Assembly: GCA_965222605.1 (NCBI GenBank) | Contig: OZ244960.1 | Location: 3,360,001 to 3,424,000, forward strand | Direction: 5' to 3' | Length of the DNA: 64,000 nucleotides | From: Candidatus Latescibacterota bacterium | GTDB taxonomy: Bacteria > Latescibacterota > UBA2968 | Shown here: piece by piece, positions 1 to 64,000 of the stretch | Numbering within the stretch: the stretch's first letter is position 1 | Layout of the letters: the number at the start of each line of letters is the position of its first letter | Position numbers and translations under genes: made by a program | The notes under the pieces: model-generated | The model's input: only the letters and a program-made list of their open reading frames with translations | What the model was told of the DNA's origin: nothing | Database searches by the model: none

Positions 1-1053
1 ATTGATGAGGCGCAAGAGAGTTCTGTGCTGGGTGGATTTGTGCGGTTTATGAAAGAAAAATGGCAGCACACACCGGTTATTCTTACGGGCAGTTCTATGT
101 CGCGCATCTTTGGGCCAGAGACGCGCTTTCCCGTTGGAAGAGTCACGCGATTTTTGCTGCAACCCTTCAGTTTTAGAGAGTTTCTTCGCTGTGGCAAAGA
201 GGAAGAATTGCTCGCTTTTGAAGATCTCTTTCAGATACCCCTGTTCTTACATGAACGCCTTCTCAAATACGTGCAGTCGTATCTCAATGTGGGAGGGCTA
301 CCGGCGGTTGCGTCATCGTTTTTTGACCAGATGGATTGGCGGCAGTTGCGTCGGGATTTGTATCTCGACTATCGCAGTGATTTTGCCAGAATTTTTTCGG
401 CAACTGAAGCATCTTTATTCGATCAGTGTTTGCGCGGTGTGGCATCAAATCTCGGTAGCCCGAGCAAGTACGCACAGATGGTTCGGACCACATCTGCTCT
501 TTACAGGAGAGTACCGGATTTTCTGGCGTTACTCGAGTCGTGGAAACTGATTTACAAGTCCAATATCCAGGGCACGCGCCCAGAGCAGCAGGGTTTTTCG
601 CCCAAACGCTATCTTTACGATCCGGGATTGGCCAATGATTTGCGACTGACTGCGCTGCCGCGTATCGATATTCTCTCAAGTCTCGATGCCGCCCATCGCA
701 CGCCCCTTGGGGGTATTATCGAGAATATGCTGGCGACTGAACTCGTGGCGTTGGGACAGGATTTGACGGGTTGGAAAAAAGGCGTCAATAGTTCCGAAGT
801 CGATTTTATTTTTCGCACGGCATTGGGCGATACCATACCCATCGAATGCAAAGCGTCGCTTGTTACAAGACCGCGAGATACAGGTGGTCTGTCAGAATAC
901 GCTGCGCGACATGAGAGCAAGTTGGGCGTTCTGGTCAATCTCGACATACCGGGAAAACTCACGACATCTACAGGGCTAAACGCGATCCACATACCGATTT
1001 ATCTGATTGATCGGCTTGCTGAAGTAATAGAAGGCGAGATGAAAAGTTCTTAA
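1..1053 (+). CDS. AAA+ ATPase with C-terminal DUF4143 (5' partial)
   Basis: Frame open from base 1 (IDEAQ Walker B); LTGSS, GGLP, KRYLYDPGL, EVDF...IECK motifs typical of AAA_14-DUF4143 proteins. Confidence 0.85.
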   Translation: MDEAQESSVLGGFVRFMKEKWQHTPVILTGSSMSRIFGPETRFPVGRVTRFLLQPFSFREFLRCGKEEELLAFEDLFQIPLFLHERLLKYVQSYLNVGGLPAVASSFFDQMDWRQLRRDLYLDYRSDFARIFSATEASLFDQCLRGVASNLGSPSKYAQMVRTTSALYRRVPDFLALLESWKLIYKSNIQGTRPEQQGFSPKRYLYDPGLANDLRLTALPRIDILSSLDAAHRTPLGGIIENMLATELVALGQDLTGWKKGVNSSEVDFIFRTALGDTIPIECKASLVTRPRDTGGLSEYAARHESKLGVLVNLDIPGKLTTSTGLNAIHIPIYLIDRLAEVIEGEMKSS

Positions 1054-1114
1054 TCATTAATCAACCCTATCAATAAAGCTGTCATTACAATCAATCGGGG
1101 CCATCAACAGCGCC

Positions 1115-1250
1115 GTCATTGCGGCATGGTATAAACTGGCCTGGGGAGCGGCCAGTTATGCTCGAATTACTCGCCTTCATACCCCGTCGTAGGGGACGGT
1201 CCCCGTGCTGTCCCGTGTGTCATCGCGGCATGACTTTAGCCGCGATCCAG
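1115..1250. repeat. Cluster of short palindromic intergenic repeats (GTCAT(T/C)GCGGCATG-N-TTAGCCGCGATCCAG family plus a GTAG-type REP)
   Basis: Half copy at 1115-1130, full copy at 1219-1250, hairpin AACTGGCC/GGCCAGTT at 1134-1157, GTAGGGGACGG...CTGTCCC at 1189-1214. Confidence 0.7.
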
Positions 1251-1310
1251 CATGCATAATTATTGAGATTGATTGCTATATTCAGACAGTATTTAAAAAT
1301 CACCGTGTTA

Positions 1311-1964
1311 TCAAGGAATAAGTTTTTCAGGATCGTCAGCCGGTATAGGAATGGAACCGAGTTCTATAAGGTGGGCGTTATCAGGTGAGTTCAGAGCAAA
1401 TACCGGCTTGTCTTGAGCGAGCGCGTCCTTGCATAGCGTCTCTGTTTTGCCGCCCGGTTCCGCATGGGCGATAAGGATGCGGTCGGCGAGTGCGGCGATG
1501 TGTGCGTTGCGCTGGACTGCTATGGCTGAGGTCGGGCGATGGATGTTGCCGTTGAAAAAGGAAAGGATTAGCATGCGTCCTTCGGCGAGCGGTTTCTTCC
1601 AGTTTTTCGGAGTTCGCATGCGGTTGAGTCCCCGCGCCGGGCAGACGACAACGGGTGCCGTGCCCCGCAACAGGAGATCCAGGCATTCCTTTTCCATTGG
1701 TGACTGAAAACCGCCGATGATCGTCGCGTCTGTATCTCGGAGTGATCGTGCAAGGTCGTAGGTCTTAAGGATTGCGTCTCCAGGAGAGCGCACCGAGCAG
1801 AAGAAGCCGAGCAATGTACTGTCGAGTACATTGAGGTTCCCCTGCGCTGTGACCGTCAATAGCTGCCCATCATTCGAACAACGCTGTAATGCCGCTGGAT
1901 AGTCAGGAGTATCGGGCATTAGAAGTATTTTGTTCTCAGGATTCATAGCAAATTTATGAATCAA
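1311..1964 (-). CDS. DprA/Smf-like SLOG-domain protein (short, no C-terminal wHTH)
   Basis: GNL, LGFFCS, IIGGFQS, QRNAHIAALAD, AEPGGKT motifs of the DNA_processg_A/SLOG fold. Confidence 0.75.
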   Translation of the reverse strand: MIHKFAMNPENKILLMPDTPDYPAALQRCSNDGQLLTVTAQGNLNVLDSTLLGFFCSVRSPGDAILKTYDLARSLRDTDATIIGGFQSPMEKECLDLLLRGTAPVVVCPARGLNRMRTPKNWKKPLAEGRMLILSFFNGNIHRPTSAIAVQRNAHIAALADRILIAHAEPGGKTETLCKDALAQDKPVFALNSPDNAHLIELGSIPIPADDPEKLIP

Positions 1965-2179
1965 CTGATCTCGCCGGTTGAGTTGTCTTCAAAGACGACC
2001 TTTTTAAACGTTTCTGGATCATCCAGCCGCTTCATGGCGTCGAGAATTTCGATGCCCGCGAGGCGGTCTGCCTCATCGTAATCCAGCGCAATTCCGTCTT
2101 CGAGATGTTTCGTTGTCACGGTTGTTTCTTTGAAGCAAATGTACAGTGCATCCACTTCCCGGTCATAAGATATTTTCAT
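1961..2179 (-). CDS. DUF2283-family antitoxin
   Basis: MKISYDREVDALYI...GIALDYD...LAGIEILDA signature. Confidence 0.85.
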   Translation of the reverse strand: MKISYDREVDALYICFKETTVTTKHLEDGIALDYDEADRLAGIEILDAMKRLDDPETFKKVVFEDNSTGEIS

Positions 2180-2280
2180 TGTTTTCTTCTCAAAAAATAG
2201 GTGACTACTGCATCAGGATAAAAAGGGCTGTCCATATCGATCTTGCGCTTGTCATTACGGGCGTTGTACGTACGCTTATC

Positions 2281-2334
2281 GTCATTGCGGCATGGTTTTA
2301 GCCGCCACGCCGAAGGCACAACGAAGTAATCCAG
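2281..2334. repeat. Copy of GTCATTGCGGC palindromic repeat interrupted by 22 extra bases
   Basis: GTCATTGCGGCATGGTTTTAGCCGC [CACGCCGAAGGCACAACGAAGT] AATCCAG compared with copies at 1219 and 36478. Confidence 0.65.
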
Positions 2335-2350
2335 AAGGTTTTGGTTGTTA

Positions 2351-2617
2351 TTACTGACGTTGCGCGGCGTCGTACCATGCCTGCATTCGCAATAGTGTGT
2401 CCATCCTGATGCCGAAGGCTTTCTCAATACGCAGTGCCATCTCAGCAGATAAGGTGGTATTGCTGTTCAGCAGGTCGGAAAGGATGGCTCGATGCACGCC
2501 CAGAATCTCGGCTGTCCTCGCGACGCTCAATCCCAATTCCTCGACAATTTCCGTGCGGATGAAATCGCCGGGATGCGAAGGCGTCATGGTTATATTAATG
2601 CCGTTGTCAGCCATCAT
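2351..2617 (-). CDS. higA: HigA-family antitoxin (HTH), no adjacent HigB
   Basis: PSHPGDFIR...LS.LLN...LSAEMALRIEKAFG...LLRMQAWYD. Confidence 0.85.
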   Translation of the reverse strand: MMADNGINITMTPSHPGDFIRTEIVEELGLSVARTAEILGVHRAILSDLLNSNTTLSAEMALRIEKAFGIRMDTLLRMQAWYDAAQRQ

Positions 2618-2632
2618 TGTATATTCCTCAAA

Positions 2633-4516
2633 TCATTTGTTGCCTCCGATTCCCATTTCGGTCAGGAACTGGGACGGTGCCTTCGGGTATCCGTAGTACT
2701 GTGTAGATCTCGTGAGTGTCAGCGTTTCCTCAACTCGCGTGATGGCTACGAAGCAGTTTCTCCGCTCCTCTTCAACCTCCTGGCTCGTTTCCCCCTTTTG
2801 CAGTGCGTAATATGATGGGAGTACCTCTTGTGCCATGCCAATTAAATAGACATGCTTGAACTCTAGGCCCTTCGCGCCATGCATGGTCATACAGCGCACG
2901 GCGTTCGGCCCTGGACGAGGTGTTTTCGAAGTGAGATCCATCTGTTGAAGATAGGCATTTAAGGTCAAGTTGCCGTGATTATACTCGCGGACGATCTCGT
3001 CATGCAGATTTTGCCAGGTCGTCACCTCATCGGCGACATCCCGGTCATTTTTTTCCCTCCACAATTGCCAGCCCTGATGGAGGAACCAATCGATAATTTC
3101 CAGAAAGGCGAGTGAATCCACGAGGTCTGAACGAATGCGAGTTAATGCGGCACATCCTGTTGTATCTGTAGATGCCGCATCAGCCCACGCACGCAGGAAA
3201 TCTCCACCCACAAGCACGGCATCTGCGACCACATCGTCAACCTCAAGCGTCTGCCCGGACAGCTTCTTCCACGCGAGACAGAGCCGTCGCAGGATATCGC
3301 GGTCGTGGCGCCCATTGGCTAAACGAAGGGCCTCGACCATCACACACACGGAAGCCGACTCGAAGTCGCTCTTTTGTCGCGCCAGATATGCTTCATAACC
3401 AGCATCGCGCAGAGCGTCTGCTGCACGCTCAATCAACTTCACGGATCGCCCCAGGACCACGCACTCCTCACCTCGGAGATCACGAGCATGAATATCTATC
3501 GGAATGAACGCCGCTTCTTTTTCTGGCGACGCGAAGGCACCATAGCGAACAGGGTTGCTATTCAGGCCCATCCTGGATCGAGCTGTGATGGGTGTCTTGC
3601 CCTGAGTGCGCATGCGATTATGAGCAATGAGGCGATTGGCAAGCTTGATGATGGGCGCGGGACAACGATAGCATTCTGGAAGTTGGATCACATCCATCTC
3701 GTAGTCCCGCTGTAGATGCGCGAGCCGTTCTGGACTTGCGCCATTCCATTGATAGATGATCTGATCGTCGTCCCCGACCACGAAGAGGTTGTGTCGCTTA
3801 TCGGGTGCAATCAGCCGGAGCAAATCGTATTGTGCTTTGTTGGTGTCTTGGAACTCATCAACACAAACGTGGGTCCAACCAATTCGCACCACTCGTGCGA
3901 CGCCAGGCTTCTCTTCCAAAAGCTGTCGAGCGAAGTGAAGCAAACTTCCGAAGTCGAGCCGGTTACTGGCTAAGAGAGTATCGCAGTAGCTCACAAAGAG
4001 ATGTGGGAGCCAATCCGGCGTGTGAATAAGCGATGGCGCGTCTCCGCACCCGTCATAGGACTCCGCAAAAAGGCGTTCAATGAGGCTGAGGAGATTTTTG
4101 CGATCCGTCGGCAATGGCGTTTCATAATCGGGCAAACCAGCTATAACCTCGTCGAGGATGGCGATTTGGTCCTGGTCTTGCGTGATCAAACTAAAGTCGG
4201 GCCGTAGTCCCAAATGACTTCCGTGCTGACGCAGTATAGCGGCTGCAAAGGAATGAAATGTGTGCAAACGAGCGCGACTTGTGCGTTCGCCGAGAAGCGC
4301 ATCTACGCGCTCGCGCATCTCGACGGTAGCCTTGTTCGTAAAGGTGAGCGCGAGTGCTGCCACGTCCTCGCGTTCTTCAAGCAATCGTGCGACGCGGAAT
4401 GTTAAGACGCGCGTCTTGCCAGAACCCGGACCCGCCAGGACCAGAAGCGGTCCGCTGTTCCACGATACGGCAGTGCGCTGATTCTCATTGAGGCCATTGA
4501 GATCAATCGGCATCAT
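2633..4516 (-). CDS. gajB: UvrD-like helicase, Gabija B
   Basis: AGPGSGKT, VDEFQD, VGDDDQIIY, TMHGAKGLEF, EERRNCFVAITR; overlaps the stop of an OLD nuclease. Confidence 0.85.
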   Translation of the reverse strand: MMPIDLNGLNENQRTAVSWNSGPLLVLAGPGSGKTRVLTFRVARLLEEREDVAALALTFTNKATVEMRERVDALLGERTSRARLHTFHSFAAAILRQHGSHLGLRPDFSLITQDQDQIAILDEVIAGLPDYETPLPTDRKNLLSLIERLFAESYDGCGDAPSLIHTPDWLPHLFVSYCDTLLASNRLDFGSLLHFARQLLEEKPGVARVVRIGWTHVCVDEFQDTNKAQYDLLRLIAPDKRHNLFVVGDDDQIIYQWNGASPERLAHLQRDYEMDVIQLPECYRCPAPIIKLANRLIAHNRMRTQGKTPITARSRMGLNSNPVRYGAFASPEKEAAFIPIDIHARDLRGEECVVLGRSVKLIERAADALRDAGYEAYLARQKSDFESASVCVMVEALRLANGRHDRDILRRLCLAWKKLSGQTLEVDDVVADAVLVGGDFLRAWADAASTDTTGCAALTRIRSDLVDSLAFLEIIDWFLHQGWQLWREKNDRDVADEVTTWQNLHDEIVREYNHGNLTLNAYLQQMDLTSKTPRPGPNAVRCMTMHGAKGLEFKHVYLIGMAQEVLPSYYALQKGETSQEVEEERRNCFVAITRVEETLTLTRSTQYYGYPKAPSQFLTEMGIGGNK

Positions 4517-6198
4517 GTACCTCCTGCCAGTGAGATAACCTTATCCAATACATCGCGAATCTCTTTCGTCACGCCTTGTACGCCACGCTGTTCCATTTCG
4601 ACTGCCACATCTGCTGCCGCACGGGTCTTAGCCCTTCCTGGGAGGTTTTTAGCATACTCGGTCCAGTAGTCTGGATCACCTATCTGTTTTTTTACTTTAG
4701 ACAGATTTTGAACGGGCATGTAAGGCGCATAGATCTTGTCGTATCCGTTGCCGAGAAGATGACTCTCGATGTCAATGTACGGGAAGATGAGCCGGTCCGT
4801 CTCACTCGCCCCGTTCAAATTTGCCTTCACCTTCCGCTCGGTATTCCTGCGCTCCGTATCGTCGTCCCCAACGCAGTACCACTCGATACCTAACGCGTTC
4901 GCGATCTTCGTCAGCAGGCCAACATCGGTCTGTCTGTATTCGACTACTCTCACACCTTCTCGGTGAAGATCTTTGTCAAGCGCACGGGCCGCGGCAGGAT
5001 AGATCCAGGCCTCGGTCTCTCCTTCCACCAGTAGCCAGCAGCGTGCGAAGAGCAATTCGCCGCGTGCCAGCCGGATGTGATAGTTGAACTTCCGCTTCTC
5101 TTCGTCCGACAGGAGATCCGCTGGTATCTGGAAGGCCGAGACGCCATCCGACGTACGCGAGAGGCGGCGAATATGATGGATGTCGGTCTCTGCAAGCAGG
5201 TCACCGCTGTGTGTCGAGATCAACTTCTGTCCTGAAAAATCGCGGACTAAGTGCCAAAGTGCTCGCACGGCCGAAGGATGCAGGTGGGCCTCCGGTTCCT
5301 CCAGTGCCACAATCGGGTCCCTGTCCGGCGACAATTTGAGAAAGGCTGAGAACAACATCAGCACTGCAAGGCTCTGCGTCCCTTCCCCGTGCCGTCCCAC
5401 AGGAATTTTCGCCTCGGTCATCGTCCCCAAATGAATCTGGGCTTTGGCCAGCATGTCGAACATACGCCCAGGGACGGCTTCAATCGAGACGACATCGCCT
5501 GATGTCAAGGGAACCACATCTTGCACCTGGCGGAGTGCCGTTCGGACTTGTCCAAAGCTGGCATGCGAATCAACGACGAGTTCATTGACCTCGCGCAATT
5601 TCTGCTCAATTTCCGTTTTCTTTTCGACCGGAAGTTGGGTGTTTTGCAGAAATGGCCGCCAGAACGGGCCACTCGCATCGAAGTGGTGCGCTGCATCGCG
5701 AAGAGCGGTCAGATAGCAATAGAAAACTTCTTGCTGGATTCCCACGAGTGCTTGAGGTCCCACGTTGGTCAGAGGCTCTCGATTCGGGTTTAGAAATGAC
5801 CACTCCTGTGCGAAATCCTGGCTGGCCGAATCGTATTTGCAGGTCACTTGCAGGAGCACATGGTTGCGGCCGTCGTCTCCGACCTGAAGAATCCCGTTCC
5901 GATTGAGGCGACCGATTAGTTGATCGTTCCACTCGCCCGTCTTTTGTTCAGAGAATGAGATTTCGATCCGGATTGGCTCTGCGGAGGAAGGCTCCGCGTC
6001 TGCATCGGATAAGTGGAAGTCGAGCGCATCAAAGACGACACGCCGCGAGCTGAGGTCTCGGAGACAGAGTCGCAAGGCGTCAAGCACAGCGGTCTTGCCC
6101 GAGTTGTTCTCGCCGATTAGCACCGTAATTTCGTCAAATTTCAGTTCGAGTTGCTTGATGCCACGGAAGTTCTCTATACGGACGGCTGTGACTCTCAT
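4513..6198 (-). CDS. gajA: OLD-family ABC ATPase-TOPRIM nuclease, Gabija A
   Basis: IENFRGI, GENNSGKT, LEEPEAHLHP, STHS, TOPRIM LLVEGETE and GDDD; paired with a UvrD helicase. Confidence 0.87.
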   Translation of the reverse strand: MRVTAVRIENFRGIKQLELKFDEITVLIGENNSGKTAVLDALRLCLRDLSSRRVVFDALDFHLSDADAEPSSAEPIRIEISFSEQKTGEWNDQLIGRLNRNGILQVGDDGRNHVLLQVTCKYDSASQDFAQEWSFLNPNREPLTNVGPQALVGIQQEVFYCYLTALRDAAHHFDASGPFWRPFLQNTQLPVEKKTEIEQKLREVNELVVDSHASFGQVRTALRQVQDVVPLTSGDVVSIEAVPGRMFDMLAKAQIHLGTMTEAKIPVGRHGEGTQSLAVLMLFSAFLKLSPDRDPIVALEEPEAHLHPSAVRALWHLVRDFSGQKLISTHSGDLLAETDIHHIRRLSRTSDGVSAFQIPADLLSDEEKRKFNYHIRLARGELLFARCWLLVEGETEAWIYPAAARALDKDLHREGVRVVEYRQTDVGLLTKIANALGIEWYCVGDDDTERRNTERKVKANLNGASETDRLIFPYIDIESHLLGNGYDKIYAPYMPVQNLSKVKKQIGDPDYWTEYAKNLPGRAKTRAAADVAVEMEQRGVQGVTKEIRDVLDKVISLAGGT

Positions 6199-6296
6199 GC
6201 AGTGCTCCCAACATCAAGCTGGACTACGGCAATGAGATTGGCACATCGTTTTTTGAACTCATTGATAGTCAAATCGGCAATTTGGGGTTTGGTCAT
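6195..6296 (-). CDS. 33-aa micro-ORF overlapping the gajA start (possible antitoxin remnant or leader)
   Basis: MTKPQIADLTINEFKKRCANLIAVVQLDVGSTA*, AGAGG RBS, ATGA overlap with gajA. Confidence 0.35.
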   Translation of the reverse strand: MTKPQIADLTINEFKKRCANLIAVVQLDVGSTA

Positions 6297-6487
6297 CTAT
6301 CATCCTCTTAGTTTAAGCACTCAGTGAGATATGCTTTTTTTCATACCTCGGAACGCAATGTTTGCATAGATCCTCAGTTTTTTCTTCTCTTTTCGCTGTC
6401 AACCATGAGTTATCATCTTCCAAATTTAATAAAAATCCCGCGCTGAGACCACCAGATGGAGTTTTATAAGGCAGTGTAAGCCAACTG

Positions 6488-7159
6488 TCAAAATCCATCA
6501 TCAAACCCTACAGATGACGAGATAATACCATTGTAAGACAAACTGCATAAAGCGCATTCTACAACGATTTTCTTTCCTTTCCATTTCACAATGGTTTCTT
6601 TTTCCGGCGTGACGGCAGAGTAAACAACGTAATCGCCTTTAAGAGGTGCCTGCATGATTAGATCAATCCATTCATCAGCATTGCCCAATCTGGGTGAAAA
6701 AAGATTTCCCATATCAAATAAAAGGTTATCATCGTTTTTGACAGCCGTACTACGAAAATATACCCGATAGATAGCACCGTGCTCATCATAATACATGAAC
6801 GGCTCTGCATTTTGGAAAACATAATCCTGTGTGTGAGAATCGAATGAATGCTCTATGTTCATGAAAGAGACATTATGACGTGAAGTAATAAACAACAAAA
6901 TGAGATCTGAATTATTGGCAAACCAAACCAAAACCGGGGATTTTCTATTGCCAAAATTGCTCATATAATAGGCAACTTGAGCTGTCAAATAGCTATCTAA
7001 ATTTATTCTCTGTTCACGTGCATCTTGAATAGCACTGTCGAACGGAATAGCGTAACCATAGCCGCTTATGCCCTTTCCAGGCAAAATAGAATCAATGATG
7101 CTTGGGGGTCTCCCGAAGGACTCAATAATGCAGATCTTCTCTAAATCCAGATTAATCAT
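6488..7159 (-). CDS. Hypothetical protein, AT-rich, in defence island
   Basis: 223-aa ORF with GAGG RBS; no motif recognised. Confidence 0.6.
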   Translation of the reverse strand: MINLDLEKICIIESFGRPPSIIDSILPGKGISGYGYAIPFDSAIQDAREQRINLDSYLTAQVAYYMSNFGNRKSPVLVWFANNSDLILLFITSRHNVSFMNIEHSFDSHTQDYVFQNAEPFMYYDEHGAIYRVYFRSTAVKNDDNLLFDMGNLFSPRLGNADEWIDLIMQAPLKGDYVVYSAVTPEKETIVKWKGKKIVVECALCSLSYNGIISSSVGFDDGF

Positions 7160-7216
7160 GTCAATACCTCTTGCTGATTGTCACTACTATCCGACTAATT
7201 CAGGTCGGATAGTAGG

Positions 7217-8101
7217 TCAATTTGGAGCCTTTTCATCAGCTTCTGCCAGAAATACAATAGCTGATGCTGTCATGTGTAACATATACGCAACAAGGTAATC
7301 TGGCACGGCTTCCGGAGTTGTACCTTGACCATGCCCGCTCAATTTGTTGCGTCCGGTAGGTACACTACTCTCCAAAAGGCTTCGCAGAGACGAATAGTGC
7401 GATTGCCAAAACGGTGGGATAAGCCCGTTATCAAAACAAACCTGAATCAAGGGCTTTGCGGTTGCGTTGTTACTGTAACTCCATCTTCTTTTGTCGCAAA
7501 TTGCTTTCATTACGCTCTCGAATGCTTTTAGACATTCGTTGAGGGCTTCTTTGGCATTTCCTTTTCGATAGTGTTCGTGCGCTTTTAAGAACTCCTGTTG
7601 TGCTCCGGCATATTGCTTTTGACCGAGCAATCTGAGCGCAGGCTTAACAATTTCAGTGTGAGTGAACTCAGAGTCGATGCGGATAATTTGCCCGTTTGTG
7701 AATTGATAGCCAACGCCATGCTCCTTAAATCTTTGATTTAATTCTTTTCTTGCTTCATCGGCTCTTTCTGGGACATAGCGATGTTCTATATACCGAAATG
7801 ACAACTCTACTGCATCAAGAGCCTTTTCGATATTTTCTTCTTCTAAAAAGAATTCAAAAAGTTCGGCTTGATAATCTCTTATACCTGTATAGACTGATGA
7901 ACTCATATCAGCCAAAACAAAAACGCCATATTCACGGCACAGAGTATCGACTATGAATTTATATTCCCCTTGAAGAATATCTCTCCAGATGTGAACTATC
8001 TGCACTCTGAGAGAATGGGGAAGGTCATCATAAACATAGACATCAGGCATCTCCCCCCGCAGTCTCTTTTGACGCTTCGAGAATAAATCAAATATCGGCA
8101 A
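7217..8101 (-). CDS. AbiJ-like abortive infection protein (STM4504/CBY_0614 family, C-terminal HEPN)
   Basis: N-term LFSKRQKRLRG.MPDVYVYD, ELNQRFKEHGVGY, HEPN-like RNKLSGH; GGAGG RBS, TTG start. Confidence 0.8.
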   Translation of the reverse strand: MPIFDLFSKRQKRLRGEMPDVYVYDDLPHSLRVQIVHIWRDILQGEYKFIVDTLCREYGVFVLADMSSSVYTGIRDYQAELFEFFLEEENIEKALDAVELSFRYIEHRYVPERADEARKELNQRFKEHGVGYQFTNGQIIRIDSEFTHTEIVKPALRLLGQKQYAGAQQEFLKAHEHYRKGNAKEALNECLKAFESVMKAICDKRRWSYSNNATAKPLIQVCFDNGLIPPFWQSHYSSLRSLLESSVPTGRNKLSGHGQGTTPEAVPDYLVAYMLHMTASAIVFLAEADEKAPN

Positions 8102-8248
8102 GACTAATGCCTCCTTCCCTCATTCTTTGCTACTCTGATTACCCAACCCCATACGACACTTGATGTCGTATTTCACGATAAAATCAGTTTCTTCGTCGGT
8201 GAAACTATAGCGTTATTCACTTCTTTGCTTTCGGGAAATAGCACTGTC

Positions 8249-9241
8249 TCACCCCTCCAACCCAACCCCTCGAGTGATATTCCCGAGAATGAGATTATTT
8301 GGTTCAGGAAACAAATTATAATTATCGGGTAGGAGCAGTTCTCTTTCAAGTTGCTGTTCGTACCACCGCAGTCCACCGGTTCTGCCCATTTTTCTTAAAT
8401 GCTCGACCCTGGCGGAGTTCACATGGATTGAGTAGTCATCCTCGACATAGAGTAATCCTGTATCGAACGAGCGATGATGCAGAGTGCAAAGGGCCAAGCC
8501 ATTGCTGATCTTATTAGACCCTTTTGGGTGGGCATGTGGAACAATGTGAGCAGCCTCTACAAGGTCTAACTGTATCCCGCACATTGCACACCCGTGGGAG
8601 TACGCTTCCAATACCTCTTGCCTGAACCGTGGGCTCCGAGGATACGCAGTGTGAGTTACTTGGATTTTCTGTCGGTTAACCTCAATTGGTTGCAAAAGGG
8701 GTTGTCCTAATGGGGTTTCACTATAGACTTCGAATATATGTCGCAATTCCTCATCAGTAGCTTGGTGGAGTGCTGTCGAGTTCTCCATATACAAACTGAG
8801 AAGATCGGGGCGAAACATGATCACATTTTGCCTATTGGTATCAGTATAAGTTGAGAATCCCTCTGCGTTAGCCTCTCGCAGGCGTGATAACCGAGTATAG
8901 ATAGAAACCTGTGTAACTTTCGGATTCCGAGCCAGAAATCTATTTGGATCCCATGCACTAAAGGCGTGTACGTCTGCGGAAAATCCTAATACGAATACCC
9001 TTTCTCCTCTTTTCCTTAGGTCGCGTAATGTCGCTGGCAAACGCCCTGGACATTGGATCCGGTATTCATCTGGATCAACACGCTGAGCAAAGTGAATATT
9101 GCCAACGAAAATATTAACGAATTCGTCTTTGAAGGAAAATCGGTACGGATTATTTCCATCTACAAAATAGACAGAGTCTGTATGCTGGCGAAAAGCGTCG
9201 TACAGCGCATGAAATAAGTCTGTTTTGTTTAGTATGTTCAT
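8249..9241 (-). CDS. HNH endonuclease with N-terminal methylase-associated-type domain
   Basis: FRQEVLEAY..CAMCG...EAAHIVP...NGLALCTLHHRSFDTG (HNH_2); N-terminal PDEYRIQ domain. Confidence 0.85.
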   Translation of the reverse strand: MNILNKTDLFHALYDAFRQHTDSVYFVDGNNPYRFSFKDEFVNIFVGNIHFAQRVDPDEYRIQCPGRLPATLRDLRKRGERVFVLGFSADVHAFSAWDPNRFLARNPKVTQVSIYTRLSRLREANAEGFSTYTDTNRQNVIMFRPDLLSLYMENSTALHQATDEELRHIFEVYSETPLGQPLLQPIEVNRQKIQVTHTAYPRSPRFRQEVLEAYSHGCAMCGIQLDLVEAAHIVPHAHPKGSNKISNGLALCTLHHRSFDTGLLYVEDDYSIHVNSARVEHLRKMGRTGGLRWYEQQLERELLLPDNYNLFPEPNNLILGNITRGVGLEG

Positions 9242-9260
9242 TTCAAATTATCCTCAAGAG

Positions 9261-12200
9261 TCACGCAGATGAAATCCTATCAACCAGTCCAGGTTCAATG
9301 GAATAAGTAGTTGATATCCACTCGTCAATCTCGTGCAGACGGCAATCAGTGTGGAAGTCAATGGGATCTGGTGGCACGAAAAGTTCTCTTATGGACGTGG
9401 GTATATTCTTCTCACCGGCGTCCTGATTGATACCGCGCACCATAGAAATGAAAGAGAATAATTCTCTCAAATCAGCCCAACTGGCACCCAGCCCCGATAG
9501 AAACACGAAGTCGGCTCTTCTCGTTAGTGAAAGTATTTTTTGATAATTGAAGTTTCCAACATATTTGCCCGCATTTTTCTTAAAAACAAGCGCAGAATAT
9601 CTGTGCTGGTGCAGTAATTCTCCGATGGTGGCCAGCTTGTGTAAATGATCCGCTGAAAAGGAAGTGATGGGAGCAAGGAGATCCTTGAGTAACCAATTTG
9701 TAACGTGGAATCCATCTCCGCGTGTTAGCCAATACCAAAAACATGCGTCTCCTGCTGTGATTGCGAGAGCCGCAAATGCTTTTTCATTAGAAGGCAGAGT
9801 TACCCAGCCGCATGTTGAGGGGGCAAGGGCACTTCTATTATCGGCATGCAATACCGGCGGCGGCTTAATATATGTCGAAATGAAATTTCGCGCTGTTGTT
9901 GAGAACCCTAATTTGGTTGATGCACCATTTGTACTGTGGGATGAGATTGACTTTGAAGATCCTGACTTAATATGCAGTGCTAGCAGTTTTGCACCGAAAT
10001 AATTCGACAGGCGGGGAATGCCGAAAGTTTTGGTGGAGATGCCATTGGCCGCCTTGTTGTAGGTTACATTATCCAATAGAAAAGTCCGATAAGCAGAGCG
10101 CCATCTGAAAAGACGAGTAGAAAACGAATCACTATTCGTTGAGGAACTGATCCAGATTGTGCATCGCTGGCTCACTCCGGAAAAGAGTGCTGCCGGAATG
10201 TTATCGAATGAAGAAAACCAATGGGTCCCGCCGTTGGCTAACTGCTCCCGTAGATCAGAGAATTCAAAGCTAAAGGTCATTGAAAGAGGAACAATGAACC
10301 CACATCGTCCGCTTTGACTTATGATGTGATGTGATCGTAAGACTACGTAACCATAAATATCTGGAAATTTCAGGGACTTGGGAAACTGCACAGCATATCC
10401 CAGCGATCTACAATTGACATAAGGCGGATTTCCTATGATCACGTCGAAGCCGCCCTTGTTCATAATCCCGTAAAACTCGACAAACCAGTGGAAAGGCTGG
10501 TGGCTGTCGCGCCATTGGGTGTAAGCCTTTTCGTTGTTCACTTTGATGCCGTAATCATCGGCCAGGTATTCGTCTAATTCCTCGCGTAGGTCGTCGAGTC
10601 GTTTCTTCAGTTCCAACTTCGCGTTGGCAAATTTGTCGGCATTCATGCCGTGGGTGGTTTGCATTTCGCGGAATTGGCGGAAGGCGCGGTCGGCGATTTC
10701 TGCGCGTTCTTCAATTTGGGGAAGCGAAAATGTTTGTTTTATCAAGTCGGTGCTCAATACCTCTTGAACTTCTTCAATCGATGTGAAGCCGACGAGTGTG
10801 TTGCCAGCGCGGATGTTGAAGTCGATGTCGGGTAGTGGCTCAATCTGGTCGTAGCTTTCTAATTGTGCGACGAGTTTCAAGAATAGGCGCAGTTTGCAGA
10901 TTTCCACGGCTTCGTCCATGATGTCAACGCCGTAGAGGTTGTCGATGATGATGGATTTGAGGATGAAGTAGCGTTCGCTGGCGTGTTCAGAGACCTGTTT
11001 TATTACATTGATGAAATCGCTCAATTTATTTGGACTGTGCTGGCGTGTTGAACGTTTCAGGTCGTCGAGGAATCCCCCCATGGCTTCCAGACAGGCTGTG
11101 TATATCGGCTCCAGGATGTTGAGTGCGGCGAATAGGAATGCGCCGGAACCACATGTCGGGTCGAGTATGGAGACTTTGGCAATTGCCTTATAGAACGCGC
11201 GAATGAGTTCTGGGCCTTCACTGCCTTCGATTGCGTTCAGGGCAAATTTTTCGATGTCCAGGTTGTAGGTGATGAGGTCGTTGATGGTCGTGATTTTGCC
11301 AGCGGCGAGTTTGGCGTGGATTTCTTCGTAGCGTTGGCGTCGGGCAATGTGCTCGCGCCACGTTTCGGTTGGCAGGGCATAGTCGGGCGGTGCTGATTTG
11401 TTCCATTCACCGCGTTTTGATACATCGTTTAAGCCCGCGTCTATTTCAGGCGGTAGTTCGCGTTTCTCTGCAAGGTTCTCTTTTTCGTGAATGTCATAAG
11501 TGATGCCGTGGCGTACGGCTTCGTAAAAATACCGATCCGGGTCGTCCGATAACAATCGCCATATTCCTCCATTGGGTTTGAATGCAATGGAGCATTCCTT
11601 TTTCGCCTGGTCGAATAAGAATGGGATAATGGTGTTGCGGCTGATGTACCCGGTGATGTCCTCTTTTGTGTAATAGGCTCCCATTTGTTTCTGGTTGATG
11701 TACTTTTCGAAGATGTAGCCAAGCACATCGGGATTGATTTCGTTGTCGTTGCGAAGTGGGTGGTCGTCGAGGTGCCAATCGTAGGCGTCGAAGAAATCAA
11801 AAATTTTCTGGAATGCCTCGTCGGGTATCTGTATTTCCGGATTGTCTCGCTCCAGATCGTGTACGTCGAATAAGCCGCCGTTGAGGTACGGGACTTTGCC
11901 GAGTAAGGCCGTCAACTCGGGATCGCGGTCGGCTTCGGGCTGGCCCAATCCCTCGTGAAATAGTCTCATCAAGAATAGTCGATAGAAACTGTGGAAGTTG
12001 CCATCGCCTTGCTGCTGGCGCACCGTTTCCAAACGGTCGCGCAGATAATTGGGGTTGTCGTCGAGAAAGCCGCGTTTTTGGATGAAGTAAATGAACATCA
12101 TCCGATTCAACATCAATGAAGCGTACCATTCGCGGCCTGCAAGGTTCTGGATGCCCGTGATGAAGTCCAGAAAAGCACTGTGCTCTTTCTTGAAACGGTC

Positions 12201-12710
12201 GTAGAATTTTTTTGTGACTTTATCAACATCGAAGGCTGCACGCACCCGGCTCACAACATGGCCAATGGTAAGATCTTCTTCTTCGCCCAGTGCGACGGCT
12301 ATTTGTTCCAGCTTTTGTTTTAATAATTCGCACGATTGGTCCTGGTAATAGATATACTGACGAGACCGGTCTGTTTGTCCCGGTTCGCGTTTCATCCATT
12401 GCCAGTACAGCGCGTTGCCATCGTGGGAGACATAGATGATGATGTGTTCGCGGACGGTCTTGGTGACGGCTCTTTCTATCTTCTGGCGGGTAGGATGGTT
12501 GGGGAAGGTATCGTCGGAGTCCGCTTTGTATTGGTAGGCGACCATGCCACGTTTTTGGGCAATGGCTTCGAGAGCGTATGTATTGTCGGCGATTGAGATT
12601 TCCAGGTCCGTTCCGCCGTGGTCCCAGCCGAGTTCTTCAATGAAAAGCGTCTGGAGATCAACGTTTTTTATATGTTGTTTGACTCTGTTTCTGTCGAGAA
12701 TTATCGGCAT
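9261..12710 (-). CDS. Eco57I-like N6-adenine DNA methyltransferase with C-terminal TRD
   Basis: PYLNGGLF, GAYYT, motif I LDPTCGSGAF, motif IV IIGNPPY. Confidence 0.9.
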   Translation of the reverse strand: MPIILDRNRVKQHIKNVDLQTLFIEELGWDHGGTDLEISIADNTYALEAIAQKRGMVAYQYKADSDDTFPNHPTRQKIERAVTKTVREHIIIYVSHDGNALYWQWMKREPGQTDRSRQYIYYQDQSCELLKQKLEQIAVALGEEEDLTIGHVVSRVRAAFDVDKVTKKFYDRFKKEHSAFLDFITGIQNLAGREWYASLMLNRMMFIYFIQKRGFLDDNPNYLRDRLETVRQQQGDGNFHSFYRLFLMRLFHEGLGQPEADRDPELTALLGKVPYLNGGLFDVHDLERDNPEIQIPDEAFQKIFDFFDAYDWHLDDHPLRNDNEINPDVLGYIFEKYINQKQMGAYYTKEDITGYISRNTIIPFLFDQAKKECSIAFKPNGGIWRLLSDDPDRYFYEAVRHGITYDIHEKENLAEKRELPPEIDAGLNDVSKRGEWNKSAPPDYALPTETWREHIARRQRYEEIHAKLAAGKITTINDLITYNLDIEKFALNAIEGSEGPELIRAFYKAIAKVSILDPTCGSGAFLFAALNILEPIYTACLEAMGGFLDDLKRSTRQHSPNKLSDFINVIKQVSEHASERYFILKSIIIDNLYGVDIMDEAVEICKLRLFLKLVAQLESYDQIEPLPDIDFNIRAGNTLVGFTSIEEVQEVLSTDLIKQTFSLPQIEERAEIADRAFRQFREMQTTHGMNADKFANAKLELKKRLDDLREELDEYLADDYGIKVNNEKAYTQWRDSHQPFHWFVEFYGIMNKGGFDVIIGNPPYVNCRSLGYAVQFPKSLKFPDIYGYVVLRSHHIISQSGRCGFIVPLSMTFSFEFSDLREQLANGGTHWFSSFDNIPAALFSGVSQRCTIWISSSTNSDSFSTRLFRWRSAYRTFLLDNVTYNKAANGISTKTFGIPRLSNYFGAKLLALHIKSGSSKSISSHSTNGASTKLGFSTTARNFISTYIKPPPVLHADNRSALAPSTCGWVTLPSNEKAFAALAITAGDACFWYWLTRGDGFHVTNWLLKDLLAPITSFSADHLHKLATIGELLHQHRYSALVFKKNAGKYVGNFNYQKILSLTRRADFVFLSGLGASWADLRELFSFISMVRGINQDAGEKNIPTSIRELFVPPDPIDFHTDCRLHEIDEWISTTYSIEPGLVDRISSA

Positions 12711-12719
12711 TTTATATCC

Positions 12720-15700
12720 TCATTGTCCAATTAAGCCCATTGAGCAGATAATCTGGGGTTCCTGGCGTTCGTCTTCCTGGTGTACGATGCAAAGGCGGTC
12801 GTCATCCCTGAGGGCGATGACCAATTGTGCGAGGGTCTCATCGGCGATGCCGCTACGCAACTGACGGTTTAGCGTATCTACCGCGGCTTGACGCAGGGGA
12901 TAGCGGTAGATGTCATCTACTGCTCGATGTAGCAACTCCGTGTCGAACAGCGTGTCTTTGACGCTTTCGGCATAGTTTTTGAGCCGTTCATAAGTGCGGA
13001 ATCGGGCACTTGAGGGGCGGCCGAGTTGACCGCCGACCTGTACTTCCTCGCGGGCGATGTGTTCTGCGGCTTTGTACACCAATTCGTGGTGGGTTTCGTG
13101 GCGCGGTAGGGCGGGCGTTTCGGGTACGCAGGCCGCGGTGCGCAGGATGTCGAACTGGCTCTCGGTTACGCTATTGCCGTCGCGGTCCATCCACGCCAGG
13201 GCATCGTGCCCTTGTGCTGTACGCATATAGACCAGAGCACCTTCGGGACGCTGTGGCGTTTGTGCATAGGCCCGTGAAGAATGGACGACGGATGGCATAT
13301 CTTCGATTTTCTTTTTCAGCGACGGATCGGCCGTTGTCGCGTTTTTCCAGATCTGGTAGGCATAAGAGGAGAGATCGACGTCGGTTTCTTCTTCGCCGTC
13401 GAGGATGCCCGACTGCTCGTTGTAAAGATTGCGAACAGCGCGTTCGTCTTCGTTCTCAAAAAAGGCTTCGTCGGTTCCAACGACCTCGGCATTTTGATCG
13501 AGGCGTGTTCTAACGCGCGCCCGAAGTCGGATGAGACGTTCAACGCCATCCGCAGGGAGAAAGGAATAGCACAGGATGTTGTCCGCTCGCTGTCCGATGC
13601 GATCTACGCGCCCGGCGCGTTGAATCAGGCGGATAATCGCCCACGGGAGATCGTAATTTACGACAATGGCGCAGTCCTGAAGATTTTGTCCTTCGCTGAG
13701 TACGTCGGTGGAGATCATGACCCGCAATTCATTGTCGCTCGTAATGCGATCCTCTTTTTCGTTGCTCTTTGGGCTGAAGCGCCAGGCCTGCAATGTCGGA
13801 TTGTCCGTGTCTCCGGTTACGGCTTCCATCTGCGATACGCCGCGTGCTGCAAGCTCGTGTCCCAGATAGCGCACTGTGTCGGCGAATTGCGTAAAGACCA
13901 GAACCTTGCGGTCCGGGTGTGTGGTCATGAGCAAATCTTCCAATGCGCGGAGTTTTGTATCTTCCTCCGCTTGCCATGTCCCGAATTGAACGAGGAGGTC
14001 GCGCAGCGTTTCGGCGTCGCTCATCAGGTCTTTGCGAAGGTTTTTGATAAAATGGTGCGAGGGCACCCAGCGAAATCGCCTTCTGTATGCAGAGGCATAG
14101 AGTGTATAGACTTCAGCGGCTCGTTGGCGGAAATCTTTTTCGGTTTTCAGCACTTTTGCTTCGTTGACGTTTTCAGTCTCATCGTCGTTCTCTTCCTCAA
14201 AGATGTTGCCCGTTGTGCCTTCCACATCTTCATCATAGGAATGCGAATCGAGTAACCCAGCGTCTGCTGTCCCAATGGGGAGCGGCAGGTCATTTTCAAT
14301 GGCGTGCAGAAAAATGAAGTTCCTCAAAATGTGCCGTTCAACTGATAGCAGGAAGGCGTGACCGCTGCTCTCGAGCCGTTTGAAAAGGTTGGTTCGGCAG
14401 AAGCCCATGAGTCGCTTGCCCGCGCGCGATAAGTCGTCGAGGATTTTTTCCTCGGTTGATGTTGGCGGCGGGTTTGGCGAGGGTGTGACGTAGTTGCCGA
14501 GGCCATACCTCGGAAGTTCCAGGCCGTTTATGGCGTCAACCACGTTGTCCGCAAACAGGCGGGAATACTGGTCGCCAATGTCGAATTGGATCGTTTTGGG
14601 AACCCGGGTGGGAAAATAGGAACGACTGCCGTCTTCGAACGTCAGGTATTTCTTTTTGGTAGTCTCATCGGTGGTGGCATAGTTTTCTCGAATAAAGCTA
14701 CGGGTCCGTCGCACGAGATATAGACGCATGAGTTCCTGCCAGTCTGCCGCGTGCTCGGATTGCTCAAACGCGGCCAGCGACCGCAGAAATGCCTGGTGTT
14801 GGCGGATGAATTCTGTCTCGCCGATTTCCCGCAACCGGCGTTCTGGGCGAATCCCCAGGTCTTCGTCTTCGGGCACAAATAGGCGAAGTTGGCTGGACAG
14901 GTCCAGATACGTCTTGTTGTAGGGCGTCGCGGATAGCAGGATGCACTTGCTGTCGTTTTCTCTGATGTACTCCTGGATCGCGCGGTATCGCTTGCCTTCG
15001 CGATTTCTCAAATTGTGGCTCTCGTCAATCACTATCAGGCGGTAACGGCGCATGTCGGGTAATGTGTTGATCACGCGGGTGATTGACAATACGCGGGCGC
15101 GCATCCGATACTGATCGTGGTAATCCTCCCACATTGGAACGAGGTTCTTCGGGCATAAGATCAGCGTTTCCAGGCCGTGGACGTCCTCAAATACGCGCGC
15201 CAGAGCGGTTGCCATGAGCGTCTTGCCCAGCCCGACCACATCGCCGATGATGACGCCGCCCCGTCGGTTGAGATGGTGTGCAGCGATCTTCACAGCAGCT
15301 GCCTGAAAGTCGAGTAATTTGTTGTCGAAGTCTTTCGGTATCCGAAATTCCGTCAGGCCGGCTCGCGCTTCTTGCGACAAATGGTACGCCATTTTGATGT
15401 AGATCTGGTGGGGCGGGATCAGTTCTTCGCGCGCCCAGCTTTCCTCAATAATCTCGCTGAGTTCTTTTGAGATATCGACGCACCAGCGATCGTTCCACCT
15501 ATCTTCGAACCACGTCGCCAGCTTTTGACAGGAATCGTGATCCAATACATCGATGTTGAGTTCCCCTTGATAGGAGAGGCCCGATAGTGTGAGGTTGCTG
15601 CTTCCCAGGTATCCAACCGTGGGGCTGATCGGATCTGGTCGGAACAAGAGATAGAGCTTTGCGTGCAGCGGGTGTTTGAGGAAGAGTTTGACGACGAGTT

Positions 15701-16079
15701 TCTTTGCCTTGATCTGTGCAGCCAGTCGCCGCAAGCCCGCCTCATCCGCATTGGTCGGAGCACCCAGGATCAGTTGTTCTCGAAATTCTTCTGCCAGTCT
15801 TTTTTTTAGCCGAGATGCGGTCTGGTTGTCGAGTCGCCCCTGGTCGGTTGCAAAACTTTTGGCAATCCGCAACTCTTCATGTGGTAACTGTTGCATGCCA
15901 ACGAGAAGACGGCAACAATGACCGTCTCCACCTGCCCACTTTTCGACGTATTCGTCGATTGAACGCCAGCCCCGAAGATTGAAATAGCCAACACAGAAAT
16001 CCGCGCGTTCTGAGACTTCCATGGTCTCGGTCAATGCGGAATGAAGATGCTGTTTAATGTTGTCAAAAATTCGAGGCAT
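12720..16079 (-). CDS. PLD(HKD) nuclease-SNF2 helicase fusion (restriction subunit)
   Basis: VGYF, LHAKLY, GSSNLT; [35 protein letters not shown]. Confidence 0.9.
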
Positions 16080-16140
16080 GTTGCGATCCAGGGTTTATAA
16101 ATAATCCTATTTGTCCGTGGTCTTTAATAACCGCCATCAG

Positions 16141-16169
16141 ATTCTATTTAAAAATCTCCTTACTGTCAA
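16141..16169 (-). promoter_or_regulatory. Sigma70 promoter driving the defence operon
   Basis: TTGACA-17 nt-TAGAAT on the minus strand, ~60 bp upstream of the helicase start. Confidence 0.7.
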
Positions 16170-16180
16170 GGACTGGGCAT

Positions 16181-16209
16181 TTGATATTGTAAAGATAAAG
16201 TCCTATCTT
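16181..16209 (+). promoter_or_regulatory. Sigma70 promoter for the amidohydrolase operon
   Basis: TTGATA-17 nt-TATCTT. Confidence 0.5.
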
Positions 16210-16328
16210 TCGCAGAGGTTCTGCACTGTTTGCCAATACAGCGCATATCGGGTTTGCGTTCCCCGATATGTTGAGTTATACTTCTGATAATGTGATTGAA
16301 TAGCATTTTGAATTCAAGGAGGTACGAG

Positions 16329-17420
16329 ATGGCGGATACACTGATGGCCGAGGTGGGTATAAAAAGGCGCGAAAAAACAGCCGTGATTGATTGCGATGTT
16401 CATGTGACTATGAAATCGGGGGATATGTGGTTTCAATATCTGGCGGAGGAATGGCACGAGTATCACCGAACCATTGGGGGCCGCGGACGCATCGGGTCGG
16501 GGTATCCCCGCGCCGTGCCAAATGCCGCGCGTCACGATGCATGGCCGCCTTCGGGACCGCCGGGATCCGATTTGGAATTTTTGCGCGCGCAATTGCTGGA
16601 TGAGTGGGATATGGATTACGGTATTTTGACGCCTTTGATCGGCGTGGGTGGGCAGCAAAATTTGCGTTATGCAGCGGCGATGGGACAGGCTGTGAATGAT
16701 TGGCAAGCCGATGCGTGGCTCGGGCCCGAACCGCGGTTGCGCGGGTCTGTGATTGTGCCTTATGAAAATGGGGAGTTGGCTGCGGCAGAAATTGACCGCA
16801 GGGGCGATGATCCGAGATTTGTGCAAGTGCTTCTCATTGTGCGGACAATGGAACCCCTGGGCAGTCGCAAGTACTGGAAGATGTATGAGGCTGCGGTGAG
16901 AAACGGGTTGCCCATTGCGATTCATTTTGGCGGCACAGGCGTAGGGCCAATTACGGGCGCGGGCAAACCCTCGCATTATATTGAGGATCACGGTGGCATG
17001 CCCACGGCATTTCAGGCTCAGGTGACGAGTTTGGTGTATGAAGGCGTGTTTGAAGAGTTTCCAGATTTGAAAGTGGTGTTGATTGAAGGGGGTTTTGCGT
17101 GGATGCCCCCATTGATGTGGCGGCTGGATAGTTGTTATGAGAAGTTGAAGGTGGAGTTGCCGTATTTGAAACGGTTGCCATCGGAGTATATCCGCGATCA
17201 TTTCTGGCTTAGTACGCAGCCTATGGACGAACCCCCACAACGCGAGTACTTTTTTGAGATGATGGATCATATGGATATGAATGATAAGTTGATGTTTGCC
17301 ACAGACTATCCTCACTGGGATTTTGACGCGCCCGATGTGGCTCTGCCTTCAGGTATGGATAAGGATGTGCGACGCAATATTCTGGCGGAAAATGCACGGG
17401 CGTTGTATCAGTTGGCGTGA
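16329..17420 (+). CDS. Amidohydrolase_2 family protein
   Basis: IDCDVH, IAIHFGG, IEGGFAW, FATDYPHWDFD; AGGAGG RBS before the ATG at 16329. Confidence 0.9.
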   Translation: MADTLMAEVGIKRREKTAVIDCDVHVTMKSGDMWFQYLAEEWHEYHRTIGGRGRIGSGYPRAVPNAARHDAWPPSGPPGSDLEFLRAQLLDEWDMDYGILTPLIGVGGQQNLRYAAAMGQAVNDWQADAWLGPEPRLRGSVIVPYENGELAAAEIDRRGDDPRFVQVLLIVRTMEPLGSRKYWKMYEAAVRNGLPIAIHFGGTGVGPITGAGKPSHYIEDHGGMPTAFQAQVTSLVYEGVFEEFPDLKVVLIEGGFAWMPPLMWRLDSCYEKLKVELPYLKRLPSEYIRDHFWLSTQPMDEPPQREYFFEMMDHMDMNDKLMFATDYPHWDFDAPDVALPSGMDKDVRRNILAENARALYQLA

Positions 17421-17436
17421 TCACAAGGAGCAAAAA

Positions 17437-17631
17437 ATGAAAATCATCAAGGCTAAAATTCTGGATGCAACACATCTGGAATTAAGCCAACCAGTTCTCG
17501 ATAACCCAGGGGGTGATATTGTGATCGCAGTTCCGGATAAAGACGAAGAGGAACGCGATTGGTTTCACCTCTCAAAAGAGCGGTTCCTGGCGGCTTACGA
17601 CGACGTGGATAAGATTTACGATGACTTATGA
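17437..17631 (+). CDS. Putative antitoxin paired with MazF
   Basis: 64-aa ORF, AAGGAG RBS, acidic C-terminus (AYDDVDKIYDDL), overlaps the toxin. Confidence 0.7.
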   Translation: MKIIKAKILDATHLELSQPVLDNPGGDIVIAVPDKDEEERDWFHLSKERFLAAYDDVDKIYDDL

Positions 17632-17944
17632 GTTCGGGGATATCGTGTTGATTAGATTTCCTCAGTCTGGAATAGATGAGCGCAAACAACGGCCTGCTCT
17701 CATTGTATTAGACATTGGTGACGCTGATGTTGTGGTGGTGCCTATAACATCTCGAGAACGTTTAGATCAAGGTGATATTAAATTGGAAAATTGGTCCGAA
17801 TGCGGATTGTTGAGAGCATCATGGGTGAGGTTGGCAAAAGTTACATGTTTGGAGAAAATCTATATCAATCGTTCTTTGGGACGAGTGACACATGATGATG
17901 AAATACAACTGAAAACATCTTGGCACACATTGTATTCATTGTAA
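17621..17944 (+). CDS. mazF: PemK/MazF-family toxin
   Basis: GDIVLIRFP...KQRPALIV...VVPITS...GLLRASWVR. Confidence 0.85.
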   Translation: MTYEFGDIVLIRFPQSGIDERKQRPALIVLDIGDADVVVVPITSRERLDQGDIKLENWSECGLLRASWVRLAKVTCLEKIYINRSLGRVTHDDEIQLKTSWHTLYSL

Positions 17945-17954
17945 ATGGGTTGTT

Positions 17955-18386
17955 ATGGCAAAACATATTATCGGAACTGTTGATGAGATCTCACCGGGCG
18001 AGCGGAAGTTGGTGACGATTGAGGGGCGAGAGATTGGGGTGTTTAATGTTCACGGCGAATTTTATGCCCTGAGGAATCGTTGTCCTCATCAGGGGGGCGC
18101 GTTGTGTAAGGGACGTGTGTCGGGTTTTGTGACCGCGAGAGTGCCCGGAGAATACGAGTACACGCGCAAGGGTGAAATTTTGCGGTGTCCATGGCATGGG
18201 TGGGAATACGATATTAAGACGGGGCAGTCGTGGGTCGATCCTTCCAGTGTGCGCGTGCGCAGCTATGAGGTGGAGGTCGCACAGATAGAAGGCGAGGGTG
18301 AAATGGCGGGACTGGTGAAGGGGCCTTATGTGGCAGAGACTTATGAGGTGACGGTGGATGAGAGGTATCTCGTTGTGGAAATATGA
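17955..18386 (+). CDS. Rieske [2Fe-2S] ferredoxin (NirD-like)
   Basis: CPHQG and CPWHGW motifs. Confidence 0.92.
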   Translation: MAKHIIGTVDEISPGERKLVTIEGREIGVFNVHGEFYALRNRCPHQGGALCKGRVSGFVTARVPGEYEYTRKGEILRCPWHGWEYDIKTGQSWVDPSSVRVRSYEVEVAQIEGEGEMAGLVKGPYVAETYEVTVDERYLVVEI

Positions 18387-18403
18387 GAGGAGTAATCTTT
18401 CCG

Positions 18404-19873
18404 ATGCGCGTGGGCATTATTTCCCTGTTGCACGAGTCGAATACGTTTATCAGCACGCCAACGACTATGGATTCTTTCCGGCGGGATGGGATTTTTACGG
18501 GTCGGGCGATGTATGAACACTATTCGGGTGGGCATCACGAGGTCAGTGGATTTTTAGAAGGATTGGAGTCGGCAGGCATAGATGCACTGCCGATTTTTCA
18601 TGCGGCTACAACGCCTTCTGGGCGCATTATTAGAGAGACTTGTGAAGAATTGATGCAGATGATGTTTGATCAGGTGGAAGCAGTGGGCGAAATGGATGGG
18701 TACCTGGTGGCGCCTCATGGGGCAAACTCAGGTGAGGGCGATGAGTATCGCGATTTGGATGGGTACTGGTTATCGCGTTTGCGCGAGGTGGTTGGGCTAG
18801 AAAAGCCGATTATTTGCACGATTGATCCGCATGCCAATTTGTCGCCGCGTATGGTTGCGGCATGCGATGCGACCATTGCCTATCGCTCGAATCCCCATCT
18901 CGATCAGAAACAACGCGGGTTGGAAGCTGCGGCGTTGATGGTGCGAACGCTGAAAGGGGAAGTGAAGCCGACGCAAGCGGGTGCTTTTCCCTCTATTGGG
19001 ATTAATATCGAGCGTCAGTTGACTTCTGCGCCACCGTGTTTGCCGATGTATGAATTGGCGGATGAGATACTAAAAGAACCGGGTGTTTTGTCGAATAGTA
19101 TTGTGCTCGGTTTTCCGTATGCCGATGTAGAGGAGATGGGGTCGGCATTTGTGGTGGTGACGGATGATATAGATCTGGCGCAAGTGCTGGCGAATCGGCT
19201 GGCGGATTATTTGTATGCACACCGCGCGGAATTTGTGGGGGAGTATATTACTGTTCCCGATGCCGTCGATATGGCTGTGGGACAGAAGGGACCTGTTTGT
19301 TTGCTCGATATGGGCGATAATGTGGGTGGGGGATCTGCTGGCGATGGTACGGAGATTTTGCACGAATTGCACAGGCGGGGGAATACTACGGGCTTTGTGT
19401 GTATTTTTGATCCGGAATCGCAGCAGCGAGCGCGAGATGCGGGGGTTGGAAATCGCATGGTGCTGGATATCGGTGGCAAGACGGATGATTTACACGGTGC
19501 ATCTTTGATAGCAGAGGTGCGGGTGCGCAGTTTGCACGCGGGGAAGTTTAGAGAATCTGAGGTGCGGCACGGCGGGCGAACTTCTTTTGATATGGGTCCC
19601 ACGGCGATTGTGGAGACGGATACCGGTGTCGCGATTAGTTTGACTTCGCGGCGCGTTGTGCCCGTGAGTCTGGGTTTGATGACGAGTTGCGATCTCGATC
19701 CTGCCGCGTTTCAGGTGGTTGTAGCCAAGGGTGTACATGCCCCTGTTGCGGCATATCAGCCGGTGTGTACGGCTTTGATTCGCGTGGATACACCCGGCGC
19801 AACAGCGGCGGATATGCGAAATTTTGAATACGAGTTTCGCCGCGAGCCGATGTATCCTTTTGAAGAGGTGTGA
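18404..19873 (+). CDS. M81 family metallopeptidase (MlrC-like)
   Basis: HESNTF, PHGA, DPHAN, PHLD, DMGDNVGGG. Confidence 0.9.
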   Translation: MRVGIISLLHESNTFISTPTTMDSFRRDGIFTGRAMYEHYSGGHHEVSGFLEGLESAGIDALPIFHAATTPSGRIIRETCEELMQMMFDQVEAVGEMDGYLVAPHGANSGEGDEYRDLDGYWLSRLREVVGLEKPIICTIDPHANLSPRMVAACDATIAYRSNPHLDQKQRGLEAAALMVRTLKGEVKPTQAGAFPSIGINIERQLTSAPPCLPMYELADEILKEPGVLSNSIVLGFPYADVEEMGSAFVVVTDDIDLAQVLANRLADYLYAHRAEFVGEYITVPDAVDMAVGQKGPVCLLDMGDNVGGGSAGDGTEILHELHRRGNTTGFVCIFDPESQQRARDAGVGNRMVLDIGGKTDDLHGASLIAEVRVRSLHAGKFRESEVRHGGRTSFDMGPTAIVETDTGVAISLTSRRVVPVSLGLMTSCDLDPAAFQVVVAKGVHAPVAAYQPVCTALIRVDTPGATAADMRNFEYEFRREPMYPFEEV

Positions 19874-19876
19874 TTT

Positions 19877-20638
19877 TTGAAAATTTTATTGACCAATGAC
19901 GACAGTTTGGATTCTCCTCTGTTTCTGTTTGCAGTGGAGTATTTTCAGGCGGTGGGAGATGTGAAAGCCGTGGTGCCTGCCGAAGAGCAGAGTTGGAAAG
20001 GCAAGGCGATGACGCGGTTTGGCACACGTCATGTCGAACCGTTGGATGGTTTTGTGTGTGAGACTTATGCGTTTTCGGGGACGCCAGCGGATTGCGCGAA
20101 TTTTGGTATTTATCATTTGTTTGATGGCGGCAAGCCCGATCTGGTGATTTCGGGTATTAATATGGGCAGCAATGCGGGATTGAGTTTCGCGCTTTCATCG
20201 GGTACGATTGGAGCAGGTTTAGAAGCCAATATCGCGGGGTTGCCGGCTGTGGCATTGTCACAGGTTTTGCCCAGACAGGTGTTTCGGCAGTGGGTTGAGC
20301 AGCGCGCTATGCAACCCAATGTGCTGGAACGGCTGTTAGAAAAGTGTCGCGCGATGTTGCACCGGGTATTTGCGTTTTTGAACGATCGGACAGATTTTCT
20401 GTCTGATCCAGTGACGTGGAATGTGAATATGCCGGCTGAACTATCTGATGACTGGCGCGTTGTACCAACGGTGCTTGGACATACGTTTTACACTTCGTGT
20501 TTTGAGGCATCAGAAGACGGTTATTATCACAATATCGATCAGCCAGAGGTAGAAGAGCGCGCGGGTACAGATGGTATGGTTTTGCGCGAAGGACATGTGA
20601 GTGTTACGCGATTGGATATTCGCACGCTGGGGCAATAA
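19877..20638 (+). CDS. surE: 5'/3'-nucleotidase SurE
   Basis: ILLTNDD, GTPADC, ISGINMGSN, SGTIGA. Confidence 0.88.
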   Translation: MKILLTNDDSLDSPLFLFAVEYFQAVGDVKAVVPAEEQSWKGKAMTRFGTRHVEPLDGFVCETYAFSGTPADCANFGIYHLFDGGKPDLVISGINMGSNAGLSFALSSGTIGAGLEANIAGLPAVALSQVLPRQVFRQWVEQRAMQPNVLERLLEKCRAMLHRVFAFLNDRTDFLSDPVTWNVNMPAELSDDWRVVPTVLGHTFYTSCFEASEDGYYHNIDQPEVEERAGTDGMVLREGHVSVTRLDIRTLGQ

Positions 20639-20651
20639 CTGGGAGATTAAA

Positions 20652-21527
20652 ATGGGTGATTTTGTGGGCGTAGTACCTGCTATTGCGACGCCAATGGGGC
20701 AAGACGGACGGTTTAACGAAGAGGTGTTTCGCAAAATTGTAGAATTTAATATCGAAGCCGGTGTTCACGGTTTTTGGGTTGCGGGAGGTACTGGCGAGAG
20801 TGTGTTGCTGGACGATGATGAAAATATGCAGGTTGCATCGGCGATTGTGGATCAATCGAATGGGCGTGCAAAAGTTATTATGCATGTGGGCGCGCCAACA
20901 ACAGATCGCGCAGCGCGATTGGCCGAGCACGCAGCGCGCGTGGGTGCAGATGCGCTGTGTTGTGTGCCGCCATTTTTTTATCGGCGCGATGACGACGATA
21001 TTGCCGAGCATTATCGGATTGTGGCAGGTGCTGCAGATCTGCCGCTTTTTGTGTACAATTTGCCGGGTGCAACAGGCGTGGAAATTACGCCGGGGATGAT
21101 GGCAAAAATTCAAGACCGAGTGCCGCAACTGAAGGGGTTAAAGCATTCGGCACTGACGTTTGCAAATGTACGGACGTTTGCCGAGATGGGGTTGTCGTGT
21201 TTTATAGGCAATCATCGGTTGATGTTGCCGGCGATGACAATTGGTGCGTGTGGGTGTGTGGATGGGCCGTTGAATGTGTTTCCCGAATTGTGGGTGGCGA
21301 TCTGGAAAGCGTATCGGGCAAGTGATTTGAAGGCGGCAGAGGCAGCACAGGATAAAGCGTCGCGTGCTTATGAGGCGTTGAGTGCCGGCGGTGGCTTTCA
21401 TTCGGTGATCAAGGTGGCGTTGAGTGCGCGATTGGGGGTCAATTGTGGAGATCCGAGGTCTCCGGGGCGACCGGCGAGCGATGCACAACGCGCGCAGATT
21501 GTGGAAACCGTGAAGCGTTTGATTTAA
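20652..21527 (+). CDS. DHDPS/NAL-family class I aldolase
   Basis: GGTGES, YNLPGATG, GLKHS Schiff-base lysine. Confidence 0.9.
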   Translation: MGDFVGVVPAIATPMGQDGRFNEEVFRKIVEFNIEAGVHGFWVAGGTGESVLLDDDENMQVASAIVDQSNGRAKVIMHVGAPTTDRAARLAEHAARVGADALCCVPPFFYRRDDDDIAEHYRIVAGAADLPLFVYNLPGATGVEITPGMMAKIQDRVPQLKGLKHSALTFANVRTFAEMGLSCFIGNHRLMLPAMTIGACGCVDGPLNVFPELWVAIWKAYRASDLKAAEAAQDKASRAYEALSAGGGFHSVIKVALSARLGVNCGDPRSPGRPASDAQRAQIVETVKRLI

Positions 21528-21572
21528 GTGCTCAGATAAGTATCTCAAAAACTTATATCAGAGATAAATCCA

Positions 21573-22262
21573 ATGGCCGATCAGACGATTTTGCTGGTTG
21601 AAGACGATAGGGAATTGGCGGAATTGACGCGCAATTTTTTGCAGAATGAGGGATTTGTGGTCTGGCACGAGTCCGAGGGCAAGGCTGCGCGAGACCGCAT
21701 CTTGGCTTCCCCACCCGATCTGGTCATTTTGGATATTATGTTGCCGGGTATGAACGGATATACCGTATGCCGGGAAGTGCGTCCAGAATACAATGGGCCA
21801 ATTTTATTTTTGACGGCTCGAGATGAAGAATTAGATGAAATGTTGGGTCTGGAGATAGGTGGTGATGATTATGTGACCAAACCCGTGCGACCCCAATTGC
21901 TTTTGGCAAGGGTGCGCGCATTGCTGCGCAGAGCTGTTAGCAAACCGAGTTCTACAGCTTCAAAGCGGGTGAGGGTGGGGGATCTATTGGTAGATGCAAA
22001 TCGGCGGGAGGTCAGGGTGGGAGCGCACGTCGTTGATGTTACGACTTATGAATTTGATTTGCTCTATTATCTGACCAATCGAGCAGGTGAAGTGGTGAGT
22101 CGGCAGGATATTTATCAGGCGTTATTTAACTACGATTACGATGGATTGGATCGCAGTGTGGATGTGTACATCTCTCGTCTCCGCCAAAAGCTCGGCGGAG
22201 ATAATTCGACATCTGTTTCGATCAAAACCGTGCGCGGTGTGGGTTATCTTCTGGCAGGGTAA
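21573..22262 (+). CDS. OmpR-family response regulator (RstA/CpxR-like)
   Basis: LVEDD, LDIMLP, DDYVTKP, RSVDVYISRLRQKL. Confidence 0.93.
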   Translation: MADQTILLVEDDRELAELTRNFLQNEGFVVWHESEGKAARDRILASPPDLVILDIMLPGMNGYTVCREVRPEYNGPILFLTARDEELDEMLGLEIGGDDYVTKPVRPQLLLARVRALLRRAVSKPSSTASKRVRVGDLLVDANRREVRVGAHVVDVTTYEFDLLYYLTNRAGEVVSRQDIYQALFNYDYDGLDRSVDVYISRLRQKLGGDNSTSVSIKTVRGVGYLLAG

Positions 22263-22288
22263 AGTGTGATTATGCGAGCGAGTGACCG

Positions 22289-23692
22289 ATGAGAAAACAA
22301 TTTATCCGTATTTATGCGGGCATTGTCGTTGTTTTGCTTTTGAGTGCGTTTGGACTTTTGGCAATGTCAAAGCAGTGGGTAGCTTCTGTCCGGCAGGCTG
22401 ATTTTGAGGATAAAACACAGGCACTTATCGCAATGGTGCGCGAGGAACTCGAGGCTGTGGATTCGGATCCCGTGGCGCAATTGCTGGTGCTCAATATGTT
22501 TAGTTTGACGCACCGCATGCCCATTACACTGGAGTCTTTGTTAGTCTTGCCGCTTTCTTCGGCTGAGAAAAGTCGTTTGAAAGCGGGAGAGGTTGTGACT
22601 ATTTCTGTAGAGGAAAGATTGCAGACATACCGGATGGCACCCAATGGCGATGTTATTGTGTTGGGGCCATACCTTCTCGCCGAGATGATTCGGTGGCAGG
22701 ATAATTTGATTGATGCTGGAGATGCTCAGGAAGATGGCGGCAATTTATTTTTTGATATTGACCGGCGTGTGTTTAGTGAGATTGATGTTTTCTTTTTTGG
22801 CATTTTGATCGCGATTTTGTTGGGTATAGGTGGGGCAATTTATTTTTTAATCCGACCTTTTGAACGTCGAATTTACGCATTGTCGGATGCTGCTGAACGA
22901 TTTGGAAAGGGTGATTTGAGTAGCCGATCTCCGGTTGTGACGGGCCATGCCGTAGCGAATTTGGCGCGCAGTTTCAATGGCATGGCGGATCGCATTGAAG
23001 GTTTAGTAGATGGACAGCGGGAGCTTTTAAGATCTGTGTCGCATGAACTGAGAACGCCTCTGGCACGTATTTTTTTTCTTCTCAATCAATTAAAAAATAA
23101 TGGTGTCTCAGAGGATCGGCATACGGATATTCAGCGCATTGAACGCTCGGTGTATGAACTCAATGATCTGGTTGAAGAATTGATGGATTTTGCTCGATTA
23201 GACCGGGATATTTCACATCGCACGGAAATAGATGTGTATGCACAAATGCGAGAACTGCCCGAAATGGTCGCAGAATTGCGCCGGGATATTTCTGTGCATA
23301 TTGACAGTGAACATCTGATAGTCTGGGCAAATGCGACGCATTTCAAACGCGCGCTTACCAATTTGGTTACCAATGCCGTGCGGCATGCCGAGCGCCATAT
23401 CTGGATCACGGGAAAAAAAGTGGATGAAATGGCTCATATCATTGTGGAGGATGACGGCTGTGGTATTCCCGAACATTTGAGAGAGAAAGTATTTGAGCCT
23501 TTTTATCGGGTAGATAAAAATTCCAATAGTGGCGGTACGGGTCTGGGGTTGGCGATTGTGAAGCGCATTGTGATGCAAAACGAAGGGCAGGTGCAGGTGG
23601 AGAACAGGGCACAGGGAGGGGTGAGGTTTACGTTGATTTTTCCGCTTGAAAAAAAAATAAAGACGGGCCGGGCAGAACTGGTGTCGGGATGA
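22289..23692 (+). CDS. HAMP sensor histidine kinase (RstB/CpxA-like)
   Basis: Two TM segments, HAMP, SHELRTP, NLVTNA, DDGCGI, GTGLGL. Confidence 0.93.
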   Translation: MRKQFIRIYAGIVVVLLLSAFGLLAMSKQWVASVRQADFEDKTQALIAMVREELEAVDSDPVAQLLVLNMFSLTHRMPITLESLLVLPLSSAEKSRLKAGEVVTISVEERLQTYRMAPNGDVIVLGPYLLAEMIRWQDNLIDAGDAQEDGGNLFFDIDRRVFSEIDVFFFGILIAILLGIGGAIYFLIRPFERRIYALSDAAERFGKGDLSSRSPVVTGHAVANLARSFNGMADRIEGLVDGQRELLRSVSHELRTPLARIFFLLNQLKNNGVSEDRHTDIQRIERSVYELNDLVEELMDFARLDRDISHRTEIDVYAQMRELPEMVAELRRDISVHIDSEHLIVWANATHFKRALTNLVTNAVRHAERHIWITGKKVDEMAHIIVEDDGCGIPEHLREKVFEPFYRVDKNSNSGGTGLGLAIVKRIVMQNEGQVQVENRAQGGVRFTLIFPLEKKIKTGRAELVSG

Positions 23693-23738
23693 GCAATTAT
23701 ATTTTCAACCCTTGTGGTATTTTCAGGAAATGGCCGAT

Positions 23739-24470
23739 ATGAAACGGTATTTAATCGCTATACTTTTGATGATTGCAATGCTGTGGTGCGATGCGGTTGC
23801 CAGGGCGCAAGAAAAGCAAGAGGAATCGCCGCCGGCTTTTGTCGATGAAAATGGCGACGGTATTGATGATCGCGTGACCTTCCGCCATCGTCAAAGTCTG
23901 CGATCTCGGGGAAGTGCGCTGTTGTGGGTGCTTTCAGCACCATTGACAAAAGCGCAGCGAATAGCTCTGCAGATCAGGATCAATGAATTACTCGCGGGAG
24001 GGGCAACACCCCGTGAGATTAGAAGGGCTATTTTTGCCGAACTCGAGGGTTTTGGCGTCGATTTAACAGAAACATTTTTGACGCGATTGAATGCGGTGTT
24101 GACAGAAGATCAGATGTCTGCACTTCGCAAAAAGGCCGAGGCTCTAAAGGCGAATGGCGCGACCTATTACAGGATTTACAGAGAGATACGCGACGAGTTG
24201 GCTGTTATGGGAATTAATTGGGATAGGCAGAGACCCGATTACTATAATTCTCTGTTGACAGAAGGCCAGAGGTCTGCGCTCCAAAAAAAAATCGACAAAC
24301 TGGTTGCCGATGGTGCATCTCGTGTTGAAATTCAGAAAGCCATTAACGCAGAGTTGGAAGAGATAATGCGGCGCAATAGACGTAGAAGTCGCACTTCGGG
24401 TGACCGCGATGGCCCTCCGTCGAGATTATCTGAGGAAAAAAAAGGAAAAAGCAGAAAGAAGGGAAACTGA
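23739..24470 (+). CDS. Secreted protein with three LTxxQ helical repeats and a DxNGDG loop
   Basis: Signal peptide (..AVARA), FVDENGDGIDD, repeats LTKAQR/LTEDQM/LTEGQR. Confidence 0.7.
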   Translation: MKRYLIAILLMIAMLWCDAVARAQEKQEESPPAFVDENGDGIDDRVTFRHRQSLRSRGSALLWVLSAPLTKAQRIALQIRINELLAGGATPREIRRAIFAELEGFGVDLTETFLTRLNAVLTEDQMSALRKKAEALKANGATYYRIYREIRDELAVMGINWDRQRPDYYNSLLTEGQRSALQKKIDKLVADGASRVEIQKAINAELEEIMRRNRRRSRTSGDRDGPPSRLSEEKKGKSRKKGN

Positions 24471-24471
24471 A

Positions 24472-26859
24472 TCAATCCGAGAGGGGAAAAAGCGTTTCAA
24501 ATATTTTGTCCGTTCGGTTTCGCCAACTCGCCCAACCAGCACCATCGTTTACTTCGCCTCCAGTAAAGGTATAACCTCTCTTTTTTAGTAGTTGGGCAAA
24601 CGATGTTGTGCTCTTGCCCAGATCATTTCCCTCCATTGGGCTTCGCAAGTCGTATTTTCCCCAGTCCAGATAAATATCTATGGGCATTTGTTTTGTTGCC
24701 TGAAAGATCAGGTCTGCATCTTTGGCTTCTGCGGTCTGATCCCAGGATAGGGATTGTATGCCTATCTTGCCAAATATGTCGGGATGTGTAAAGGTTGCAT
24801 AAAACGCCATAAATCCGCCGTAAATTGTCCCTATATTTGCCCGGCTTTCGCGATTTTTGATCGTGCGATATGTCTGGTCGATGTAGGGCACGATCTCACC
24901 TGCAAAAATCCGATTGTACGCATCGCGTTTTGCCCCCACGTACTCTGAGTATCCACCCCTGAAGAGAGATGGAATAAAAACCGCGATTACGGGGCGCACG
25001 CGCTCGCCGATTAGATTGTCCAGCGAAATATTCATTTTTCCCAGTGACCACTGCCGGCGCGCAGCGTGAACATAAGCAACGGGGTATTGTTCATCGCTTT
25101 TATCGTAATCCGCTGGGAGGTAGATTTCCAATTTGTGCTGTCCCTCAATTTCCGCACTTTCAAAACGTATGGTATCAATTTTGCCGTGAATACCATCTCG
25201 TCGCGCTTTGAGATGGTCGGGAGTTTGCCAGCGCGGCATGCCGAAATAGGAAGCGCGGCTAAAGAAGAGGGATCGAATTTGTCGCGGGTTGAGTGGGTCG
25301 GGGATGGATCGCTGTAAGTCCAGCGTGTAGCGATAGGTGATGCGGGCGTCGGGTTCGAGTTGTGCAGTGGAATAGAAGAAATCCGTTCCCTCAATTCGGT
25401 GCATGGGGTGGTCATATCGCCGCCCTACGTGATCCCCGGTTATGGTCGCGTCTTCCGCTTTGCCGCGATATACAAAATGTACGAGATTCTCGCCTTCGAG
25501 GATTGGAAAGGTCTTCTGTTTTGCCATGAATTGATCGATCCGCGTTTTCTTGTCTGCGGATTGTTTTACTTCTTCGACAAATTGTGCGAAGCGCGAGTTT
25601 GGTGCGATGTTATCTGTGTCTGATTCTGCCACTTGTGTTTTTGGTACGATTTCGATACAGGCGACTTCCGACATGCTGCGCGCATAAAACCTGCTATTGG
25701 CCAGGGTGGCATGTGACCAAACAATGTCGTCGAAGAGTTTCAACCGGGCTGTTTCGCGGTACTTTTCGCCCGAAGCCTGCGCGACTGCGAGGTTGCCTTC
25801 TTTTGTCATGATTACGAGGTGGTTATCTATGATGATGGGCAGGCCATCGCCCGGCTCGCGCGATCGCCATAAGCGTTCTCCGGTGTTTGCATCAATGCAT
25901 GTGAGGATGCGACCGTTGTATCCAAACAGAAGTCCTGCGTTAAAAACCGCATAGCTGTACGTCCCCCGAATGTGGCGCGTCCGCCAGATTTCCTCTGCGG
26001 CAAAGGTTTCGTTATTGGCTCTCAAGCCGATTAGCATGCCGCCGTTTTTCACAAAATATCGCCCTTCGCCAATCTCGACGGGATGTCCGCTGGTATTTCC
26101 CGCGCCGGTCTGCCCGCGATGTGCAAATTGCCACAGGATTTCACCGGTTTCGGGAGATAGGCCCGCGAGATATTTATTGCCGAAAAAGACGAGGTGTTTG
26201 CGGTTGTCAAAGGCGAATAAGCCCGGCGATTGGTAGTTGACCGAGTCGCTAAATGCCGACCAGATCAAATCGCCAGATGCGGGATTATAAGCCGATACCG
26301 CATGTGTTCCCCCTGTTTGAACGATCAGGCGATTGTCGTGTAAAATTGGAGATGAGGTAAAGCCCCAAAATGGCACTGTGGCACGATGGTTTGCGACGAG
26401 ATCTATCGCCCAGAGTTTTTCTCCTGTATTTGCATTGAGCGCGAACAGATTTCCCCGAGGGCCTAATGCGATGACTTTGTCTTCTGTCAATATCGGCGTT
26501 GATAGGGGACCGCTCTGCGAGCCGTAGTGACCGAGATATGCGGTGCCGATTTTGTATTTCCATCGTTGTGATCCATCTTCTGTATTGAGGCCGATGACGT
26601 AATCAAAGGTCTCGTCGGAATACATGGTTACAGCGAGGTCGCCGAGAACCGAGATGGGTGAGTAGCCGGGACCGAGGGGCTTTTTCCAGACGATTTTCAG
26701 CGCGTAGGGTTGGTCAGAGGGGAAGATGCCCGCGTCGTTGACTCGGAAGTCTCTATTGGGTCCGCCCCAATTCGTCCAGTCCGCTTTCGCGTCTGTCGAT
26801 TGAAATAAGAAAACAATAAAAAAAAGTATGATCACGCGACTGTTCATTGCTTTTCCCAT
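24472..26859 (-). CDS. Secreted PQQ-like beta-propeller fused to a Fes-like alpha/beta hydrolase
   Basis: Signal peptide, DWTNWGGPNRD, repeated xGxxxW motifs, then YLP..Y....YPV and esterase fold. Confidence 0.8.
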   Translation of the reverse strand: MGKAMNSRVIILFFIVFLFQSTDAKADWTNWGGPNRDFRVNDAGIFPSDQPYALKIVWKKPLGPGYSPISVLGDLAVTMYSDETFDYVIGLNTEDGSQRWKYKIGTAYLGHYGSQSGPLSTPILTEDKVIALGPRGNLFALNANTGEKLWAIDLVANHRATVPFWGFTSSPILHDNRLIVQTGGTHAVSAYNPASGDLIWSAFSDSVNYQSPGLFAFDNRKHLVFFGNKYLAGLSPETGEILWQFAHRGQTGAGNTSGHPVEIGEGRYFVKNGGMLIGLRANNETFAAEEIWRTRHIRGTYSYAVFNAGLLFGYNGRILTCIDANTGERLWRSREPGDGLPIIIDNHLVIMTKEGNLAVAQASGEKYRETARLKLFDDIVWSHATLANSRFYARSMSEVACIEIVPKTQVAESDTDNIAPNSRFAQFVEEVKQSADKKTRIDQFMAKQKTFPILEGENLVHFVYRGKAEDATITGDHVGRRYDHPMHRIEGTDFFYSTAQLEPDARITYRYTLDLQRSIPDPLNPRQIRSLFFSRASYFGMPRWQTPDHLKARRDGIHGKIDTIRFESAEIEGQHKLEIYLPADYDKSDEQYPVAYVHAARRQWSLGKMNISLDNLIGERVRPVIAVFIPSLFRGGYSEYVGAKRDAYNRIFAGEIVPYIDQTYRTIKNRESRANIGTIYGGFMAFYATFTHPDIFGKIGIQSLSWDQTAEAKDADLIFQATKQMPIDIYLDWGKYDLRSPMEGNDLGKSTTSFAQLLKKRGYTFTGGEVNDGAGWASWRNRTDKIFETLFPLSD

Positions 26860-26861
26860 TT

Positions 26862-27371
26862 TTATTTTTGTCGCCAGATTTCCCAGACGAGGTGAGATAG
26901 TTCGGGTACGATGAGTTTTTCCATAGCGAGTTGCACGGCGCCAGATGATCCCGGCATGCAGAAGATCATGGTGTCTTTGTACACGCCTGCTACGGCGCGC
27001 GAGAGCATGGCGCCCGAGCCGATGTCTTCCCAGGAGAGAAAGCGAAATACTTCGCCAAATCCGTCGAGGCGTTTTTCGAGGAGGCTTGTGACGGCTTCAT
27101 AGGTGGTGTCGCGCGCGGCAATGCCGGTGCCGCCATTGGTGAGGATGACGTGGCATTCGCCTTTTGAGGCGATTTGTTTGATGAGCGCGCGTATCTGGTC
27201 GGCTTCGTCTTTGACTACGCGGTAAAACGCAATGCTGTGACCGGCGGCTTCGACCAGTTCTTTTATGATTTTGCCACTTTTGTCGTCGGCTTCGGTGCGC
27301 GTGTCGCTGATGGTGAGTACTGCACAGGTGACGGGGTCTTTGGCCTGCTCTATGTGATCTGTGTAAGGCAT
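26862..27371 (-). CDS. moaB: Molybdenum cofactor biosynthesis protein B
   Basis: LTISDTR, DKSG, TNGGTGIAARDTT, AMLSRA, MPGS. Confidence 0.92.
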   Translation of the reverse strand: MPYTDHIEQAKDPVTCAVLTISDTRTEADDKSGKIIKELVEAAGHSIAFYRVVKDEADQIRALIKQIASKGECHVILTNGGTGIAARDTTYEAVTSLLEKRLDGFGEVFRFLSWEDIGSGAMLSRAVAGVYKDTMIFCMPGSSGAVQLAMEKLIVPELSHLVWEIWRQK

Positions 27372-27404
27372 GGGGAACTCCAGGGTGAAAGACGATAAAA
27401 AGGA

Positions 27405-28178
27405 TCACGATAGACCCATGGCGCGGAGGTTGTCGTAGCTGATTTTGAGGCTGTCAAAGGGGTCGCGGTCATAGCAGCGGTCTTGTTCGACGATGTACCA
27501 GCGCGTGCCAGATTCGCGGCCGGCTTCAAAGATGGCGGGCCAGTTGAGGTTGCCTTCGCCGACTTCTGCAAAGCGGGTTTCGCGGCCTTCAATGGCCATG
27601 TCTTTGACGTGGATGAGGTCTATGCGGGTGTTGGCTTTGCGGATCCATTCGGCGGGGTCGGCCCCTCCTGCCTGGACCCAATATACGTCGATTTCGAGTT
27701 GTACCGCTTTGGGGTCTGTTTCCTGGAGGATGATTTCAAGGGCGGTGCGGTTGCCGAATTTTTGAAATTCAAAGTTGTGGTTGTGATACGCAAAGGTCAG
27801 GCCGGCGTCGGCGAGTTTGCGACCGACTTCGGTAGCGTCTTTGGCAAAGCGGATATAACCGGCTTCGCCGTCTTCCCGATAAGACGGGGGCAGGCTGCCG
27901 ATGGCGGGATATTGGCAGTTCCAGAGGTGGTGTTCGTCTATCACGGCTTGTGTGTCGTCGCGCATGCGGTCAAAGCCGGTGTGTGTGGCACAGATTTCAA
28001 TGTCGTTGTCATCGGCTATTTGTTTGAGTTCTGCAGGTTCAATGGGACCAAAGCCGGAGACTTGCATGGCGTCGTAACCAATGGCTTTTACTTTTTTCAC
28101 AGATTCGACAATGTCTTCAAGGGTTTTGGTAAAGTCGCGCACGGTGTACATTTGTGCGGCGATCATGGTGTGTGGCAT
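27405..28178 (-). CDS. Sugar phosphate isomerase/epimerase (xylose-isomerase-like TIM barrel)
   Basis: Start MPHTMIAAQMYTVR after AAGGAG; YHNHNFEF, EIDVYW, HVKD, VEQD. Confidence 0.88.
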   Translation of the reverse strand: MPHTMIAAQMYTVRDFTKTLEDIVESVKKVKAIGYDAMQVSGFGPIEPAELKQIADDNDIEICATHTGFDRMRDDTQAVIDEHHLWNCQYPAIGSLPPSYREDGEAGYIRFAKDATEVGRKLADAGLTFAYHNHNFEFQKFGNRTALEIILQETDPKAVQLEIDVYWVQAGGADPAEWIRKANTRIDLIHVKDMAIEGRETRFAEVGEGNLNWPAIFEAGRESGTRWYIVEQDRCYDRDPFDSLKISYDNLRAMGLS

Positions 28179-28382
28179 GGGAGGCTCCTTGGATGGAAGT
28201 GAGGAACGGTGTACAACTGGTCGCTGTCCAGACCAGTTTACTGTGAAGGGTGAAACATAATATAGACTGGGCATTGATGCCAGAATTTTGTGTATGGGAT
28301 TTTTCTGGATTGTTGCGGGGTGAACGTTTATTTTAGAATTGTTCCGTATGACGATCTGTTTATCACTGGCTGGGGAGAGATT

Positions 28383-30623
28383 ATGTCGAATATGAAGGCG
28401 TTGGCAGAGAAGCAGGGAGAGCGCAATGATGCGCTGTTGAAGAATACGCATTTTCTCGGGGATGAGGTCGCGTCCGATGTGTTGGGGCTGCATATTGATA
28501 TTGCGGCGATTGAGGGACTTGGCGAGGCGGAAGATCGGGCGTTGACGGCGTTGCAAATTGAGAGCGCGCGCACGGCGATTCGGGCGCTGGCGTCGTTGGC
28601 CGAGATTGGAGAAATGGACCATCTGGGCGGGGGATTGGAATTGATCCCGGGGTTGTTGATGACGCTGTCTGTGGCGGATTACGATACGCGTACCTATACG
28701 ATTGAGCACGCGCATACGAGTGTCGGGTATTATTCGGCGTTGGCGGCGTTTGGTTTTGTGGAGGCAGAGGGCGTTGTCGAGAAGTTTCGGCGCGGGTTGG
28801 ATTTTCCCGGGCATGTGGCATGGTTGCCGGGGGGAACGCAGCTCAATGGTGGGCGTTTGGGGGTGATGATTCCGGTGGCTGTGGGGCTGGCATTGGGCAA
28901 AAGAGCATTGTGTGACGATGCGTGGGTGATTGCCCATTGTGGAGATGCGGGGTGGATTTCGGGTCAGGGTCTCAATGGTTTTAATGGTGCGAGTGTACAC
29001 GGTGCGCCGATTACTTATGTGATGCATCGCAATGGCATTCAGTTGTCGGATAGTACGGCAAATATTATGGATGTGGATCCGCGAAGTGTTATTTCTGCGA
29101 TGGGTGTGGAGGTGCTGGAGGTTGCGTCGCTTCACGATAATGTCGCGCTTTATCAGGCTTATCGAGAGGGGTATGGTCTCGCGCAGCAGGGCGTGCCGAG
29201 TTTGATTTATCCCACGGGGTTTGTGGGTGAAGATGTGACGCTGAAGACTTTTGGCGAGCGCTATGGGGTGACAGAGGCGGTGGAGGCGTTTGCCGCGCAA
29301 CACGATGTGCCGATGGATAAGCAGGTGTGGATTCCGGGGTCGCTGATGAGTTTTCGCGATACAGAGCCGATGCTGGAGTGTTTGTTTTTGGTGAATGATT
29401 TGCCGGGTGGCAAGAATCATCACGATGGGAGTATGCAGGGGCGCGTTGAGGCAGAGGTGCTCGGTGGGGCGATGTTTGAGACGACTGCTGTACAAGCCGA
29501 AGCGCTTGCAACGCTCCGGCAGAATGGATCGCGCACGGTTGTTACAAGGGCGAGACCAGCACCCGGAAGTGCGAATTTGGAGATTCCAGAGGGGAAAGCA
29601 GCGGCGGCTGATTTGCCGACTGAGAAGGCGAGTCCGCGCGATGGTGCAGCCGCGGCTTATGCACTGGTGGCCGAGGCGCATCCCGATCGCGTGTTTGTGG
29701 TGAGTTGCGATTTGGATCCTTCGACAAAATTAGCTGCTGCTCGGGCACATTTGTCAGATGATCACCAGTTTGAGATGAGTATTGAAGAGCAAGCAGCAAC
29801 GCTTATTGCCAATGGTCTGGCGATGAGTTCACACGAGCCGCAGCTCAATGTGGTATCGACTTTTGCCGCGTTTTTTGAGGGGATTGCGCGCGAGGGGTTT
29901 GATATGTGGCAGTATCAGCGCAATTTGAATGGGGTGAATGAGGGTATTAATGTGGTGTTTCATCTCTCTCATGTAGGGGCGTGTACGGGACGCGATCACT
30001 TTTCGGGTTGGGGGCTTGACTGGATTAATGTGGGGCTGACGTATTTGCCCTATTTGCACCGGTTTTACGCACCGGCAGATGCGCGTGTGGCGTTTTTGGC
30101 GGTGAAGGATATGGCGGCGCATTACGGTGGGCATATTATTGGGGTGCCACGCGATTCGGGTTTGCCTGTTTTGCAAAAGCAGGATGGGTCGGGGTCTCTG
30201 TGGAATCCGGGGGAGGAGTGGGAGCCGATTACGACCTATCGTCAATACGATGGGGCAAGGCATGCGATTTTGGCTTTTGGCGCGCCGGCTTTTTTGGGTG
30301 CGGAAGCAGCCGAGATTTTGCTCGCGCAAGGGAATCCGACAGATGTATATGTGGTCAATGGGTTGCCGCTGCCCGATGGGGCGCTGAATGATGTGCTGGC
30401 GAATTACGAGGGTGTGGTGACGATTGAAGATGGAAAGATTGGGACGATAGAGACGGGTTTGCGCGGGTTTGCGGGCCTGGTGGGTTCGTCGTGCAATATT
30501 GCCCACGCGCATGTGGGGATTACAGATCCGAGGATTGCGCCGTCGGAAGGCCTCGAAGCGACCTGGGCACATTTTGGGATTACGGCAGAGGCACTTGTTG
30601 AGGCGGTGGAGACGTTGTCATAG
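28383..30623 (+). CDS. Divergent transketolase-like TPP enzyme
   Basis: DHLGGGL, PGH, GDAG...N TPP motif, DLDPST, SIEEQ, STFAAF, GRDH. Confidence 0.75.
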   Translation: MSNMKALAEKQGERNDALLKNTHFLGDEVASDVLGLHIDIAAIEGLGEAEDRALTALQIESARTAIRALASLAEIGEMDHLGGGLELIPGLLMTLSVADYDTRTYTIEHAHTSVGYYSALAAFGFVEAEGVVEKFRRGLDFPGHVAWLPGGTQLNGGRLGVMIPVAVGLALGKRALCDDAWVIAHCGDAGWISGQGLNGFNGASVHGAPITYVMHRNGIQLSDSTANIMDVDPRSVISAMGVEVLEVASLHDNVALYQAYREGYGLAQQGVPSLIYPTGFVGEDVTLKTFGERYGVTEAVEAFAAQHDVPMDKQVWIPGSLMSFRDTEPMLECLFLVNDLPGGKNHHDGSMQGRVEAEVLGGAMFETTAVQAEALATLRQNGSRTVVTRARPAPGSANLEIPEGKAAAADLPTEKASPRDGAAAAYALVAEAHPDRVFVVSCDLDPSTKLAAARAHLSDDHQFEMSIEEQAATLIANGLAMSSHEPQLNVVSTFAAFFEGIAREGFDMWQYQRNLNGVNEGINVVFHLSHVGACTGRDHFSGWGLDWINVGLTYLPYLHRFYAPADARVAFLAVKDMAAHYGGHIIGVPRDSGLPVLQKQDGSGSLWNPGEEWEPITTYRQYDGARHAILAFGAPAFLGAEAAEILLAQGNPTDVYVVNGLPLPDGALNDVLANYEGVVTIEDGKIGTIETGLRGFAGLVGSSCNIAHAHVGITDPRIAPSEGLEATWAHFGITAEALVEAVETLS

Positions 30624-30627
30624 ATAT

Positions 30628-30664
30628 AGGAGGAACCGATGCGTAAACAGGTTCTGTTCATTCT
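30628..30664 (+). pseudogene. Orphan RBS plus first codons of an LRR-paralog gene
   Basis: ATGCGTAAACAGGTTCTGTTCATTCT matches the start of the CDS at 34014 at 25/26 nt. Confidence 0.65.
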
Positions 30665-30679
30665 GGGTATCAAAAATAC

Positions 30680-30761
30680 TGCTAATTATTTCGCATTCTA
30701 ACCTTGACAACGGGTTTTTAATTGGCTATTTTTTTGAAATTTATATGCTAATTATCTCGCA
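30680..30761 (+). promoter_or_regulatory. Promoter flanked by two operator-like direct repeats
   Basis: TTGACA(30704)-17-TATTTT; TGCTAATTAT(T/C)TCGCA at 30680 and 30746. Confidence 0.55.
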
Positions 30762-30812
30762 CAACATCATTACATAGAAATGAATATGCTCGCCTTTTCT
30801 GGAGGTATGCTC

Positions 30813-31499
30813 ATGTTTAAGTATGCCATGACATTGATGTTCCTGCTCCTATCTGCCTATGTACACGCCGCGCCAACCGCATCAGATTGCGATTTCAATA
30901 ACAGCGGCAAAGTGGATTTTGCCGATTTTATCGCATTTTCACAGGGATATGGAACAACCCAGACCCAGTTTGACTTGAACGGGGATGGCACAGTCAATTT
31001 TCGGGACTTTGTCATTTTTGCCCAATTCTACGGGCAGACAATCACAACCCCTCCGCCAACCACCGACGCTCCCGTTGGCATTCAAGTTGGGATGCAAGCC
31101 CCCAACTTTACGCTGAGAACCCTCACTGGCGAATCGTTCAACCTCTATGAACAGCGCGGCAAACCCGTGTTCCTCAACTTCTGGGGAACCTGGTGTCCTC
31201 CCTGTGTTGCCGAAATGCCCGCCATACAAAAGTTGCAAAATACCATGGGTGACTCTATCCAGATTGTCGGCATTGGCGTACGAGACACGCGTAGCCAGGA
31301 ACTGCGTTTTGTCACAAGATATGGCTATACCTGGACTTTTGTTCTCGACTCGACGGGAGAAGCGCGCAATGCGTATGAGGTCTCGTCCTATCCCACCTCG
31401 CTGTTCCTGGACGCCAAAGGTGTGATTGTCCGCGTATTGCGTAGTGGTCGGAATTACGAAACGTTCCTGGAAGCGGCGCGACAGGCGATTAATAATTAA
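30813..31499 (+). CDS. Secreted dockerin-like EF-hand pair fused to a TlpA/redoxin domain
   Basis: Signal peptide; DFNNSGKVDFADF and DLNGDGTVNFRDF; LNFWGTWCPPC. Confidence 0.85.
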   Translation: MFKYAMTLMFLLLSAYVHAAPTASDCDFNNSGKVDFADFIAFSQGYGTTQTQFDLNGDGTVNFRDFVIFAQFYGQTITTPPPTTDAPVGIQVGMQAPNFTLRTLTGESFNLYEQRGKPVFLNFWGTWCPPCVAEMPAIQKLQNTMGDSIQIVGIGVRDTRSQELRFVTRYGYTWTFVLDSTGEARNAYEVSSYPTSLFLDAKGVIVRVLRSGRNYETFLEAARQAINN

Positions 31500-31539
31500 A
31501 GGCAATCAGCTTTAAAATTTGTAACTCAGGGAGAATCCG

Positions 31540-34014
31540 ATGCGGAATATAGTTCTGTCAATTTTATCAATACTCGCGCTTTTGATGTATCCGCTGTCTC
31601 TTTCGGCGCAACATAGCTTTTCCCTCTCGCTGGATGTAAATGATACCGCGGGCGATCAAGCAGTTACCTCTCTCAATGTGTCCGCAGATCAGGTTATTGC
31701 CATTCAGATATTTGGCACGGGTATTCAGAATGCGAACGGTCTGGCTGCGCGCTTTGAATACGATGTCACTCAAGTTGTCTATGAGGGGTTTGAGGTAGGC
31801 GATGTCTTGCCCAATGCTCAGGCACTCCCGGAGCACAGTACAGGTTTTGTCGAAATTGGCATTGCATCTCTGGGTGGTCAAGCAACTGCCAATAGCGGTC
31901 TGGTGGGTACAGTTCGCTTTCGCGCAACAGCCGCATTTTCAGGCACGGCGATTCGGTTGGTGCGTGCAGACCTGAGTCGGAGTGGGCAATTTGAAAGCGC
32001 AACTATGGATGTGCGTGTTGAATTAAATTTACAAGACCTTGCCCCAGACTTTGATGGGGATGGTCAGGTTGGTTTTTCGGACTTTTTGGCGTTTGCGGGT
32101 CAGTTTGGGTCACGTCAGGGCGATGGGAGATATGAAGCGAAGTACGATCTGGACAGCGATGGTGCGATTGGCTTTGGCGATTTTCTGCTCTTTAGCAGTA
32201 GCTTTGGCAAAGAGGTATCTACGTCTAACGATGGTGGCGGTGGACCGGAAACGCAGGTTACCATTCCGGATGCAAACCTGCGCACAGCAATCGAGACCGC
32301 ACTGCGTAAGGCGGGGGGTGCGTCGATCAGTAGAGCAGAGATGGCGAGTTTGACACGCCTTGAGGCATCGGAATCGGATATTCGCGATTTAACCGGACTC
32401 GAATTTGCAACTGGTCTGACATCGCTGATCCTTGCCGATAATATCATCTCGGACATCACACCTCTATCAGGCTTAACCAACCTGACATCGCTGATTCTTT
32501 CCGATAATGTCATCTCGGACATCACGCCGTTGTCGGGCTTAACCAACCTGACATTGCTGATTCTTTCCGGCAATTTCTTCTCAGATATCTCGCCGTTGTC
32601 GGGCTTAACCAATCTGACATCGCTGAACCTTTCCCATAATATCATCTCGGACATCTCGCCATTGTCGGGCTTAACCAACCTATCAGTGCTGATTCTTTAC
32701 GACGACAGGATGATCAGGGACAGGTCAGTACTGTCGCGTCTGGCCAACCTATCAGAAGTAGATATCCCGGATGCCAACTTGCGTGCGGCGATTAAGATTG
32801 CTATGGGCAAGGTATCAGATGATCCGCTCACCGATTTTGAGATGGCATTCTTGTCAGAGCTTGAAGCTCCGAACTCGAACATCAGCGACTTGACCGGGCT
32901 TGAGTTGGCAATCAGTCTGACAAGTTTGGACCTCGGCACAGAGTTGGTGTCTGGTGAGGGTTATGTTAATAGTAACCATATTTCCGATTTCTCGTCCCTA
33001 TCAGGCTTGACCAACCTGACAAGGTTGGCTCTTGGCGGCAACTCAATCTCGGACCTTTCTGCACTATCTGGTGCTATATCAAGATTGACCAATCTGGAAC
33101 GGCTGTATCTTAACAACAACAGCATCTCGGATGTGTCCGTACTGTCCGGCTTGACCAGGCTGGACCGGCTGTATCTTTACAACAACAGCATCTCGAACAT
33201 CACACCTCTGTCGGGCTTGACCAATCTGGAATGGCTGTATCTTGACAACAACAGCATCTCCGACCTCTCGCCCCTGTCGGGCTTGATCAATCTGGCAAAT
33301 CTGTCTCTTTCCCTCAACAGCATCTCCGACCTCTCGCCCCTGTCGGGCTTGACCAATCTGGTACGGCTGTGGCTTCCCCGCAACAGCATCTCGGATGTGT
33401 CCGCCCTGTCGGGCTTGACCAGCCTGACATCGCTGATTCTTTACAACAACAGCATCTCGGATGTGTCCGCCCTGTTCGGCTTGACCAATCTAAGGTCGCT
33501 GTTGCTTCACAACAACAACATCTCGGACATCACACCTTTGTCCGTCTTGACCAATCTGATATCGCTGTTTCTTTCCAGCAACAGCATCTCGGACATCACA
33601 CCTTTGTCCGTCTTGACCAGCCTGAGATCGCTGACTCTTTACAACAACAGCATCTCGGATGTGTCCGCCCTGTCGGGCTTGACCAATCTGGAAGGGCTGA
33701 GTCTTTATAACAACAGCATCTCGGATGTGTCCGCCCTGTCGGGCTTGACCAATCTGGACCGGCTGTATCTTTACAACAACAGGATCTCGGATCTTTCGCC
33801 TCTGGTCGCAAATACGGGATTGGGCAATGGAGATGTGGTTGATGTACGGAATAATCCGTTGAGTGATACATCAATCAATACGCATATCCCAGCCCTTCAG
33901 AGCAGAAGAGTTGAGGTGCGCTTTGGCGCGTCCAAGCCCGTGGTGGAAAAGGAAGAGCAAGACATACTCGGTGAGATGATGGATTCGTTTGAGATTGAGG
34001 AAAGGAGAAACTGA
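31540..34014 (+). CDS. Secreted cohesin-like + dockerin-like + internalin-type LRR protein
   Basis: Signal peptide, beta-sandwich with FEYD motif, DFDGDGQVGFSDF pair, IPDANLR caps, 22-aa LRRs. Confidence 0.88.
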   Translation: MRNIVLSILSILALLMYPLSLSAQHSFSLSLDVNDTAGDQAVTSLNVSADQVIAIQIFGTGIQNANGLAARFEYDVTQVVYEGFEVGDVLPNAQALPEHSTGFVEIGIASLGGQATANSGLVGTVRFRATAAFSGTAIRLVRADLSRSGQFESATMDVRVELNLQDLAPDFDGDGQVGFSDFLAFAGQFGSRQGDGRYEAKYDLDSDGAIGFGDFLLFSSSFGKEVSTSNDGGGGPETQVTIPDANLRTAIETALRKAGGASISRAEMASLTRLEASESDIRDLTGLEFATGLTSLILADNIISDITPLSGLTNLTSLILSDNVISDITPLSGLTNLTLLILSGNFFSDISPLSGLTNLTSLNLSHNIISDISPLSGLTNLSVLILYDDRMIRDRSVLSRLANLSEVDIPDANLRAAIKIAMGKVSDDPLTDFEMAFLSELEAPNSNISDLTGLELAISLTSLDLGTELVSGEGYVNSNHISDFSSLSGLTNLTRLALGGNSISDLSALSGAISRLTNLERLYLNNNSISDVSVLSGLTRLDRLYLYNNSISNITPLSGLTNLEWLYLDNNSISDLSPLSGLINLANLSLSLNSISDLSPLSGLTNLVRLWLPRNSISDVSALSGLTSLTSLILYNNSISDVSALFGLTNLRSLLLHNNNISDITPLSVLTNLISLFLSSNSISDITPLSVLTSLRSLTLYNNSISDVSALSGLTNLEGLSLYNNSISDVSALSGLTNLDRLYLYNNRISDLSPLVANTGLGNGDVVDVRNNPLSDTSINTHIPALQSRRVEVRFGASKPVVEKEEQDILGEMMDSFEIEERRN
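32400..33800 (+). repeat. 66-bp coding tandem repeats (LRR units)
   Basis: Recurring ...AACAGCATCTCGGA...CTGTCGGGCTTGACCAATCTG... scaffold in two blocks. Confidence 0.9.
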
Positions 34015-35555
34015 TGCGTAAACAGATTCTGTTCATTCTATCAACACTTGCGCTTTTGATGTATCCGCTGTCTCTTTCGGGGCAGAATAGTACGGCGGGC
34101 GATCAAGAACTTACCCCGGACTTTGATGGGGATGGTCAGGTTGGCTTCCCTGATTTTTTGGCGTTTGCAGGTCAGTTTGGGTCACGTCAGGGTGATGGGC
34201 GTTATGATGCCAGATATGATCTGGACAGGGATGGCGAAATTGGATTTTCCGATTTTCTGATTTTTAGCAGCAGTTTTGGCAAAAGCGGCGACGAGGTGGC
34301 GCTTGTTGTCATTCCGGATGTAAATCTGCGTGCTATTATCGAGGGTCTTCTCGGCAAGGCGAGTGGTGCGCCGATCATGAGGAATGAGATGGCGCGCTTA
34401 ATGCGCCTTGAGGCACGGAATGCGAACATCGGGGATTTGACCGGGCTTGAGTTTGCCCCCCGTTTGACATTCCTGGATTTTGGTGATGAGAGAGTGGAAG
34501 GGCAATCTGTCAATAGCAACATCATCTCGGATCTTACGCCCCTATCGGGTTTGACCGACCTGATATATCTGTATCTTACCGACAACGACATATCGGATAT
34601 CACGCCCCTATCGGGTTTGACCAGTCTGGAGAGACTGGATCTTTCCAGCAATAGTATCTCGGACGTCACGCCCCTATCGGGCTTGACCGACCTGACGTAT
34701 CTGTATCTTACCGACAACGACATCACGGACCTCACCCCCCTATCGGGTTTGGACAATCTATGGTCGCTGCATCTTACCGACAACATCATCACGGATCTTA
34801 CGCCCCTATCGGGTTTGACCAACCTGAGAAATCTGTATCTTTTCTACAACATCATCACGGATCTTACGCCCCTATCGGGTTTGACCGACCTGACGTATCT
34901 GTATCTTACCGGCAACGGGCTCACGGACCTTACGCCCCTATCGGGTTTGACCAGTCTGCAAAAGCTGTATCTTTCCAGCAACAGCATCTCGGATATCACG
35001 GCCCTATCGGGTTTGACCAATCTAAGATGGCTGATTCTTTTCAGCAACAACATCTCGGATATATCTGCACTCTCAGGATTGACCAATCTGAGATTGCTGT
35101 CTCTTTCCGACAACATCATCTCGGACGTCACGCCCCTATCGGGTTTGACCAATCTGACAACATTGTCTCTTTCCGTCAACAGCATCACGGATCTCACGCC
35201 CTTATCGGACTTGACCAATCTGACAAATCTGTATCTTGATCGCAACAGTATATCGGACCTTACGCCCCTATCGAGCATGACCCGTTTGGAGAGGCTGATT
35301 CTTTTTGCCAACAGTATCTCGGACCTGTCGCCTTTGGTTGCAAACACGGGATTGGGTACTGGAGATTTTGTTGATGTGGAGAATAATCCGTTGAGTGCCA
35401 TATCATACAGAACGCATATCCCAGCCCTTCAGGATAGAGGAGTTATTGTGATTGTTGGCGCGTCCAAGCCCGCGGTGGCGGAGAAAGAACAAGACATACC
35501 CGATGGGATGATGGAATTTTTGGAGATGGAGGAAGAGAAGGGCGTGATCAGGTAA
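34014..35555 (+). CDS. Secreted dockerin-like + internalin-type LRR protein (paralog lacking cohesin)
   Basis: Same signal peptide, EF-hand pair and C-cap as the upstream gene; 22-aa LRRs. Confidence 0.88.
   Translation: MRKQILFILSTLALLMYPLSLSGQNSTAGDQELTPDFDGDGQVGFPDFLAFAGQFGSRQGDGRYDARYDLDRDGEIGFSDFLIFSSSFGKSGDEVALVVIPDVNLRAIIEGLLGKASGAPIMRNEMARLMRLEARNANIGDLTGLEFAPRLTFLDFGDERVEGQSVNSNIISDLTPLSGLTDLIYLYLTDNDISDITPLSGLTSLERLDLSSNSISDVTPLSGLTDLTYLYLTDNDITDLTPLSGLDNLWSLHLTDNIITDLTPLSGLTNLRNLYLFYNIITDLTPLSGLTDLTYLYLTGNGLTDLTPLSGLTSLQKLYLSSNSISDITALSGLTNLRWLILFSNNISDISALSGLTNLRLLSLSDNIISDVTPLSGLTNLTTLSLSVNSITDLTPLSDLTNLTNLYLDRNSISDLTPLSSMTRLERLILFANSISDLSPLVANTGLGTGDFVDVENNPLSAISYRTHIPALQDRGVIVIVGASKPAVAEKEQDIPDGMMEFLEMEEEKGVIR
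34515..35335 (+). repeat. 66-bp coding tandem repeats (LRR units)
   Basis: Recurring ACGCCCCTATCGGGTTTGACC scaffold, about 12-13 units. Confidence 0.9.
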
Positions 35556-35590
35556 ACCAGATGAGTGTCTGTCTTGATGAAGACGCTGTA

Positions 35591-35628
35591 ATAAAAAGAG
35601 CGAGTCAAAAAGGACTCGCTCTTTTTAT
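35591..35628. terminator. Bidirectional intrinsic terminator
   Basis: Perfect 16-bp IR ATAAAAAGAGCGAGTC/GACTCGCTCTTTTTAT between convergent genes. Confidence 0.85.
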
Positions 35629-35646
35629 GTCGATAAATCGACGCGA

Positions 35647-36396
35647 TTACCCAGCTAATGCGCGCATGGTTTCGACACATCGGGTCAGGGCGGGTACGGG
35701 GTTTTCGACGTCGGCTTCGTATTCGATGACGGCCATGCCATCAAAGCCGCCTTTTTCGAGGCCGGCGACAAAAGCGGGAAGGTCGAGCGTGCCTTCGCCG
35801 ACGACGGTGTCGTGCCATTGACCGTTGGGATCAAAGACGAAGTCTTTGTAGTGGATGCCGTAGATTTGCCCGGCGAAGTCTTCTGCCCATTTGACGGGGT
35901 TGCCCTGACGAGGGCCAATTTGTAAGGCCCAGGCTGTGTCGATGCACAGGCCTACTTCGGGCGCGCCAAGGCCGATGAGGTGTTTGAGTACGCCGGGTTG
36001 GCCGCCAAAGTGATATCCGCCGTGGCAGTGAATGCCCACGCGTATGCCGTATTCCCGACACCATGCGCGTACCTGTGTGATGGCTTTGGGATAGGATTCG
36101 AGCTGGAAATGGCAGGAGATATGTTTGGCGCCTGCAATGGCGGCGCATTCAAAGAAGGATTTTTCAGCGGGGCTGCCGGTGAAGGTTTGCACGCCGATGG
36201 AGATGACGGATACACCTGCGTCGTTGTAGGTTTTGACGATGTCTTTCCATGCGTCGGGGTTTTGGAAGTCGGCGTGGACCCCACAGACTTCGATTTTGTC
36301 GAGGCCAATGTCTTTTACTTTTTGGGCGACGTCGGCATTGTCTTTGAAGTAGCGAAAGCAAAAACTTTGGACTCCGTAATCCAGTGCTGCACTCAT
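35647..36396 (-). CDS. Sugar phosphate isomerase/epimerase (TIM barrel)
   Basis: GIHCHG, CIDTAW, IHYKD, IEYE. Confidence 0.85.
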   Translation of the reverse strand: MSAALDYGVQSFCFRYFKDNADVAQKVKDIGLDKIEVCGVHADFQNPDAWKDIVKTYNDAGVSVISIGVQTFTGSPAEKSFFECAAIAGAKHISCHFQLESYPKAITQVRAWCREYGIRVGIHCHGGYHFGGQPGVLKHLIGLGAPEVGLCIDTAWALQIGPRQGNPVKWAEDFAGQIYGIHYKDFVFDPNGQWHDTVVGEGTLDLPAFVAGLEKGGFDGMAVIEYEADVENPVPALTRCVETMRALAG

Positions 36397-36477
36397 GCAA
36401 AACTCCTTTGTTGAGTGGTTATTCCTAATTGAGAAACGAATTAACCCTACGAACTAATCAGCCCCATCAATAGAGCC

Positions 36478-36509
36478 GTCATTGCGGCATGATGTTAGCC
36501 GCGATCCAG
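36478..36509. repeat. GTCATTGCGGC palindromic repeat copy
   Basis: GTCATTGCGGCATGATGTTAGCCGCGATCCAG; upstream flank resembles 1058-1114. Confidence 0.7.
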
Positions 36510-36549
36510 TGGTTTTGCGTTTTTATCCGTAGTTGCTTTTGTCCATCAA

Positions 36550-37464
36550 TTAACCTGATCTTTCCAATTTTTTGAATACGTCGGCGAAGATGGCGTTGCG
36601 GTTGAGTTGCGTGGCAACGCGCATGAAATGCCGACCGGGGTCATAGCTCCATGTGAGTTGATCGGTGAGTATGGGGCTGTGTACCAGTTGGGTTATGACC
36701 CAGTTTGGGTTGACGAGATAAGCTGTTGCGGAGAGATCCCAGATTTCTTTTGCCCAGGCGTAGTGGTCTTTGTGATAGCCGCGGACGGTTTCGGTGAGGA
36801 AATCGCCTATGGCACTTTTGCCCGCCACATGGGTTTCGAGTTCGGACAATGTGGTGAGAAGGTGAGAGGCGACGTTGCGGCAGGGGATCTGGACGAGAGG
36901 TACGCCGCTGTCGAAGATGGTGCGCGCGGCGAGGATGTCCTGTCGCAGATTAAATTCGATGGTGTTGGCCCAACTATGTTCGTGTCCGCCGAGCCAGACG
37001 ACGATAATGCGTTTGATGATTTCGGGTTCGAGGAGGATGGCAGATGCCACGTTGGTAATAGCGCCGATGGCAGCGACATAGAGCGGTTCATGAGATGCCA
37101 TGGCTTTGTCGAGGAGGTCGCGCACGGCGTCGTTGTCTTGGGGTGTGTCTGGTCCTGTGAGATAGTTTGTGGAGCCGCGAAATACGAGGTTGTTGTTGGG
37201 GATGTTGAGGCGGTTGAGGAGGCGGATGATTTCTTCATAGCTTCGTTCCATGCCATCGCCCGGTCCGCTGGAGCGTTGGTTGTGAAAGGGCGCGGCATAG
37301 ATGGCTTCAACCGAGATTTTCTCGGGCGATAAGAGCGCGTGTGCCACGGCGAATTGATCATCGACTTCGTTATATGTGTCCGTGTCGAGCACCACGCGCA
37401 CTTTGCCTGATGGCGGTGCTAATCTGTCGAGGCGCTGAGCGTGTGTGAGAGTGGGGAAGTTCAT
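36550..37464 (-). CDS. Inosine/uridine-preferring nucleoside hydrolase
   Basis: LDTDTYNEVDD, IGAITN, EFN, IWD. Confidence 0.9.
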   Translation of the reverse strand: MNFPTLTHAQRLDRLAPPSGKVRVVLDTDTYNEVDDQFAVAHALLSPEKISVEAIYAAPFHNQRSSGPGDGMERSYEEIIRLLNRLNIPNNNLVFRGSTNYLTGPDTPQDNDAVRDLLDKAMASHEPLYVAAIGAITNVASAILLEPEIIKRIIVVWLGGHEHSWANTIEFNLRQDILAARTIFDSGVPLVQIPCRNVASHLLTTLSELETHVAGKSAIGDFLTETVRGYHKDHYAWAKEIWDLSATAYLVNPNWVITQLVHSPILTDQLTWSYDPGRHFMRVATQLNRNAIFADVFKKLERSG

Positions 37465-37478
37465 AGGTATCTGTGTTT

Positions 37479-38270
37479 TTACGCGATTTCTTTTAGTTTT
37501 TCGATATTTTCAGGTTCATGTCTTTCTTGCCATTTTATATAATCCGCTCCTCCCACCTTCAGCGCGTCTATATAATCCTGGTTGATGTTCTTGCCCTCGT
37601 CGTTGATAACTGCAAGTCCCGAGACCTGTTTGTCTGTCAACGTCTTTCTATATTCAAAAATATCTTTCCACATGAACAGAAAACTGGATAAAGACGCCCT
37701 ATTAATGCTGTTGAAGCACTTTAGAACAATTTCCTTTTCCCGGTACGCTACCTGAAAGTCAAAACTGAATTCAATACCCACAGACCCTCTGGAAATGAAT
37801 TCAGGTGTATAGACTATCATTTGCTCATCCAGGTACTCCCGCACGTCATCTTTGAAAATATTGACAACTGTGGGCTTGGCAAGTACGTAGAAGTTGCTGA
37901 CTTCCAACATCGCTTGAAGCAAATCATGCTTTCTCTGAGGGAAATCGGATTCTCTGTTGGCTTGTGTTACAAGTTCGTTGCTCTTATTGCTTACGCCATA
38001 ACTGGCTAAGACTCTGCCCAGAAGTTCTCTCCGAGATGACGAGCGAGAAAAAGAAACGCCCATTAACTCCAAATCGTGGAGTGTCTTGCCGTCATCGGAG
38101 AGCATGATTTTGTCCCCTTCTTTCTTGGCGTATATTTCCAGTGTGTCATTGAATAGACCAGTAAAGGGAGTAGAAATAAGACCCCAATCGCTTTCGTTTC
38201 CCATAGGAATATAAGTTTTCGACCTGAGCCAGGTATAATACTTGTCTTCTTGTTCAGCAAGCCAGTTCAT
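37479..38270 (-). CDS. DUF1828/DUF1829 protein (nuclease-like, mobile/defence-associated)
   Basis: ISTPF....D.LEIY, LSDDGKTL, GSVGIEFSFDF; AT-rich. Confidence 0.8.
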   Translation of the reverse strand: MNWLAEQEDKYYTWLRSKTYIPMGNESDWGLISTPFTGLFNDTLEIYAKKEGDKIMLSDDGKTLHDLELMGVSFSRSSSRRELLGRVLASYGVSNKSNELVTQANRESDFPQRKHDLLQAMLEVSNFYVLAKPTVVNIFKDDVREYLDEQMIVYTPEFISRGSVGIEFSFDFQVAYREKEIVLKCFNSINRASLSSFLFMWKDIFEYRKTLTDKQVSGLAVINDEGKNINQDYIDALKVGGADYIKWQERHEPENIEKLKEIA

Positions 38271-38295
38271 GATGATACCCTTATCTCTTCAGCGG

Positions 38296-38490
38296 TCATG
38301 AAACCCGTCCAGGCTCCCCGCTCGCGCCTTGTCCAGCGGTTTCTTTCAAGGCGCGCAGATCCACAATTTGCTGACCTTCCATCCGCTTTTTGGTTTGGAG
38401 ATAGGCAACAAGTGCCTCGATATCATACCCATGTTCCTGTGCGATGCTGTCTTTGATCTGCCAGAGTTCTTTGATGATTTCGTCAGACAT
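38296..38490 (-). CDS. Small antitoxin-like protein
   Basis: MSDEIIKELWQIKDSIAQEHGYD resembles partners of PIN toxins. Confidence 0.55.
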   Translation of the reverse strand: MSDEIIKELWQIKDSIAQEHGYDIEALVAYLQTKKRMEGQQIVDLRALKETAGQGASGEPGRVS

Positions 38491-38517
38491 CTTCGAATAC
38501 TCCCATAAGTTCTTGCG

Positions 38518-39330
38518 TTACACAAGCACAGCTACGCCCTCAACGTATTCTTCAAAGAGTGCGATGTCTTCTTTCATCATGTCGGGGTTGTCTTTGAGGA
38601 AGAAGCCGACGAGGGCCACGTCGTTTTCGCGCATGGCTTTGCCCATGGTTTCAAAGGCTTCGAGGATGGGTTTGTTGCCGCCTGCGAAGACTTTGTAATG
38701 TACGACGGGACAGGGGATGGTGGCGATTACGCCGAGCATTTTGGCGCGGTCTTCTTCTTCCCACTTTTCGCCTTCGTCACTGTGGTGCGCGCTGCGAGAG
38801 CGGTCCGTGGGGTTGTAATAACTGCACATCTGGAAATCGGGGTCGAGGTTGTCGCGCACCCATTCGTGTGCCGCGGGTTGATGGGCTGCAAATCCAGATG
38901 CGACGCCCGCATTGGACATTGTGTCGAGAGCTTCGTAAAAATTGTCCCACTGTTCTGCGGCATACCAGTTATCGACCACGCCGCCGTGGATATAGGTGCC
39001 GCTTGCGCCCAGTTCGATGGATGCACTGAGCCATTTGCGCCAGGCATTGGGGTTGCCGCGCTCGATGCATACCTGTGCAAACCACTGGATGCTGCCGCCT
39101 TCATCCCAGTATTCTTCGAGGAGTCCCATGATGTGATCGTCTGTGCGCCCAAAGAAGGTGTTGATGCCGAGTTCTTCGGCCTGTCGCCAGGTGTCTTTGA
39201 TGCAGTTGGGCGTGTAATAATCGGTCATTTTTTTGCTGCGTTCTCTGGTCTGGTGCGAAAACCCGCTGAACGGGTTGCCGCCAATACAAATGCCCGAGAC
39301 ACTTACTCCGCCTATGTTTGCGTATCGCAT
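38518..39330 (-). CDS. Aldo/keto-reductase-like TIM barrel protein
   Basis: VSGICIGGNPFSGFSH, GINT, YKVFAGG. Confidence 0.65.
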   Translation of the reverse strand: MRYANIGGVSVSGICIGGNPFSGFSHQTRERSKKMTDYYTPNCIKDTWRQAEELGINTFFGRTDDHIMGLLEEYWDEGGSIQWFAQVCIERGNPNAWRKWLSASIELGASGTYIHGGVVDNWYAAEQWDNFYEALDTMSNAGVASGFAAHQPAAHEWVRDNLDPDFQMCSYYNPTDRSRSAHHSDEGEKWEEEDRAKMLGVIATIPCPVVHYKVFAGGNKPILEAFETMGKAMRENDVALVGFFLKDNPDMMKEDIALFEEYVEGVAVLV

Positions 39331-39341
39331 GTTTTGCTCCT

Positions 39342-40961
39342 TTATGGACGCATAAAGCCCGAGAAAAAGTCGTTGCCTTTGTCATCGACGACGATGAATG
39401 CGGGAAAGTCTTCGACTTCGATGCGCCATATTGCTTCCATGCCGAGTTCGGGATATTCCTGGCATTCGACCTTGCGAATGGCGTCTTTGGCGAGGCGTGC
39501 GGCGGGTCCGCCGATGGAGCCGAGGTAAAATCCGCCGTGTTTTTTGCACGCTTCTGTTACTTGTCGCGAGCGATTGCCTTTGGCAAGCATGACCATGCTG
39601 CCACCTTCTGCCTGGAATGAATCGACATAGCTGTCCATGCGTCCCGCGGTTGTGGGACCAAATGAACCGGAGGCGTATCCTTCAGGTGTTTTGGCGGGTC
39701 CTGCATAATAGACGCACAGGTCTTTGAAATACTGCGGAAGCCCTTCGCCGTTGTCTATGCGTTCCTGGAGTTGGGCGTGGGCAATATCGCGTGCGACGAT
39801 CATGGGGCCGGAGAGGGATAAGCGCGTGCTGACCGGATATTTGCTAAGGGTTTCGCGCACTTTGTCCATGGGCTGGTTGAGGTTGATTTTTACGACGTCG
39901 CCGCCGAGGGCTTCTTCATCTACTTCGGGGAGGTATTTCGCCGGATCGCTTTCCAATTCTTCGAGGAAGATGCCGTCGCGCGTTATTTTTCCCAGGATTT
40001 GTCGGTCGGCAGAGCAGGATACGGCAATGCCGACAGGGCAGGATGCGCCGTGGCGGGGCAGGCGAATAACGCGCACGTCGTGGCAGAAGTATTTGCCGCC
40101 AAATTGCGCGCCAATGCCGATTTCGTGACTCATTTCGAGGACTTGTTTTTCCATTTCGAGATCGCGGAAAGCCTGGCCGTATTCATTGCCCTGTGTGGGC
40201 AGAGTGTCGAGATATTTGGCACTTGCGAGTTTGGCGGTTTTGAGGGTGTATTCTGCGGATGTGCCGCCAATGACGAGGGCGAGGTGATAGGGGGGGCAGG
40301 CGGCTGTGCCGAGTTCGCGCAGGCGCAGGTCGATAAAGTCTCGCAGTCGTTCGGGATTGAGCAGGGCTCTGGTTTCTTGATAGAGCAGGCTTTTGTTGGC
40401 GGACCCACCGCCTTTGGCCATGAACATGAATTTGTACGTATCCCCTTGCTCGGCATAGATCTCGATTTGGGCTGGCAGGTTGGTTTTTGTATTTGCTTCT
40501 TGAAACATGTCGAGTGGTGCCAGTTGGCTGTAGCGCAGGTTCGTTTCCAGAAAGGCTCTGGTAATGCCGTGTGCGAGCGCGGCTTCGTCGCTGCCATCGG
40601 TCCACACGCGATTGCCCTTTTTGCCCATGATAATGGCTGTGCCCGTGTCCTGACACATGGGGAGGACACCGCCTGCGGCGATGTTGGCATTTTTGAGCAT
40701 TTCAATGGCGACAAAGCGGTCGTTGTCCGAGGCTTCGGGGTCGTCGAGAATTTTGGTTAGTTGTTTTAAGTGTGCGGGACGGAGCAGGTGCGCGCTGTCT
40801 CGAATGGCGCGGTCTGCCAGCAGGGTCAGGCCTTCGGTTTCGACTTTGAGGATTTCCTGGCCTTCAAATTGCCCCGTTGAAATATAATCGGTTGTGAGCA
40901 ACTGGTAGGGGGTTTCGTCTTCTCCCAGGGGTATCATTTCGCGGTGTTCGTAGGTGTCCAT
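39342..40961 (-). CDS. fumA: Class I Fe-S fumarate hydratase
   Basis: [35 protein letters not shown]. Confidence 0.95.
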
Positions 40962-40982
40962 TTTTTCCTTTCTTTTTTGGCT

Positions 40983-42071
40983 TTATTGTTCCAGCCATTC
41001 GAGGTCGAAGCGGGCGACGGTGACATATCGCGTGTCGTTCTGTCGCGTGAAGATTTGGTTTTCGTAGATGCAGCATATTGTGCCATCGGCTGTTTGGGCG
41101 AGGTCGGAATAACTCGAGGGTCCCGGTTCGAGGATTTTGGAGATGGGCCAGGTCTGGCAGTCGTCGGTGCTCATTTTGACGGTGAGGCGTTTGCGGTCAT
41201 AAGAGACGCGGCCGGGTCTGGTAAATTCGCGTTCGAGGTTGTCGGGATTGGCAAAAACGATGTTGCCATTTTGGAGTTTGAGGATGCTGCCCATGCACAC
41301 GGGTTCGAGCAAGGCGTCGTCGAATTGCAGTTCTGACCAGTTGGTCGCGCCATCGGGGCTGGTGGTGATGAGGCGGCGGTGGCGTTTGGATTCTGTGCGG
41401 ATGTTGAATAAGACGCGCCCGTCGTTGAGTTCAACGGGGAGTGTTTCGCTGGGGTTGATGTATTCGCCTTCTGTGCGTACGATGATGTCACTGCGCTGCC
41501 AGGTCTGTGCGTGGTCGTCGCTGTAGATGCCCGCGACTGTGGAGGGGCGATGCCCGAGTTTGCCCGCACCAAATTCCGTGCCGCTGCCGTCCGACATCCA
41601 GATGGGTACGATGAGGCGTCCGTTTTGAAGTTGTATGCCGTGCCCGGGGCCAGTGGCTATGACGCGCCAGGGGTATTGTTCGCGGAAGGGTGTGAGTACA
41701 TCTGTGATTTCAGTGGGGTCGGACCATGTAGCGCCGTCGTCTTTGCTCTGCATGTAAAATACGCGGGCGTAGTTGTGGCAATAGAGGGCGTGAACCGCGC
41801 CGTCTTTTTGGTCGGAGATCATGACAAAGTTGCTGATGGGACCTTCGCCATACATGTCGCAATGGGCAACAACGGTGGGCGGTTCCCAGGTCTGTCCACC
41901 GTCCGCACTGCGCCGCATGACCACGTCATTGCCATCCCAATCGCCGCCTCTGCCGCGTCGAGCCTCTGCCGTGGCGAGGAGGATGTTGTTTTGCGTACAG
42001 ATAATGCCCGGTACGCGGTAGATGTAATACCCGTTTGTGCGGCCTTCAAAGAGGTGGGTTTTGTCAATCAT
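40983..42071 (-). CDS. GH33-type sialidase (BNR repeats), no signal peptide
   Basis: YRVP motif and five Asp boxes (SADGGQTW, SKDDGATW, SDDHAQTW, SPDGATNW, STDDCQTW). Confidence 0.88.
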   Translation of the reverse strand: MIDKTHLFEGRTNGYYIYRVPGIICTQNNILLATAEARRGRGGDWDGNDVVMRRSADGGQTWEPPTVVAHCDMYGEGPISNFVMISDQKDGAVHALYCHNYARVFYMQSKDDGATWSDPTEITDVLTPFREQYPWRVIATGPGHGIQLQNGRLIVPIWMSDGSGTEFGAGKLGHRPSTVAGIYSDDHAQTWQRSDIIVRTEGEYINPSETLPVELNDGRVLFNIRTESKRHRRLITTSPDGATNWSELQFDDALLEPVCMGSILKLQNGNIVFANPDNLEREFTRPGRVSYDRKRLTVKMSTDDCQTWPISKILEPGPSSYSDLAQTADGTICCIYENQIFTRQNDTRYVTVARFDLEWLEQ

Positions 42072-42290
42072 GTGACGCTCCGTTTATGTCGAGGATTTGG
42101 ATCGGGAATCATTCATAATTATACCATAATCATGAAAAAAAGAAAAAGCTAAAAAATTGCGAATGAGTTGAAGATATGATATCTTGAATCTGTTCATAAA
42201 GTCTGTTATATTTGAAGGGATACAGAGCCTAACGTCTGTCAAACTTTTTCTTGTAAAAAAAAATTACTTCAACGAGAGCGAGGTTTCAAC

Positions 42291-42536
42291 ATGGATGAAC
42301 AAAAATATCTCGATAGAATTACAGTCAATCCAAAAATCTTTGGTGGCAAGCCAATTATCCGAGGGCGCCGTCTCGCTGTTGAGCATGTCTTGGGCAGGCT
42401 TGCGGTAGGAGATACACCCGAGATTATTCTAAAAGGGTATCCCTGGCTGGAGCCTGAAGATATTCAGGCATGTTTGGTATATGCATACCGGATTGTTGGA
42501 CATGAACGTGTCGAACCGCGAATTGTTGAAGCATGA
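42291..42536 (+). CDS. DUF433 antitoxin
   Basis: RITVNPKIFGGKPIIRGRR...YPWL..EDIQACL.YA. Confidence 0.9.
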   Translation: MDEQKYLDRITVNPKIFGGKPIIRGRRLAVEHVLGRLAVGDTPEIILKGYPWLEPEDIQACLVYAYRIVGHERVEPRIVEA

Positions 42537-42892
42537 AAGTGTTGCTCGATACATGTGTCTATGGAGGAGGTGTTGAAATACTTGAGGCTGCTGGTTATGA
42601 TGTTATTTGGGCTGGCAATTGGCCTCGAGATCCAGGCGATGAAGAGATTTTGCGACGCGCATACAGCGAAGGTAGGATTCTGATTACACTGGATAAGGAT
42701 TTCGGAGAACTGGCAGTTCTTTTTCGCAAACCTCATTGTGGTATCATAAGATTGGTGGATTTATCATATACACAAGAGCCAAAAGTGTGTATGCAGGTAC
42801 TTGATAAATATGGTGAGGTGTTGCAAAAAGGCGCGATAGTTACGGCAGAATTGGATCGTCTGAGATTTAGGCCTCCTGATCCAGAAACGTAA
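42533..42892 (+). CDS. DUF5615 PIN-like toxin
   Basis: MKVLLD, DEEIL..A..EGRILITLDKDFGEL. Confidence 0.9.
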   Translation: MKVLLDTCVYGGGVEILEAAGYDVIWAGNWPRDPGDEEILRRAYSEGRILITLDKDFGELAVLFRKPHCGIIRLVDLSYTQEPKVCMQVLDKYGEVLQKGAIVTAELDRLRFRPPDPET

Positions 42893-42956
42893 AGGATAGA
42901 TGATATGGAAGCTTTTGGAATACCGGAAGATGTAGAGACGCAATACAGGAGGCAAT

Positions 42957-43796
42957 ATGTCTGCTCCACGTATCGATGACCGCGACTGGTCCGCCTTGAC
43001 TTCGGGCGAGCGCATTCGCCAGATTGAGGTCGAGGGCTACCTTATGATCCCCGATCTATTGACGCCCGAGCATCTGGCCCGGCTCAAGGCGATAACCGAC
43101 AGCCTGGAAACCACCCCGGTGGATTACAGCATCCACCAGCGGGGACGGAGTGATATCCAGTTCCTCGGCGGCGAAATCACCGACCTCATCGCCCATCCCC
43201 CAACGGTTGCCTTTCTGAGGGAACTCCTGGGGGAGGACATCATCCTGTCGCACTACGGCTATGCCCGCTCAGAGCCTGGGCACCCTGGCATCAGCCTCCA
43301 TACGGACGGCCAACCCTACGGTTCGCACATCTTTGGTTACCTGGGCAGCGTACCGATCATGGTCCGGGTGCTGTATTATCTGGACGACCTGACCCCGGAA
43401 GTCTCCCCATTCCGCGTAATTCCCCGATCGCACCTCTCCATGCACGCAGACGGCAATCCCTACCAGCGCTTCGAGTCCCATCCCGAGGAGGTCATGGTCA
43501 CCGCAAAAGCCGGTTCTGCCATGTTCATCAACCACAAGATTTTCCACGGCAACTTCCCCAATGTCGGCGACTGGCCCCGCTCGATGCTGGCTATTGCTTA
43601 CCGCCCGGCCTGGGCCGGTCCTGTCCAGAAAGTTGAAGGGTGGGATCCGCAGGCCGTCGCCGCGCTGCCCGATGCAGTGAAGTCCTTCTTCGGCGACCGC
43701 AACACCCGCCACTGGATCTTCGAAGGGGGCAACAAACCGCCCAACATGGCCAGCCACGCCCCTGGCATCAATCCCAGCCGATGGAAACGCAAGTGA
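42957..43796 (+). CDS. PhyH-family Fe(II)/2OG dioxygenase
   Basis: LHTD, YYLDD, IPRSH, FHG motifs. Confidence 0.85.
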   Translation: MSAPRIDDRDWSALTSGERIRQIEVEGYLMIPDLLTPEHLARLKAITDSLETTPVDYSIHQRGRSDIQFLGGEITDLIAHPPTVAFLRELLGEDIILSHYGYARSEPGHPGISLHTDGQPYGSHIFGYLGSVPIMVRVLYYLDDLTPEVSPFRVIPRSHLSMHADGNPYQRFESHPEEVMVTAKAGSAMFINHKIFHGNFPNVGDWPRSMLAIAYRPAWAGPVQKVEGWDPQAVAALPDAVKSFFGDRNTRHWIFEGGNKPPNMASHAPGINPSRWKRK

Positions 43797-43805
43797 GGAG
43801 AACGA

Positions 43806-44588
43806 ATGTATCCCAACCCCCTTAAACAGAAACTCAGAAAGGGCGAAATCGTGCTGGGGACCTCCCTGCCGGTCCCCTCATCCCTCGTCCTTGGAACCAT
43901 CATGCAGGCCCGGCCAGACTTTGTCTGGATCGATACCGAACACGCCCCGTTCGCCACCGAATCCCTTGACGCCATCCCCGTCCTTGCCAGGCAGAACGGC
44001 GTGGCGCCGATGATCCGTGTGGCCTGGAACGACCCGGCCCTGATCAAGAAGGCCTACGATGTTGGCGCCGTGGCTGTGATGGTGCCCCAGGTCAACACCG
44101 CCGAAGAAGCCGCCCGGGCAGTGCAATATGCCCGTTACCCCCCTGAAGGACAGCGCGGGCTTTCCCCCATGTGGACCCGCATAGCCGGCGAAGACTGGAA
44201 CCACGTCATCAAAACCGCAAACGCAGAAACCGTATTGATTCTCCAGGTCGAGAGCCAGGAGGCCTACGACAACATCGACGAAATCAAGCAAGTCGCAGGC
44301 ATTGACGTCCTGCTCGTAGGGCCGCTCGACCTGTCCGCATCGGTCGGAAAGATCACCGAAACCAGCGCCAGGGAAGTCCAGGAGATTATGCGGGATGTTC
44401 CCGGGCAGCTGGAAGGGTCCGGCATTGTCGCTGGCACCACACTTGTGGATCTCTCCGAAATCCAGGAAAAACTTCGCTGGGGCTACCGTTTTATGAACGT
44501 CGGCAATGTTCTCGCTTACGGCACGCAGCTCCTGACCCATAACCTCGAAACCCTACGCGCCAATCCAGGTGGAAGGACTGAAGAATGA
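43806..44588 (+). CDS. HpcH/HpaI aldolase
   Basis: DFVWIDTEH, VMVPQV, RYPPEGQRG, QVES, GPLDLS. Confidence 0.9.
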   Translation: MYPNPLKQKLRKGEIVLGTSLPVPSSLVLGTIMQARPDFVWIDTEHAPFATESLDAIPVLARQNGVAPMIRVAWNDPALIKKAYDVGAVAVMVPQVNTAEEAARAVQYARYPPEGQRGLSPMWTRIAGEDWNHVIKTANAETVLILQVESQEAYDNIDEIKQVAGIDVLLVGPLDLSASVGKITETSAREVQEIMRDVPGQLEGSGIVAGTTLVDLSEIQEKLRWGYRFMNVGNVLAYGTQLLTHNLETLRANPGGRTEE

Positions 44589-45448
44589 CAGAATCACTAC
44601 GCCTGCTCTCCATCGGGGCGCATCCGGCCGATATCTTCGACCAATCGGGCGGCACCATGGCCCATCACGTCAGCCGCGGCGACGATGTGCGGTGTGCGGT
44701 GCTGACCCACGGCGCACGGGTGCATGATGCCGTGATCAGCGACGCGATGTTCCACCGTGAGGAAGTGCCGGACGGGGCCGAGCTTCTGAAGCTGATGCAA
44801 GAACGCTCCGACGTCAAAGCGGCGGAGGTTCGCGCGGCCTGTGCGTTTCTGGGTGTAGAAGAGATCTACTTTTTCGGCGCCGATGATTCGGTCCTGCTCG
44901 TCAAGGACGAGACGGTGAGACGCCTGGCAAGGCTGCTGCGGGAGCTCCGTCCCGATATCGTCCTGACCCATTTCCCCAAAGAAGGTGACGGCCTGACCAA
45001 CGCGCACGCCACCGCCGGGCAGATCGTGATGCACGCCATCGGGCTGGCCAACAGCGTCGACCCCGGTGACCGAAATCCCCCCCACCGGGTCGCGCAGGTC
45101 TTTTATTTTGGAGGAGGCGGTGCGAGGATTCCCCGGCAGGTCTGGGACTCCGAGGGGGGCTACTACAACGACGTCTTCATCGACATCACCGATGTCGTGG
45201 AAAAAAAGCTGGCGGCGCTGGACTGCCTGGTGAGCCAGGGATACGGCGGTGCCTATTCCCGGAAACGGATCGAGACCAGCGACGGCGCATTTGGCAGCGC
45301 GGGGCACTGCGCGTACGCAGAAGGCTTCATTTCCCTGCACGCCGAAACCCATTCATTCCTTCCGCTGACCGAGCACGCGCTCAGGGTTGCCCGTTCATCC
45401 GACCACGAGAATATCAGTCGCAGTTCCTACCGCATCCCGGTGGATTGA
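44585..45448 (+). CDS. PIG-L/LmbE-family deacetylase-like protein
   Basis: GAHPAD, GGT, LTHG, RPDIVLTH, DITD..EKK. Confidence 0.8.
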   Translation: MTESLRLLSIGAHPADIFDQSGGTMAHHVSRGDDVRCAVLTHGARVHDAVISDAMFHREEVPDGAELLKLMQERSDVKAAEVRAACAFLGVEEIYFFGADDSVLLVKDETVRRLARLLRELRPDIVLTHFPKEGDGLTNAHATAGQIVMHAIGLANSVDPGDRNPPHRVAQVFYFGGGGARIPRQVWDSEGGYYNDVFIDITDVVEKKLAALDCLVSQGYGGAYSRKRIETSDGAFGSAGHCAYAEGFISLHAETHSFLPLTEHALRVARSSDHENISRSSYRIPVD

Positions 45449-45495
45449 GAAGCTCTGCGAATGGCCCACCGATCCGCCCCACACGGATGGACCCC

Positions 45496-46368
45496 ATGAT
45501 CAAACTCGGCTGCACCGCCATGCTGCGGGACAAAGAGAACGCCGGGCAGTTCATCGACGTCGAATCTCTGATCGACCTGATCCACAACCTGAGGCTGGAC
45601 ATTGTCGATCTGCACCTCTACAGAGGGTTCCGTTCCAGGAATTCTGAGTACCTGCGCCAGATTAAGGGAAAGTGCCTCAGGTACGGGCTGCCGATCGGCT
45701 ATGTGGGAATCGGAAATGGATTCGTGGGCGCGGCGACCGGCGCGAACCAGCGCGTGGTCGGCGTTCCTCTGCCGCCGGAGGAACTGCGCAGGCGGGTGGC
45801 AGAGGCGAAAGAGGCCGTGGATGTGGCGGCATTTATGGGTGCGCCCCTGGTCCGCCTGTTCGGGGGTGGCCTGCCAGAGGGGACAGAGGACCGGGAAGCA
45901 CTCTGGTCCTCGATGATCCGCAGTTTCCAGGAAGTCGCCGACTACGCGATCGACAAGGGTATCTTCCTGGGTCTCCACAACCATCCGCCCGCCGTGGCTC
46001 CCACCGGTGACGACATCCTCCGCATCCTGCACGACACCGACCGCGAGAACTTCACCTTCATACTGGACACTGGCCAGTGGTTCGGCTCACCCGGAACAAA
46101 CCTGGCGGGGAAATTCGATTCCGGCCTGGCGTTCTACCACTACATGGAACAAACCGCCCCGCACGCCGCCTGCGTGCGTGCCAAAATCTACAAAATCGAC
46201 AGTGGCCGGGAAGAATGGCTCGACTACGAGCGCATTGTGTCGATCCTGAAAGCCGTCAACTACAACGGCAATGTGTCGATTATCTTCGAAGACCGCAACA
46301 ACCGTTGCGGTTACGCCGAAGCGATCGGCCTGGCGGCCAGGTATCTGCGCGGACTGCTCGCGGATTGA
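45496..46368 (+). CDS. Sugar phosphate isomerase/epimerase (start uncertain)
   Basis: VRLFGG, LGLHNH, ILDTGQW, YNG.VSI. Confidence 0.8.
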   Translation: MIKLGCTAMLRDKENAGQFIDVESLIDLIHNLRLDIVDLHLYRGFRSRNSEYLRQIKGKCLRYGLPIGYVGIGNGFVGAATGANQRVVGVPLPPEELRRRVAEAKEAVDVAAFMGAPLVRLFGGGLPEGTEDREALWSSMIRSFQEVADYAIDKGIFLGLHNHPPAVAPTGDDILRILHDTDRENFTFILDTGQWFGSPGTNLAGKFDSGLAFYHYMEQTAPHAACVRAKIYKIDSGREEWLDYERIVSILKAVNYNGNVSIIFEDRNNRCGYAEAIGLAARYLRGLLAD

Positions 46369-46488
46369 AGGCCGGTCGCAATACTTCATCCCAGGCGTTT
46401 CAATCACACGTCCCTCCGCCAAAGTCCCTTATCTCTCTATCCCTCCTTCGGACAATATATCATAGCGCATGTCCATGTTCCCGCCGCC

Positions 46489-47850
46489 CTAAGGTAGCAC
46501 GCGCACGCGTTGTAGTCGCTGTTCCTCTTTGATATGTGTGTACTGCGTCTGTTGAATCCGGTGCGTTAGCAGGCGTTGCACAAGATCCAATGTCACATGC
46601 TCGTAACCGGCTACTCCAGCCAGATTTTGCTGTTCATGCGAATCCACAGTCAGGTTATACAGGTGCTGTACGCCGCCCTGTTCCGGATCGAATACCAGTT
46701 TCCAGTTTCCGGTGCGCACCATCGCACATGTAGCCAGTTCGGCAAATACCGCGTCTCTTCCACTGTGCGGTTCTCCCCGCACCATCGCCGGGATATCCAG
46801 CCCGGGCCGGCGGCGGTCGAACGCGAGCCTGGCCCCCGCAAGCCGAAGCATTGTCGGATACAGATCCAGGTGAGACACCAGTGCTTTGCTCACCCGCGGC
46901 CCGTTCATCCTTTCCTCTTTGGGAATTCCCGGACCGCACATCAAAAGCGGCACGCCTGCACTGTTCTCGTAGAAATACCTTTTGTCCCATATCCCATAAT
47001 CGCCCAGGCAGTCTCCGTGGTCCGACGTAAAAATAATTACCGTATTATCGTATATCCCCTTTGCCTTCAGCGCCTCCACCAGCTGGCCCACATAAGCATC
47101 GATTAGCGCGCATTTGTCCATATAGTGTGCTCGCCTTAGTCGCACCGATGCTTCGTCCGGCGCTCCCAGAGGCGGCGGCATCGCCTCGGGATCGTGTTGC
47201 AACTCGCCCGGATGCCACAGTGGTGGATGTGGCCCGATAAATGACAGATTTAAATAAAAAGGTCGGTCTTCTATATAGTCCTCTACGAATCGGATCCCTT
47301 TTATACCTATAAACCCGTCGGCCGTCTCGTCTGGGTCGTCGAACAGGTGCCGGAATCCCCCTTTGCGAAGCACCTCCCGAAATGCCTTCAGTTTTCCTTG
47401 TTTTTTTAGATAATTCGTGTACTCATCGTCATTGTGTCCGTTTTCCCCGTCGTCCTGAACCTGAAATATATAGTCGAATCCGTATTGTCTCAATTCTTCG
47501 TCGTTCTCCGTTACATCAATGCAGAACCCGTAGCTGTCAATGTAATGGTGCTTACCAATCATTGCCGTATAATACCCCGCCTGCTGAAGGTGATGCATAA
47601 ACGTATCGTTCCGAAGCTCCGGGTGAATCACATCGGCCTGATTCCCGCATACTCCCGTATGCGATGGGTACATCCCGGTGATGATCGAGATCCGCGAAGG
47701 CCCGCACAGCGGCGTGGCGCAATACGCGTTGGTAAACTGCGTTCCTTCTGCGGCTAAAGCCATCAAATTGGGCGTGCTTTTCCCCAGCGCATCGCGCCGG
47801 AAATGGTCGGTCAGAATCAAAATAATATTGGGCTTGCGGTTCTCGGACAT
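46489..47850 (-). CDS. Formylglycine-type sulfatase
   Basis: PNIILILTD, CGPSR (CxPxR), GKHH, SDHG. Confidence 0.92.
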   Translation of the reverse strand: MSENRKPNIILILTDHFRRDALGKSTPNLMALAAEGTQFTNAYCATPLCGPSRISIITGMYPSHTGVCGNQADVIHPELRNDTFMHHLQQAGYYTAMIGKHHYIDSYGFCIDVTENDEELRQYGFDYIFQVQDDGENGHNDDEYTNYLKKQGKLKAFREVLRKGGFRHLFDDPDETADGFIGIKGIRFVEDYIEDRPFYLNLSFIGPHPPLWHPGELQHDPEAMPPPLGAPDEASVRLRRAHYMDKCALIDAYVGQLVEALKAKGIYDNTVIIFTSDHGDCLGDYGIWDKRYFYENSAGVPLLMCGPGIPKEERMNGPRVSKALVSHLDLYPTMLRLAGARLAFDRRRPGLDIPAMVRGEPHSGRDAVFAELATCAMVRTGNWKLVFDPEQGGVQHLYNLTVDSHEQQNLAGVAGYEHVTLDLVQRLLTHRIQQTQYTHIKEEQRLQRVRVLP

Positions 47851-47886
47851 GGAATTCTCCAACGTGGTTAAACGCCCTGCGCTGTG

Positions 47887-49095
47887 TTAGTCCTTACCTT
47901 TGGCGCGAATTACCTTTAGAGTCTCTCGTGCGATCATCAGTTCTTCGTTGGTTGGGATGACGAGGACGGATATGGGAGCGGTTTCTCGATGAATTGCTTC
48001 GTTCATGGGGTTGCCTTCGTTTTTTGCCTCGTCGAGATGTACGCCCAGAAATCCGAGTTTTTCACAGATGCGCGCCCGAATGAGTGGCGCGTTTTCCCCT
48101 ATTCCGGCGGTAAATACAAGCGCGTCTATCCCATCGAGAACCGCTGCGTATTTCCCGATATATTGGCGAATGCGGTAGCAGAAGATGTCGATGGCAAGTG
48201 CCGCACGCCGATTTTTCTCATAGACGGCGATTAGATCTCTGAGGTCTGATCCGATTCCGGATATGCCGATGAGACCGCTTTGATGGTTGAGCATCTGATC
48301 GATTTGATCTGGCGTCATCTGGTGTTCTCTGATCAGGTAGAGAATGATCGCCGGGTCGATGTCTCCGCTACGCGTTCCCATTACGAGTCCCTGAAGGGGT
48401 GTAAAGCCCATACTGGTGTCGATTGATTTTCCATTTGCGATAGCGGTGATGCTACAGCCGTTTCCCAGATGGCAGGTGATCAATTTTAGTATTTTCAAAG
48501 GTGAATCGAGAATTTCCGCTGCACGCCTGGCAACGTATTGATGTGATATGCCGTGGAAACCGTATTGTCGAATTTGGTATTGTTCAGAAATCGTGTAGGG
48601 CAGGGCATAAGTGTGGGCGTAGTCCGGGATGGTCTGGTGGAATGCGGTGTCGAATACCGCAACGTGTGGGATGTCGGGTAGTATTTTTTGGCAGGCGCGA
48701 ATCCCCCGCAGATTGAAGGGGTTGTGGAGTGGGGCGAGGGGGGCGCATTGTTCGATTATTTTTTCGACTTCGGACGTGATCCGGGTCGAGGCCGCGAAGT
48801 GGCTCCCGCCGTGTACAACGCGATGGCCGACTGCGTGAATTTCATCGGGCGTGCGGAGGATTCCCTTTTCCGGGTGGAGAAGGATTTCAAAGATGCGTTG
48901 AAAAACTGTCTCGTGAGCGGTTTGAGGTACAGGAATTTGATGGGTGACGCCATCCCGCCGCGTATAAAACAATTTTGCGGATGGAGAGAGTAGCCGGTCA
49001 ACGTGTCCTTTTGCGAGGCATTCTTCGCTGTCCATATCAAAACACTGATATTTAATCGAGGAACTGCCGGCGTTGATGGTGAGTATCACAGGCAT
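47887..49095 (-). CDS. ackA: Acetate kinase
   Basis: INAGSSSIK, GHRVVHGG, APLHNP, FDTAFH, HLGNG, FTAGIGEN, PTNEEL. Confidence 0.95.
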   Translation of the reverse strand: MPVILTINAGSSSIKYQCFDMDSEECLAKGHVDRLLSPSAKLFYTRRDGVTHQIPVPQTAHETVFQRIFEILLHPEKGILRTPDEIHAVGHRVVHGGSHFAASTRITSEVEKIIEQCAPLAPLHNPFNLRGIRACQKILPDIPHVAVFDTAFHQTIPDYAHTYALPYTISEQYQIRQYGFHGISHQYVARRAAEILDSPLKILKLITCHLGNGCSITAIANGKSIDTSMGFTPLQGLVMGTRSGDIDPAIILYLIREHQMTPDQIDQMLNHQSGLIGISGIGSDLRDLIAVYEKNRRAALAIDIFCYRIRQYIGKYAAVLDGIDALVFTAGIGENAPLIRARICEKLGFLGVHLDEAKNEGNPMNEAIHRETAPISVLVIPTNEELMIARETLKVIRAKGKD

Positions 49096-49105
49096 GGTTG
49101 GTCCG

Positions 49106-49966
49106 CTATCTATGGCTCCACTTAAAGGATTCATCGCTGTTCGCCTTTAGCCAGGTACGCAGAGGTACGTCCTCTTCTGAAGGCAGATAGTAGCCAGCCT
49201 GTTCGGTTGCCGCTCCGAGGAGTTGTCGGCGAATCGGGTCTATACGCTCGAAGAGATGGTCAACTTCCATTATACACTTGGGCCGGATCCAGCGATATGC
49301 ATAGCCGTAGAAGAGGACTTTTCTCGGTCTATTTAAATAGTTGGGACTCGCGGCGTGCCACAGTCGTCGGTCGAACAGGACGGCCGACCCGGCGCCGACC
49401 CGTATGGGCATGCCATTGATAGGCATTTCGGGATCGTCATCGGAATAGGTGAGTTGCTTGTTTGCCTGCTGCTCTGGAGCAATATAGAAGTTCGCCACCC
49501 CAACATCGGTGGTATCGGTCAGGAAGAAGGCAACCTTCAGCGACAACATAGGATTCACCGGGAGTCCCTCCATATCGAGGTCGCCATTGGATCGATTCTG
49601 GTCCTGATGCCAGCCTAATTTTTGACCAGCAGGCGGGGACTTGCTCGTTGGCGGCGTAGCAATCATCTGCGTGTGGAATAGATATATATTCCATCCCATG
49701 AGGCCCCAGACCTTTGGGAAGGTGGTGGGATAGTCTATGAGATCCAGAAGCGATGCGTCCTTGCCAATGCAGTCGTGTACGTTTATCCGCTGCGCCGGAT
49801 TCATGCCCTCCTCTTGCCGAATTCGTGTGTCAATGCGATCGACTGCGGCTACAGCCGTCTCGAGTATCTCCTCGTCGAGTGCTTTTTCTATGACGAAATA
49901 GCCATCGCGCTGAAACTGCTGGCGTTCCTCGTCTGTGAGTCTGTGGTCCAGGCAGGATCTATCCAT
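49106..49966 (-). CDS. PhyH-family dioxygenase
   Basis: FQRDGY, WHQD, FDRRLWHA. Confidence 0.88.
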   Translation of the reverse strand: MDRSCLDHRLTDEERQQFQRDGYFVIEKALDEEILETAVAAVDRIDTRIRQEEGMNPAQRINVHDCIGKDASLLDLIDYPTTFPKVWGLMGWNIYLFHTQMIATPPTSKSPPAGQKLGWHQDQNRSNGDLDMEGLPVNPMLSLKVAFFLTDTTDVGVANFYIAPEQQANKQLTYSDDDPEMPINGMPIRVGAGSAVLFDRRLWHAASPNYLNRPRKVLFYGYAYRWIRPKCIMEVDHLFERIDPIRRQLLGAATEQAGYYLPSEEDVPLRTWLKANSDESFKWSHR

Positions 49967-50015
49967 TCGTCAATCTCCTGTTAGGAGTTTCTCCTCTGCG
50001 GCAATCCCATCAACC

Positions 50016-52292
50016 TCAATCAGCCTTCAACTCCAGATCCAGAAACGCCTGTTTCTCTTCTCCCGAGTGCAGGTCTTTCACCCGCACATTCAGCCGGAAA
50101 TCTCCCTTCCCGGCATTGCTCAGGTCCAGCGCCAGATACTCCGCAGTATCGGGCGTATCTCCCAGATATTCTACTTCTACGGAGGTTGTGGGTTTGTCCT
50201 TGCTGCCGAAGATTCTGAGCAAATCCTTGAGCACCGTCTTGGTTTCTTTCTCAATTTTTGCCACCGTATATTCAATCACAAAAGACGTCGTCCCGAACTC
50301 ATCGGGTGTCAGATTATAGACCTCGAAATACACATACATCGGCCGGGCCGGGTCGAATCGCCGCGTCGGATTGGGCACCAGGCGGTGGTCCCGGAAGGCA
50401 AATCGGCCAGAATCCGAAGCCGCAATTTCATAGGCCGGTACAATGCTGCTCACATCCAGCCGCACCTGCGAAAATGCCGGTATCTCCAGTGTTCCCTTCC
50501 ACCCCCCGAAGCGTCCTTCTCGGGTCTGTTGAATAAAAAAGGCATTGTTATAGGTATCGGGCCTCACCCGAAATCGAACCGTGCCGAGTCCCATCCCCCC
50601 AAACCAGCGCATATCCCGCCGGATCACGCCTTCCCGCTGCCGGGCAACCCGGTTCCAGTCCCGATCGTGCAGCGTCATGCCATATTCGTAAACCGCAGAC
50701 GTATCGGCCAGATTCTCCAGATTCTTATTCGACAGCGGAACTCCGTAAAAACACACTGCATCCGTCTTTTCTTTTCCTTTGAAAAATCCGATATACATAT
50801 GAAAAGGGAGCGGGTCAACATCCAGCCATGTATGGCGGTCCGTACGCAGCGCCACATCCACCGCCTGCCGACTCTGCAGGGTAATCTCATTTTGAATCTG
50901 CATCTGGTAGAGCGGGTCCCGGAACCGATCCGGATACAGATAGGGCGGCCCCCACATGTCCCGGTCCTCCAGCGTGGGCGGATAGGGCGCCAACCGCCAG
51001 TTGTTCCGCGTCCCGTGCCGGTCGATATTAAAATGAAAAATCATCTGAGGCAGAGCGGGCGTCGGGTCGTAGAACCAGGACTCGTTTTGGATTAGATCCT
51101 GGTCGATGGTCCGGGCCCGGTCGGCCGGATCCCCGTGGCGAATATAGATCAGCCCTTTGTCGTTCAGCCGGTCGTTGAGCGCAAAAGCAGGCGGGAAATT
51201 GAACACGCTCAGTTTATCGGGATTGTTGAACCACGCGCGCAGCTCGTCATACCGGTAATACGTCTCAGCCACCATCAAACGCCTGTAATGTTCGGCCAAC
51301 CGGGCGTTATACGACAGGGCCGGTGTGGGGTCTCTGCGAAGCCAGAAGCGTCGAAAAAAGTCGGCATAGTCCTCCGGTGTGACCAGGGACAGGAAGTGCC
51401 GCAGTTCCTTATCCGTCACAACATACTTCACATCCTCGAAAATCAGCTCGGCATCCAGGCGGTTGCGGATATGATCGACCGCTTCAAAGAAATACGCCTC
51501 GGCCGTTCGCGGCGGACCCAGAGCGTAGTACACCCGGGCAAGAGACAACCTTGCCGGCGCCGGGCTGATGGCCGAATCCGATGCCAACCAGGCCTTCAAT
51601 GTCTCGCCAGCCTGCTCCAGATCTCCGGCCAGCCGTTCGGCTTCTCCCACAAAATAGTCCGCGTGCTCGGTCCCCTGAATCTCCAGCCAGCCTTTCGTCT
51701 CCACCGGGTCACCGTGGTCCAGCAGGTAGCGGTAGAGCCGGAACAGCCCCCGCTGGCTGGCCGTCAGATGCGGCTTTGCCGCCACCTGTCGGTGTCCAAG
51801 ATAAATCGCCTCCCGGTACTTTCGCCGGTACCGCTCTAACGTTGCATACTGGTAGAATCCGTCCAGGTAGAGCGAATCTGCCGCAATGAGCCGCTTAAAG
51901 TATCTCTCTGCCTTGTCCCATTCCCGCTTCCGAAACAGCGTCGCCTTAAACTTTCCCGTTTCGCGGTGGCTAAGAGCCAGGTGGTAAAGCGTCTCCGGGT
52001 CCTCTGGAATCGTTTTAAGGACTTTTTGGTACCACTTCTTCGCCTTGCCCCAGTCCTCCTGGAGAACCCCCACCTTCCCCAGACCCTTCATCGCCGGGAT
52101 CAGCTTTCGATCCCGTTTCAGGGCCCGCTCAAACGCATCCTCGGCCTCCCGAAACTGTTTCTGCACAATCAGTGCATGGCCTTCATCTACCAGCCGCAGG
52201 GCCTGAGAGTCTCCCGCCTCGTCGGCCGGTGCCGTGCCGGACGCCAGGATTAAAACAACAAACACACGAAACCAGAAGCGCCAGATATCCAT
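50016..52292 (-). CDS. Secreted TPR + GWxTD-domain protein
   Basis: Signal peptide, TPRs, FWLRRDPTP...EHYRR...DKGLIYIRHGDP...ESWFY. Confidence 0.8.
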   Translation of the reverse strand: MDIWRFWFRVFVVLILASGTAPADEAGDSQALRLVDEGHALIVQKQFREAEDAFERALKRDRKLIPAMKGLGKVGVLQEDWGKAKKWYQKVLKTIPEDPETLYHLALSHRETGKFKATLFRKREWDKAERYFKRLIAADSLYLDGFYQYATLERYRRKYREAIYLGHRQVAAKPHLTASQRGLFRLYRYLLDHGDPVETKGWLEIQGTEHADYFVGEAERLAGDLEQAGETLKAWLASDSAISPAPARLSLARVYYALGPPRTAEAYFFEAVDHIRNRLDAELIFEDVKYVVTDKELRHFLSLVTPEDYADFFRRFWLRRDPTPALSYNARLAEHYRRLMVAETYYRYDELRAWFNNPDKLSVFNFPPAFALNDRLNDKGLIYIRHGDPADRARTIDQDLIQNESWFYDPTPALPQMIFHFNIDRHGTRNNWRLAPYPPTLEDRDMWGPPYLYPDRFRDPLYQMQIQNEITLQSRQAVDVALRTDRHTWLDVDPLPFHMYIGFFKGKEKTDAVCFYGVPLSNKNLENLADTSAVYEYGMTLHDRDWNRVARQREGVIRRDMRWFGGMGLGTVRFRVRPDTYNNAFFIQQTREGRFGGWKGTLEIPAFSQVRLDVSSIVPAYEIAASDSGRFAFRDHRLVPNPTRRFDPARPMYVYFEVYNLTPDEFGTTSFVIEYTVAKIEKETKTVLKDLLRIFGSKDKPTTSVEVEYLGDTPDTAEYLALDLSNAGKGDFRLNVRVKDLHSGEEKQAFLDLELKAD

Positions 52293-52309
52293 AAATATTT
52301 CCAAAGAAG

Positions 52310-53086
52310 TCAACGCGTTTCTGCAATCACCGGATTACGCAAGATTCCGATCCCCGAAATCTCAATCTCGATCGTATCGCCGGGGGCAAACGGCCCCACC
52401 CCGGACGGTGTTCCGGTCATGATCACGTCGCCCGGCAGCAGGGTCATCGCCTCGCTGATGTAGGAAATCAGCTGGGCAACCGAAAACAGCAAATCGGATG
52501 TATTGGCCTGCTGCCTGACCTCACCGTTCAGCCGGGTGGTCACGTCCAAATGGGTCGGATCCAGCCCGGTTGCAATCACCGGACCGAGGGGACAGAAGGT
52601 ATCGAACCCCTTCCCGATGAGCATACAGCCCAACGCCATTTCAGCCGCCTGAATCACGCGTTCGCTCACATCGTTGCCGCAGGTATAGCCCAGCACGCAG
52701 TCCAGGGCTTCCGCATCCGGCACCCTTCGGGCCGTCTTCCCGATGACAACGGCCAGCTCGCATTCGTAATGGATCTCCTTACCTTGATGGGGATAGACGA
52801 TCGGCTCTTCGGGGCCGATGACCCCGGTAGAAGGCTTCATAAACAGCATCGGAAACGGGGGCGGATCCTGGCCGCTTTCGCGGGCGTGTTCTGAGTAGTT
52901 CAAACCCACCCCGATGACCCTGGGGGCTTCGACCGGTGCGAGCACACGCACCCGATCCAGATGTGTAACCACATCGCTGGTATCCAGGCTTTCGAAGGGA
53001 GAACCGGTCAGCCTGCGAACCGTACCATCCTCCTCCAGAATGCCATAATGGATTTCCCCATCGGCACTATACCGTAGAATCTTCAT
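52310..53086 (-). CDS. Fumarylacetoacetate hydrolase family protein
   Basis: GLNY, FMKP, HYECEL, GNDVS, KGFDTF, TGTP. Confidence 0.93.
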   Translation of the reverse strand: MKILRYSADGEIHYGILEEDGTVRRLTGSPFESLDTSDVVTHLDRVRVLAPVEAPRVIGVGLNYSEHARESGQDPPPFPMLFMKPSTGVIGPEEPIVYPHQGKEIHYECELAVVIGKTARRVPDAEALDCVLGYTCGNDVSERVIQAAEMALGCMLIGKGFDTFCPLGPVIATGLDPTHLDVTTRLNGEVRQQANTSDLLFSVAQLISYISEAMTLLPGDVIMTGTPSGVGPFAPGDTIEIEISGIGILRNPVIAETR

Positions 53087-54039
53087 TTTTTTCTCCTTTC
53101 AGACATTCCCTGTCCAGACCGGTCAGCGCTTTCCACAAAAGACCGGTAGCATGCGTTCATATCTGCTTCCTCCGCATCGCCGTCGTGAACAACAATCCGC
53201 ACCGCCAGATCCAGGACCCCATTCCGTTTGATTGCCACTTGCTTTTTCGCAAACGGATTCAGCGCCAGGATGCCCCAATCGGAAACGTACCAGGTCTTGC
53301 AGGCATCAGACGGATAGGAAAACAGGGCCACACCTGCCCGCCTGTTAGCTGCAACCGTTCCCGAACAGTCCACCCAATCGGCGCATTCTCCCGAAATCAC
53401 CTCGCTGCTGGAACGGCCGGCAGAATCGGTCAGCCTCCCCCCGCTGGTTACCCGCAACGCCTCTGCTATGCGGACTCCGAAATAGGCGTGCCGCGTAGGA
53501 CCAATATGGATATCCCAATCAGTCGGCCGTAACTGCGAGCGGATGTCGATCTGATTATTTACTTCGCCGGGATAGATATTGATCGTCCTGTTTTCGACGA
53601 GCAGGATGCGCCCCTCGGGAGCGGCCCACTCGGAGGGCCCCTGCCAGTTGAGCGTCTGAATCAACCGGAGGTGCGCTTGCGAGACTTCTATGCTTTCGAC
53701 CGACACGCTCAGGATGCGTCCGGGAGCGCGTCCCTGGAAGGTCTCGTTGACGTAAAAGTTATAGGTAGCCTCCTCATAGGCGCCTGTGGAGAAAGGCAGG
53801 TGGCAGTGCACATGGTCGGCGCCGATCCAGAGCGAATTGTGGTGCGGGTGATCCACTGGACTCTCGGTGGTCACGGCAAAGCCGGAAGGCGTGTACACCG
53901 GGAAGAGATAAGCGCGGAATGCCCCCTGGCTCAGGGACGCAATATCCCGTCCGCGCCAGCGCACGTTCAGCCGATGGGACTTGGCCCAGGCTCCACTGGA
54001 CAGAGAGACGATGTCGTCTTCAACGGAAAAGAACGGCAT
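53083..54039 (-). CDS. PmoA-like/DUF6807 family protein
   Basis: YLFPVYTPSG..VT..P.DHPHH.SLW. Confidence 0.75.
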   Translation of the reverse strand: MPFFSVEDDIVSLSSGAWAKSHRLNVRWRGRDIASLSQGAFRAYLFPVYTPSGFAVTTESPVDHPHHNSLWIGADHVHCHLPFSTGAYEEATYNFYVNETFQGRAPGRILSVSVESIEVSQAHLRLIQTLNWQGPSEWAAPEGRILLVENRTINIYPGEVNNQIDIRSQLRPTDWDIHIGPTRHAYFGVRIAEALRVTSGGRLTDSAGRSSSEVISGECADWVDCSGTVAANRRAGVALFSYPSDACKTWYVSDWGILALNPFAKKQVAIKRNGVLDLAVRIVVHDGDAEEADMNACYRSFVESADRSGQGMSERRKK

Positions 54040-54052
54040 GTTTACCCCTTCA

Positions 54053-55318
54053 TTAGTCCACTTTTTCCACTTCCAGATTTCCTTCGACTTCGACCTTGAT
54101 CACGGGAAGCCAGGCCGATTTCAACTCCTCGGAGATGGGTATGGTAAGGGTCTGAACACCGGGTCGCTCCAGATAAGCAGTACTGAAATTCAATGCTTCT
54201 CCTGTCGTGAGCAAAGAAAGCGTTTTCACGCGGTTTCTGAGATTGAATAAGGTAATGGTCTCCGAGGAAGTATCGAATAACGTCAGATAAAGCGTCGACT
54301 GCTTGCGGGTAACCCGTCCCCAGTCGAACTCCTGGAACCAGGGACTGCACTGGGTTTCATAAATAGCCTCTCCGTGAACCTGCATCCACTCGCCGATCTG
54401 CACCAGCCGGTCCACACTTGCCTGTGGGAAGGTTCCATCGGCCTTCGGGCCGACATTGAGCAGGTAATTCACACCTTTGGAAGTCAGATCCACCAGTGTT
54501 CGCAGCAAGGTATCGGTCGATTTCCAATCCTCATCGTATGAACAATAACCCCACGTATGATTCATCGTCCCCGGGCACTCCCAGGCTCCGTCCATACGGG
54601 CGGGCGGAATTTGATTGTCGCCCGTCACCCCATAGTCCCCCAGGCCACAACCCAATCTGGTCGTGGTCAGGCAGTCCGGTTGATATTCCTTGACCAGTTC
54701 GTAGAGTTCTCCAGCCTGCTTTTTCGTGATCCACCCCGGCGTATCGAACCAGACCAACAGCACATCTCCGTATAAGGTAAGCAGTTCGCGCAACTGGGGC
54801 TTTACTTTTGTATCCAGGTAGATATCGAGGTTGCGGTCTTCACTGTCGGGCCAATCCCACGTATTTCCGTGCGGATCCCGAGAGTGATAGTCGTCCCAAT
54901 CTCGGGCATGGGAATAATAGAAGCCGATCTTCAGACCCGCTTCTCTGCACGCCTCGCAAAGCGCTTTCAGAATATCCTTCCCATAAGGCGTGCTATCTAC
55001 AATGTTATAATCATCGTAGCCGGACGCAAACATGGCAAACCCATCGTGATGTTTGGCCGTGATCACAATGTACTTCATCCCGGCATCTCTGGCGATTTTC
55101 ACCCACTGATCGGGGCGGTATTTCACAGGGTTGAAATGCTCTGCCAGTTTGTGGTATTCGACGCGAGGAATTTTAAGTTCTCTCATGATATGTTCTTTGA
55201 CCGGCCCGCGTTGTCGCGTGCCGCGATATTCACCGGCGAGAACCGCGTACAGTCCCCAGTGAATAAACAGGCCGAATTTCATATCCTGAAATGCGTCGAG
55301 ACGCTTCTCCTCAGCCAT
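54053..55318 (-). CDS. GH29 alpha-L-fucosidase
   Basis: KFGLFIHWG, TAKHHDGF, WFD nucleophile, LLNVGP. Confidence 0.93.
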   Translation of the reverse strand: MAEEKRLDAFQDMKFGLFIHWGLYAVLAGEYRGTRQRGPVKEHIMRELKIPRVEYHKLAEHFNPVKYRPDQWVKIARDAGMKYIVITAKHHDGFAMFASGYDDYNIVDSTPYGKDILKALCEACREAGLKIGFYYSHARDWDDYHSRDPHGNTWDWPDSEDRNLDIYLDTKVKPQLRELLTLYGDVLLVWFDTPGWITKKQAGELYELVKEYQPDCLTTTRLGCGLGDYGVTGDNQIPPARMDGAWECPGTMNHTWGYCSYDEDWKSTDTLLRTLVDLTSKGVNYLLNVGPKADGTFPQASVDRLVQIGEWMQVHGEAIYETQCSPWFQEFDWGRVTRKQSTLYLTLFDTSSETITLFNLRNRVKTLSLLTTGEALNFSTAYLERPGVQTLTIPISEELKSAWLPVIKVEVEGNLEVEKVD

Positions 55319-55359
55319 TCCAATACACGCCTTTCTTTTTATAAACGCAATGTCTCTAC

Positions 55360-56853
55360 TCAGAGCACTTCTACTGTCCGTCGCTCCACTTCCTCCTGGT
55401 GGACCTGTCGCAAGCGGTCGCAAATGATGCGTTTTCTGTCTTCGGGGTCTTCTGTCGGGAACTGCATGCCGATGCGGGTGAACAGGGGTTTGTACCCGCG
55501 GGCGTGATTGAGTTGCGTGTCGGTGAGAAATGTTAGCAGCCTGTTGCGGAGACGCTGGGCTGTGTCTGCATGTGCGGACGACTGGGCAAGGTTCTGTATT
55601 TCATGCGGGTCGTTGTGCAGGTCGAACAGGCGTTCATTTTGGGCCTGGATGGACCATTTCCACCGGGCGTCGCGCACCATGTAGCAGAACTGGTCGTTGC
55701 GGGAGATTTCAGAGAAGACGGCATCGTGAACGCGGTCGGTCTCGCCGCTGACGATGGGGAGGAGTGAAACTGCCTGACAGTAGTCCGGGATTTCTGCGCC
55801 CGCCAGATCCAGGAAGGTTGGAAACAGGTCCAGGAAGGAGACCGGTGAGGCGTTGCGGTGTCCAGCAGTGCCGACGGGTGCGGCTGGTCCGCCGATGATG
55901 AGTGGTACGCGCGCCGATCCCTCTTCGAAGCCGGTTTTGGAGACGAGGCCGTGCTCACCCATGCGTTCTCCGTGGTCGGAGATAAATACGATGACGGTGT
56001 TTTCCCAGTTGCCGCGTTTTTTCAGGGCGGCTACGATTTCTCCAACGCGGTCGTCGAGATGGATGATCTTGCCCATGTACTGAGCGGTCATTTCGGCGAT
56101 GGCCTGGCGACCGTATTTGCAGCGTTTCTCGTTGTAGTTCTCTGGCAGGACGACATCGGCCGGATCGTACATTTTGGCGTATTTTCCGGGTGCGTCCAGA
56201 GGTGGATGAGGTCCGGGAAAACTGGCGCAGAGGAATAGGGGTTTGTCGGTGGGCGCGCGATCGAGGTACGCCAGGGTTTGTCGGCAGACATAGCCGTCCG
56301 GAGTCATGTCCGGTGGTAGCGGTGAGGGCCGGGGGGTGTATTGTCCATCTACGTAGCGGTCGCCGATGTCGGTGATAAAGGTGTCGAGGAGTCCCTCTTC
56401 TTTTAGCAGGCGGCTGTAGCCCGTTTTCAGGAAGGGTCCTTGAAATGGCGTTGAGGTTTCTTCAGCCCAGTCCAGGCCGAGTTGGTCGTAATAATCGCGG
56501 TAGTCTTCATAATCCTGACCCCATTCCAGGCTGAAGTAGTGGTATTTCCCGATTTTCGCGGTGGTATAGCCGGATTCTTGCAAGCAGCGGAAGAGTGTGA
56601 CTTGTTCGGGCGGGAATAGCATGCCGGTGTAGTTGCAAAAGAATCCGTGTGCGTGCGGGTAGAGGCCGCTGGCGAGCGATGCGCGCGCCGGCATACATAC
56701 GGGCGATGGCGTATAGGCCGCGTCGAAGATACAGCCGCTGGCTGCAAGCGCATCGAGGTGCGGGGTCTGGACCTGCGGGTGTCCCGCGCACCCCAGATAG
56801 CGCGCGTTCCACTGGTCGGAACAGATGAAGATGATGTCGGGTTGGGTATTCAT
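55360..56853 (-). CDS. Formylglycine-type sulfatase
   Basis: PDIIFICSDQ, CMPAR, GKYH, SDHG. Confidence 0.92.
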   Translation of the reverse strand: MNTQPDIIFICSDQWNARYLGCAGHPQVQTPHLDALAASGCIFDAAYTPSPVCMPARASLASGLYPHAHGFFCNYTGMLFPPEQVTLFRCLQESGYTTAKIGKYHYFSLEWGQDYEDYRDYYDQLGLDWAEETSTPFQGPFLKTGYSRLLKEEGLLDTFITDIGDRYVDGQYTPRPSPLPPDMTPDGYVCRQTLAYLDRAPTDKPLFLCASFPGPHPPLDAPGKYAKMYDPADVVLPENYNEKRCKYGRQAIAEMTAQYMGKIIHLDDRVGEIVAALKKRGNWENTVIVFISDHGERMGEHGLVSKTGFEEGSARVPLIIGGPAAPVGTAGHRNASPVSFLDLFPTFLDLAGAEIPDYCQAVSLLPIVSGETDRVHDAVFSEISRNDQFCYMVRDARWKWSIQAQNERLFDLHNDPHEIQNLAQSSAHADTAQRLRNRLLTFLTDTQLNHARGYKPLFTRIGMQFPTEDPEDRKRIICDRLRQVHQEEVERRTVEVL

Positions 56854-56988
56854 GGGTGCTCCTCTGTTGATCTGGGTTCTTATCATTGGGGCTTATATAT
56901 TTAAATAACAAACGACCAATACACAATTACATTATTCTAATCCCGTTATTTAATAACGGGGTTTTTTTGTAGTTATATCCGAAACACG

Positions 56989-57017
56989 TTGACTTGCCTA
57001 CCAATACCCTTTATCTT
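56989..57017 (+). promoter_or_regulatory. Sigma70 promoter of candidate structured RNA
   Basis: TTGACT-17 nt-TATCTT; predicted +1 near 57024. Confidence 0.6.
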
Positions 57018-57023
57018 TTACAC

Positions 57024-57185
57024 GTCTATTGTCAAGCAAACCCGCTATGTCGGGTAGCTTGCTGAATATAATAGCCTTGTGCTTACATGGGGTAGCTCCC
57101 TATGTACAGGCAAATAGGCAAGATTTCCCGCACATCGTTTGCGCGACAATAGACCTGCCCGGCACTTTTCGGAGCAGGTTATTTT
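57024..57185 (+). ncRNA. Candidate structured small RNA/attenuator
   Basis: 18-bp closing stem (2 mismatches) 57024-57041/57137-57154, nested stems, then hairpin ACCTGC...GCAGGT and T-rich tail. Confidence 0.5.
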
Positions 57186-57293
57186 AATATAAACAGGACT
57201 TACGCAAATCAATAGACAAAAGGGTATTCCATCCTTAAACTTCCCGCATAGGCGCGTAACGTGAACGAGGAGGAGTTTTGATGGACAAACCGA

Positions 57294-57323
57294 CCTGTCT
57301 GCGTGCGTACACGCACAGGCAGG
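57294..57323. repeat. 30-bp hairpin micro-insertion
   Basis: CCTGTCTGCGTGCGTACACGCACAGGCAGG; removal gives MDKPTSLDYCQY. Confidence 0.85.
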
Positions 57324-57379
57324 CCAGCTTGGATTACTGTCAGTATTTGCTCAGCAGTCCGATCAACTATACGCTGACG

Positions 57380-57431
57380 CCTGCCTGCTTGCCTGCGCGT
57401 TGCGCGCAAGCAGGTGCAGATGGCAGACAGG
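57380..57431. repeat. Nested micro-insertions (27-mer at 57388-57414 inside a 25-mer)
   Basis: CCTGCCTG[CTTGCCTGCGCGTTGCGCGCAAGCAGG]TGCAGATGGCAGACAGG; removal gives NYTLTHFADH. Confidence 0.88.
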
Positions 57432-58128
57432 CATTTTGCAGACCACAGCGAAGGCTTCAGCCATGATATGATCAATCGGTATCTGGCCGGAGATCGCATT
57501 GCCCCGCGCTTGGTCTGGGAACATGTCAAGTCGGCTATCGCATTAACGCCAAAGGGCTATGTGATCTTCGATGATACGGTCTTGGACAAACGCCATGCGC
57601 GAAAGATAGGACTTGTTCGTCGTCAATATAGTGGCAATGCCAAAGGGGTCATCAATGGCATCGGCGTGGTCACTTGCGTTTATGTCAATCCCGAACAAGA
57701 CCGGTTTTGGATCATTGACTATCGCATATATGACCCGCAAGGCGATGGCAAGACCAAGTTAGATCACGTCGTTGAGATGCTCTCCTTGTTGGTCTATCAA
57801 AAACACTTGCCTTTTCAGACGGTATTGATGGATAGTTGGTATGCGACCAAAGCTGTGATGCTACACATTGAGAAGTTGCAAAAAATCTATTATTGTCCCC
57901 TCAAGTCCAATCGGCGTGTGGACGATTCTTTAGGGCAATATCCCTATCAGCGAATAGATAGCCTGACTTGGACAGATAGCGAATCTCACGCAGGCAAACA
58001 CATTAAAATCAGAGGCTTTCCCAAAGACCACAAGGTGAAATTATTTCGGGTGGTGTCCTCTACCGGGCACACGGAACATGTCGTGACCAACGACAAGGCT
58101 CAAAAGGATACCCAAGTGGCACAACAGG

Positions 58129-58184
58129 CCTGTCTGCCAGAAGCACAGGCAGGCGTGCCTGCTTGCGCGCCCCGCGCAGGCAAG
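58129..58184. repeat. Two adjacent micro-insertions (25-mer 58129-58153, 27-mer 58158-58184)
   Basis: CCTGTCTGCCAGAAGCACAGGCAGG and CCTGCTTGCGCGCCCCGCGCAGGCAAG; removal gives VAQQACHWRWKIE. Confidence 0.88.
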
Positions 58185-58445
58185 TCACTGGCGCTGGAAA
58201 ATTGAGCAATTCCACCGAGAGGCAAAACAAGTCACAGGGCTTGAAAAATGTCAATGCCGCTTGGCACGCATTGTGCGAAATCACATTGGGTGTGCCTTCC
58301 TCGTTTGGCTACGCCTTGAGCAGGTCGCCTATCAAACACGACAATCCGTTTATCAGGTCAAATACGGCTTGTTGGATGACTATCTCAGACAACAACTCAA
58401 AGATCCCTCTATTCTCATGACCCTTGCGTAAGTCCTAATAAAAAT

Positions 58446-58476
58446 AGCGCGTTGGTTTGTGGAGAACCAACGCGCT
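58446..58476 (-). terminator. Probable intrinsic terminator
   Basis: 12-bp perfect stem AGCGCGTTGGTT/AACCAACGCGCT with T-tract on the minus strand. Confidence 0.55.
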
Positions 58477-58830
58477 GGATCGGGGGTTTTGTTTTTACAC
58501 ATCTCACCAAGGATAGACGGATAATTTTTACCCGTCTCGCAATTTAAAAGCCTCCTATTTTCCAAAAAATAATAAAGTAATATTTTTGCGTCAAGTAAAA
58601 ATTGCTCATGGATAACTACCTTAACTTGTTTGTTTAATGGCAGTTATATTTAAAATAATCTTAACTTAGGAGAATAGTGTGGCTAAATCTTTATACGCAC
58701 AATACTTCGGACATTTTTTAAAAAAGGGATAGACAAAAAAGTGCCGTTCACACAGATTGGATGTCAAAGATTTTCCCAGTCAAAGGGATCTGTAACCCAA
58801 AATTTGAACCAGTTAGCAGGCTAATTCACG

Positions 58831-59732
58831 CTAAGGATCAGTCGTGATATTTCTCATAAGAATTGCCTGCACCACTTCTTGTGGCGTCTGGTAGCTCAGG
58901 GCAGAATGCCGTCGGCCCTGATTGTAATACGTCATTTGCTTGTCTATCACACAGATAAGTTCTGCCAAAGCGTCTGCTTGCATCATCAAAGTTTTGTTTT
59001 CGGTTTTGAAACGTCCCAGAAGGACTCAATCCACGGATTATCTTTTGCTCCGTTCATCGCAAAAGAAATCCCTGCACGTTCTTTGATCAACACACGATGT
59101 AACCAGTCGTATGAGGTATAAACTGAATCGCGGTCATGATGGATGAGGATGTCCGAAAGTCTCCTGTCCAAACAGGCCAAGTTATTTTGCAACTGATCCA
59201 AACAATAAATCGCCAGGGCACGATTGCGATGTGCGCCCACGCCAAAGCCTGCGATCCATCTGGTGTGGATGTCCAAAAAGGCCATTAACCACGCTTTTTT
59301 CTGTCCCTGGCAATAGCGTACTTCGGTAAAGTCGGTGCAAAAGACACACAGCGGATCAACGGTGCGGTTCTGAACTAAATTGGCGTCTTGTCCCACCTCG
59401 CTTATCAGCTTCAATACCGGATTCTTGCCACGTTTTGGCAGATGACGAGGTAAGTCCAACTCATAGGTTGACAAGAGCTTACGCAACCGCTTATGATTGA
59501 CCACGATGCCAGTACGGGCTTTTATATCTTCCTTGATGCGGCGATACCCATAACCAGGATGATGCCGGATCGTGGTTATGATCTCGTCCTTTATCTGCTC
59601 ATCTGATCTCGAACAAGATGCCTGACCGCGACGATAATGAAGCGTCCCTTTGGACAAGCCTAAGGCACGACAGCACATATTCAGACCATACCTGTCTTTA
59701 TGCCTTTCGACCAGTTCTACTTTCTCAGACAC
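58831..59732 (-). pseudogene. IS3 OrfB integrase with 1-bp frameshift near 59015
   Basis: YGYRR, TDFT, HHDR, DNPWIESFW; one more G restores GRFKTEN...YYNQGRRHSALSY. Confidence 0.82.
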
Positions 59733-59734
59733 GT

Positions 59735-60019
59735 TCAGCGGGTGCCTAAAAAATTTTTGAGCAGAGCCAGTTCTACTTCTTTTTGACCCAGCAGGCGCTC
59801 CAGATCAGACACACGCGCTTCATACGTCTTGACGGTATCATTGCCAGAGAAAATCTCGGCACCGCTGTCTATAAACTGACGCTTCCATTTGGATAGACTC
59901 ACGGGATGCACATCGTAAGCACGAGCGACTTCTGCATCCTCTTTGTCCGAGGTCAGTGCCTCTAATACGATCTGGAACTTGAGTTTAGCGGAATAGGACT
60001 TCTTGGATCTCTTCGACAT
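59735..60019 (-). CDS. IS3 OrfA (HTH)
   Basis: YSAKLKFQIV...VARAYDVHP..LSKWK; T TTT TTA slip site at the 3' end leads by -1 shift into the orfB frame. Confidence 0.88.
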   Translation of the reverse strand: MSKRSKKSYSAKLKFQIVLEALTSDKEDAEVARAYDVHPVSLSKWKRQFIDSGAEIFSGNDTVKTYEARVSDLERLLGQKEVELALLKNFLGTR

Positions 60020-60181
60020 GGTATCTCCTCCTGTTAGGTGAGAAAATACCACGCTGATACCCAATGTCAATTAGCCTTTATACCGGGTCAACTTTTGGGG
60101 CGCACCTCAATTTTCCATCTTTGGATCCGTTGGAGTCGTTCATATTTTCAGATTGCCTTCCCAGTTTGCTGCTTATACATC

Positions 60182-61762
60182 TCAGGGATAAAGCGCCAGC
60201 TCCATACGCGTGAACGTAACCGCCTCGCCACGGTCTTCAAATCCAAACTCAAACGCATTCCACCCCTTTTGCAGTAAATTCAACGGAACCAAAAAATCTT
60301 TATAGACCGCTTGTGTCTCAGGAATGCCTCCCTCGTACGGCGTTTCAAATAGTTCGCCCTCGTGCGCGGTTTCATCCAGACAAACCGAGTGGAGAAAGGC
60401 TGCAATGCGCCTCGTTTTGATTGCCTGTTTTGCCATCAATCTCAGAATCGCACGGGAGAAGGTGTGCGCCGGGTTGGCATCAGCCAGGTGAATCTGAAGG
60501 ATCACAGGTCGATCCCCTGTAAGCGTTGCATCGAGCTGCTTAGAGAACGAGAGATCCGAATCAATTTGATTGTCCCCGATGAAATAGTGTTTCGGCTGTC
60601 TCGCCAGAAACTCGCAATCCGCGATGTGCTGCAAAGGCGAATAATCTGGCCACCTCTGCCCGCGGGGATTCGCATAGGGCAAGTTAAAAAGGCTGATGCC
60701 GTCGGCCCCTCGTTCCAGAAAACTGTGAGCGGTTGCATGAAACATCTCCCGAGTCATGATCCTCCGCCCGTTCGGATCGGAAGAAATGCAGTGCCCTATT
60801 TCTGCATGGAGGGTGGTCTCGGGGTAGGCCTTGCGAAACGCCTCGATCTCGCCGTCTGGTTGCGTGTGAAACAGTGCCGAAATATTGATGGAATTGATCA
60901 GGCCGCGTTCGACCCAGTTCATCAGGTCCAGCCCGATGTCGCGCAACAGATCCAGCCGATTGGGAACTCTGGCGATGATCGGAACGTGTTTTCCACCTGT
61001 CTGGTCCACCATCTCCCTGATGCGCTGCACAAACGCCGTCATAACAGGCGCCTTCTCTTCAAAAGGCATCTCGTCCGGAAAAAACCACGGCCACCGCAGA
61101 AAGTCCAGCTCGAGACCATCAATTTTATAGCGTCGGCACAGTTCTTCGACAAACCCAAACTGATAATCGCGCACTTCCTGGTGCAAGAAACACAGAGCAA
61201 GGCGTTTGCGACACGTCCGATTCGTCCCTTTGCCTTCGGGGGCCAATGGAGCCGAAGGCCCCCCGATCCGGTACTCCGGGTGCTCCCGCCAGAAACGCGA
61301 AGTCGTGTCGCTGCCCGGGATTTCGACGAACTGGCTCTCATTCATCCGCCACGAGAAAAGGAAGGCGATTCCTCTTTCCTGCGCCCGGTTCTGCGCGATC
61401 TGAATCACATCAAATCCGTCCAGGATCAGCTCGCCCGCTCGCTTGTAGTTGTTGCAGCCAAAGCCTTCGAATTTCCTGGTATGGAACTCCTCCCGCCAGA
61501 AGGGATCGTGGTCCGAATCCCATCCTGGAACCTGATACAGGCTATTTGGACACAGGGCCAGTGCATCACAGCCGGCATCTGCCACCAGATCCACATGACA
61601 CTGCACGGTTTCCATATCTGTCAGAGCCGATCCGCCGGGTGCTGTGCCGAGACTGCGCCACAGGTAATCTTGATTGAAGAGCACATCATAATCGGTCTTT
61701 CGAATGGATCGCTTCATGTTTTTTACACAGTTTTCAATATTTGGCTCTGGTTGTTGGATCAT
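60182..61762 (-). CDS. GHL10-like glycoside hydrolase TIM barrel protein
   Basis: FSWRMNE, FWREHPEY, YKIDGLELDFLR, GADGISLFN. Confidence 0.72.
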   Translation of the reverse strand: MIQQPEPNIENCVKNMKRSIRKTDYDVLFNQDYLWRSLGTAPGGSALTDMETVQCHVDLVADAGCDALALCPNSLYQVPGWDSDHDPFWREEFHTRKFEGFGCNNYKRAGELILDGFDVIQIAQNRAQERGIAFLFSWRMNESQFVEIPGSDTTSRFWREHPEYRIGGPSAPLAPEGKGTNRTCRKRLALCFLHQEVRDYQFGFVEELCRRYKIDGLELDFLRWPWFFPDEMPFEEKAPVMTAFVQRIREMVDQTGGKHVPIIARVPNRLDLLRDIGLDLMNWVERGLINSINISALFHTQPDGEIEAFRKAYPETTLHAEIGHCISSDPNGRRIMTREMFHATAHSFLERGADGISLFNLPYANPRGQRWPDYSPLQHIADCEFLARQPKHYFIGDNQIDSDLSFSKQLDATLTGDRPVILQIHLADANPAHTFSRAILRLMAKQAIKTRRIAAFLHSVCLDETAHEGELFETPYEGGIPETQAVYKDFLVPLNLLQKGWNAFEFGFEDRGEAVTFTRMELALYP

Positions 61763-61782
61763 GTTCCTTTTGTTCCTTTTGC

Positions 61783-63783
61783 CTACCACGAATAGACATG
61801 GTGCCCGCGTTCTGGGAACCAGATGACATCGACCAGGCAACTGCACCCCACCGCGAACACGTATCCCACGATTAGTCCGTAGCAGCAGGGCAATACACGC
61901 CGGTAAAGCTCGATCCCGCCCAATCTCAGCACCACCAGCTTGGAAATCCACACGAGAAATACGTTCAGCATGTAAAACTGCAAATAAGGCATCCCAAAAA
62001 GCATCAGTCCCAGCGGATGTGCCGGCCACCACAGCACCCGGGTCTGCAGCACCCCGAACAGCACGACCAGCAGTCCTCCCGTCAACCAGATCCCCATCTT
62101 ATAAGGATCGAATACCGTTCGCTCTGTTTCGGTTAACATACCTGCGGCTCGGTTATAGACGTTCCGGGCCGCGCCTTCCGTGTTCCAGTAATCCAGATTG
62201 GCACCCCCGTCCGCGTAACAGAGCCAGATGGTGGAAAGTGCCGAGGTCAACAGCCCTACCAGCAGGCCGATGCAGATCAGCCGCACGCTTCCCTTTGTCT
62301 CGCCCCAAATTCTGGCTACCTGGGGCAGCGCTGGCGGCACACGCCAGCCAGCCAGGCTGCGGGGGTGAACTACCTGTATTCCAATCAGGCTCGAGTCCGA
62401 CATTCCGGTTGTGCCCAAAAGCGTCATTGTGTTGGTTTTGGACAGGCCGCTCCAAAAGGGATGCACAAAGGCGTATCCGCTGACCGCCAGAAGCTTCATG
62501 GTCGCAAGCAGCACCATGCAGAAGCTGAGTAGAAAGAACGCGATCACCAGAGGATCGTAGCCTACATTGTGCAGCCAGGAAGCCATGTAGATCAGGCCAC
62601 CGGCCAGGACTACCACCGCCATCCTGGGAGGAAGTACCGCCGTCTCTGATGCCTCGCCCGGAATGGGTGCGACGATTTGCCGGAACACGCGTTTCAGATG
62701 ACCTCGCGCGGTCCAGATCGCCCAGACCACCAGTCCCGCGATTGCGCCGTTTGCAAAGATGGGTGCCGCCCCCCAGTAATCCACCTGTTGTCCACTCAAT
62801 CCCACAGCGGTCCCGGTTCGGTTCATCCAGTACTGAATGGCGCATCCCACGACGTACGGCGCCCAGATTCCAAAAAGGATATCCAGATTGCACAGAAACG
62901 TAAATGCGGTCAGCGTGGGCAGAATGCGGTAGGTTAGCGCGTGAATCGAGAGATAGCGAGACAGATGAATTTTTCGCCTCGCGTGGTGGTCGTAAATGGA
63001 AATCCGGGGAAAACCCGGCACCCAGTATGTCGCGATATTCCAGAGTACCGGAAATGCCGAGACCGCAAATCCCACCCAGAACGCCCGGGTTCGCACAAAC
63101 GGCGGCCAACCTCGGCGCCGGTCAAATCCCTCGGTCAGCGACAGGGAGATATCCGCCAGAGGGAATGCCAGGCGCTCGTGCTGCACCCAGTGTTTTTGAA
63201 ACAGTGCCGTCAGCCCCAGGCCAATCGCGGTAATCGCCAGTGCCGTGGAGACTGACCAGAAAAGCGGCATTGACCAGGCTCCCCAGGGGACGCTTCCGCC
63301 AGGCCCCAGACCCTGGTAGAATCCCTCCAGTACTCTGGGGGCGTTGATCGGGTACATCCACCAGGGCAGGTGATCGAAAATCAACTCTTCCCAGCGGTTC
63401 TCGGGCGACGCCAAATACCTCGGTCCGGCCATTTGTCCCACCCATTGGCTCGCCCAATTGTACCCGACGAATAGTCCGCCGATCCAGAGCACGCAAAGCA
63501 ACAACCGAAGTTCCGCAGAGGTCAGCGATAACCGCGGCATGAACCGCTTCAACAGTGTATTGCCCAGGAGCCAGAACACAAATGGCAGCAGCGCGGTCAT
63601 CGGCAGGTTGGACACGGCCATTCGCACAGACCGGGTTCTCATTTCCAGGTACATAGACGCTATGCAGCCCAGAGCCAGGGTGACTACCGCAATCAGCACC
63701 ATCCACCACCGCACGCGCTCGGCCTCGGTCACCGCTTCTGCCGCTTGAACTTCGTGGCTCAACGCTCCAGATAGCTGTGCCAT
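61783..63783 (-). CDS. DUF6785/DUF6784 multi-pass membrane protein (putative transporter)
   Basis: W.QHERL.FPL, WWPAHPLG, K..VLRLGG..LYR; many TM segments. Confidence 0.8.
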   Translation of the reverse strand: MAQLSGALSHEVQAAEAVTEAERVRWWMVLIAVVTLALGCIASMYLEMRTRSVRMAVSNLPMTALLPFVFWLLGNTLLKRFMPRLSLTSAELRLLLCVLWIGGLFVGYNWASQWVGQMAGPRYLASPENRWEELIFDHLPWWMYPINAPRVLEGFYQGLGPGGSVPWGAWSMPLFWSVSTALAITAIGLGLTALFQKHWVQHERLAFPLADISLSLTEGFDRRRGWPPFVRTRAFWVGFAVSAFPVLWNIATYWVPGFPRISIYDHHARRKIHLSRYLSIHALTYRILPTLTAFTFLCNLDILFGIWAPYVVGCAIQYWMNRTGTAVGLSGQQVDYWGAAPIFANGAIAGLVVWAIWTARGHLKRVFRQIVAPIPGEASETAVLPPRMAVVVLAGGLIYMASWLHNVGYDPLVIAFFLLSFCMVLLATMKLLAVSGYAFVHPFWSGLSKTNTMTLLGTTGMSDSSLIGIQVVHPRSLAGWRVPPALPQVARIWGETKGSVRLICIGLLVGLLTSALSTIWLCYADGGANLDYWNTEGAARNVYNRAAGMLTETERTVFDPYKMGIWLTGGLLVVLFGVLQTRVLWWPAHPLGLMLFGMPYLQFYMLNVFLVWISKLVVLRLGGIELYRRVLPCCYGLIVGYVFAVGCSCLVDVIWFPERGHHVYSW

Positions 63784-63826
63784 GGCACAATCTCCGGTGG
63801 TACTTCTCGACACGCTATGCCGTCGG

Positions 63827-64000
63827 CTAATCCCTGGGTACTCCTGCTTCTTTGAAAGCGTTGCTCAGGGCCGTGTAGGAACGGCGTGCGGTATCCACTG
63901 TATCGAATCCCTCCTGTGACCAGATACGGGCGCTGACCTCCAGGGTGATATAATCGTCCCAGCCGGCTTGCGCCATGGCCCGCATATAGGCGGTAGAATC
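63827..64000 (-). CDS. C-terminus of a sugar phosphate isomerase/epimerase (5' partial)
   Basis: ...MAQAGWDDYITLEVS...AFKEAGVPRD*. Confidence 0.6.
   Translation of the reverse strand, partial: DSTAYMRAMAQAGWDDYITLEVSARIWSQEGFDTVDTARRSYTALSNAFKEAGVPRD

What the first reader, a model, noticed from the sequence alone, without database searches (positions are those of the whole stretch)
57294..58184. Five ultra-short hairpin insertions concentrated in one IS701 transposase: candidate micro-element or anti-transposon system
Seen: five 25-30-bp imperfect palindromes with CCTG(T/C)CTG or CCTGCTTG ends lie at 57294-57323, 57380-57431 (two, nested), 58129-58153 and 58158-58184. Removing them exactly restores a stop-free 338-aa IS701 transposase between intact IRs and an intact 5-bp target duplication, so they arrived after the IS and are its only visible lesions. 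I saw none in the other ~62 kb, including the neighbouring IS3. They leave no target duplication or deletion and encode nothing. Inference: a trans-acting enzyme inserts tiny hairpins cleanly. They are either directed at this IS (mobile-element inactivation) or survive only in dispensable DNA.
Basis: partly seen in the sequence, partly recalled or inferred. Interest (0 to 1): 0.92.

Follow-up and report, generated by a model that had tools for sequence, protein, structure and literature searches.

The report
Tiny mobile hairpins riddling a transposon
Five 25-30-base hairpin-forming snippets were cleanly inserted into a jumping gene, and near-identical snippets are scattered through bacteria of many phyla, which points to a very small, widespread kind of mobile DNA whose driver is unknown.

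Summary
Five hairpins (30, 25 with a nested 27, 25 and 27 bp) interrupt a 1244-bp IS701-like element (window 57194-58437) that has intact ends and a 5-bp duplication, ATAAA. Eight copies of the same IS in a congeneric genome lack all five. Removing the 134 bp gives a 338-aa frame that is 92% identical, without gaps, to theirs. Contigs from four sequencing runs of four studies carry the inserts, so they are not an assembly artefact.

The hairpins are not specific to this IS. They belong to a superfamily of 21-36-bp elements with a basal stem CCTGYCTG...CAGRCAGG, usually with a T.G mismatch. Copy number is 0-103 in 41 related genomes. One subfamily occurs almost letter for letter in records carrying more than 20 phylum-level names.

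They insert without target duplication, mostly between a purine and a C. They nest in each other and in other hairpins, cluster, and lie mostly between genes. No gene travels with them, and Y1, Y2 and reverse-transcriptase genes do not track their numbers.

Best reading: tiny non-autonomous mobile hairpins moved in trans, with dead or dispensable IS copies acting as sinks and vehicles. An anti-transposon system is not supported. I found no description of this family in print.

The parts
57194..58437 (+). IS701-like insertion sequence, 1244 bp (1110 bp without the five hairpins)
   Evidence: 8 copies of 1110-1113 bp are present in G002. Pfam DDE_5 matches the longest ORF piece at E 4.6e-8.
57189..57193 (.). 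left copy of the 5-bp target duplication ATAAA
   Evidence: G002 copies show their own 5-bp duplications in the same register.
58438..58442 (.). right copy of the 5-bp target duplication ATAAA
57194..57207 (+). left terminal inverted repeat CAGGACTTACGCAA
58424..58437 (+). right terminal inverted repeat TTGCGTAAGTCCTA
57281..58431 (+). transposase gene, broken only by the hairpins (30-bp in-frame insert, then frameshifts from the 52-bp and 52-bp blocks)
   Evidence: After removal of 134 bp the frame is 338 aa, 92% identical without gaps to the G002 ORF.
57294..57323 (+). hairpin 1, 30 bp, subfamily A (CCTGTCTGCGTGCG-loop-CGCACAGGCAGG), inserted between A and C at codon 5
   Evidence: An identical copy sits at the same site in the truncated paralog.
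57380..57387 (-). hairpin 2 (25 bp, subfamily B, inverted), left piece
   Evidence: The paralog at G000 2121269 has the uninterrupted 25-mer.
57415..57431 (-). hairpin 2, right piece
57388..57414 (-). hairpin 3, 27 bp, subfamily C, nested inside hairpin 2
   Evidence: It is absent from the paralog that has hairpin 2.
58129..58153 (+). hairpin 4, 25 bp, subfamily B, inserted between G and C
58158..58184 (+). hairpin 5, 27 bp, subfamily C, 4 bp downstream of hairpin 4

Best explanation
The five segments are copies of a very small, non-autonomous mobile DNA element. It is a 21-36-nt hairpin whose invariant part is an 8-bp basal stem, CCTGYCTG...CAGRCAGG, usually with a T.G mismatch at its fifth pair. 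In the commonest subfamily there is also a 2-nt bulge and a second short stem, and the loop is free to vary. Copies are made from existing copies, with both arms copied faithfully. They are put into new sites by something acting in trans. Insertion duplicates no target bases, falls mostly between a purine and a C, and favours DNA that can itself form hairpins, including other copies. That preference produces nests and clusters. My inference is that the element moves as a folded single strand and is cut and rejoined at the foot of the stem by a transesterifying enzyme, in the manner of HUH or topoisomerase enzymes. That enzyme is not encoded next to the copies, and it is either widespread or itself mobile. 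The IS in the window is not a target. It is dispensable DNA in which hits persist, and a vehicle that carries hairpins along. Three or four primary hits plus one or two secondary hits beside or inside earlier ones killed its transposase. Shown: clean insertion, family membership, distribution, nesting, intergenic bias, and the absence of a linked gene. Inferred: the single-strand intermediate, the kind of enzyme, and the sink/vehicle role.
For: Clean filled/empty pairs:
- Five sites in this IS against 8 G002 copies and 2 paralogs.
- The nested hairpin 3 against the truncated paralog.
- A 30-bp copy in one TnpB-type element against 4 paralogous copies.
- A 27-bp copy in unique intergenic DNA of G031 and G034 against an empty site in G027.

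The family is real. CCTGYCTGN{7,16}CAGRCAGG matches in 29 of 41 related genomes, with 0-103 matches each on the forward-strand count. The pattern read backwards matches 0 times in all 41.

Breadth. Among the 80 record titles listed I counted more than 20 phylum-level names. The flanks are unrelated to each other.

Junction rule in 120 non-redundant copies: +1 is C in 101; -1 is G in 63 and A in 39; no duplication.

The T.G/C.A asymmetry is kept in 165 of 181 copies. Most of those loci were fetched with a pattern that fixes it. The unbiased listing for G001 also shows a large majority asymmetric.

Insertion in the loop of an existing perfect stem of 5 bp or more: 19 of 111 sites against 48 of 888 control junctions. 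Nesting in other copies is frequent.

No linked gene. The largest protein cluster near 120 loci occurs in 11 loci and is an ATPase family. Neighbours are housekeeping families.

No larger parent element. Left-arm 13-mers are about as numerous as whole hairpins.

Not an artefact. Contigs of four runs from four studies span all five inserts with 0-1 differences, and no joint skips one.

A second, unrelated 27-bp hairpin family has also entered this IS family, in frame, which supports the sink reading.
Against: - No enzyme is identified. Y1_Tnp, Y2_Tnp and RVT_1 do not follow copy number. G040 has 73 copies and none of the three; G021 has 0 copies and 75 Y1 matches.
- No movement was seen in real time, and the contigs laid cannot show rare empty forms.
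- Part of the copy number is hitch-hiking inside larger repeats, so counts overstate independent insertions.
- There is no strand bias along the G029 chromosome (36 forward, 35 reverse). IS200/IS605-type single-strand elements often show one, though the origin was not mapped.
- IS relics are hit more often than tolerance alone obviously predicts: 8 of 13 copies in 16% of this genome, and the G029 clusters.
- Hairpins 1 and 2 are 55/55 identical between the two paralogs, while the flanking IS is 448/502 identical. That could mean recent independent hits at the same two sites, which a weak R^C target rule does not predict.
- One of the four copies folded alone as DNA (#4, 25 nt) is a weak hairpin (z -1.0).
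Confidence: 0.6

Rival explanations
1. Replication or repair template switching without a dedicated enzyme. A nascent strand stalls, pairs by 1-3 bases with a hairpin copy elsewhere, copies it and returns. The hairpins would then spread as a by-product of DNA synthesis in any bacterium that receives one.
For: The first base of the element (C) equals the +1 flank in 101 of 120 copies, and the last base (G) equals the -1 flank in 63 of 120. In the window, site 4 shares 3 bases (AGG) and site 1 shares 2 (CC) with the element ends. No candidate enzyme tracks copy number. The cross-phylum spread would need no transfer of a gene.
Against: Junctions are exact at the stem foot in every filled/empty pair. 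Template switching would be expected to give ragged ends and partial copies. One base of homology is very little. The conserved T.G and bulge suggest recognition, not merely pairing. Copy number differs between 0 and 70 among species of one genus.
Confidence: 0.12
2. RNA-mediated spread. The hairpins are transcribed, reverse-transcribed and inserted. This was proposed for cyanobacterial small dispersed repeats (recalled) and for yeast mitochondrial GC clusters.
For: The T.G mismatch would be a G.U pair in RNA. Contigs from an RNA library cover the inserts, though DNA carry-over is not excluded. The precedent is argued in PMC4478555, section 17.
Against: No RVT_1 match at E<=1e-8 in three of the four richest relatives (G001 70 copies, G029 103, G040 73), nor in G000. 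There is no orientation bias relative to flanking ORFs: tandem sense 12 against antisense 20, and inside ORFs sense 10 against antisense 9. Many copies lie in divergent intergenic regions (18 of 56).
Confidence: 0.08
3. A host system directs the hairpins at transposons in order to inactivate them.
For: Five hits in one 1.1-kb IS. 8 of 13 genomic copies lie in repeated DNA that makes up 16.3% of the genome. In G029, 5 of 7 ORFs scanned in hairpin clusters match transposase families, one of them only weakly (E 0.0038). A second hairpin family also sits in this IS family.
Against: Across phyla, the 131 ORFs next to 66 copies are housekeeping families. Only one transposase family, Y2_Tnp with one member, appears among the 25 listed. 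Most copies are in plain intergenic DNA. 8 copies of the same IS in G002, and 10 or more rows of matches each to the related IS in G016 and G010, are untouched, although G002 has hairpins. Some inserts keep the frame (#1 here; the 27-bp insert leaves 347-aa ORFs in two paralogs). The G029 clusters were chosen because they were clusters, so that sample is biased. No associated gene was found.
Confidence: 0.07
4. The hairpins are not mobile by themselves. They are passengers or deletion remnants of larger repeats (MITEs, IS ends) and spread only with them.
For: Several abundant subfamilies sit inside larger repeats. Examples are a REP-like hairpin in G001 (L014, L026), a ~130-bp inverted-repeat element (L006, L010, L011), and two copies of an IS with the same three hairpins (L183, L184).
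Against: Eight filled/empty pairs differ by exactly the 25-30-bp hairpin and nothing else. Lengths are tightly set at 27 and 30 bp (107 of 120), which deletion remnants would not be. No excess of solitary arms was seen.
Confidence: 0.05
5. Assembly or sequencing artefact.
For: None found.
Against: Contigs of runs X3, X6, X13 and X16, from four studies, carry the inserts. The same hairpins sit at the same sites in two paralogs and in orthologous loci of two species.
Confidence: 0.01

Closest known systems
REP / REPIN elements with RAYT (TnpA-REP) transposases
   Same: Both are 20-40-bp imperfect palindromes, dispersed and mostly intergenic, often clustered, sometimes inside genes, with no target duplication, and thought to move as single-stranded hairpins. 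Sources: abstracts of PMC3733652 and PMC3116915 (search listing); the mechanism is recalled.
   Different: No GTAG or CGTC tag: only R at -1 and C at +1. No flanking or co-varying Y1 gene. REP families are matched to a lineage and its RAYT, whereas this sequence is nearly invariant in records with more than 20 phylum-level names. Copies nest inside each other. The motif does not occur in the main text of PMC3733652; its supplements were not seen.
Small dispersed repeats (SDR) of heterocyst-forming cyanobacteria (Elhai et al. 2008, Genome Res 18:1484)
   Same: Recalled, not read: 21-27-nt elements, some with a shared hairpin fold, nested within copies of themselves and within other repeats, proposed as the smallest mobile elements, with no known enzyme.
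   Different: Recalled as confined to one cyanobacterial subgroup. Here the spread is across phyla. The sequences could not be compared because the paper is not held. Only its citation was seen, in PMC3116915.
Mitochondrial palindromic GC clusters and repetitive hairpin-forming elements (yeast GC42; sponge RHE)
   Same: Short GC-rich palindromes that proliferate, merge or nest, vary greatly between close relatives, cross species, and have no identified enzyme. Sources: PMC4478555 abstract and section 17; PMC2800124 abstract.
   Different: Those are organellar, 30-45 nt or longer, and carry a putative AG target duplication. Here the elements are bacterial chromosomal, have no duplication, and one sequence is shared by many phyla.
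IS200/IS605 elements and their hairpin-ended miniature derivatives
   Same: No inverted terminal repeats in the usual sense, no target duplication, and hairpins with mismatches read on one strand (recalled). The genome has about 20 TnpB-only copies and one good Y1 gene.
   Different: Those have two different subterminal hairpins and insert 3' of a fixed 4-5-nt word. Here a single hairpin is the whole element, and the target rule is one or two bases. Y1 genes do not track copy number.
DDE-mobilised MITEs
   Same: Short, non-autonomous, with inverted ends, and found in many copies.
   Different: No target duplication. No parent IS with these ends. By inference, 21-36 bp is too short to be bent into a double-stranded synapse.

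Membership tests
REP/RAYT | 20-40-bp imperfect palindrome, dispersed, mainly extragenic | tested here: met
   Lengths are 21-36 bp. 21% of 81 copies are spanned by an ORF of 150 aa or more, against 73% of random positions.
REP/RAYT | conserved unpaired GTAG (or CGTC) tag at one end | tested here: not met
   Flank profile of 120 copies: only -1 R, -2 Y and +1 C are biased, with no tetranucleotide.
REP/RAYT | a Y1 (PF01797) gene flanked by the repeats and present where the repeats are | tested here: not met
   No hairpin lies within 1.5 kb of 14 Y1 loci. G040 has 73 copies and 0 Y1 matches; G021 has 0 copies and 75 Y1 matches; G001 has 70 copies and one stop-interrupted and one partial Y1 match.
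REP/RAYT | repeat sequence specific to a lineage and its own transposase | tested here: not met
   The same 24 specified bases occur in records with more than 20 phylum-level names.
IS200/IS605-derived miniature element | no target duplication | tested here: met
IS200/IS605-derived miniature element | insertion 3' of a fixed tetra- or pentanucleotide; distinct left and right hairpins | tested here: not met
   Positions -12 to -3 are unbiased. The element is one hairpin.
DDE-type MITE | target-site duplication and a parent IS with the same ends | tested here: not met
   No duplication at 8 filled/empty pairs. Arm counts are about equal to hairpin counts. No recurrent neighbouring gene.
Cyanobacterial SDR | 21-27-nt units, hairpin fold, nesting within copies | tested here: inconclusive
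   Size, fold and nesting match what I recall. The paper is not held, so sequences and definitions were not compared.
Mitochondrial GC clusters | putative AG target duplication; organellar location | tested here: not met
   No duplication. The location is bacterial chromosomes. The feature is as stated in PMC4478555, section 17.
IS701-like IS (the host element) | DDE transposase, terminal inverted repeats, short target duplication | tested here: met
Pfam DDE_5 at E 4.6e-8, 33.4 bits against a cut-off of 27. Inverted ends match at 13 of 14 positions, with 5-bp duplications in three copies.

The most novel reading that the evidence does not exclude
A pan-bacterial selfish hairpin. This would be the smallest mobile element known, at 21-36 nt, with one near-invariant sequence across many phyla. 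It would be propagated by a conserved host enzyme that handles single-stranded DNA (a type IA topoisomerase-like or HUH-like activity, or primase/replisome handling of CTG-rich hairpins), not by any transposase of its own. It would cross between phyla as a passenger inside IS elements and MITEs such as the one in this window.
Probability: 0.22. Interest if true: 0.9.

Novelty: new variant of a known kind. Interest (0 to 1): 0.72.

Why it matters
If the reading holds, a 27-30-nt sequence behaves as mobile DNA in bacteria of many phyla without any gene of its own nearby. That pushes down the lower size limit of transposable elements. It also raises a concrete, testable question: which enzyme recognises an 8-bp stem with a T.G mismatch and joins DNA at its foot without duplicating the target?

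Practically, these inserts break or lengthen genes, as they broke this transposase. They also appear to lengthen genes in frame: in G001 two copies of 24 and 30 bp read in frame, by my own unaided reading, at the start of ORFs (L015, L016). They mark IS relics, and they can confuse gene calling and repeat annotation in metagenome-assembled genomes.

They also give a natural record of insertion order (nesting) that can date IS copies. And they offer a compact sequence that some enzyme integrates scarlessly, which is of interest for genome engineering.

Tried and rejected
Things tried that led nowhere or were rejected:

- Octamer over-representation in the genome. The arm octamers occur 100-121 times each, as any 8-mer would, so this genome is a low-copy carrier.
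- Rfam. No match better than E 0.23, and none meaningful.
- Cultured plasmids (PLSDB) and phages (INPHARED). Only partial chance matches of 16-24 bases, none covering the whole hairpin.
- Loop derived from the target. Loop triplets of 66 copies match neither flank nor its complement beyond chance.
- Terminator-like role. Only 6 of 56 intergenic copies lie between convergent ORFs, with no orientation bias.
- Deletion remnant of a long palindromic MITE. Rejected on the tight lengths and arm counts.
- Fold-back synthesis of one arm. Rejected because the two arms are kept non-complementary.
- Orthologous empty site for the G000 copy at 5260185. The intergenic region is not alignable with seven genus-mates, so it is uninformative.
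- Junction of the IS with hairpin 1 in JGI metagenomes. Five contigs carry the 20-mer. In all five, BLAST with the IS aligns only 38-44 bp around the hairpin, so none looks like this IS.
- Neighbour-gene clustering and Pfam tallies. No mobility gene turned up. The tally tool shows only 25 of the 131 and 190 families matched, so single weak transposase hits may be hidden.
- Literature. The searches found no description of this family. The two longest words occurred 0 times in each of the 20 papers listed. The remaining 78 of the 98 papers that held at least one of the four words were not listed.
Repeat tables in supplements of PMC3733652 or of genome papers could hold the motif.
- I did not run structure prediction, complex prediction or the protein-homology databases, because no candidate protein emerged.
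Full report
THE OBSERVATION

The window (G000:C1:3360001-3424000) holds a 1244-bp insertion sequence at 57194-57437+1000, that is 57194-58437. Its ends are CAGGACTTACGCAA and TTGCGTAAGTCCTA, and it carries a 5-bp direct duplication, ATAAA, at 57189-57193 and 58438-58442. The longest piece of its gene matches Pfam DDE_5 at E 4.6e-8.

- #1, 57294-57323, 30 bp.
- #2, 25 bp, split into 57380-57387 and 57415-57431.
- #3, 57388-57414, 27 bp, nested in #2.
- #4, 58129-58153, 25 bp.
- #5, 58158-58184, 27 bp.

A pattern for the shared ends finds three matches in the 64-kb window, all inside the IS, against none in 100 shuffles.

THE SEGMENTS ARE INSERTIONS

- The genome has two identical paralogs of the IS, 76% identical to this copy. 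They lack all five segments.
- A truncated paralog at G000 2120921-2121488 has #1 and #2 but not the nested #3.
- A congeneric genome, G002, has eight copies of the same IS, 1110-1113 bp long, with none of the five and with their own 5-bp duplications.
- Removing the four stated intervals (134 bp) in a script gives 1110 bp and a 338-aa frame. That frame is 92.0% identical over its whole length, without a gap, to the 338-aa ORF of G002.
- No base is duplicated or lost at any site.
- Contigs of four public runs from four studies cover all five inserts with 0-1 differences, and no contig joins across a skipped hairpin. Contigs cannot exclude rare empty forms.

WHAT THE SEGMENTS ARE

They fall into three subfamilies:
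- A: CCTGTCTGCGTGCG-loop-CGCACAGGCAGG.
- B: CCTGTCTGCCA-nnn-GCACAGGCAGG.
- C: CCTGCTTGCGCGC-nnn-GCGCAGGCAAG.
Within a subfamily only the loop differs.

The genome holds about 13 copies. The others include:
- a clean 30-bp insertion in the leader of one TnpB-type element, absent from four paralogous copies;
- one copy nested inside a different, REP-like hairpin.

In 41 related genomes, the general pattern CCTGYCTGN{7,16}CAGRCAGG matches in 29. Counts run from 0 to 103 per genome and differ between 0 and 70 within the genus. The reversed control pattern matches nowhere. Rich genomes hold many subfamilies that share only the 8-bp basal stem.

Among the 80 record titles listed I counted more than 20 phylum-level names. 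They include Planctomycetota (anammox bacteria), Verrucomicrobiota, Kiritimatiellota, Lentisphaerota, Latescibacterota, Thermodesulfobacteriota, several classes of Pseudomonadota, Nitrospirota, Nitrospinota, Methylomirabilota, Acidobacteriota, Chloroflexota, Bacillota, Campylobacterota, Spirochaetota, Bipolaricaulota, WOR-3 and Binatia. The flanks are unrelated to each other and range from AT-rich to GC-rich. This is not contamination by one sequence.

From a coincidence of contig length, the window's own order probably belongs to Latescibacterota. The runs that hold the IS are labelled sponge metagenomes.

ANATOMY AND BEHAVIOUR OF THE FAMILY

- Junctions. In 120 non-redundant copies the base after the element is C in 101. 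The base before it is G in 63 and A in 39. Position -2 is a pyrimidine in 88. Nothing further out is biased, and there is no duplication.
- Lengths are 27 bp (65 copies) or 30 bp (42), rarely 28, 29 or 31.
- Asymmetry. The fifth pair of the stem is T.G on one strand in 165 of 181 copies. Most of these loci were fetched with a pattern that fixes it, but the unbiased listing for G001 agrees.
- Nesting and targets. Copies nest in one another. They lie in the loop of an existing perfect stem of 5 bp or more in 19 of 111 cases, against 48 of 888 control junctions, often directly after the left arm.
- Clustering is strong, for example nine copies in 1.8 kb in L182.
- Location is mostly intergenic. 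21% of 81 copies are spanned by an ORF of 150 aa or more, against 73% of 779 random positions. There is no orientation bias towards flanking ORFs and no preference for convergent gaps.
- Clean polymorphism outside mobile DNA. An orthologous intergenic locus is filled with a 27-bp copy in G031 and G034 and empty in G027...TTCGCA^CGGCTG....

WHAT MOVES THEM

No gene travels with them. All-against-all comparison of 3130 ORFs from the 120 loci gives no family present in more than 11 loci, and that one is an ATPase family. The two longest ORFs beside 66 copies are housekeeping families, as in control windows 2 kb away.

Three candidate enzyme families were tested against copy number in the 41 relatives, and none follows it:
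- Y1 transposase (no hairpin within 1.5 kb of 14 Y1 loci);
- Y2 transposase;
- reverse transcriptase.
Three of the four richest genomes have no RVT_1 match at E<=1e-8.

Left-arm counts are about equal to hairpin counts, so there is no larger parent element. Both arms are copied faithfully, with the mismatch kept, so the copies are not made by fold-back synthesis.

My best inference is a folded single-strand intermediate, cut and rejoined at the stem foot next to a purine-C step by a trans-acting transesterase. That enzyme would be either itself widely transferred or a conserved host enzyme. This step is inferred, not shown. Template switching during replication and RNA-mediated copying remain possible.

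WHY THIS IS

The anti-transposon reading is not supported as a rule, for the reasons above. In addition, eight copies of the IS in G002, which has some hairpins, are untouched.

Still, IS relics do collect hairpins. In this genome 8 of 13 copies lie in the 16.3% of DNA that is repeated. In G029, five of seven ORFs scanned in clusters that I had picked for their density match transposase families, one of them only weakly. A second, unrelated 27-bp hairpin family (GGTGTACAACTGCGnnAGCAGTTC, at least 48 copies) sits in frame in the two paralogs of this IS, leaving 347-aa ORFs.

I read this as tolerance in dispensable DNA, plus secondary hits next to or inside earlier copies (#3 in #2; #5 four bases from #4), plus carriage of hairpins by IS copies that are duplicated or transferred. 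L183 and L184 are two copies of one IS with the same three hairpins.

One point is unexplained. Hairpins 1 and 2 are 55/55 identical between the two paralogs, whose flanking IS sequence is 448/502 identical.

COMPARISON WITH WHAT IS KNOWN

The elements work like REP/REPIN sequences, cyanobacterial small dispersed repeats and mitochondrial GC clusters or hairpin-forming elements. All are tiny palindromic repeats that proliferate, nest and vary between close relatives.

They fail the defining tests for REP/RAYT (no tag, no Y1 partner, no lineage specificity), for IS200/IS605 derivatives (no fixed target word, one hairpin only) and for DDE MITEs (no duplication, no parent).

I could not compare them with the SDR sequences because that paper is not held.

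Literature searches and a search inside PMC3733652 found no description of this family. Supplements were closed, so an earlier listing in a supplementary repeat table cannot be excluded.

VERDICT

The finding is real. The more interesting result lies outside the stated coordinates: a superfamily of 21-36-bp hairpins with a near-invariant basal stem, spread over many phyla, that inserts scarlessly and has no recognisable driver. I rate it a new variant of a known kind, with interest 0.72.

Noticed in passing
G000:C1 3012204 and 3723865 (inside the two 76% paralogs of the IS); 46 other places listed: A second, unrelated 27-bp hairpin family, GGTGTACAACTGCGnnAGCAGTTC, has at least 48 copies at 5 or fewer mismatches in 24. 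It sits in frame in both paralogous transposase genes, giving 347-aa ORFs instead of 338. It is also an insertion in one TnpB-type element (about 1414 kb) relative to four other copies. Its GTAC head resembles a REP tag.
   Followed up: partly
G000:C1, e.g. 233467-234597, 2013169-2014299 and about 20 further places: About 20 copies of a TnpB-only (IS1341/IS605-type) element with a 377-aa ORF, 70-91% identical to each other. Only one good Y1 transposase match exists in the genome, at 354399-354758.
   Followed up: partly
window 57326: The window reads A here, while contigs of all four runs laid (X3, X6, X13, X16) read C. The paralogs also have C at the homologous position.
   Followed up: no
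window 57285-57374: Summed contig depth rises far above the rest of the IS, for example 5852 against 84 in X13 over hairpin 1 and 4291 against 78 in X3 over 57330-57374. With 3-nt loop indels at 57308, this means the sampled communities hold many other copies of the hairpin and many relatives of the IS N-terminus.
   Followed up: no
window 58831-59732 (- strand): Neighbouring ORFs with an IS3-type look (a 248-aa ORF at 58986-59732). No hairpin of the family lies in or near them.
   Followed up: no
L007 1527-1566 and about 60 places per genome in G027, G030, G031, G033-G035, G037: A 40-bp repeat directly beside a hairpin is itself present about 60 times per genome in genus g6, including genomes without any CCTG hairpin.
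   Followed up: no
L006, L010, L011, L081, L152: A roughly 130-bp inverted-repeat element, with arms containing CCGTTGAAAAAGTC, carries a subfamily-A hairpin at its centre. It probably accounts for much of the copy number in G040.
   Followed up: no
L225, L226, L227/L228: In metagenome contigs, hairpins preceded by AAACCGA lie among repeated AACCGAC-like heptamers. This recalls the heptamer context that I remember being reported for cyanobacterial SDRs.
   Followed up: no
L015 1501-1524 and L016 1501-1530 (G001): Two copies of 24 and 30 bp read in frame within the first codons of ORFs, one of which looks like a signal peptide. This is my own reading of the sequence printed, not a computed translation. 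It suggests that in-frame copies can persist in coding DNA.
   Followed up: no

Follow-up and report, generated by a model that had tools for sequence, protein, structure and literature searches.

Ultra-small palindromic insertions in an IS701-family element of a Latescibacterota bacterium: members of a widespread family of mobile DNA, probably moved in trans

Within the window (the whole 64-kb stretch of DNA that was analysed), a single insertion sequence of the IS701 family holds five very short hairpins that break its transposase gene. What are these hairpins, how did they arrive, and were they aimed at the element that carries them? An earlier note had located five imperfect palindromes in this window, and all five are present where it placed them. 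The carrier, designated copy W, and its inserts are laid out as follows.

57189..57193, no strand: left copy of the 5-bp target duplication ATAAA, from sequence and an empty-target contig
57194..58437, plus strand: copy W, an insertion sequence of the IS701 family, 1244 bp, of which 134 nt are hairpin inserts, from its ends and alignment against hairpin-free copies
57281..58431, plus strand: transposase frame of copy W, interrupted by the inserts so that its pieces fall in frames 2, 0 and 1
57278-57466, 57414-58205 and 58261-58431, plus strand: the transposase pieces of copy W, from the list of open reading frames
57294..57323, plus strand: hairpin 1, 30 nt, CCTGTCTG...CAGGCAGG, site GA^CC; empty in B, C, G002 and X2/X3
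57380..57431, minus strand: hairpin 2 outer, 25 nt, split as 57380-57387 and 57415-57431, from a three-state comparison
57388..57414, minus strand: hairpin 2 inner, 27 nt, minus-strand CCTGCTTG...CAGGCAAG, from a pattern match; missing in copy D
58129..58153, plus strand: hairpin 3, 25 nt, site CAGG^CGTG; empty in B, C, G002, X2 and X3
58158..58184, plus strand: hairpin 4, 27 nt, CCTGCTTG...CAGGCAAG, site CGTG^TCAC; empty in B, C, G002, X2 and X3
58438..58442, no strand: right copy of the 5-bp target duplication ATAAA, from sequence and an empty-target contig

The carrier has the features of its class: a DDE transposase, inverted ends (CAGGACTTACGC / GCGTAAGTCCTA in copy W), and a 5-bp duplication. 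A contig from run X2 joined 57188 to 58438 with five shared letters and represents the unoccupied target site of copy W. Intact paralogue B matched NCBIfam NF049921 (IS701 family transposase; 2e-114, 382 bits against a cut-off of 250), as well as Pfam DDE_5 and DDE_Tnp_1. When the 134 nt of inserts were cut out of copy W by script, a 1019-nt stretch remained that encoded 338 amino acids and a stop, with no internal stop; residues 1-338 of this restored protein aligned end to end with residues 23-369 of paralogue B at 82.7% identity. The script thus reproduced the earlier claim that removal of the hairpins restores a stop-free IS701 transposase between its inverted ends and 5-bp duplication, and with the frame open over all 338 amino acids the hairpins are its sole frame-breaking lesions, as had been proposed. 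Relatives carrying the same IS are recorded as Latescibacterota / Latescibacteria.

Comparison of filled and empty sites placed the hairpins in time. Paralogues B and C, in the same genome, were empty at all four insertion positions, as was the aligned IS copy in G002, a genome of the same genus (89.5% identical to copy W; one of eight G002 copies with identical match length and score). Contigs of runs X2 and X3, from two sponge metagenomes (~97% identical), skipped exactly 30, 52, and 52 nt at the insert sites. Against B and C, copy W differed by exactly 30, 52 (25 + 27), 25, and 27 nt, and the clean filled/empty pairs displayed neither duplication nor base loss at the hairpin sites. With the copies in B, C, G002, and X2/X3 empty at the exact sites, the hairpins postdate the IS, as the earlier note held; the refuting case that it named, intact homologues already containing the segments, was not seen in B, C, G002, X2, or X3, which are empty. 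Its statement that the hairpins leave no target duplication or deletion and encode nothing was upheld by the alignments, and so was the proposal that they are moved in trans.

The second position was observed in three states: empty (B, C, and G002), outer hairpin only (partial sister copy D), and outer plus inner (copy W). Copy D agrees with copy W in carrying hairpin 1, identical at 30 of 30 positions, and the outer part of hairpin 2; the inner element, missing from D, entered the outer one 8 nt from its end. Copy W is a hairpin-colonised, inactivated vehicle, struck in at least two rounds. Further comparisons came from outside the IS. Among nine aligned TnpB left ends, one contained a 30-nt copy; a 25-mer copy was located within another small repeat at genome position 233185; and a host hairpin that was empty in phage G170 held a 24-mer in phage G168. 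The one copy here outside an IS is intergenic, at genome position 5260185; relatives were without a hairpin there, in a spacer too diverged to define an empty site.

Library or assembly errors can create palindromes, and the earlier note had allowed that the inserts might be an assembly artefact. The filled locus recurred, however, in contigs from two further studies, X15 (the whole stretch) and X19 (to 58350), with one differing letter and no gaps; it is therefore not the artefact of one assembly, the source material being possibly of the same kind. Of 41 related genomes, 33 contained the same sequences, as did records of phages and metagenomes, and the inserts obey the target rule and in-gene length filter described below. 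As far as the contigs show, an assembly or sequencing artefact is ruled out, and we give it a negligible probability.

The pattern proposed in the earlier note matched four times in the 64-kb window, against zero expected from 100 dinucleotide-preserving shuffles; there were four matches and not five because the outer element of hairpin 2, being interrupted, cannot match. This pattern yielded no further match in the 64 kb, in agreement with the statement that the rest of the window is free of hairpins. Within the window the motif is confined to this IS, but in the genome, where it is rare, it is not: the strict pattern matched 10 times genome-wide, and one of these matches, at genome position 1411530, folded poorly and is probably due to chance. 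As DNA, hairpin 1 folded at -9.2 kcal/mol (z -2.8) and hairpin 4, which lies 4 nt from hairpin 3, at -10.5 kcal/mol. A search of Rfam with positions 56900-58700, at E up to 1, returned just two chance-level matches (PVT1_6 and TMV_UPD-PK1).

Members of the family share fixed 8-nt arms (CCTGYYTG...CARGCARG) around a variable, self-complementary inner stem and a free loop, with a total length of 19-36 nt. We collected 90 distinct variants across that size range, in which the arms were kept and the inner stems differed but still paired; both strands folded about equally well. All copies start with CCTG or CTTG, and their flanks are variable. In the 41 related Latescibacterota genomes the strict pattern gave 0-137 matches each, compared with 0-2 matches per strand for a reversed control pattern; an oriented form of the pattern was present in 37 of 168 genomes from the phylum, where the control did not match at all. 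(A loose pattern with a lazy gap missed 30-mers and was not used.) Within one genus, the number of matches ranged from none to more than 100 per genome. One subfamily was represented in 35 stretches of viral contigs and in 123 or more stretches from metagenomes; the metagenome loci had local GC contents of 32-73%, and 87 of 115 loci had no common flank of 100 nt or more. Two more general surveys did not bring the family out. An exact 14-mer survey for short dispersed repeats missed both small-repeat families owing to the variability of their loops and inner stems, and a generic hairpin scan found 562 centres, mainly terminator-like, with no dominant family. The 13-mer CCTGTCTGCGTGC did not occur in the literature text searched. 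The hairpins are a widespread family of ultra-small mobile DNA for which we found no published description.

Insertion followed a simple rule. Among 156 distinct instances, the hairpin was preceded (-1) by a purine in 140 and followed (+1) by a pyrimidine in 140; an independent set of viral and metagenome copies gave 105/124 and 107/124, respectively. Hairpins also landed in one another, with nests up to four deep in genome G029, where clusters comprised 3-9 copies per 1-3 kb. Orientation relative to dnaA in G029 placed 60 of 100 copies on the lagging-strand template; the clusters are not independent, and we rejected a replication-strand bias as not convincing.

Conserved termini around variable centres might be read as excision scars: a larger transposon ending in CCTGYYTG would have departed and left its two terminal inverted repeats fused, as if the ends of the parent alone remained; on the same side, about 30% of 13-nt left arms were without an exact right arm within 9 nt. 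However, all six of the apparently solitary arms examined in G026 proved to be interrupted (five nests and one truncated arm), and none of them ends a long, ORF-bearing element. Inspection of about 250 loci revealed no parent. The same centres, letter for letter, turn up at many unrelated sites as well as in separate genomes (the 30-mer of hairpin 1 is itself present in other genomes), and the inner stems are self-complementary, unlike random scar junctions. We regard excision scars as a very unlikely origin.

Insertions into genes bore the mark of selection. In G029, about two thirds of the copies lay between genes, within a MITE-like repeat, or in frame in ordinary genes, including uvrA, acrB, hsdS, cas4-cas1, and genes for a TPP enzyme, a xanthine dehydrogenase, and a sigma-54 activator. 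All 13 unambiguous copies in non-transposase ORFs with Pfam domains were 27, 30, 33, or 36 nt long, whereas 26 of the 100 oriented G029 copies had lengths not divisible by three. The view that hairpins survive only in dispensable DNA was therefore close but too narrow: copies with lengths divisible by three persist inside proteins.

The remaining 32 of 100 oriented G029 copies were in or within about 1 kb of transposase genes. Most G029 clusters were at such genes, whose families, named by Pfam or NCBIfam, were many: IS982, IS5, DDE_Tnp_4, UPF0236, rve, DDE_5, DUF772, HTH_32, and DDE_Tnp_1. A DDE_Tnp_4 IS bearing the same three hairpins at the same spacing was present in two copies in G029, and a MITE of about 330 nt in G028, of which the window's genome has no copy, bore 3-4 hairpins in all four aligned copies. 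Small phages had the highest densities, 0.3-0.6 hairpins per kb (about one per 2-4 kb) versus at most 0.026 per kb in G029. In the window's genome, five copies lie in one 1.1-kb IS versus about four elsewhere in 6.3 Mb, and only about eight of the insertions are independent, five of them in that IS.

These concentrations raise the possibility that a host- or element-encoded system targets hairpins at IS, MITE, and phage DNA and thereby inactivates it. The transposase-gene clusters, the phage densities, and the five copies in one IS of the window's genome all favour it. Set against it, roughly two thirds of the G029 copies are outside mobile DNA, and hairpins are missing from over 100 copies of this IS701 family (B, C, eight in G002, and more in G016, G010, and 75 loci; a scan of three longer IS701 matches among those loci, L036, L054, and L079, found no hairpin). 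IS copies that bear hairpins still multiplied, hairpin-rich phages look complete (CheckV 100%), the target is merely a purine^pyrimidine step, and missing selection, nesting, and hitch-hiking can yield the same enrichment. An anti-transposon system is not supported, and we consider it unlikely; nor did the idea of hairpins targeted to this IS, or to IS elements in general, stand up to the intergenic, in-frame, and phage copies. In the richest genomes, hitch-hiking accounts for many of the copies, and autonomous insertion may be slow. Neutral survival alone fails to explain five of about eight insertions in one IS. That excess needs either self-attraction, visible as a pattern and putative as a mechanism, or an earlier residence of this IS lineage in a host with hairpin activity.

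The analysis turned up no gene for mobilisation, and mobility is deduced from patterns of presence and absence. One candidate was a RAYT (REP-associated Y1 HUH transposase), a link that the earlier note had proposed to look for. A REP is a short, imperfect palindrome whose stem must contain an irregularity; REPs occur in many dispersed copies, make no target duplication, and bear a conserved GTAG-type head 5' of the hairpin foot (PMC3333891). The CCTG hairpins likewise are short, dispersed, and imperfectly palindromic, with a conserved stem irregularity and no target duplication, features that also recall the single-strand chemistry of Y1 enzymes (PMC3333891). REPs, however, are extragenic, GTAG-headed, and flank a RAYT; the CCTG hairpins are none of these. 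No GTAG-type tetranucleotide stands 5' of their foot, copies occur inside genes, and their strand bias is weak. The window's genome has a canonical REP-RAYT pair of its own, separate from the hairpins: its REPs carry the GTAG head (GTAGGGGCGAGGCATGCCTCGCCC, 22 pattern matches genome-wide), and its RAYT-like ORF (genome 3942096-3942653) is flanked by GTAGGGGCGA(G/C)GCATG..TCGCCC repeats and not by CCTG hairpins. None of the 10 pattern matches in this genome is near any of its three Y1 matches. Across the 41 genomes, Y1 counts were unlinked to hairpin counts: G021 had no hairpins and 75 Y1 matches, G029 had 137 hairpins and two, and G040 had 77 hairpin matches and no Y1 match, in an assembly of about 100 contigs from which a Y1 gene could be missing. 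In phage G168, a comparison of proteins with PHROGs found no transposase or HUH protein; matches were to excisionase, methyltransferases, head, portal, terminase, and endolysin, and most proteins had no match. With REPs of its own beside the RAYT and Y1 counts that do not track hairpins, the proposed link gives way, and mobilisation of REP or REPIN type by a RAYT is highly improbable.

The hairpins were also compared with other known elements. Small dispersed repeats (SDRs) of cyanobacteria were reportedly the subject of Elhai et al. 2008, Genome Res 18:1484. As described in three reports, SDRs of heterocyst-forming cyanobacteria are precise insertions of ~20-30 nt in conserved sequence (PMC4390886, PMC3116915, PMC2884548), and the target of SDR5 lies within HIP1 (PMC4390886). 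Judged by these descriptions, SDRs appear to be the closest analogue of the hairpins: both are dispersed repeats of ~20-30 nt present as precise insertions, and some SDRs form hairpins. By the same descriptions, the hairpins appear to differ in sequence, and they differ in their occurrence in another phylum and in metagenome and phage contigs and in a target that is a bare purine^pyrimidine step as opposed to HIP1 for SDR5; they are apparently further set apart by a length of 19-36 nt, fixed 8-nt arms, deep nests, and concentration in IS, MITEs, and small phages.

Like MITEs, the hairpins are non-autonomous, bounded by inverted repeats, moved in trans, and able to nest and to occupy other mobile elements. 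MITEs are 5-10 times larger, and usually have target duplications and a recognisable parent IS, whereas the hairpins have no target duplication and no parent was found (among the six G026 arms and about 250 loci); the true MITE of ~330 nt in G028 itself carries them. Rickettsia palindromic elements, of about 100-150 bp and confined to Rickettsia and relatives, are inserted in frame in genes that stay open; the hairpins share the habit of residing in frame inside open protein genes, but are 19-36 nt long and spread across unrelated sequence contexts. Elements of the IS200/IS605, IS91, and Helitron types either require a defined target of 4-5 nt on one side or strongly favour one strand, Helitrons inserting between A and T. 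The hairpins resemble such HUH elements in lacking target duplications and in the use of hairpins as recognition signals; their flanks, in contrast, are symmetric (purine^pyrimidine) and their strand bias is just 60/100.

Taken together, the inserts are probably ultra-small, non-autonomous palindromic elements that are moved in trans and filtered by selection. The proposed course of events is as follows: a putative activity encoded elsewhere copies or moves the hairpins and places them precisely at a purine^pyrimidine step, with no duplication and no base loss, a placement that the filled and empty sites demonstrate. Hairpins land in and beside one another so that clusters and nests grow, which is likewise demonstrated. 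Selection, to judge from the distribution of copies, would then remove those that break genes; the survivors would be intergenic, or of a length divisible by three in tolerant parts of proteins, or, where mobile DNA is dead or dispensable, of whatever length and number. Finally, hairpins would ride along when an IS, MITE, or phage multiplies or changes genome, as is seen for the IS and the MITE. At the molecular level, a single-stranded DNA hairpin may be recognised and joined into a nick or break at the purine^pyrimidine step. Recognition in this form is suggested because the conserved hairpin has a fixed asymmetry; a lagging-strand bias of just 60/100, and strands that fold alike, make it a weak suggestion. 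In a bolder version, the hairpins would be an undescribed, cross-lineage class of 19-36 nt, the smallest mobile DNA, joined as single-stranded hairpins at purine^pyrimidine steps, without duplication, by an enzyme of a type not so far linked to transposition, and their excess in IS, MITEs, and small phages would reflect a true preference for mobile DNA that replicates or transposes, beyond relaxed selection, whether the hairpins parasitise other parasites or serve against them as a weapon. We hold that full combination to be doubtful.

For mobile DNA this small we know of one published precedent, the cyanobacterial SDRs, whose mechanism is unexplained. The hairpins add a second, unrelated family that offers much more to work with: filled and empty sites known exactly, nests in three states, a simple target rule, a selection filter within genes, and hitch-hiking on IS, MITE, and phage. 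Because the number of matches spreads so widely within one genus, from zero to more than 100, a search for the enzyme by comparison becomes tractable, and the hairpin-dense phage genomes are compact experimental systems. The inserts break genes or make them longer, and annotation pipelines will misread them as frameshifts, pseudogenes, or odd low-complexity peptides; they can also mark lineages and horizontal transfer at a fine scale.

The hairpins of the window lie in one IS701-family element (copy W), delimited by sequence and alignment:

57194-58437, IS701-family element (copy W), ends CAGGACTTACGC and GCGTAAGTCCTA

The 5-bp duplication ATAAA was present on both sides. The strict pattern, an arm-spacer-arm motif with arms CCTGYYTG and CARGCARG, had four matches in the 64-kb window, every one within copy W; the expectation from 100 dinucleotide-preserving shuffles was none. 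A fifth element, the 25-nt outer hairpin at 57380-57431, went unmatched because it is interrupted by the 27-nt copy that it hosts; with it, the inserts that an earlier note had placed in this one IS701 were all found there. Hairpins 3 and 4 (58129-58153 and 58158-58184) are separated by 4 nt. Across the inserts, the reading frame of the transposase changes from 2 to 0 and then to 1. Excision of 30, 52, 25, and 27 nt in script gave 338 codons and a stop, and the hairpin-free product aligned end to end with intact paralogue B (82.7% identity), so that the restoration of a 338-aa transposase, as claimed, was obtained.

Next to copy W, an IS3-like element (58831-60070, minus strand; orfA 59735-60070, orfB 58986-59732) has the last ~52 aa of its integrase in a separate ORF (58831-58989); it also looks broken and has no hairpin. 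Just upstream of copy W, across an AT-rich spacer, is a 508-aa ORF (55360-56886, minus strand) whose translation looks sulfatase-like.

The genome of the window (G000) holds two intact IS701 paralogues, B and C, identical to each other and 76% identical to W, in which all four W hairpin sites are empty. Eight copies of the element occur in G002, a genome of the same genus; the one that was aligned matched W at 89.5% of 1106 aligned positions, with the four sites empty. Contigs of the sponge-metagenome runs X2 and X3 carried IS701 copies that differed from W at 31 and 35 letters over about 1110 nt, and skipped 30, 52, and 52 nt exactly at the W hairpin sites. A further X2 contig joined 57188 to 58438, the unoccupied target of copy W. 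The filled W locus was present, ungapped and with a single differing letter, in contigs of two further studies (X15 and X19); these are assembled contigs rather than raw reads, and may share a kind of source. Empty and filled sites could be compared as the earlier note had proposed, and the alignments with B, C, G002, X2, and X3 bear out its claim of insertion without target duplication or deletion: neither duplication nor base loss was found on either side of any W hairpin site.

A truncated sister copy of W in G000, copy D, has hairpin 1 (30/30 identical to W) and, at site 2, the outer element only; site 2 therefore occurs in three states (empty, outer alone, outer plus inner). Copy D is a mosaic with a B-like patch at 57530-57579, and in most segments is as close to W as G002 is, or closer. 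Given this closeness, hairpin 1 and the site-2 outer element are, from sequence, best read as inherited by W and D, with the inner element probably added later.

Genome-wide, the strict pattern matched G000 (6.34 Mb) 10 times.

Strict matches in G000 from the genome pattern scan
4 complete elements in IS701 copy W (the interrupted outer one unmatched)
2 in IS701 copy D
1 in a TnpB (IS605-family) element, in its left-end region
1 upstream of another TnpB element, within a copy of a second small repeat
1 in an intergenic spacer
1 poor hairpin, probably a chance match

At the TnpB left end, the exact 30-nt insertion occurred in one of nine aligned paralogues. Public records of this IS701 are titled as Latescibacterota MAGs. 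The strict pattern was present in 33 of 41 related genomes, with 0 to 137 matches each (perfectly symmetric copies counted on both strands; reversed control pattern, 0-2 per strand). Of 168 genomes of the phylum, 37 had its oriented form, against no matches of the control; this form was concentrated in two families within one order but very uneven inside genera (41 matches in G001 versus 0-6 in 20 congeners). The 90 distinct variants from stored loci were 19 to 36 nt long, all with 8-nt arms; inner stems differed among subfamilies with self-complementarity kept, and loops varied freely. In the fold of many variants, a two-base irregularity separates the outer stem from the inner one, and the shortest form consists of two arms with three bases between. 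Of the micro-element described in the earlier note, the insertions themselves were real; their confinement to copy W was not, the family being more general than first noted.

The base before the hairpin was a purine in 140 of 156 distinct instances and the base after it a pyrimidine in 140 of 156, the two being complementary to each other in 102; A was rare at -2 and T at +2. An independent viral and metagenome set (n=124) gave 105 purines and 107 pyrimidines, of which 91 were C. Because clean empty sites have these bases, they are part of the target rather than of the element. Hairpins insert exactly at this R^Y step, without duplication. They also insert into one another: one locus of a related genome, G029, is a nest four deep in which every guest lies directly after its host's eighth base, and many clusters in that genome hold three to nine hairpins per 1-3 kb. 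A long parent element found no support in the loci inspected (about 250); each of six 'solo' arms inspected in G026 turned out to be interrupted, five having nested copies and one being a truncated arm.

Downstream of a pfkB-family kinase gene, an orthologous site (position 1501 of L099 in G015 and of L109 in G009) is filled in both of these same-genus genomes, by a 25-nt hairpin in one and a differing 27-nt hairpin in the other, suggesting that the centre of an inherited copy changed in place. A 33-nt composite hairpin in G029 (846-878 of L232, G029:C1:4036400-4038100) lies about 1.1 kb from a dnaA match (4035624-4036112), and is therefore possibly in the origin region.

In G029, each of the 100 oriented copies (about 72 loci) was assigned a context from the Pfam and NCBIfam families that the flanking ORFs matched. 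Thirty-two of the 100 were in, or within about 1 kb of, transposase-type ORFs; families at hairpins were IS982, IS5, DDE_Tnp_4 (two copies), HTH_32/IS1595, rve, UPF0236 (two), DUF772, DDE_5 (two), and DDE_Tnp_1 (three). A MITE-like repeat accounted for about six loci. Others were inside open-frame genes: TPP enzyme, xanthine dehydrogenase, AcrB, UvrA, HsdS, a Cas4-Cas1 fusion, an fn3/LRR protein, an FG-GAP protein, and a HATPase_c_4 protein. The remainder were in spacers or adjoined ORFs without a family match. Two symmetric-type hairpins of G029 were in the linker of a sigma-54 activator, and one hairpin of G006 was within an ABC transporter gene. All 13 unambiguous in-gene hairpins were 27, 30, 33, or 36 nt long; 26 of the 100 oriented G029 hairpins had lengths not divisible by three, and were length irrelevant, the chance of 13 out of 13 would be about 0.02.

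Hairpins evidently hitch-hike on larger mobile vehicles. One DDE_Tnp_4 IS is present twice in G029 with three hairpins at identical spacing, and three or four hairpins were found in 4/4 aligned copies of a ~330-nt MITE of G028:

L167-L170 (e.g. L167:330-660), G028 MITE, terminal inverted repeats CAGYCCGTTGAAAAAGTC, 3-4 nested hairpins

The commonest 27-mer of G040 (L083) and a 28-mer of G032 (L087), which differ in loop sequence, share the flanks of one such site; much of the 'burst' in those two genomes is therefore probably the MITE.

A subfamily with CCTGTCTGCGTGC, 1-9 bases, and GCACAGGCAGG occurred in 35 stretches of IMG/VR contigs and at least 123 stretches of metagenomes. Among the matches listed, metagenome loci had a local GC of 32 to 73%, and 87 of 115 were without 100-nt similarity to another. 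Terminase, portal, capsid, tail-tube, and endolysin genes are present on the viral contigs, and some 27-nt hairpins are in frame within capsid, terminase, and portal ORFs. The densest carriers were three related small phages:

G168 (L409 and L410), 16 copies in 27,037 bp, rated complete
Second phage, 7 copies in 24,712 bp, direct terminal repeats
Third phage, 7 copies in an 11-kb fragment

Two of the three are syntenic, yet their filled sites differ; the loop of one host hairpin holds a 24-mer in one phage and is empty in its counterpart. No transposase or HUH protein was found by PHROGs in the richest phage, most of whose proteins were without any match. G168 and G170 (L411 and L412) look temperate (excisionase, methyltransferases, head-protease, portal, terminase, endolysin) and have hairpins at a spacing of one per 2-4 kb. 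Many of these directly follow the 3' end of a large gene, at the gene boundary, and could serve there to terminate transcription or to stabilise RNA.

The hairpins may truly favour DNA that is mobile or heavily replicating; the earlier note had raised an anti-transposon system. Five copies in one 1.1-kb IS versus about four elsewhere in G000 exceed the prediction of neutral survival, considering that repeated DNA (≥200 bp, ≥75% identity) makes up 11.2% (712 kb) of that genome. However, more than 100 copies of the same IS701 family from other genomes had no hairpin, and spacers and ordinary genes of G029 are occupied as well. An anti-transposon system is thus unlikely; a lack of selection, together with self-nesting and hitch-hiking, can account for the surplus of hairpins in IS copies and phages.

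One lineage has been hit repeatedly, with nesting and carriage by larger vehicles, and since the elements cannot encode anything, they are mobilised in trans. The 8-nt arms and the hairpin with its fixed irregularity may be the recognised feature; such recognition would imply a probably single-stranded intermediate, perhaps joined at a nick or break. A strong lagging-strand-template bias was unsupported (60 of 100 hairpins in G029, relative to dnaA). The suggested HUH/RAYT link, or another Y1 mobiliser, likewise found no support: PF01797 counts did not track hairpin counts, and the RAYT-like gene of G000 is flanked by its own GTAG-headed REP instead.

That RAYT-like Y1 transposase ORF (185 aa, G000:C1:3942096-3942653) has the REP GTAGGGGCGAGGCATGCCTCGCCC on both sides (22 pattern matches in G000, 43 at up to 4 mismatches); together they resemble a canonical REP-RAYT pair, here in a member of the Latescibacterota. 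The repeats of G000 also include about 20 diverged TnpB (OrfB_IS605 / Cas12f1-like_TNB) elements with conserved left-end hairpins, and a second small repeat, dispersed and about 27-28 nt long, with a consensus near GAGCGGTGTACAACTGCG(MY)AGCAGTTCAT and 45 matches at up to 3 mismatches on a 19-nt core, for example:

G000:C1:3723865-3723883, second small repeat
G000:C1:3012204-3012222, second small repeat
G000:C1:1414183, second small repeat
G000:C1:4988995, second small repeat
G000:C1:233209, second small repeat

In IS701 copies B and C, but not in W, D, or any of the relatives, it is inserted cleanly and in frame (27 nt, 9 aa); two of nine TnpB left ends that were aligned also have it. CCTG hairpins have repeatedly targeted its GTA^CAAC step, in the three genomes G000, G017, and G001.

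Small dispersed repeats (SDR) of cyanobacteria were reportedly described by Elhai et al. in 2008. As far as citing papers describe them, SDR are the closest described system, alike in being very small, precisely inserted, and unexplained in mechanism, but different in host and target and, as far as can be told, in sequence. One REP/RAYT account (PMC3333891) gives GTAG and REPs flanking the RAYT gene as defining features; CCTG hairpins depart from REP/RAYT in four tested features, and from MITEs in target duplication and, as far as the loci inspected show, in having no parent element. Full-text searches of open-access papers and preprints returned no paper for a 13-nt hairpin arm, and nothing describing the family for Latescibacteria palindromes or nested short palindromic mobile repeats. 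The insertion finding is real and more general than could be seen at first, and the search for the mobilising enzyme is now directly approachable.

Follow-up and report, generated by a model that had tools for sequence, protein, structure and literature searches.

Ultra-small hairpin-forming repeats, probably mobile in trans, interrupt an insertion sequence of a Latescibacterota bacterium

Five short inserts within a single insertion sequence belong to one superfamily of hairpin-forming repeats, whose units of 24–36 bases share the base CCTGTCTGC...GCACAGGCAGG, start with CCTG and finish with CAGG. The insertion sequence lies in a stretch of 64,000 nucleotides that is referred to here as the window. 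We consider it fairly probable that the inserts represent a family of ultra-small (24–36 base), non-coding, hairpin-forming mobile repeats, which resemble REPs and the small dispersed repeats of cyanobacteria and are moved in trans.

The host insertion sequence occupies positions 57195–58436 of the window on the forward strand and is bounded by 13-base terminal inverted repeats (57195–57207 and 58424–58436). Its DDE transposase gene, recognised by a Pfam DDE_5 match of 33.1 bits over 57432–58128, is cut into three reading frames by micro-insertions, and residues 1–347 of an intact 347-residue paralogue align to it as three co-linear pieces. The inserts are one 30-mer, two 25-mers and two 27-mers. 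On the forward strand, the 25-mer CCTGTCTGCCA-GAA-GCACAGGCAGG at 58129–58153 is inserted at CAGG^CGTG and the 27-mer CCTGCTTGCGCG-CCC-CGCGCAGGCAAG at 58158–58184 is inserted at CGTG^TCAC. Both are exact matches, and the four forward-strand bases CGTG that separate them (58154–58157) are host bases seen in empty paralogues, so that these are two independent insertions. The other pair lies on the reverse strand, where a 25-mer with the centre TCT spans 57380–57431 and is split into a left part of 8 bases (57380–57387) and a right part of 17 bases (57415–57431) by an exact 27-mer with the centre CAA (57388–57414), nested within it at GCA^CAGG; the same 25-mer is uninterrupted in a paralogue, at 2121269–2121293. 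A 25-mer and a 27-mer together add 52 bases, which happens twice in this insertion sequence and breaks the transposase frame. Judged from these frames, the window's copy is probably dead. The 30-base hairpin insert CCTGTCTGCGTGCG-TA-CACGCACAGGCAGG at 57294–57323, on the forward strand, is in frame and adds 10 codons; it is a third related insert, missing from the list given by an earlier sequence-only reading of this DNA.

That reading had described the 25-mers and 27-mers as pairs with the same arms, different centres and both orientations. The coordinates and the pattern were confirmed, with centres that differ at 3 of 3 bases between the 25-mers and at 2 of 3 between the 27-mers, and with one forward and one reverse copy of each. 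The 6.34-Mb genome holds three contiguous copies and one interrupted copy of the 25-mer's 22-base arm pair, and two copies of the 27-mer's 24-base arm pair. Reversed-pattern controls over 61 genomes gave no matches for the 25-mer or the 30-mer and one for the 27-mer; the recurrence of the arm pairs is not due to chance. Removal or bypass of the inserts at the RNA level, which would restore the frame, was considered and rejected: contigs from RNA libraries, in which rare processed forms may escape and DNA carry-over is possible, cross all five inserts gap-free (X16 records 9 and 12; X17 record 16; X15 records 1 and 6). The sole joint seen among these contigs, 57378>57432, derives from an empty paralogue, which differs at 8 other letters.

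Evidence of mobility comes from empty and filled sites. Four copies of the insertion sequence from the bacterium's own genome were aligned, giving four empty-versus-filled comparisons with no target duplication (0–1 base possible). All five inserts are missing from two of the four copies (at 3.72 and 3.01 Mb), the empty site CAACAGGCGTGTCACTGG of the forward 25-mer is seen in two paralogues, and the 2.12-Mb paralogue has the 30-mer and the uninterrupted 25-mer and lacks the nested 27-mer. Junction homology in this alignment is 0–1 base at most sites and 1–4 bases at some window sites. Among relatives, the site AAGGGCCGGACG^CAGCCCGGATGG is empty 33–65 times per genome in five of them (control 0), and in others a 27-mer or 28-mer fills it, inserted precisely at G^C. 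The description of the inserts as discrete mobile micro-insertions is thus upheld by the empty sites in paralogues and by the copies at many sites in relatives. No clean orthologous empty site was found for the 25-mer at 233185, which lies in a repeat mosaic that only two genomes have (G000 and G019). Between the window's insertion sequence and the 2.12-Mb paralogue, the elements are identical at 55 of 55 positions and the remainder at 404 of 454 (chance about 0.002). Constraint on the hairpin could explain this identity within diverged hosts, but so could gene conversion, a host function or repeated insertion at one position.

The two pairs in the window hold two copies each, too few alone to establish invariant arms around a variable centre, and the evidence for this is supplied by wider scans. 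In a scan of metagenomes that left the right arm free, 117 matches with distinct flanks were collected, of which 100 carry the right arm GCACAGG exactly. Entropy at the three centre positions is 1.70, 1.17 and 0.61 bits, against 0.20–0.47 bits at seven arm positions, with the third centre base nearly fixed (C in 105 of 117). Subfamilies in which the arms are far more constant than the centre, as had been proposed, are therefore borne out by per-position entropy. The predicted folds give this pattern a structural form. The 30-mer folds at −9.2 kcal/mol (z −2.8) into an outer stem containing a T.G pair, followed by a CA bulge and an inner stem, with its variable TA in the hairpin loop, and the forward 27-mer folds at −10.5 kcal/mol (z −2.5) into a 10-bp stem capped by a triloop, which is the variable triplet. 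In these models the lower stem, with its T.G pair and CA bulge, is made of the constant arms, and the variable centre forms the loop or apical part. A census of perfect hairpins in the bacterium's own genome counted 265, against 31 in shuffled sequence; these are mostly terminators and GTAG-type REPs, and the count has no bearing on the superfamily.

The superfamily is widely and unevenly spread. The exact base occurs in 27 of 61 related genomes, with 0–96 copies each (controls all 0), a dispersal like that of REPs; the bacterium's own genome has just 6 exact-base copies, so that activity there is putative. Among congeners the distribution is patchy, from 0 to 92 copies. Scans of genome contigs yielded at least 123 loci of the superfamily in many phyla, viral contigs 61 and metagenomes at least 124, and the copies across these sources carry unrelated flanks. 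In one genus (g7) many copies sit in one larger repeat, so multiplication as passengers is possible. A longer element bounded by hairpins was rejected: in three viral contigs, hairpin pairs separated by 4.1–6.2 kb either flank ordinary phage genes or belong to a larger repeat. Longer elements whose ends carry the arms, which the sequence-only reading had suggested looking for, were absent from the bacterium's own genome, where each 11–12-base arm has only 2–12 occurrences, too rare for a parent element to end in them. A MITE was likewise rejected, given the lack of target duplication at five kinds of site and the terminal inverted repeats of the host insertion sequence, which are unrelated to the arms. 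Among the papers searched, none contains the 13-base motif strings, and those with the 11-base strings deal with other topics. A word search on nested hairpin repeats in these papers returned no account of the superfamily, although related repeats may be listed in the supplementary files of PMC3733652.

The elements insert at a weak but defined target. Over 132 non-redundant flanks, 84% have a purine at −1, 78% a C at +1 and 74% a purine at +2, while the left flank carries little information; the insertion point lies between a purine and C, in either orientation. Nesting at the loop edges of other small palindromes was seen at seven loci, and it extends to family members, as with the window's 27-mer inside a 25-mer. 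Transposase genes are prominent among the hosts. Six of the 11 hairpin-crossing open frames with Pfam annotation have transposase domains, from 5 families, to which are added the window's DDE_5 gene and genes of the UPF0236 and DDE_Tnp_1 families, and insertion sequences carry 3–5 hairpins each. We also see 27-mers in the inter-domain linkers of an ABC transporter and of a surface protein.

As to how such elements might move, we suggest that a structure-specific DNA enzyme would act on them in trans, probably on transiently single-stranded DNA. By analogy with RAYT on REPs, it would read the stem base and the bulge and leave the loop untouched; the RAYT–REP structure, as described in PMC3479197, has protein contacts at the stem base, at the bulge and at a 5' tag, and none at the hairpin tip. 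Insertion sequences and phages would carry copies as passengers from one genome or phylum to another. Among the RAYT-like and Y1 candidates in the genomes examined, no mobilising enzyme was found.

A narrower explanation, which we judge unlikely, would class the inserts as strict REPs that a RAYT-type (Y1, HUH) transposase of the copy-rich genomes moves. The passages of PMC3733652 that deal with REPs describe imperfect palindromes of 20–40 bases with mismatches, bulges and G.T pairs, occurring singly or in clusters, some in frame inside genes and some within small palindromes, and with alternative loops on a constant stem. The inserts share these features, and to call them unlike ordinary REPs, as had been done, was wrong, as constant stems with alternative loops are known from REP families. 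Also in favour of strict REPs, RAYT-like matches (E below 1e-7) occur in five of the six g7 genomes with at least 15 hairpins and in none of the nine with four or fewer (Fisher 0.002), an association that is not independent, as the genomes are related. Against it, the GTAG or CGTC tag that marks REP superfamilies in the relevant parts of PMC3733652 and PMC3479197 is absent, the flanks showing just the purine at −1 and C at +1, and REP families are described in the former as species-specific or present in several species, whereas here the same sequence is found across many phyla. The elements insert as single units, as in the window and at the AAGGGCCGGACG^CAGCCCGGATGG site, and not as the inverted doublets of REPINs, and they are strongly enriched in transposase genes. 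Genome G046, with 92 copies, gave no Y1 transposase match in an assembly of about 100 contigs. The 1.5 kb on either side of the RAYT-like genes examined (G000, G034 and G049) is free of the hairpins, and the G049 gene has different REP pairs of its own on its flanks. More broadly, the 25-, 27- and 30-mer (up to 3–4 mismatches) are absent within 1.5 kb of nine of ten Y1_Tnp loci in G000, G034, G035 and G049; the exception, which counts for strict REPs, is one 25-mer in G035 that sits upstream, by about 40 bases, of what is left of the frame in a broken IS200-like gene.

Elements of the IS200/IS605 type have a specific left target of 4–5 bases and a replication-strand bias, and need two different ends. 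The present elements have a single hairpin and a weak purine^C target, and in G035 they show no strand bias, whereas single-strand transposition of this type would produce one; the lack of bias speaks against the trans-mobile reading as well as against strict REPs. Orientation against GC skew was 33 forward and 32 reverse in the positive parts and 11 forward and 16 reverse in the negative part (p 0.49), over 20 sampled stretches and with origin and terminus roughly placed. An origin as IS200-type ends was rejected, as the inserts have no relation to the hairpins at the ends of the intact IS200-like genes in G000 and G035. What is shared with IS200/IS605 and its palindrome-associated derivatives is an imperfect hairpin that is recognised and insertion without target duplication, as set out in sections of PMC6006769 and PMC3479197.

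Several other known systems offer partial likenesses. A comparison can be made with the GC clusters and double-hairpin elements of fungal mitochondria and with byps, which are GC-rich palindromic mobile inserts of 30–50 bases, also found in coding regions; these are organellar, and byps are bypassed by ribosomes. The present inserts differ from byps in that RNA-library contigs keep them, and they have no matching take-off and landing codons. RPE-1-type elements (Rickettsia palindromic elements) measure about 100–150 bases and are not known outside Rickettsia and relatives; our units are of 24–36 bases, and many have frame-breaking lengths (25, 28). The likeness here is of palindromic repeats in frame within protein-coding genes, a property of RPEs given in excerpts of PMC3733652. 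With the small dispersed repeats (SDRs) of cyanobacteria the likeness is one of kind: small dispersed repeats with signs of mobility, here empty and filled sites, and with nesting. We know of no enzyme for SDRs, and SDR1–8 of Nostoc-type cyanobacteria, reportedly described by Elhai et al. in 2008 (Genome Res 18:1484), are said to be dispersed repeats of 21–27 bases that bear marks of mobility and lie within other small repeats. For the present superfamily, the features shown also include a purine^C target and enrichment in transposase genes. SDRs are mentioned in parts of PMC3116915, and passages of PMC5861425 state that the short palindrome HIP1 may be the insertion site of SDR5 and place SDRs only in Nostocaceae, whereas the present superfamily, a different sequence family, occurs in many phyla.

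It is also conceivable, if improbable to a similar degree as strict REPs, that no dedicated enzyme is involved, and that template switching or palindrome repair via short homologies copies the hairpins, the loop varying where synthesis turns. This would suit the frequent insertion into loops, whether of family members or of other small palindromes, the homology of 1–4 bases at some window junctions and the failure to find an enzyme in the genomes examined. It sits poorly with junction homology of 0–1 base at most sites, with the defined purine^C target and with loops that are identical among copies rather than rewritten, and the same unit boundaries recur at hundreds of unrelated sites, including the non-palindromic coding DNA of the window's transposase.

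Less likely still is a host function, in which selection keeps the stem of an RNA or DNA signal that, for example, throttles or disables transposase genes. Strong enrichment in transposase genes of at least 8 Pfam families, with several hairpins per gene, perfect conservation of hairpins inside diverged hosts and G.T pairs that fit RNA folding could all be read in this way. However, both orientations occur inside one gene, and neither transcript is favoured, since wobble pairs and mismatches fall on each strand. The patchy distribution among congeners is as expected for selfish DNA, and copies are also found in phage contigs and in the linkers of ordinary genes. Rfam covariance models over 57000–58600 gave two chance-level matches only (E 0.27 and 0.45), far under gathering scores.

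The remaining question is where the variable centre comes from, which had been explained as a coupling or spacer sequence captured during each mobilisation. Particular centres prevail among copies with exact arms: TCT in 11 of 15 25-mers, in at least 6 different flank contexts and several genomes; CTG in 24 of 31 27-mers; and, among 50 30-mers, GA in 28 and TA in 18. A related 27-mer with the centre AAC has at least 14 copies in genomes of different phyla, with almost all flanks unrelated, and AAC is found in 39 of the 117 metagenome matches. No relation between centres and flanks was seen in the flank sequences examined. Since sites and organisms with no relation to one another share the same centres, the centre is copied and not captured, and a few fixed alleles explained by descent account for it, an outcome that the sequence-only reading had itself named as refuting its proposal; with the loop copied faithfully, loop variants mark sub-lineages. 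Capture from donor or target would agree with a centre that is by far the most variable part and with window pairs that differ in the centre only, but sequence comparison leaves it practically no probability, and on the strength of the recurring centres and the near-fixed third base we regard it as ruled out.

A bolder form of the mobile-repeat reading, which we offer tentatively and hold to be possible rather than probable, is that of a pan-bacterial micro-transposon. A single hairpin of 24–36 bases would insert at purine^C exposed in DNA loops and would preferentially colonise other mobile DNA, both as a safe harbour and as a vehicle between phyla; its mover would be an unrecognised widespread protein or a universal host activity. 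If true, this element would be a parasite of parasites, living on transposase genes, small palindromic repeats and phages.

For the smallest accepted mobile repeats of bacteria, namely REPs and cyanobacterial SDRs, we know of no demonstrated transposition mechanism. The superfamily provides unusually clean material for studying how small repeats transpose, with its empty and filled sites, purine^C target, nesting, constant stem with a free loop, sharp presence or absence among congeners and the same 27- or 30-base sequence across phyla and phage contigs. Because of the clean sites, the sharp presence and absence and the shared sequence, a phylogeny-aware search for a co-travelling gene is directly feasible. 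There is also a consequence for annotation, as the inserts break or lengthen genes, transposases above all, and introduce spurious peptides such as LPxxxAQAG into predicted proteins. Finally, such inserts may be a widespread cause of insertion-sequence decay.

The insertion sequence at 57195-58436, with 13-base terminal inverted repeats at its ends, encodes a DDE transposase (Pfam DDE_5 match, 33.1 bits) and carries five short inserts. These are a 30-mer (57294-57323), a reverse-oriented 25-mer with the centre TCT (57380-57431) that is interrupted by a reverse-oriented 27-mer with the centre CAA (57388-57414), a forward 25-mer with the centre GAA (58129-58153) and, four host bases (CGTG) after it, a forward 27-mer with the centre CCC (58158-58184). 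The sequence-only reading had described the two pairs as invariant arms around a variable three-base centre, and this is correct: the 25-mers have 22 arm bases in common and differ at all three central bases, and the 27-mers have 24 in common and differ at two of three.

Three further copies of the insertion sequence in the organism's own genome (6,338,376 bases, one contig) were aligned with the window copy. All five inserts are absent from the copies at 3.72 and 3.01 Mb (~76% identity to the window copy), which show empty sites such as CAACAGG^CGTG^TCACTGG. At 2.12 Mb, a truncated copy (86% identity) has the 30-mer and an uninterrupted TCT-centred 25-mer, and therefore the 27-mer at 57388 entered a pre-existing 25-mer, at GCA^CAGG. 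The four-copy alignment gives no target duplication at any insert site, and junction ambiguity is 0-4 bases. The short palindromic inserts of the window are thus true insertions. The two sister copies lacking them (G000:C1:3723176-3724216 and 3011515-3012555, G000 being the own genome) are 100% identical and encode an intact 347-aa transposase. A different small repeat family has contributed 27 bases to them, in frame (peptide ERGTTAPAV), at a place where the window copy has no insert; the identity of the copies suggests that this decorated transposase still works.

The transposase gene of the window is spread over three reading frames, in which residues 1-23, 6-266 and 264-347 align with the intact 347-residue paralogue. 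As these segments are open and co-linear with the paralogue, there is no break in the gene apart from the inserts: each pair of a 25-mer and a 27-mer adds 52 bases and shifts the frame, while the 30-mer keeps it. Because exact removal of the inserts would restore the frame, RNA libraries were checked, but contigs of three libraries span all five inserts ungapped, and at this contig level there is no sign of excision or bypass in RNA. Runs containing the insertion sequence include sponge metatranscriptomes. Its neighbours, by reading of the sequence, are a 508-aa sulfatase-like gene (55360-56886, minus strand) and a frame of 248 aa similar to IS3-type transposases with an integrase fold (58986-59732, minus strand).

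Searches with both arms fixed cannot measure arm variation, so we rely here on a metagenome scan that fixed only the left 13 and the last four bases. Among the matches listed, 117 with distinct flanks, 100 have GCACAGG without change at the seven free right-arm positions and 8 have it with one mismatch; entropy is 0.20-0.47 bits at these positions and 1.70, 1.17 and 0.61 bits at the three central ones. The first two loop bases do vary far more than the arms, and the described pattern of constant arms and variable centre holds at large scale.

The same reading had proposed that the centre is captured as a coupling or spacer sequence at each mobilisation, and this was not borne out. Exact-arm copies show a few recurrent centres: TCT 11, TGG 2, TCG 1 and GAA 1 among 15 25-mers; CTG 24, CAA 3 and four others once each among 31 27-mers; GA 28, TA 18 and four others once each among 50 30-mers. 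Across different genomes, TCT has six or more flank contexts that are unrelated to each other. Among the matches listed, a related 27-mer centred on AAC turned up 14 times, in different phyla, and AAC accounts for 39 of the 117 metagenome matches. A captured sequence would not repeat so at unrelated sites, which rules out capture at each event. Instead, each new copy of the element inherits the centre, which is free of constraint and so drifts; the original observation is right and its proposed mechanism wrong. In a separate case, 25-mers at G000:C1:233185-233209 and at locus L009 of the relative G017 share one insertion point (TGTA^CAAC) in a CAGTTGTACACC-type repeat but have the centres ATGG and TCCAT, which reflects a hot spot or else an old event common to both genomes and followed by loop change.

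Folded as single strands, the 27-mer (−10.5 kcal/mol, z −2.5) and the 30-mer (−9.2 kcal/mol, z −2.8) are clearly better than shuffles, and the 25-mer is not (z about −1). In the 30-mer, the outer stem CCTGTC/GGCAGG includes a T.G pair and is followed by a CA bulge of two bases, an inner stem and a loop of four bases, of which the last two vary. Inspection of the 25-mer shows this same base under a shorter top; the two therefore belong to a single family and differ in their apical parts, while the window's 27-mer (CCTGCTTGCGCG...) represents a sister family. In every case, for the 25-mer by inspection, the variable centre lies in the loop.

The hairpin itself is well preserved in diverged hosts. 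The 30-mer and 25-mer shared by the window and the 2.12-Mb paralogue are identical at 55/55 positions, compared to 404/454 for the remainder (chance ~0.002). In the relative G034, a 28-mer has AA as its two free bases in 26 of 26 exact-arm copies with different flanks. Such uniformity could come from selection acting on the hairpin, from gene conversion, or from insertion more than once into one site.

The own genome and 60 others of the same class were scanned with up to two mismatches for the 25-mer and three for the 27- and 30-mers. Matches were found in 13/61, 11/61 and 16/61 genomes, respectively; with the patterns reversed as controls, the matches numbered 0, 1 and 0. The base common to the units, CCTGTCTGC-(1-24 bases)-GCACAGGCAGG, is present in 27/61 genomes, with all controls at 0. 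Six genomes hold 96, 92, 52, 48, 45 and 34 copies, the own genome 6, and several congeners of copy-rich genomes none. The commonest unit sizes are 24, 25, 27, 28, 30, 33 and 36 bases, with 26, 29, 31 and 34 also seen. Viral contigs gave 61 loci, metagenome contigs at least 124, and a scan of one genome per species at least 123. Among the matches listed in this last scan, record titles name Lentisphaeria, Thermodesulfobacteriota, Desulfobacteraceae, Brocadia, Kuenenia, Zetaproteobacteria, Verrucomicrobiota, Methylomirabilis, Nitrospirota, Nitrospinota, Anaerolineales, Acidobacteriota, WOR-3, Binatia, Spirochaeta, Syntrophomonadaceae, Latescibacterota and others; flanks of these cross-phylum loci are nearly all unrelated. 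Over 57292-57324, metagenome contigs with three extra bases (GCC) after 57308 map to the 30-mer, at depths that reach several hundred; they represent 33-mers, further members of the family that abound in those samples.

Across 132 non-redundant flank pairs, the preceding base is a purine in 84%, the following base C in 78% and the next a purine in 74%. The empty sites of the window (G^C, G^T, A^C, A^C) show that these flanking bases are part of the target. Among the matches listed, insertion into another member's loop, or at the border of that loop, is common (L102, L130, L139, L171, L189, L200, L205), and a second host hairpin was entered at GCG^CAGT (L105, L135, L147, L177). A larger repeat of the genus g7 includes the site AAGGGCCGGACG^CAGCCCGGATGG, apparently the loop of a small CCGG palindrome. 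Five genomes have 33-65 empty copies of this site each (control 0); in G046 a 27-mer, and in G034 a 28-mer, occupies it precisely at G^C. With hairpins inside this repeat, many copies in these two genomes may have multiplied as its passengers. One G034 28-mer (L417, contig C15) has its left flank from one host hairpin (…GCCTGCAGCG) and its right flank from the larger repeat (CAGCCCGGATGG…), which hints at hairpins as recombination joints between repeats.

At loci L001-L044, 33 of 48 distinct hairpin sites lie within open frames of at least 120 codons. Leaving out four rows of the window insertion sequence and its 2.12-Mb paralogue, 29 frames were scanned against Pfam. Eleven had matches, six of them to transposase domains of five families (DDE_Tnp_4 twice in one element, ISL3, IS110, DDE_Tnp_1_4, DUF4096); the DDE_5 gene of the window is an additional transposase host. 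In G035, hairpin clusters lie in a UPF0236 frame, which holds four, in a DDE_Tnp_1 gene and again in the DDE_Tnp_4 element, and the L026 frame has four in-frame inserts and a transposase match below threshold. Several hairpins per insertion sequence is a recurring pattern, and the window is typical. The bias may reflect tolerance, with dead or dispensable genes keeping inserts, a targeting preference, or build-up during the passage of insertion sequences through genomes rich in copies. Ordinary genes are also hosts, with two in-frame 27-mers in inter-domain linkers (an ABC transporter and an fn3/cadherin protein). In a YgiT/MqsA-like small gene family that has lost its zinc-finger cysteines (L001, L002 and L003, in G046, G048 and G031), three genomes and two paralogues have a 25-mer at one shared codon, and it shifts the conserved C-terminal part (…RTIETPVYEY…) into another frame.

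No mobilising enzyme was found on examining Y1/RAYT-like genes, IS200-like genes and strand orientation. Y1 (HUH) transposase matches occur in 40/61 genomes. In g7, RAYT-like matches occur in 5/6 hairpin-rich vs 0/9 hairpin-poor genomes (Fisher 0.002, among genomes that are kin); G046 has 92 hairpin copies and no RAYT-like match, and no family hairpin lies near the RAYT-like genes examined. One 25-mer in G035 lies upstream of a broken IS200-like gene; IS200-type ends were rejected as a source, the ends of intact IS200-like genes being unrelated to the family. Hairpin orientation in G035 shows no relation to GC skew (p 0.49). The best reading is that the hairpin is non-autonomous and moved in trans by a putative structure-specific enzyme.

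Other repeat systems are present in these genomes. A 201-aa RAYT-like gene (L048, G049:C1:4532312-4535533) has inverted doublets of CGAGGGCAGGGATGCCCTCG at ~102-bp spacing on both sides, a textbook REPIN/RAYT arrangement with a REP different from the hairpin family. In G000:C1:5720593-5723160, a weak Y1_Tnp (RAYT-like) match (5722963-5723127) lies between the GTAG-type palindromes GTAAGGACAGGTTTCAAACCTGTCCTTAC and GTAGAGACAGGTTTCAAACCTGTCTCTAC, and looks like a classical REP-RAYT unit of another family. In L040 (G031:C2:167357-170386), a frame at 1773-3029 reads as DUF1156-type methyltransferase-like with a RAYT-like (Y1 HUH) segment, and similar Y1 matches lie in frames of 1200-1440 codons in G031, G032, G048, G049 and G054. 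Short repeats genome-wide in G000 include GTAGGGGCGAGGCATGCCTCGCCCCTAC (~43 copies), GGGACCGTCCCCTAC type (~49), GTCATCGCGGCATG...GCCGCGATCCAG (~90) and CAGTTGTACACC type (~46-66), alongside CRISPR arrays of two repeat types (~68 and ~48 repeats).

REP families are described with alternative loops on a constant stem (PMC3733652), and in a RAYT-REP crystal structure the protein holds the stem base, bulge and 5′ tag and leaves the tip untouched (PMC3479197). The hairpin family shares this constant stem and variable loop, but differs from REP/RAYT systems in three of the four defining features tested, namely tag, RAYT flanking and doublet unit. In its manner of working it resembles REPs and the small dispersed repeats (SDRs) of cyanobacteria. 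Its sequence was in no paper found by literature searches with the sequence. The breadth of the family and its clean insertion sites make it worth follow-up.
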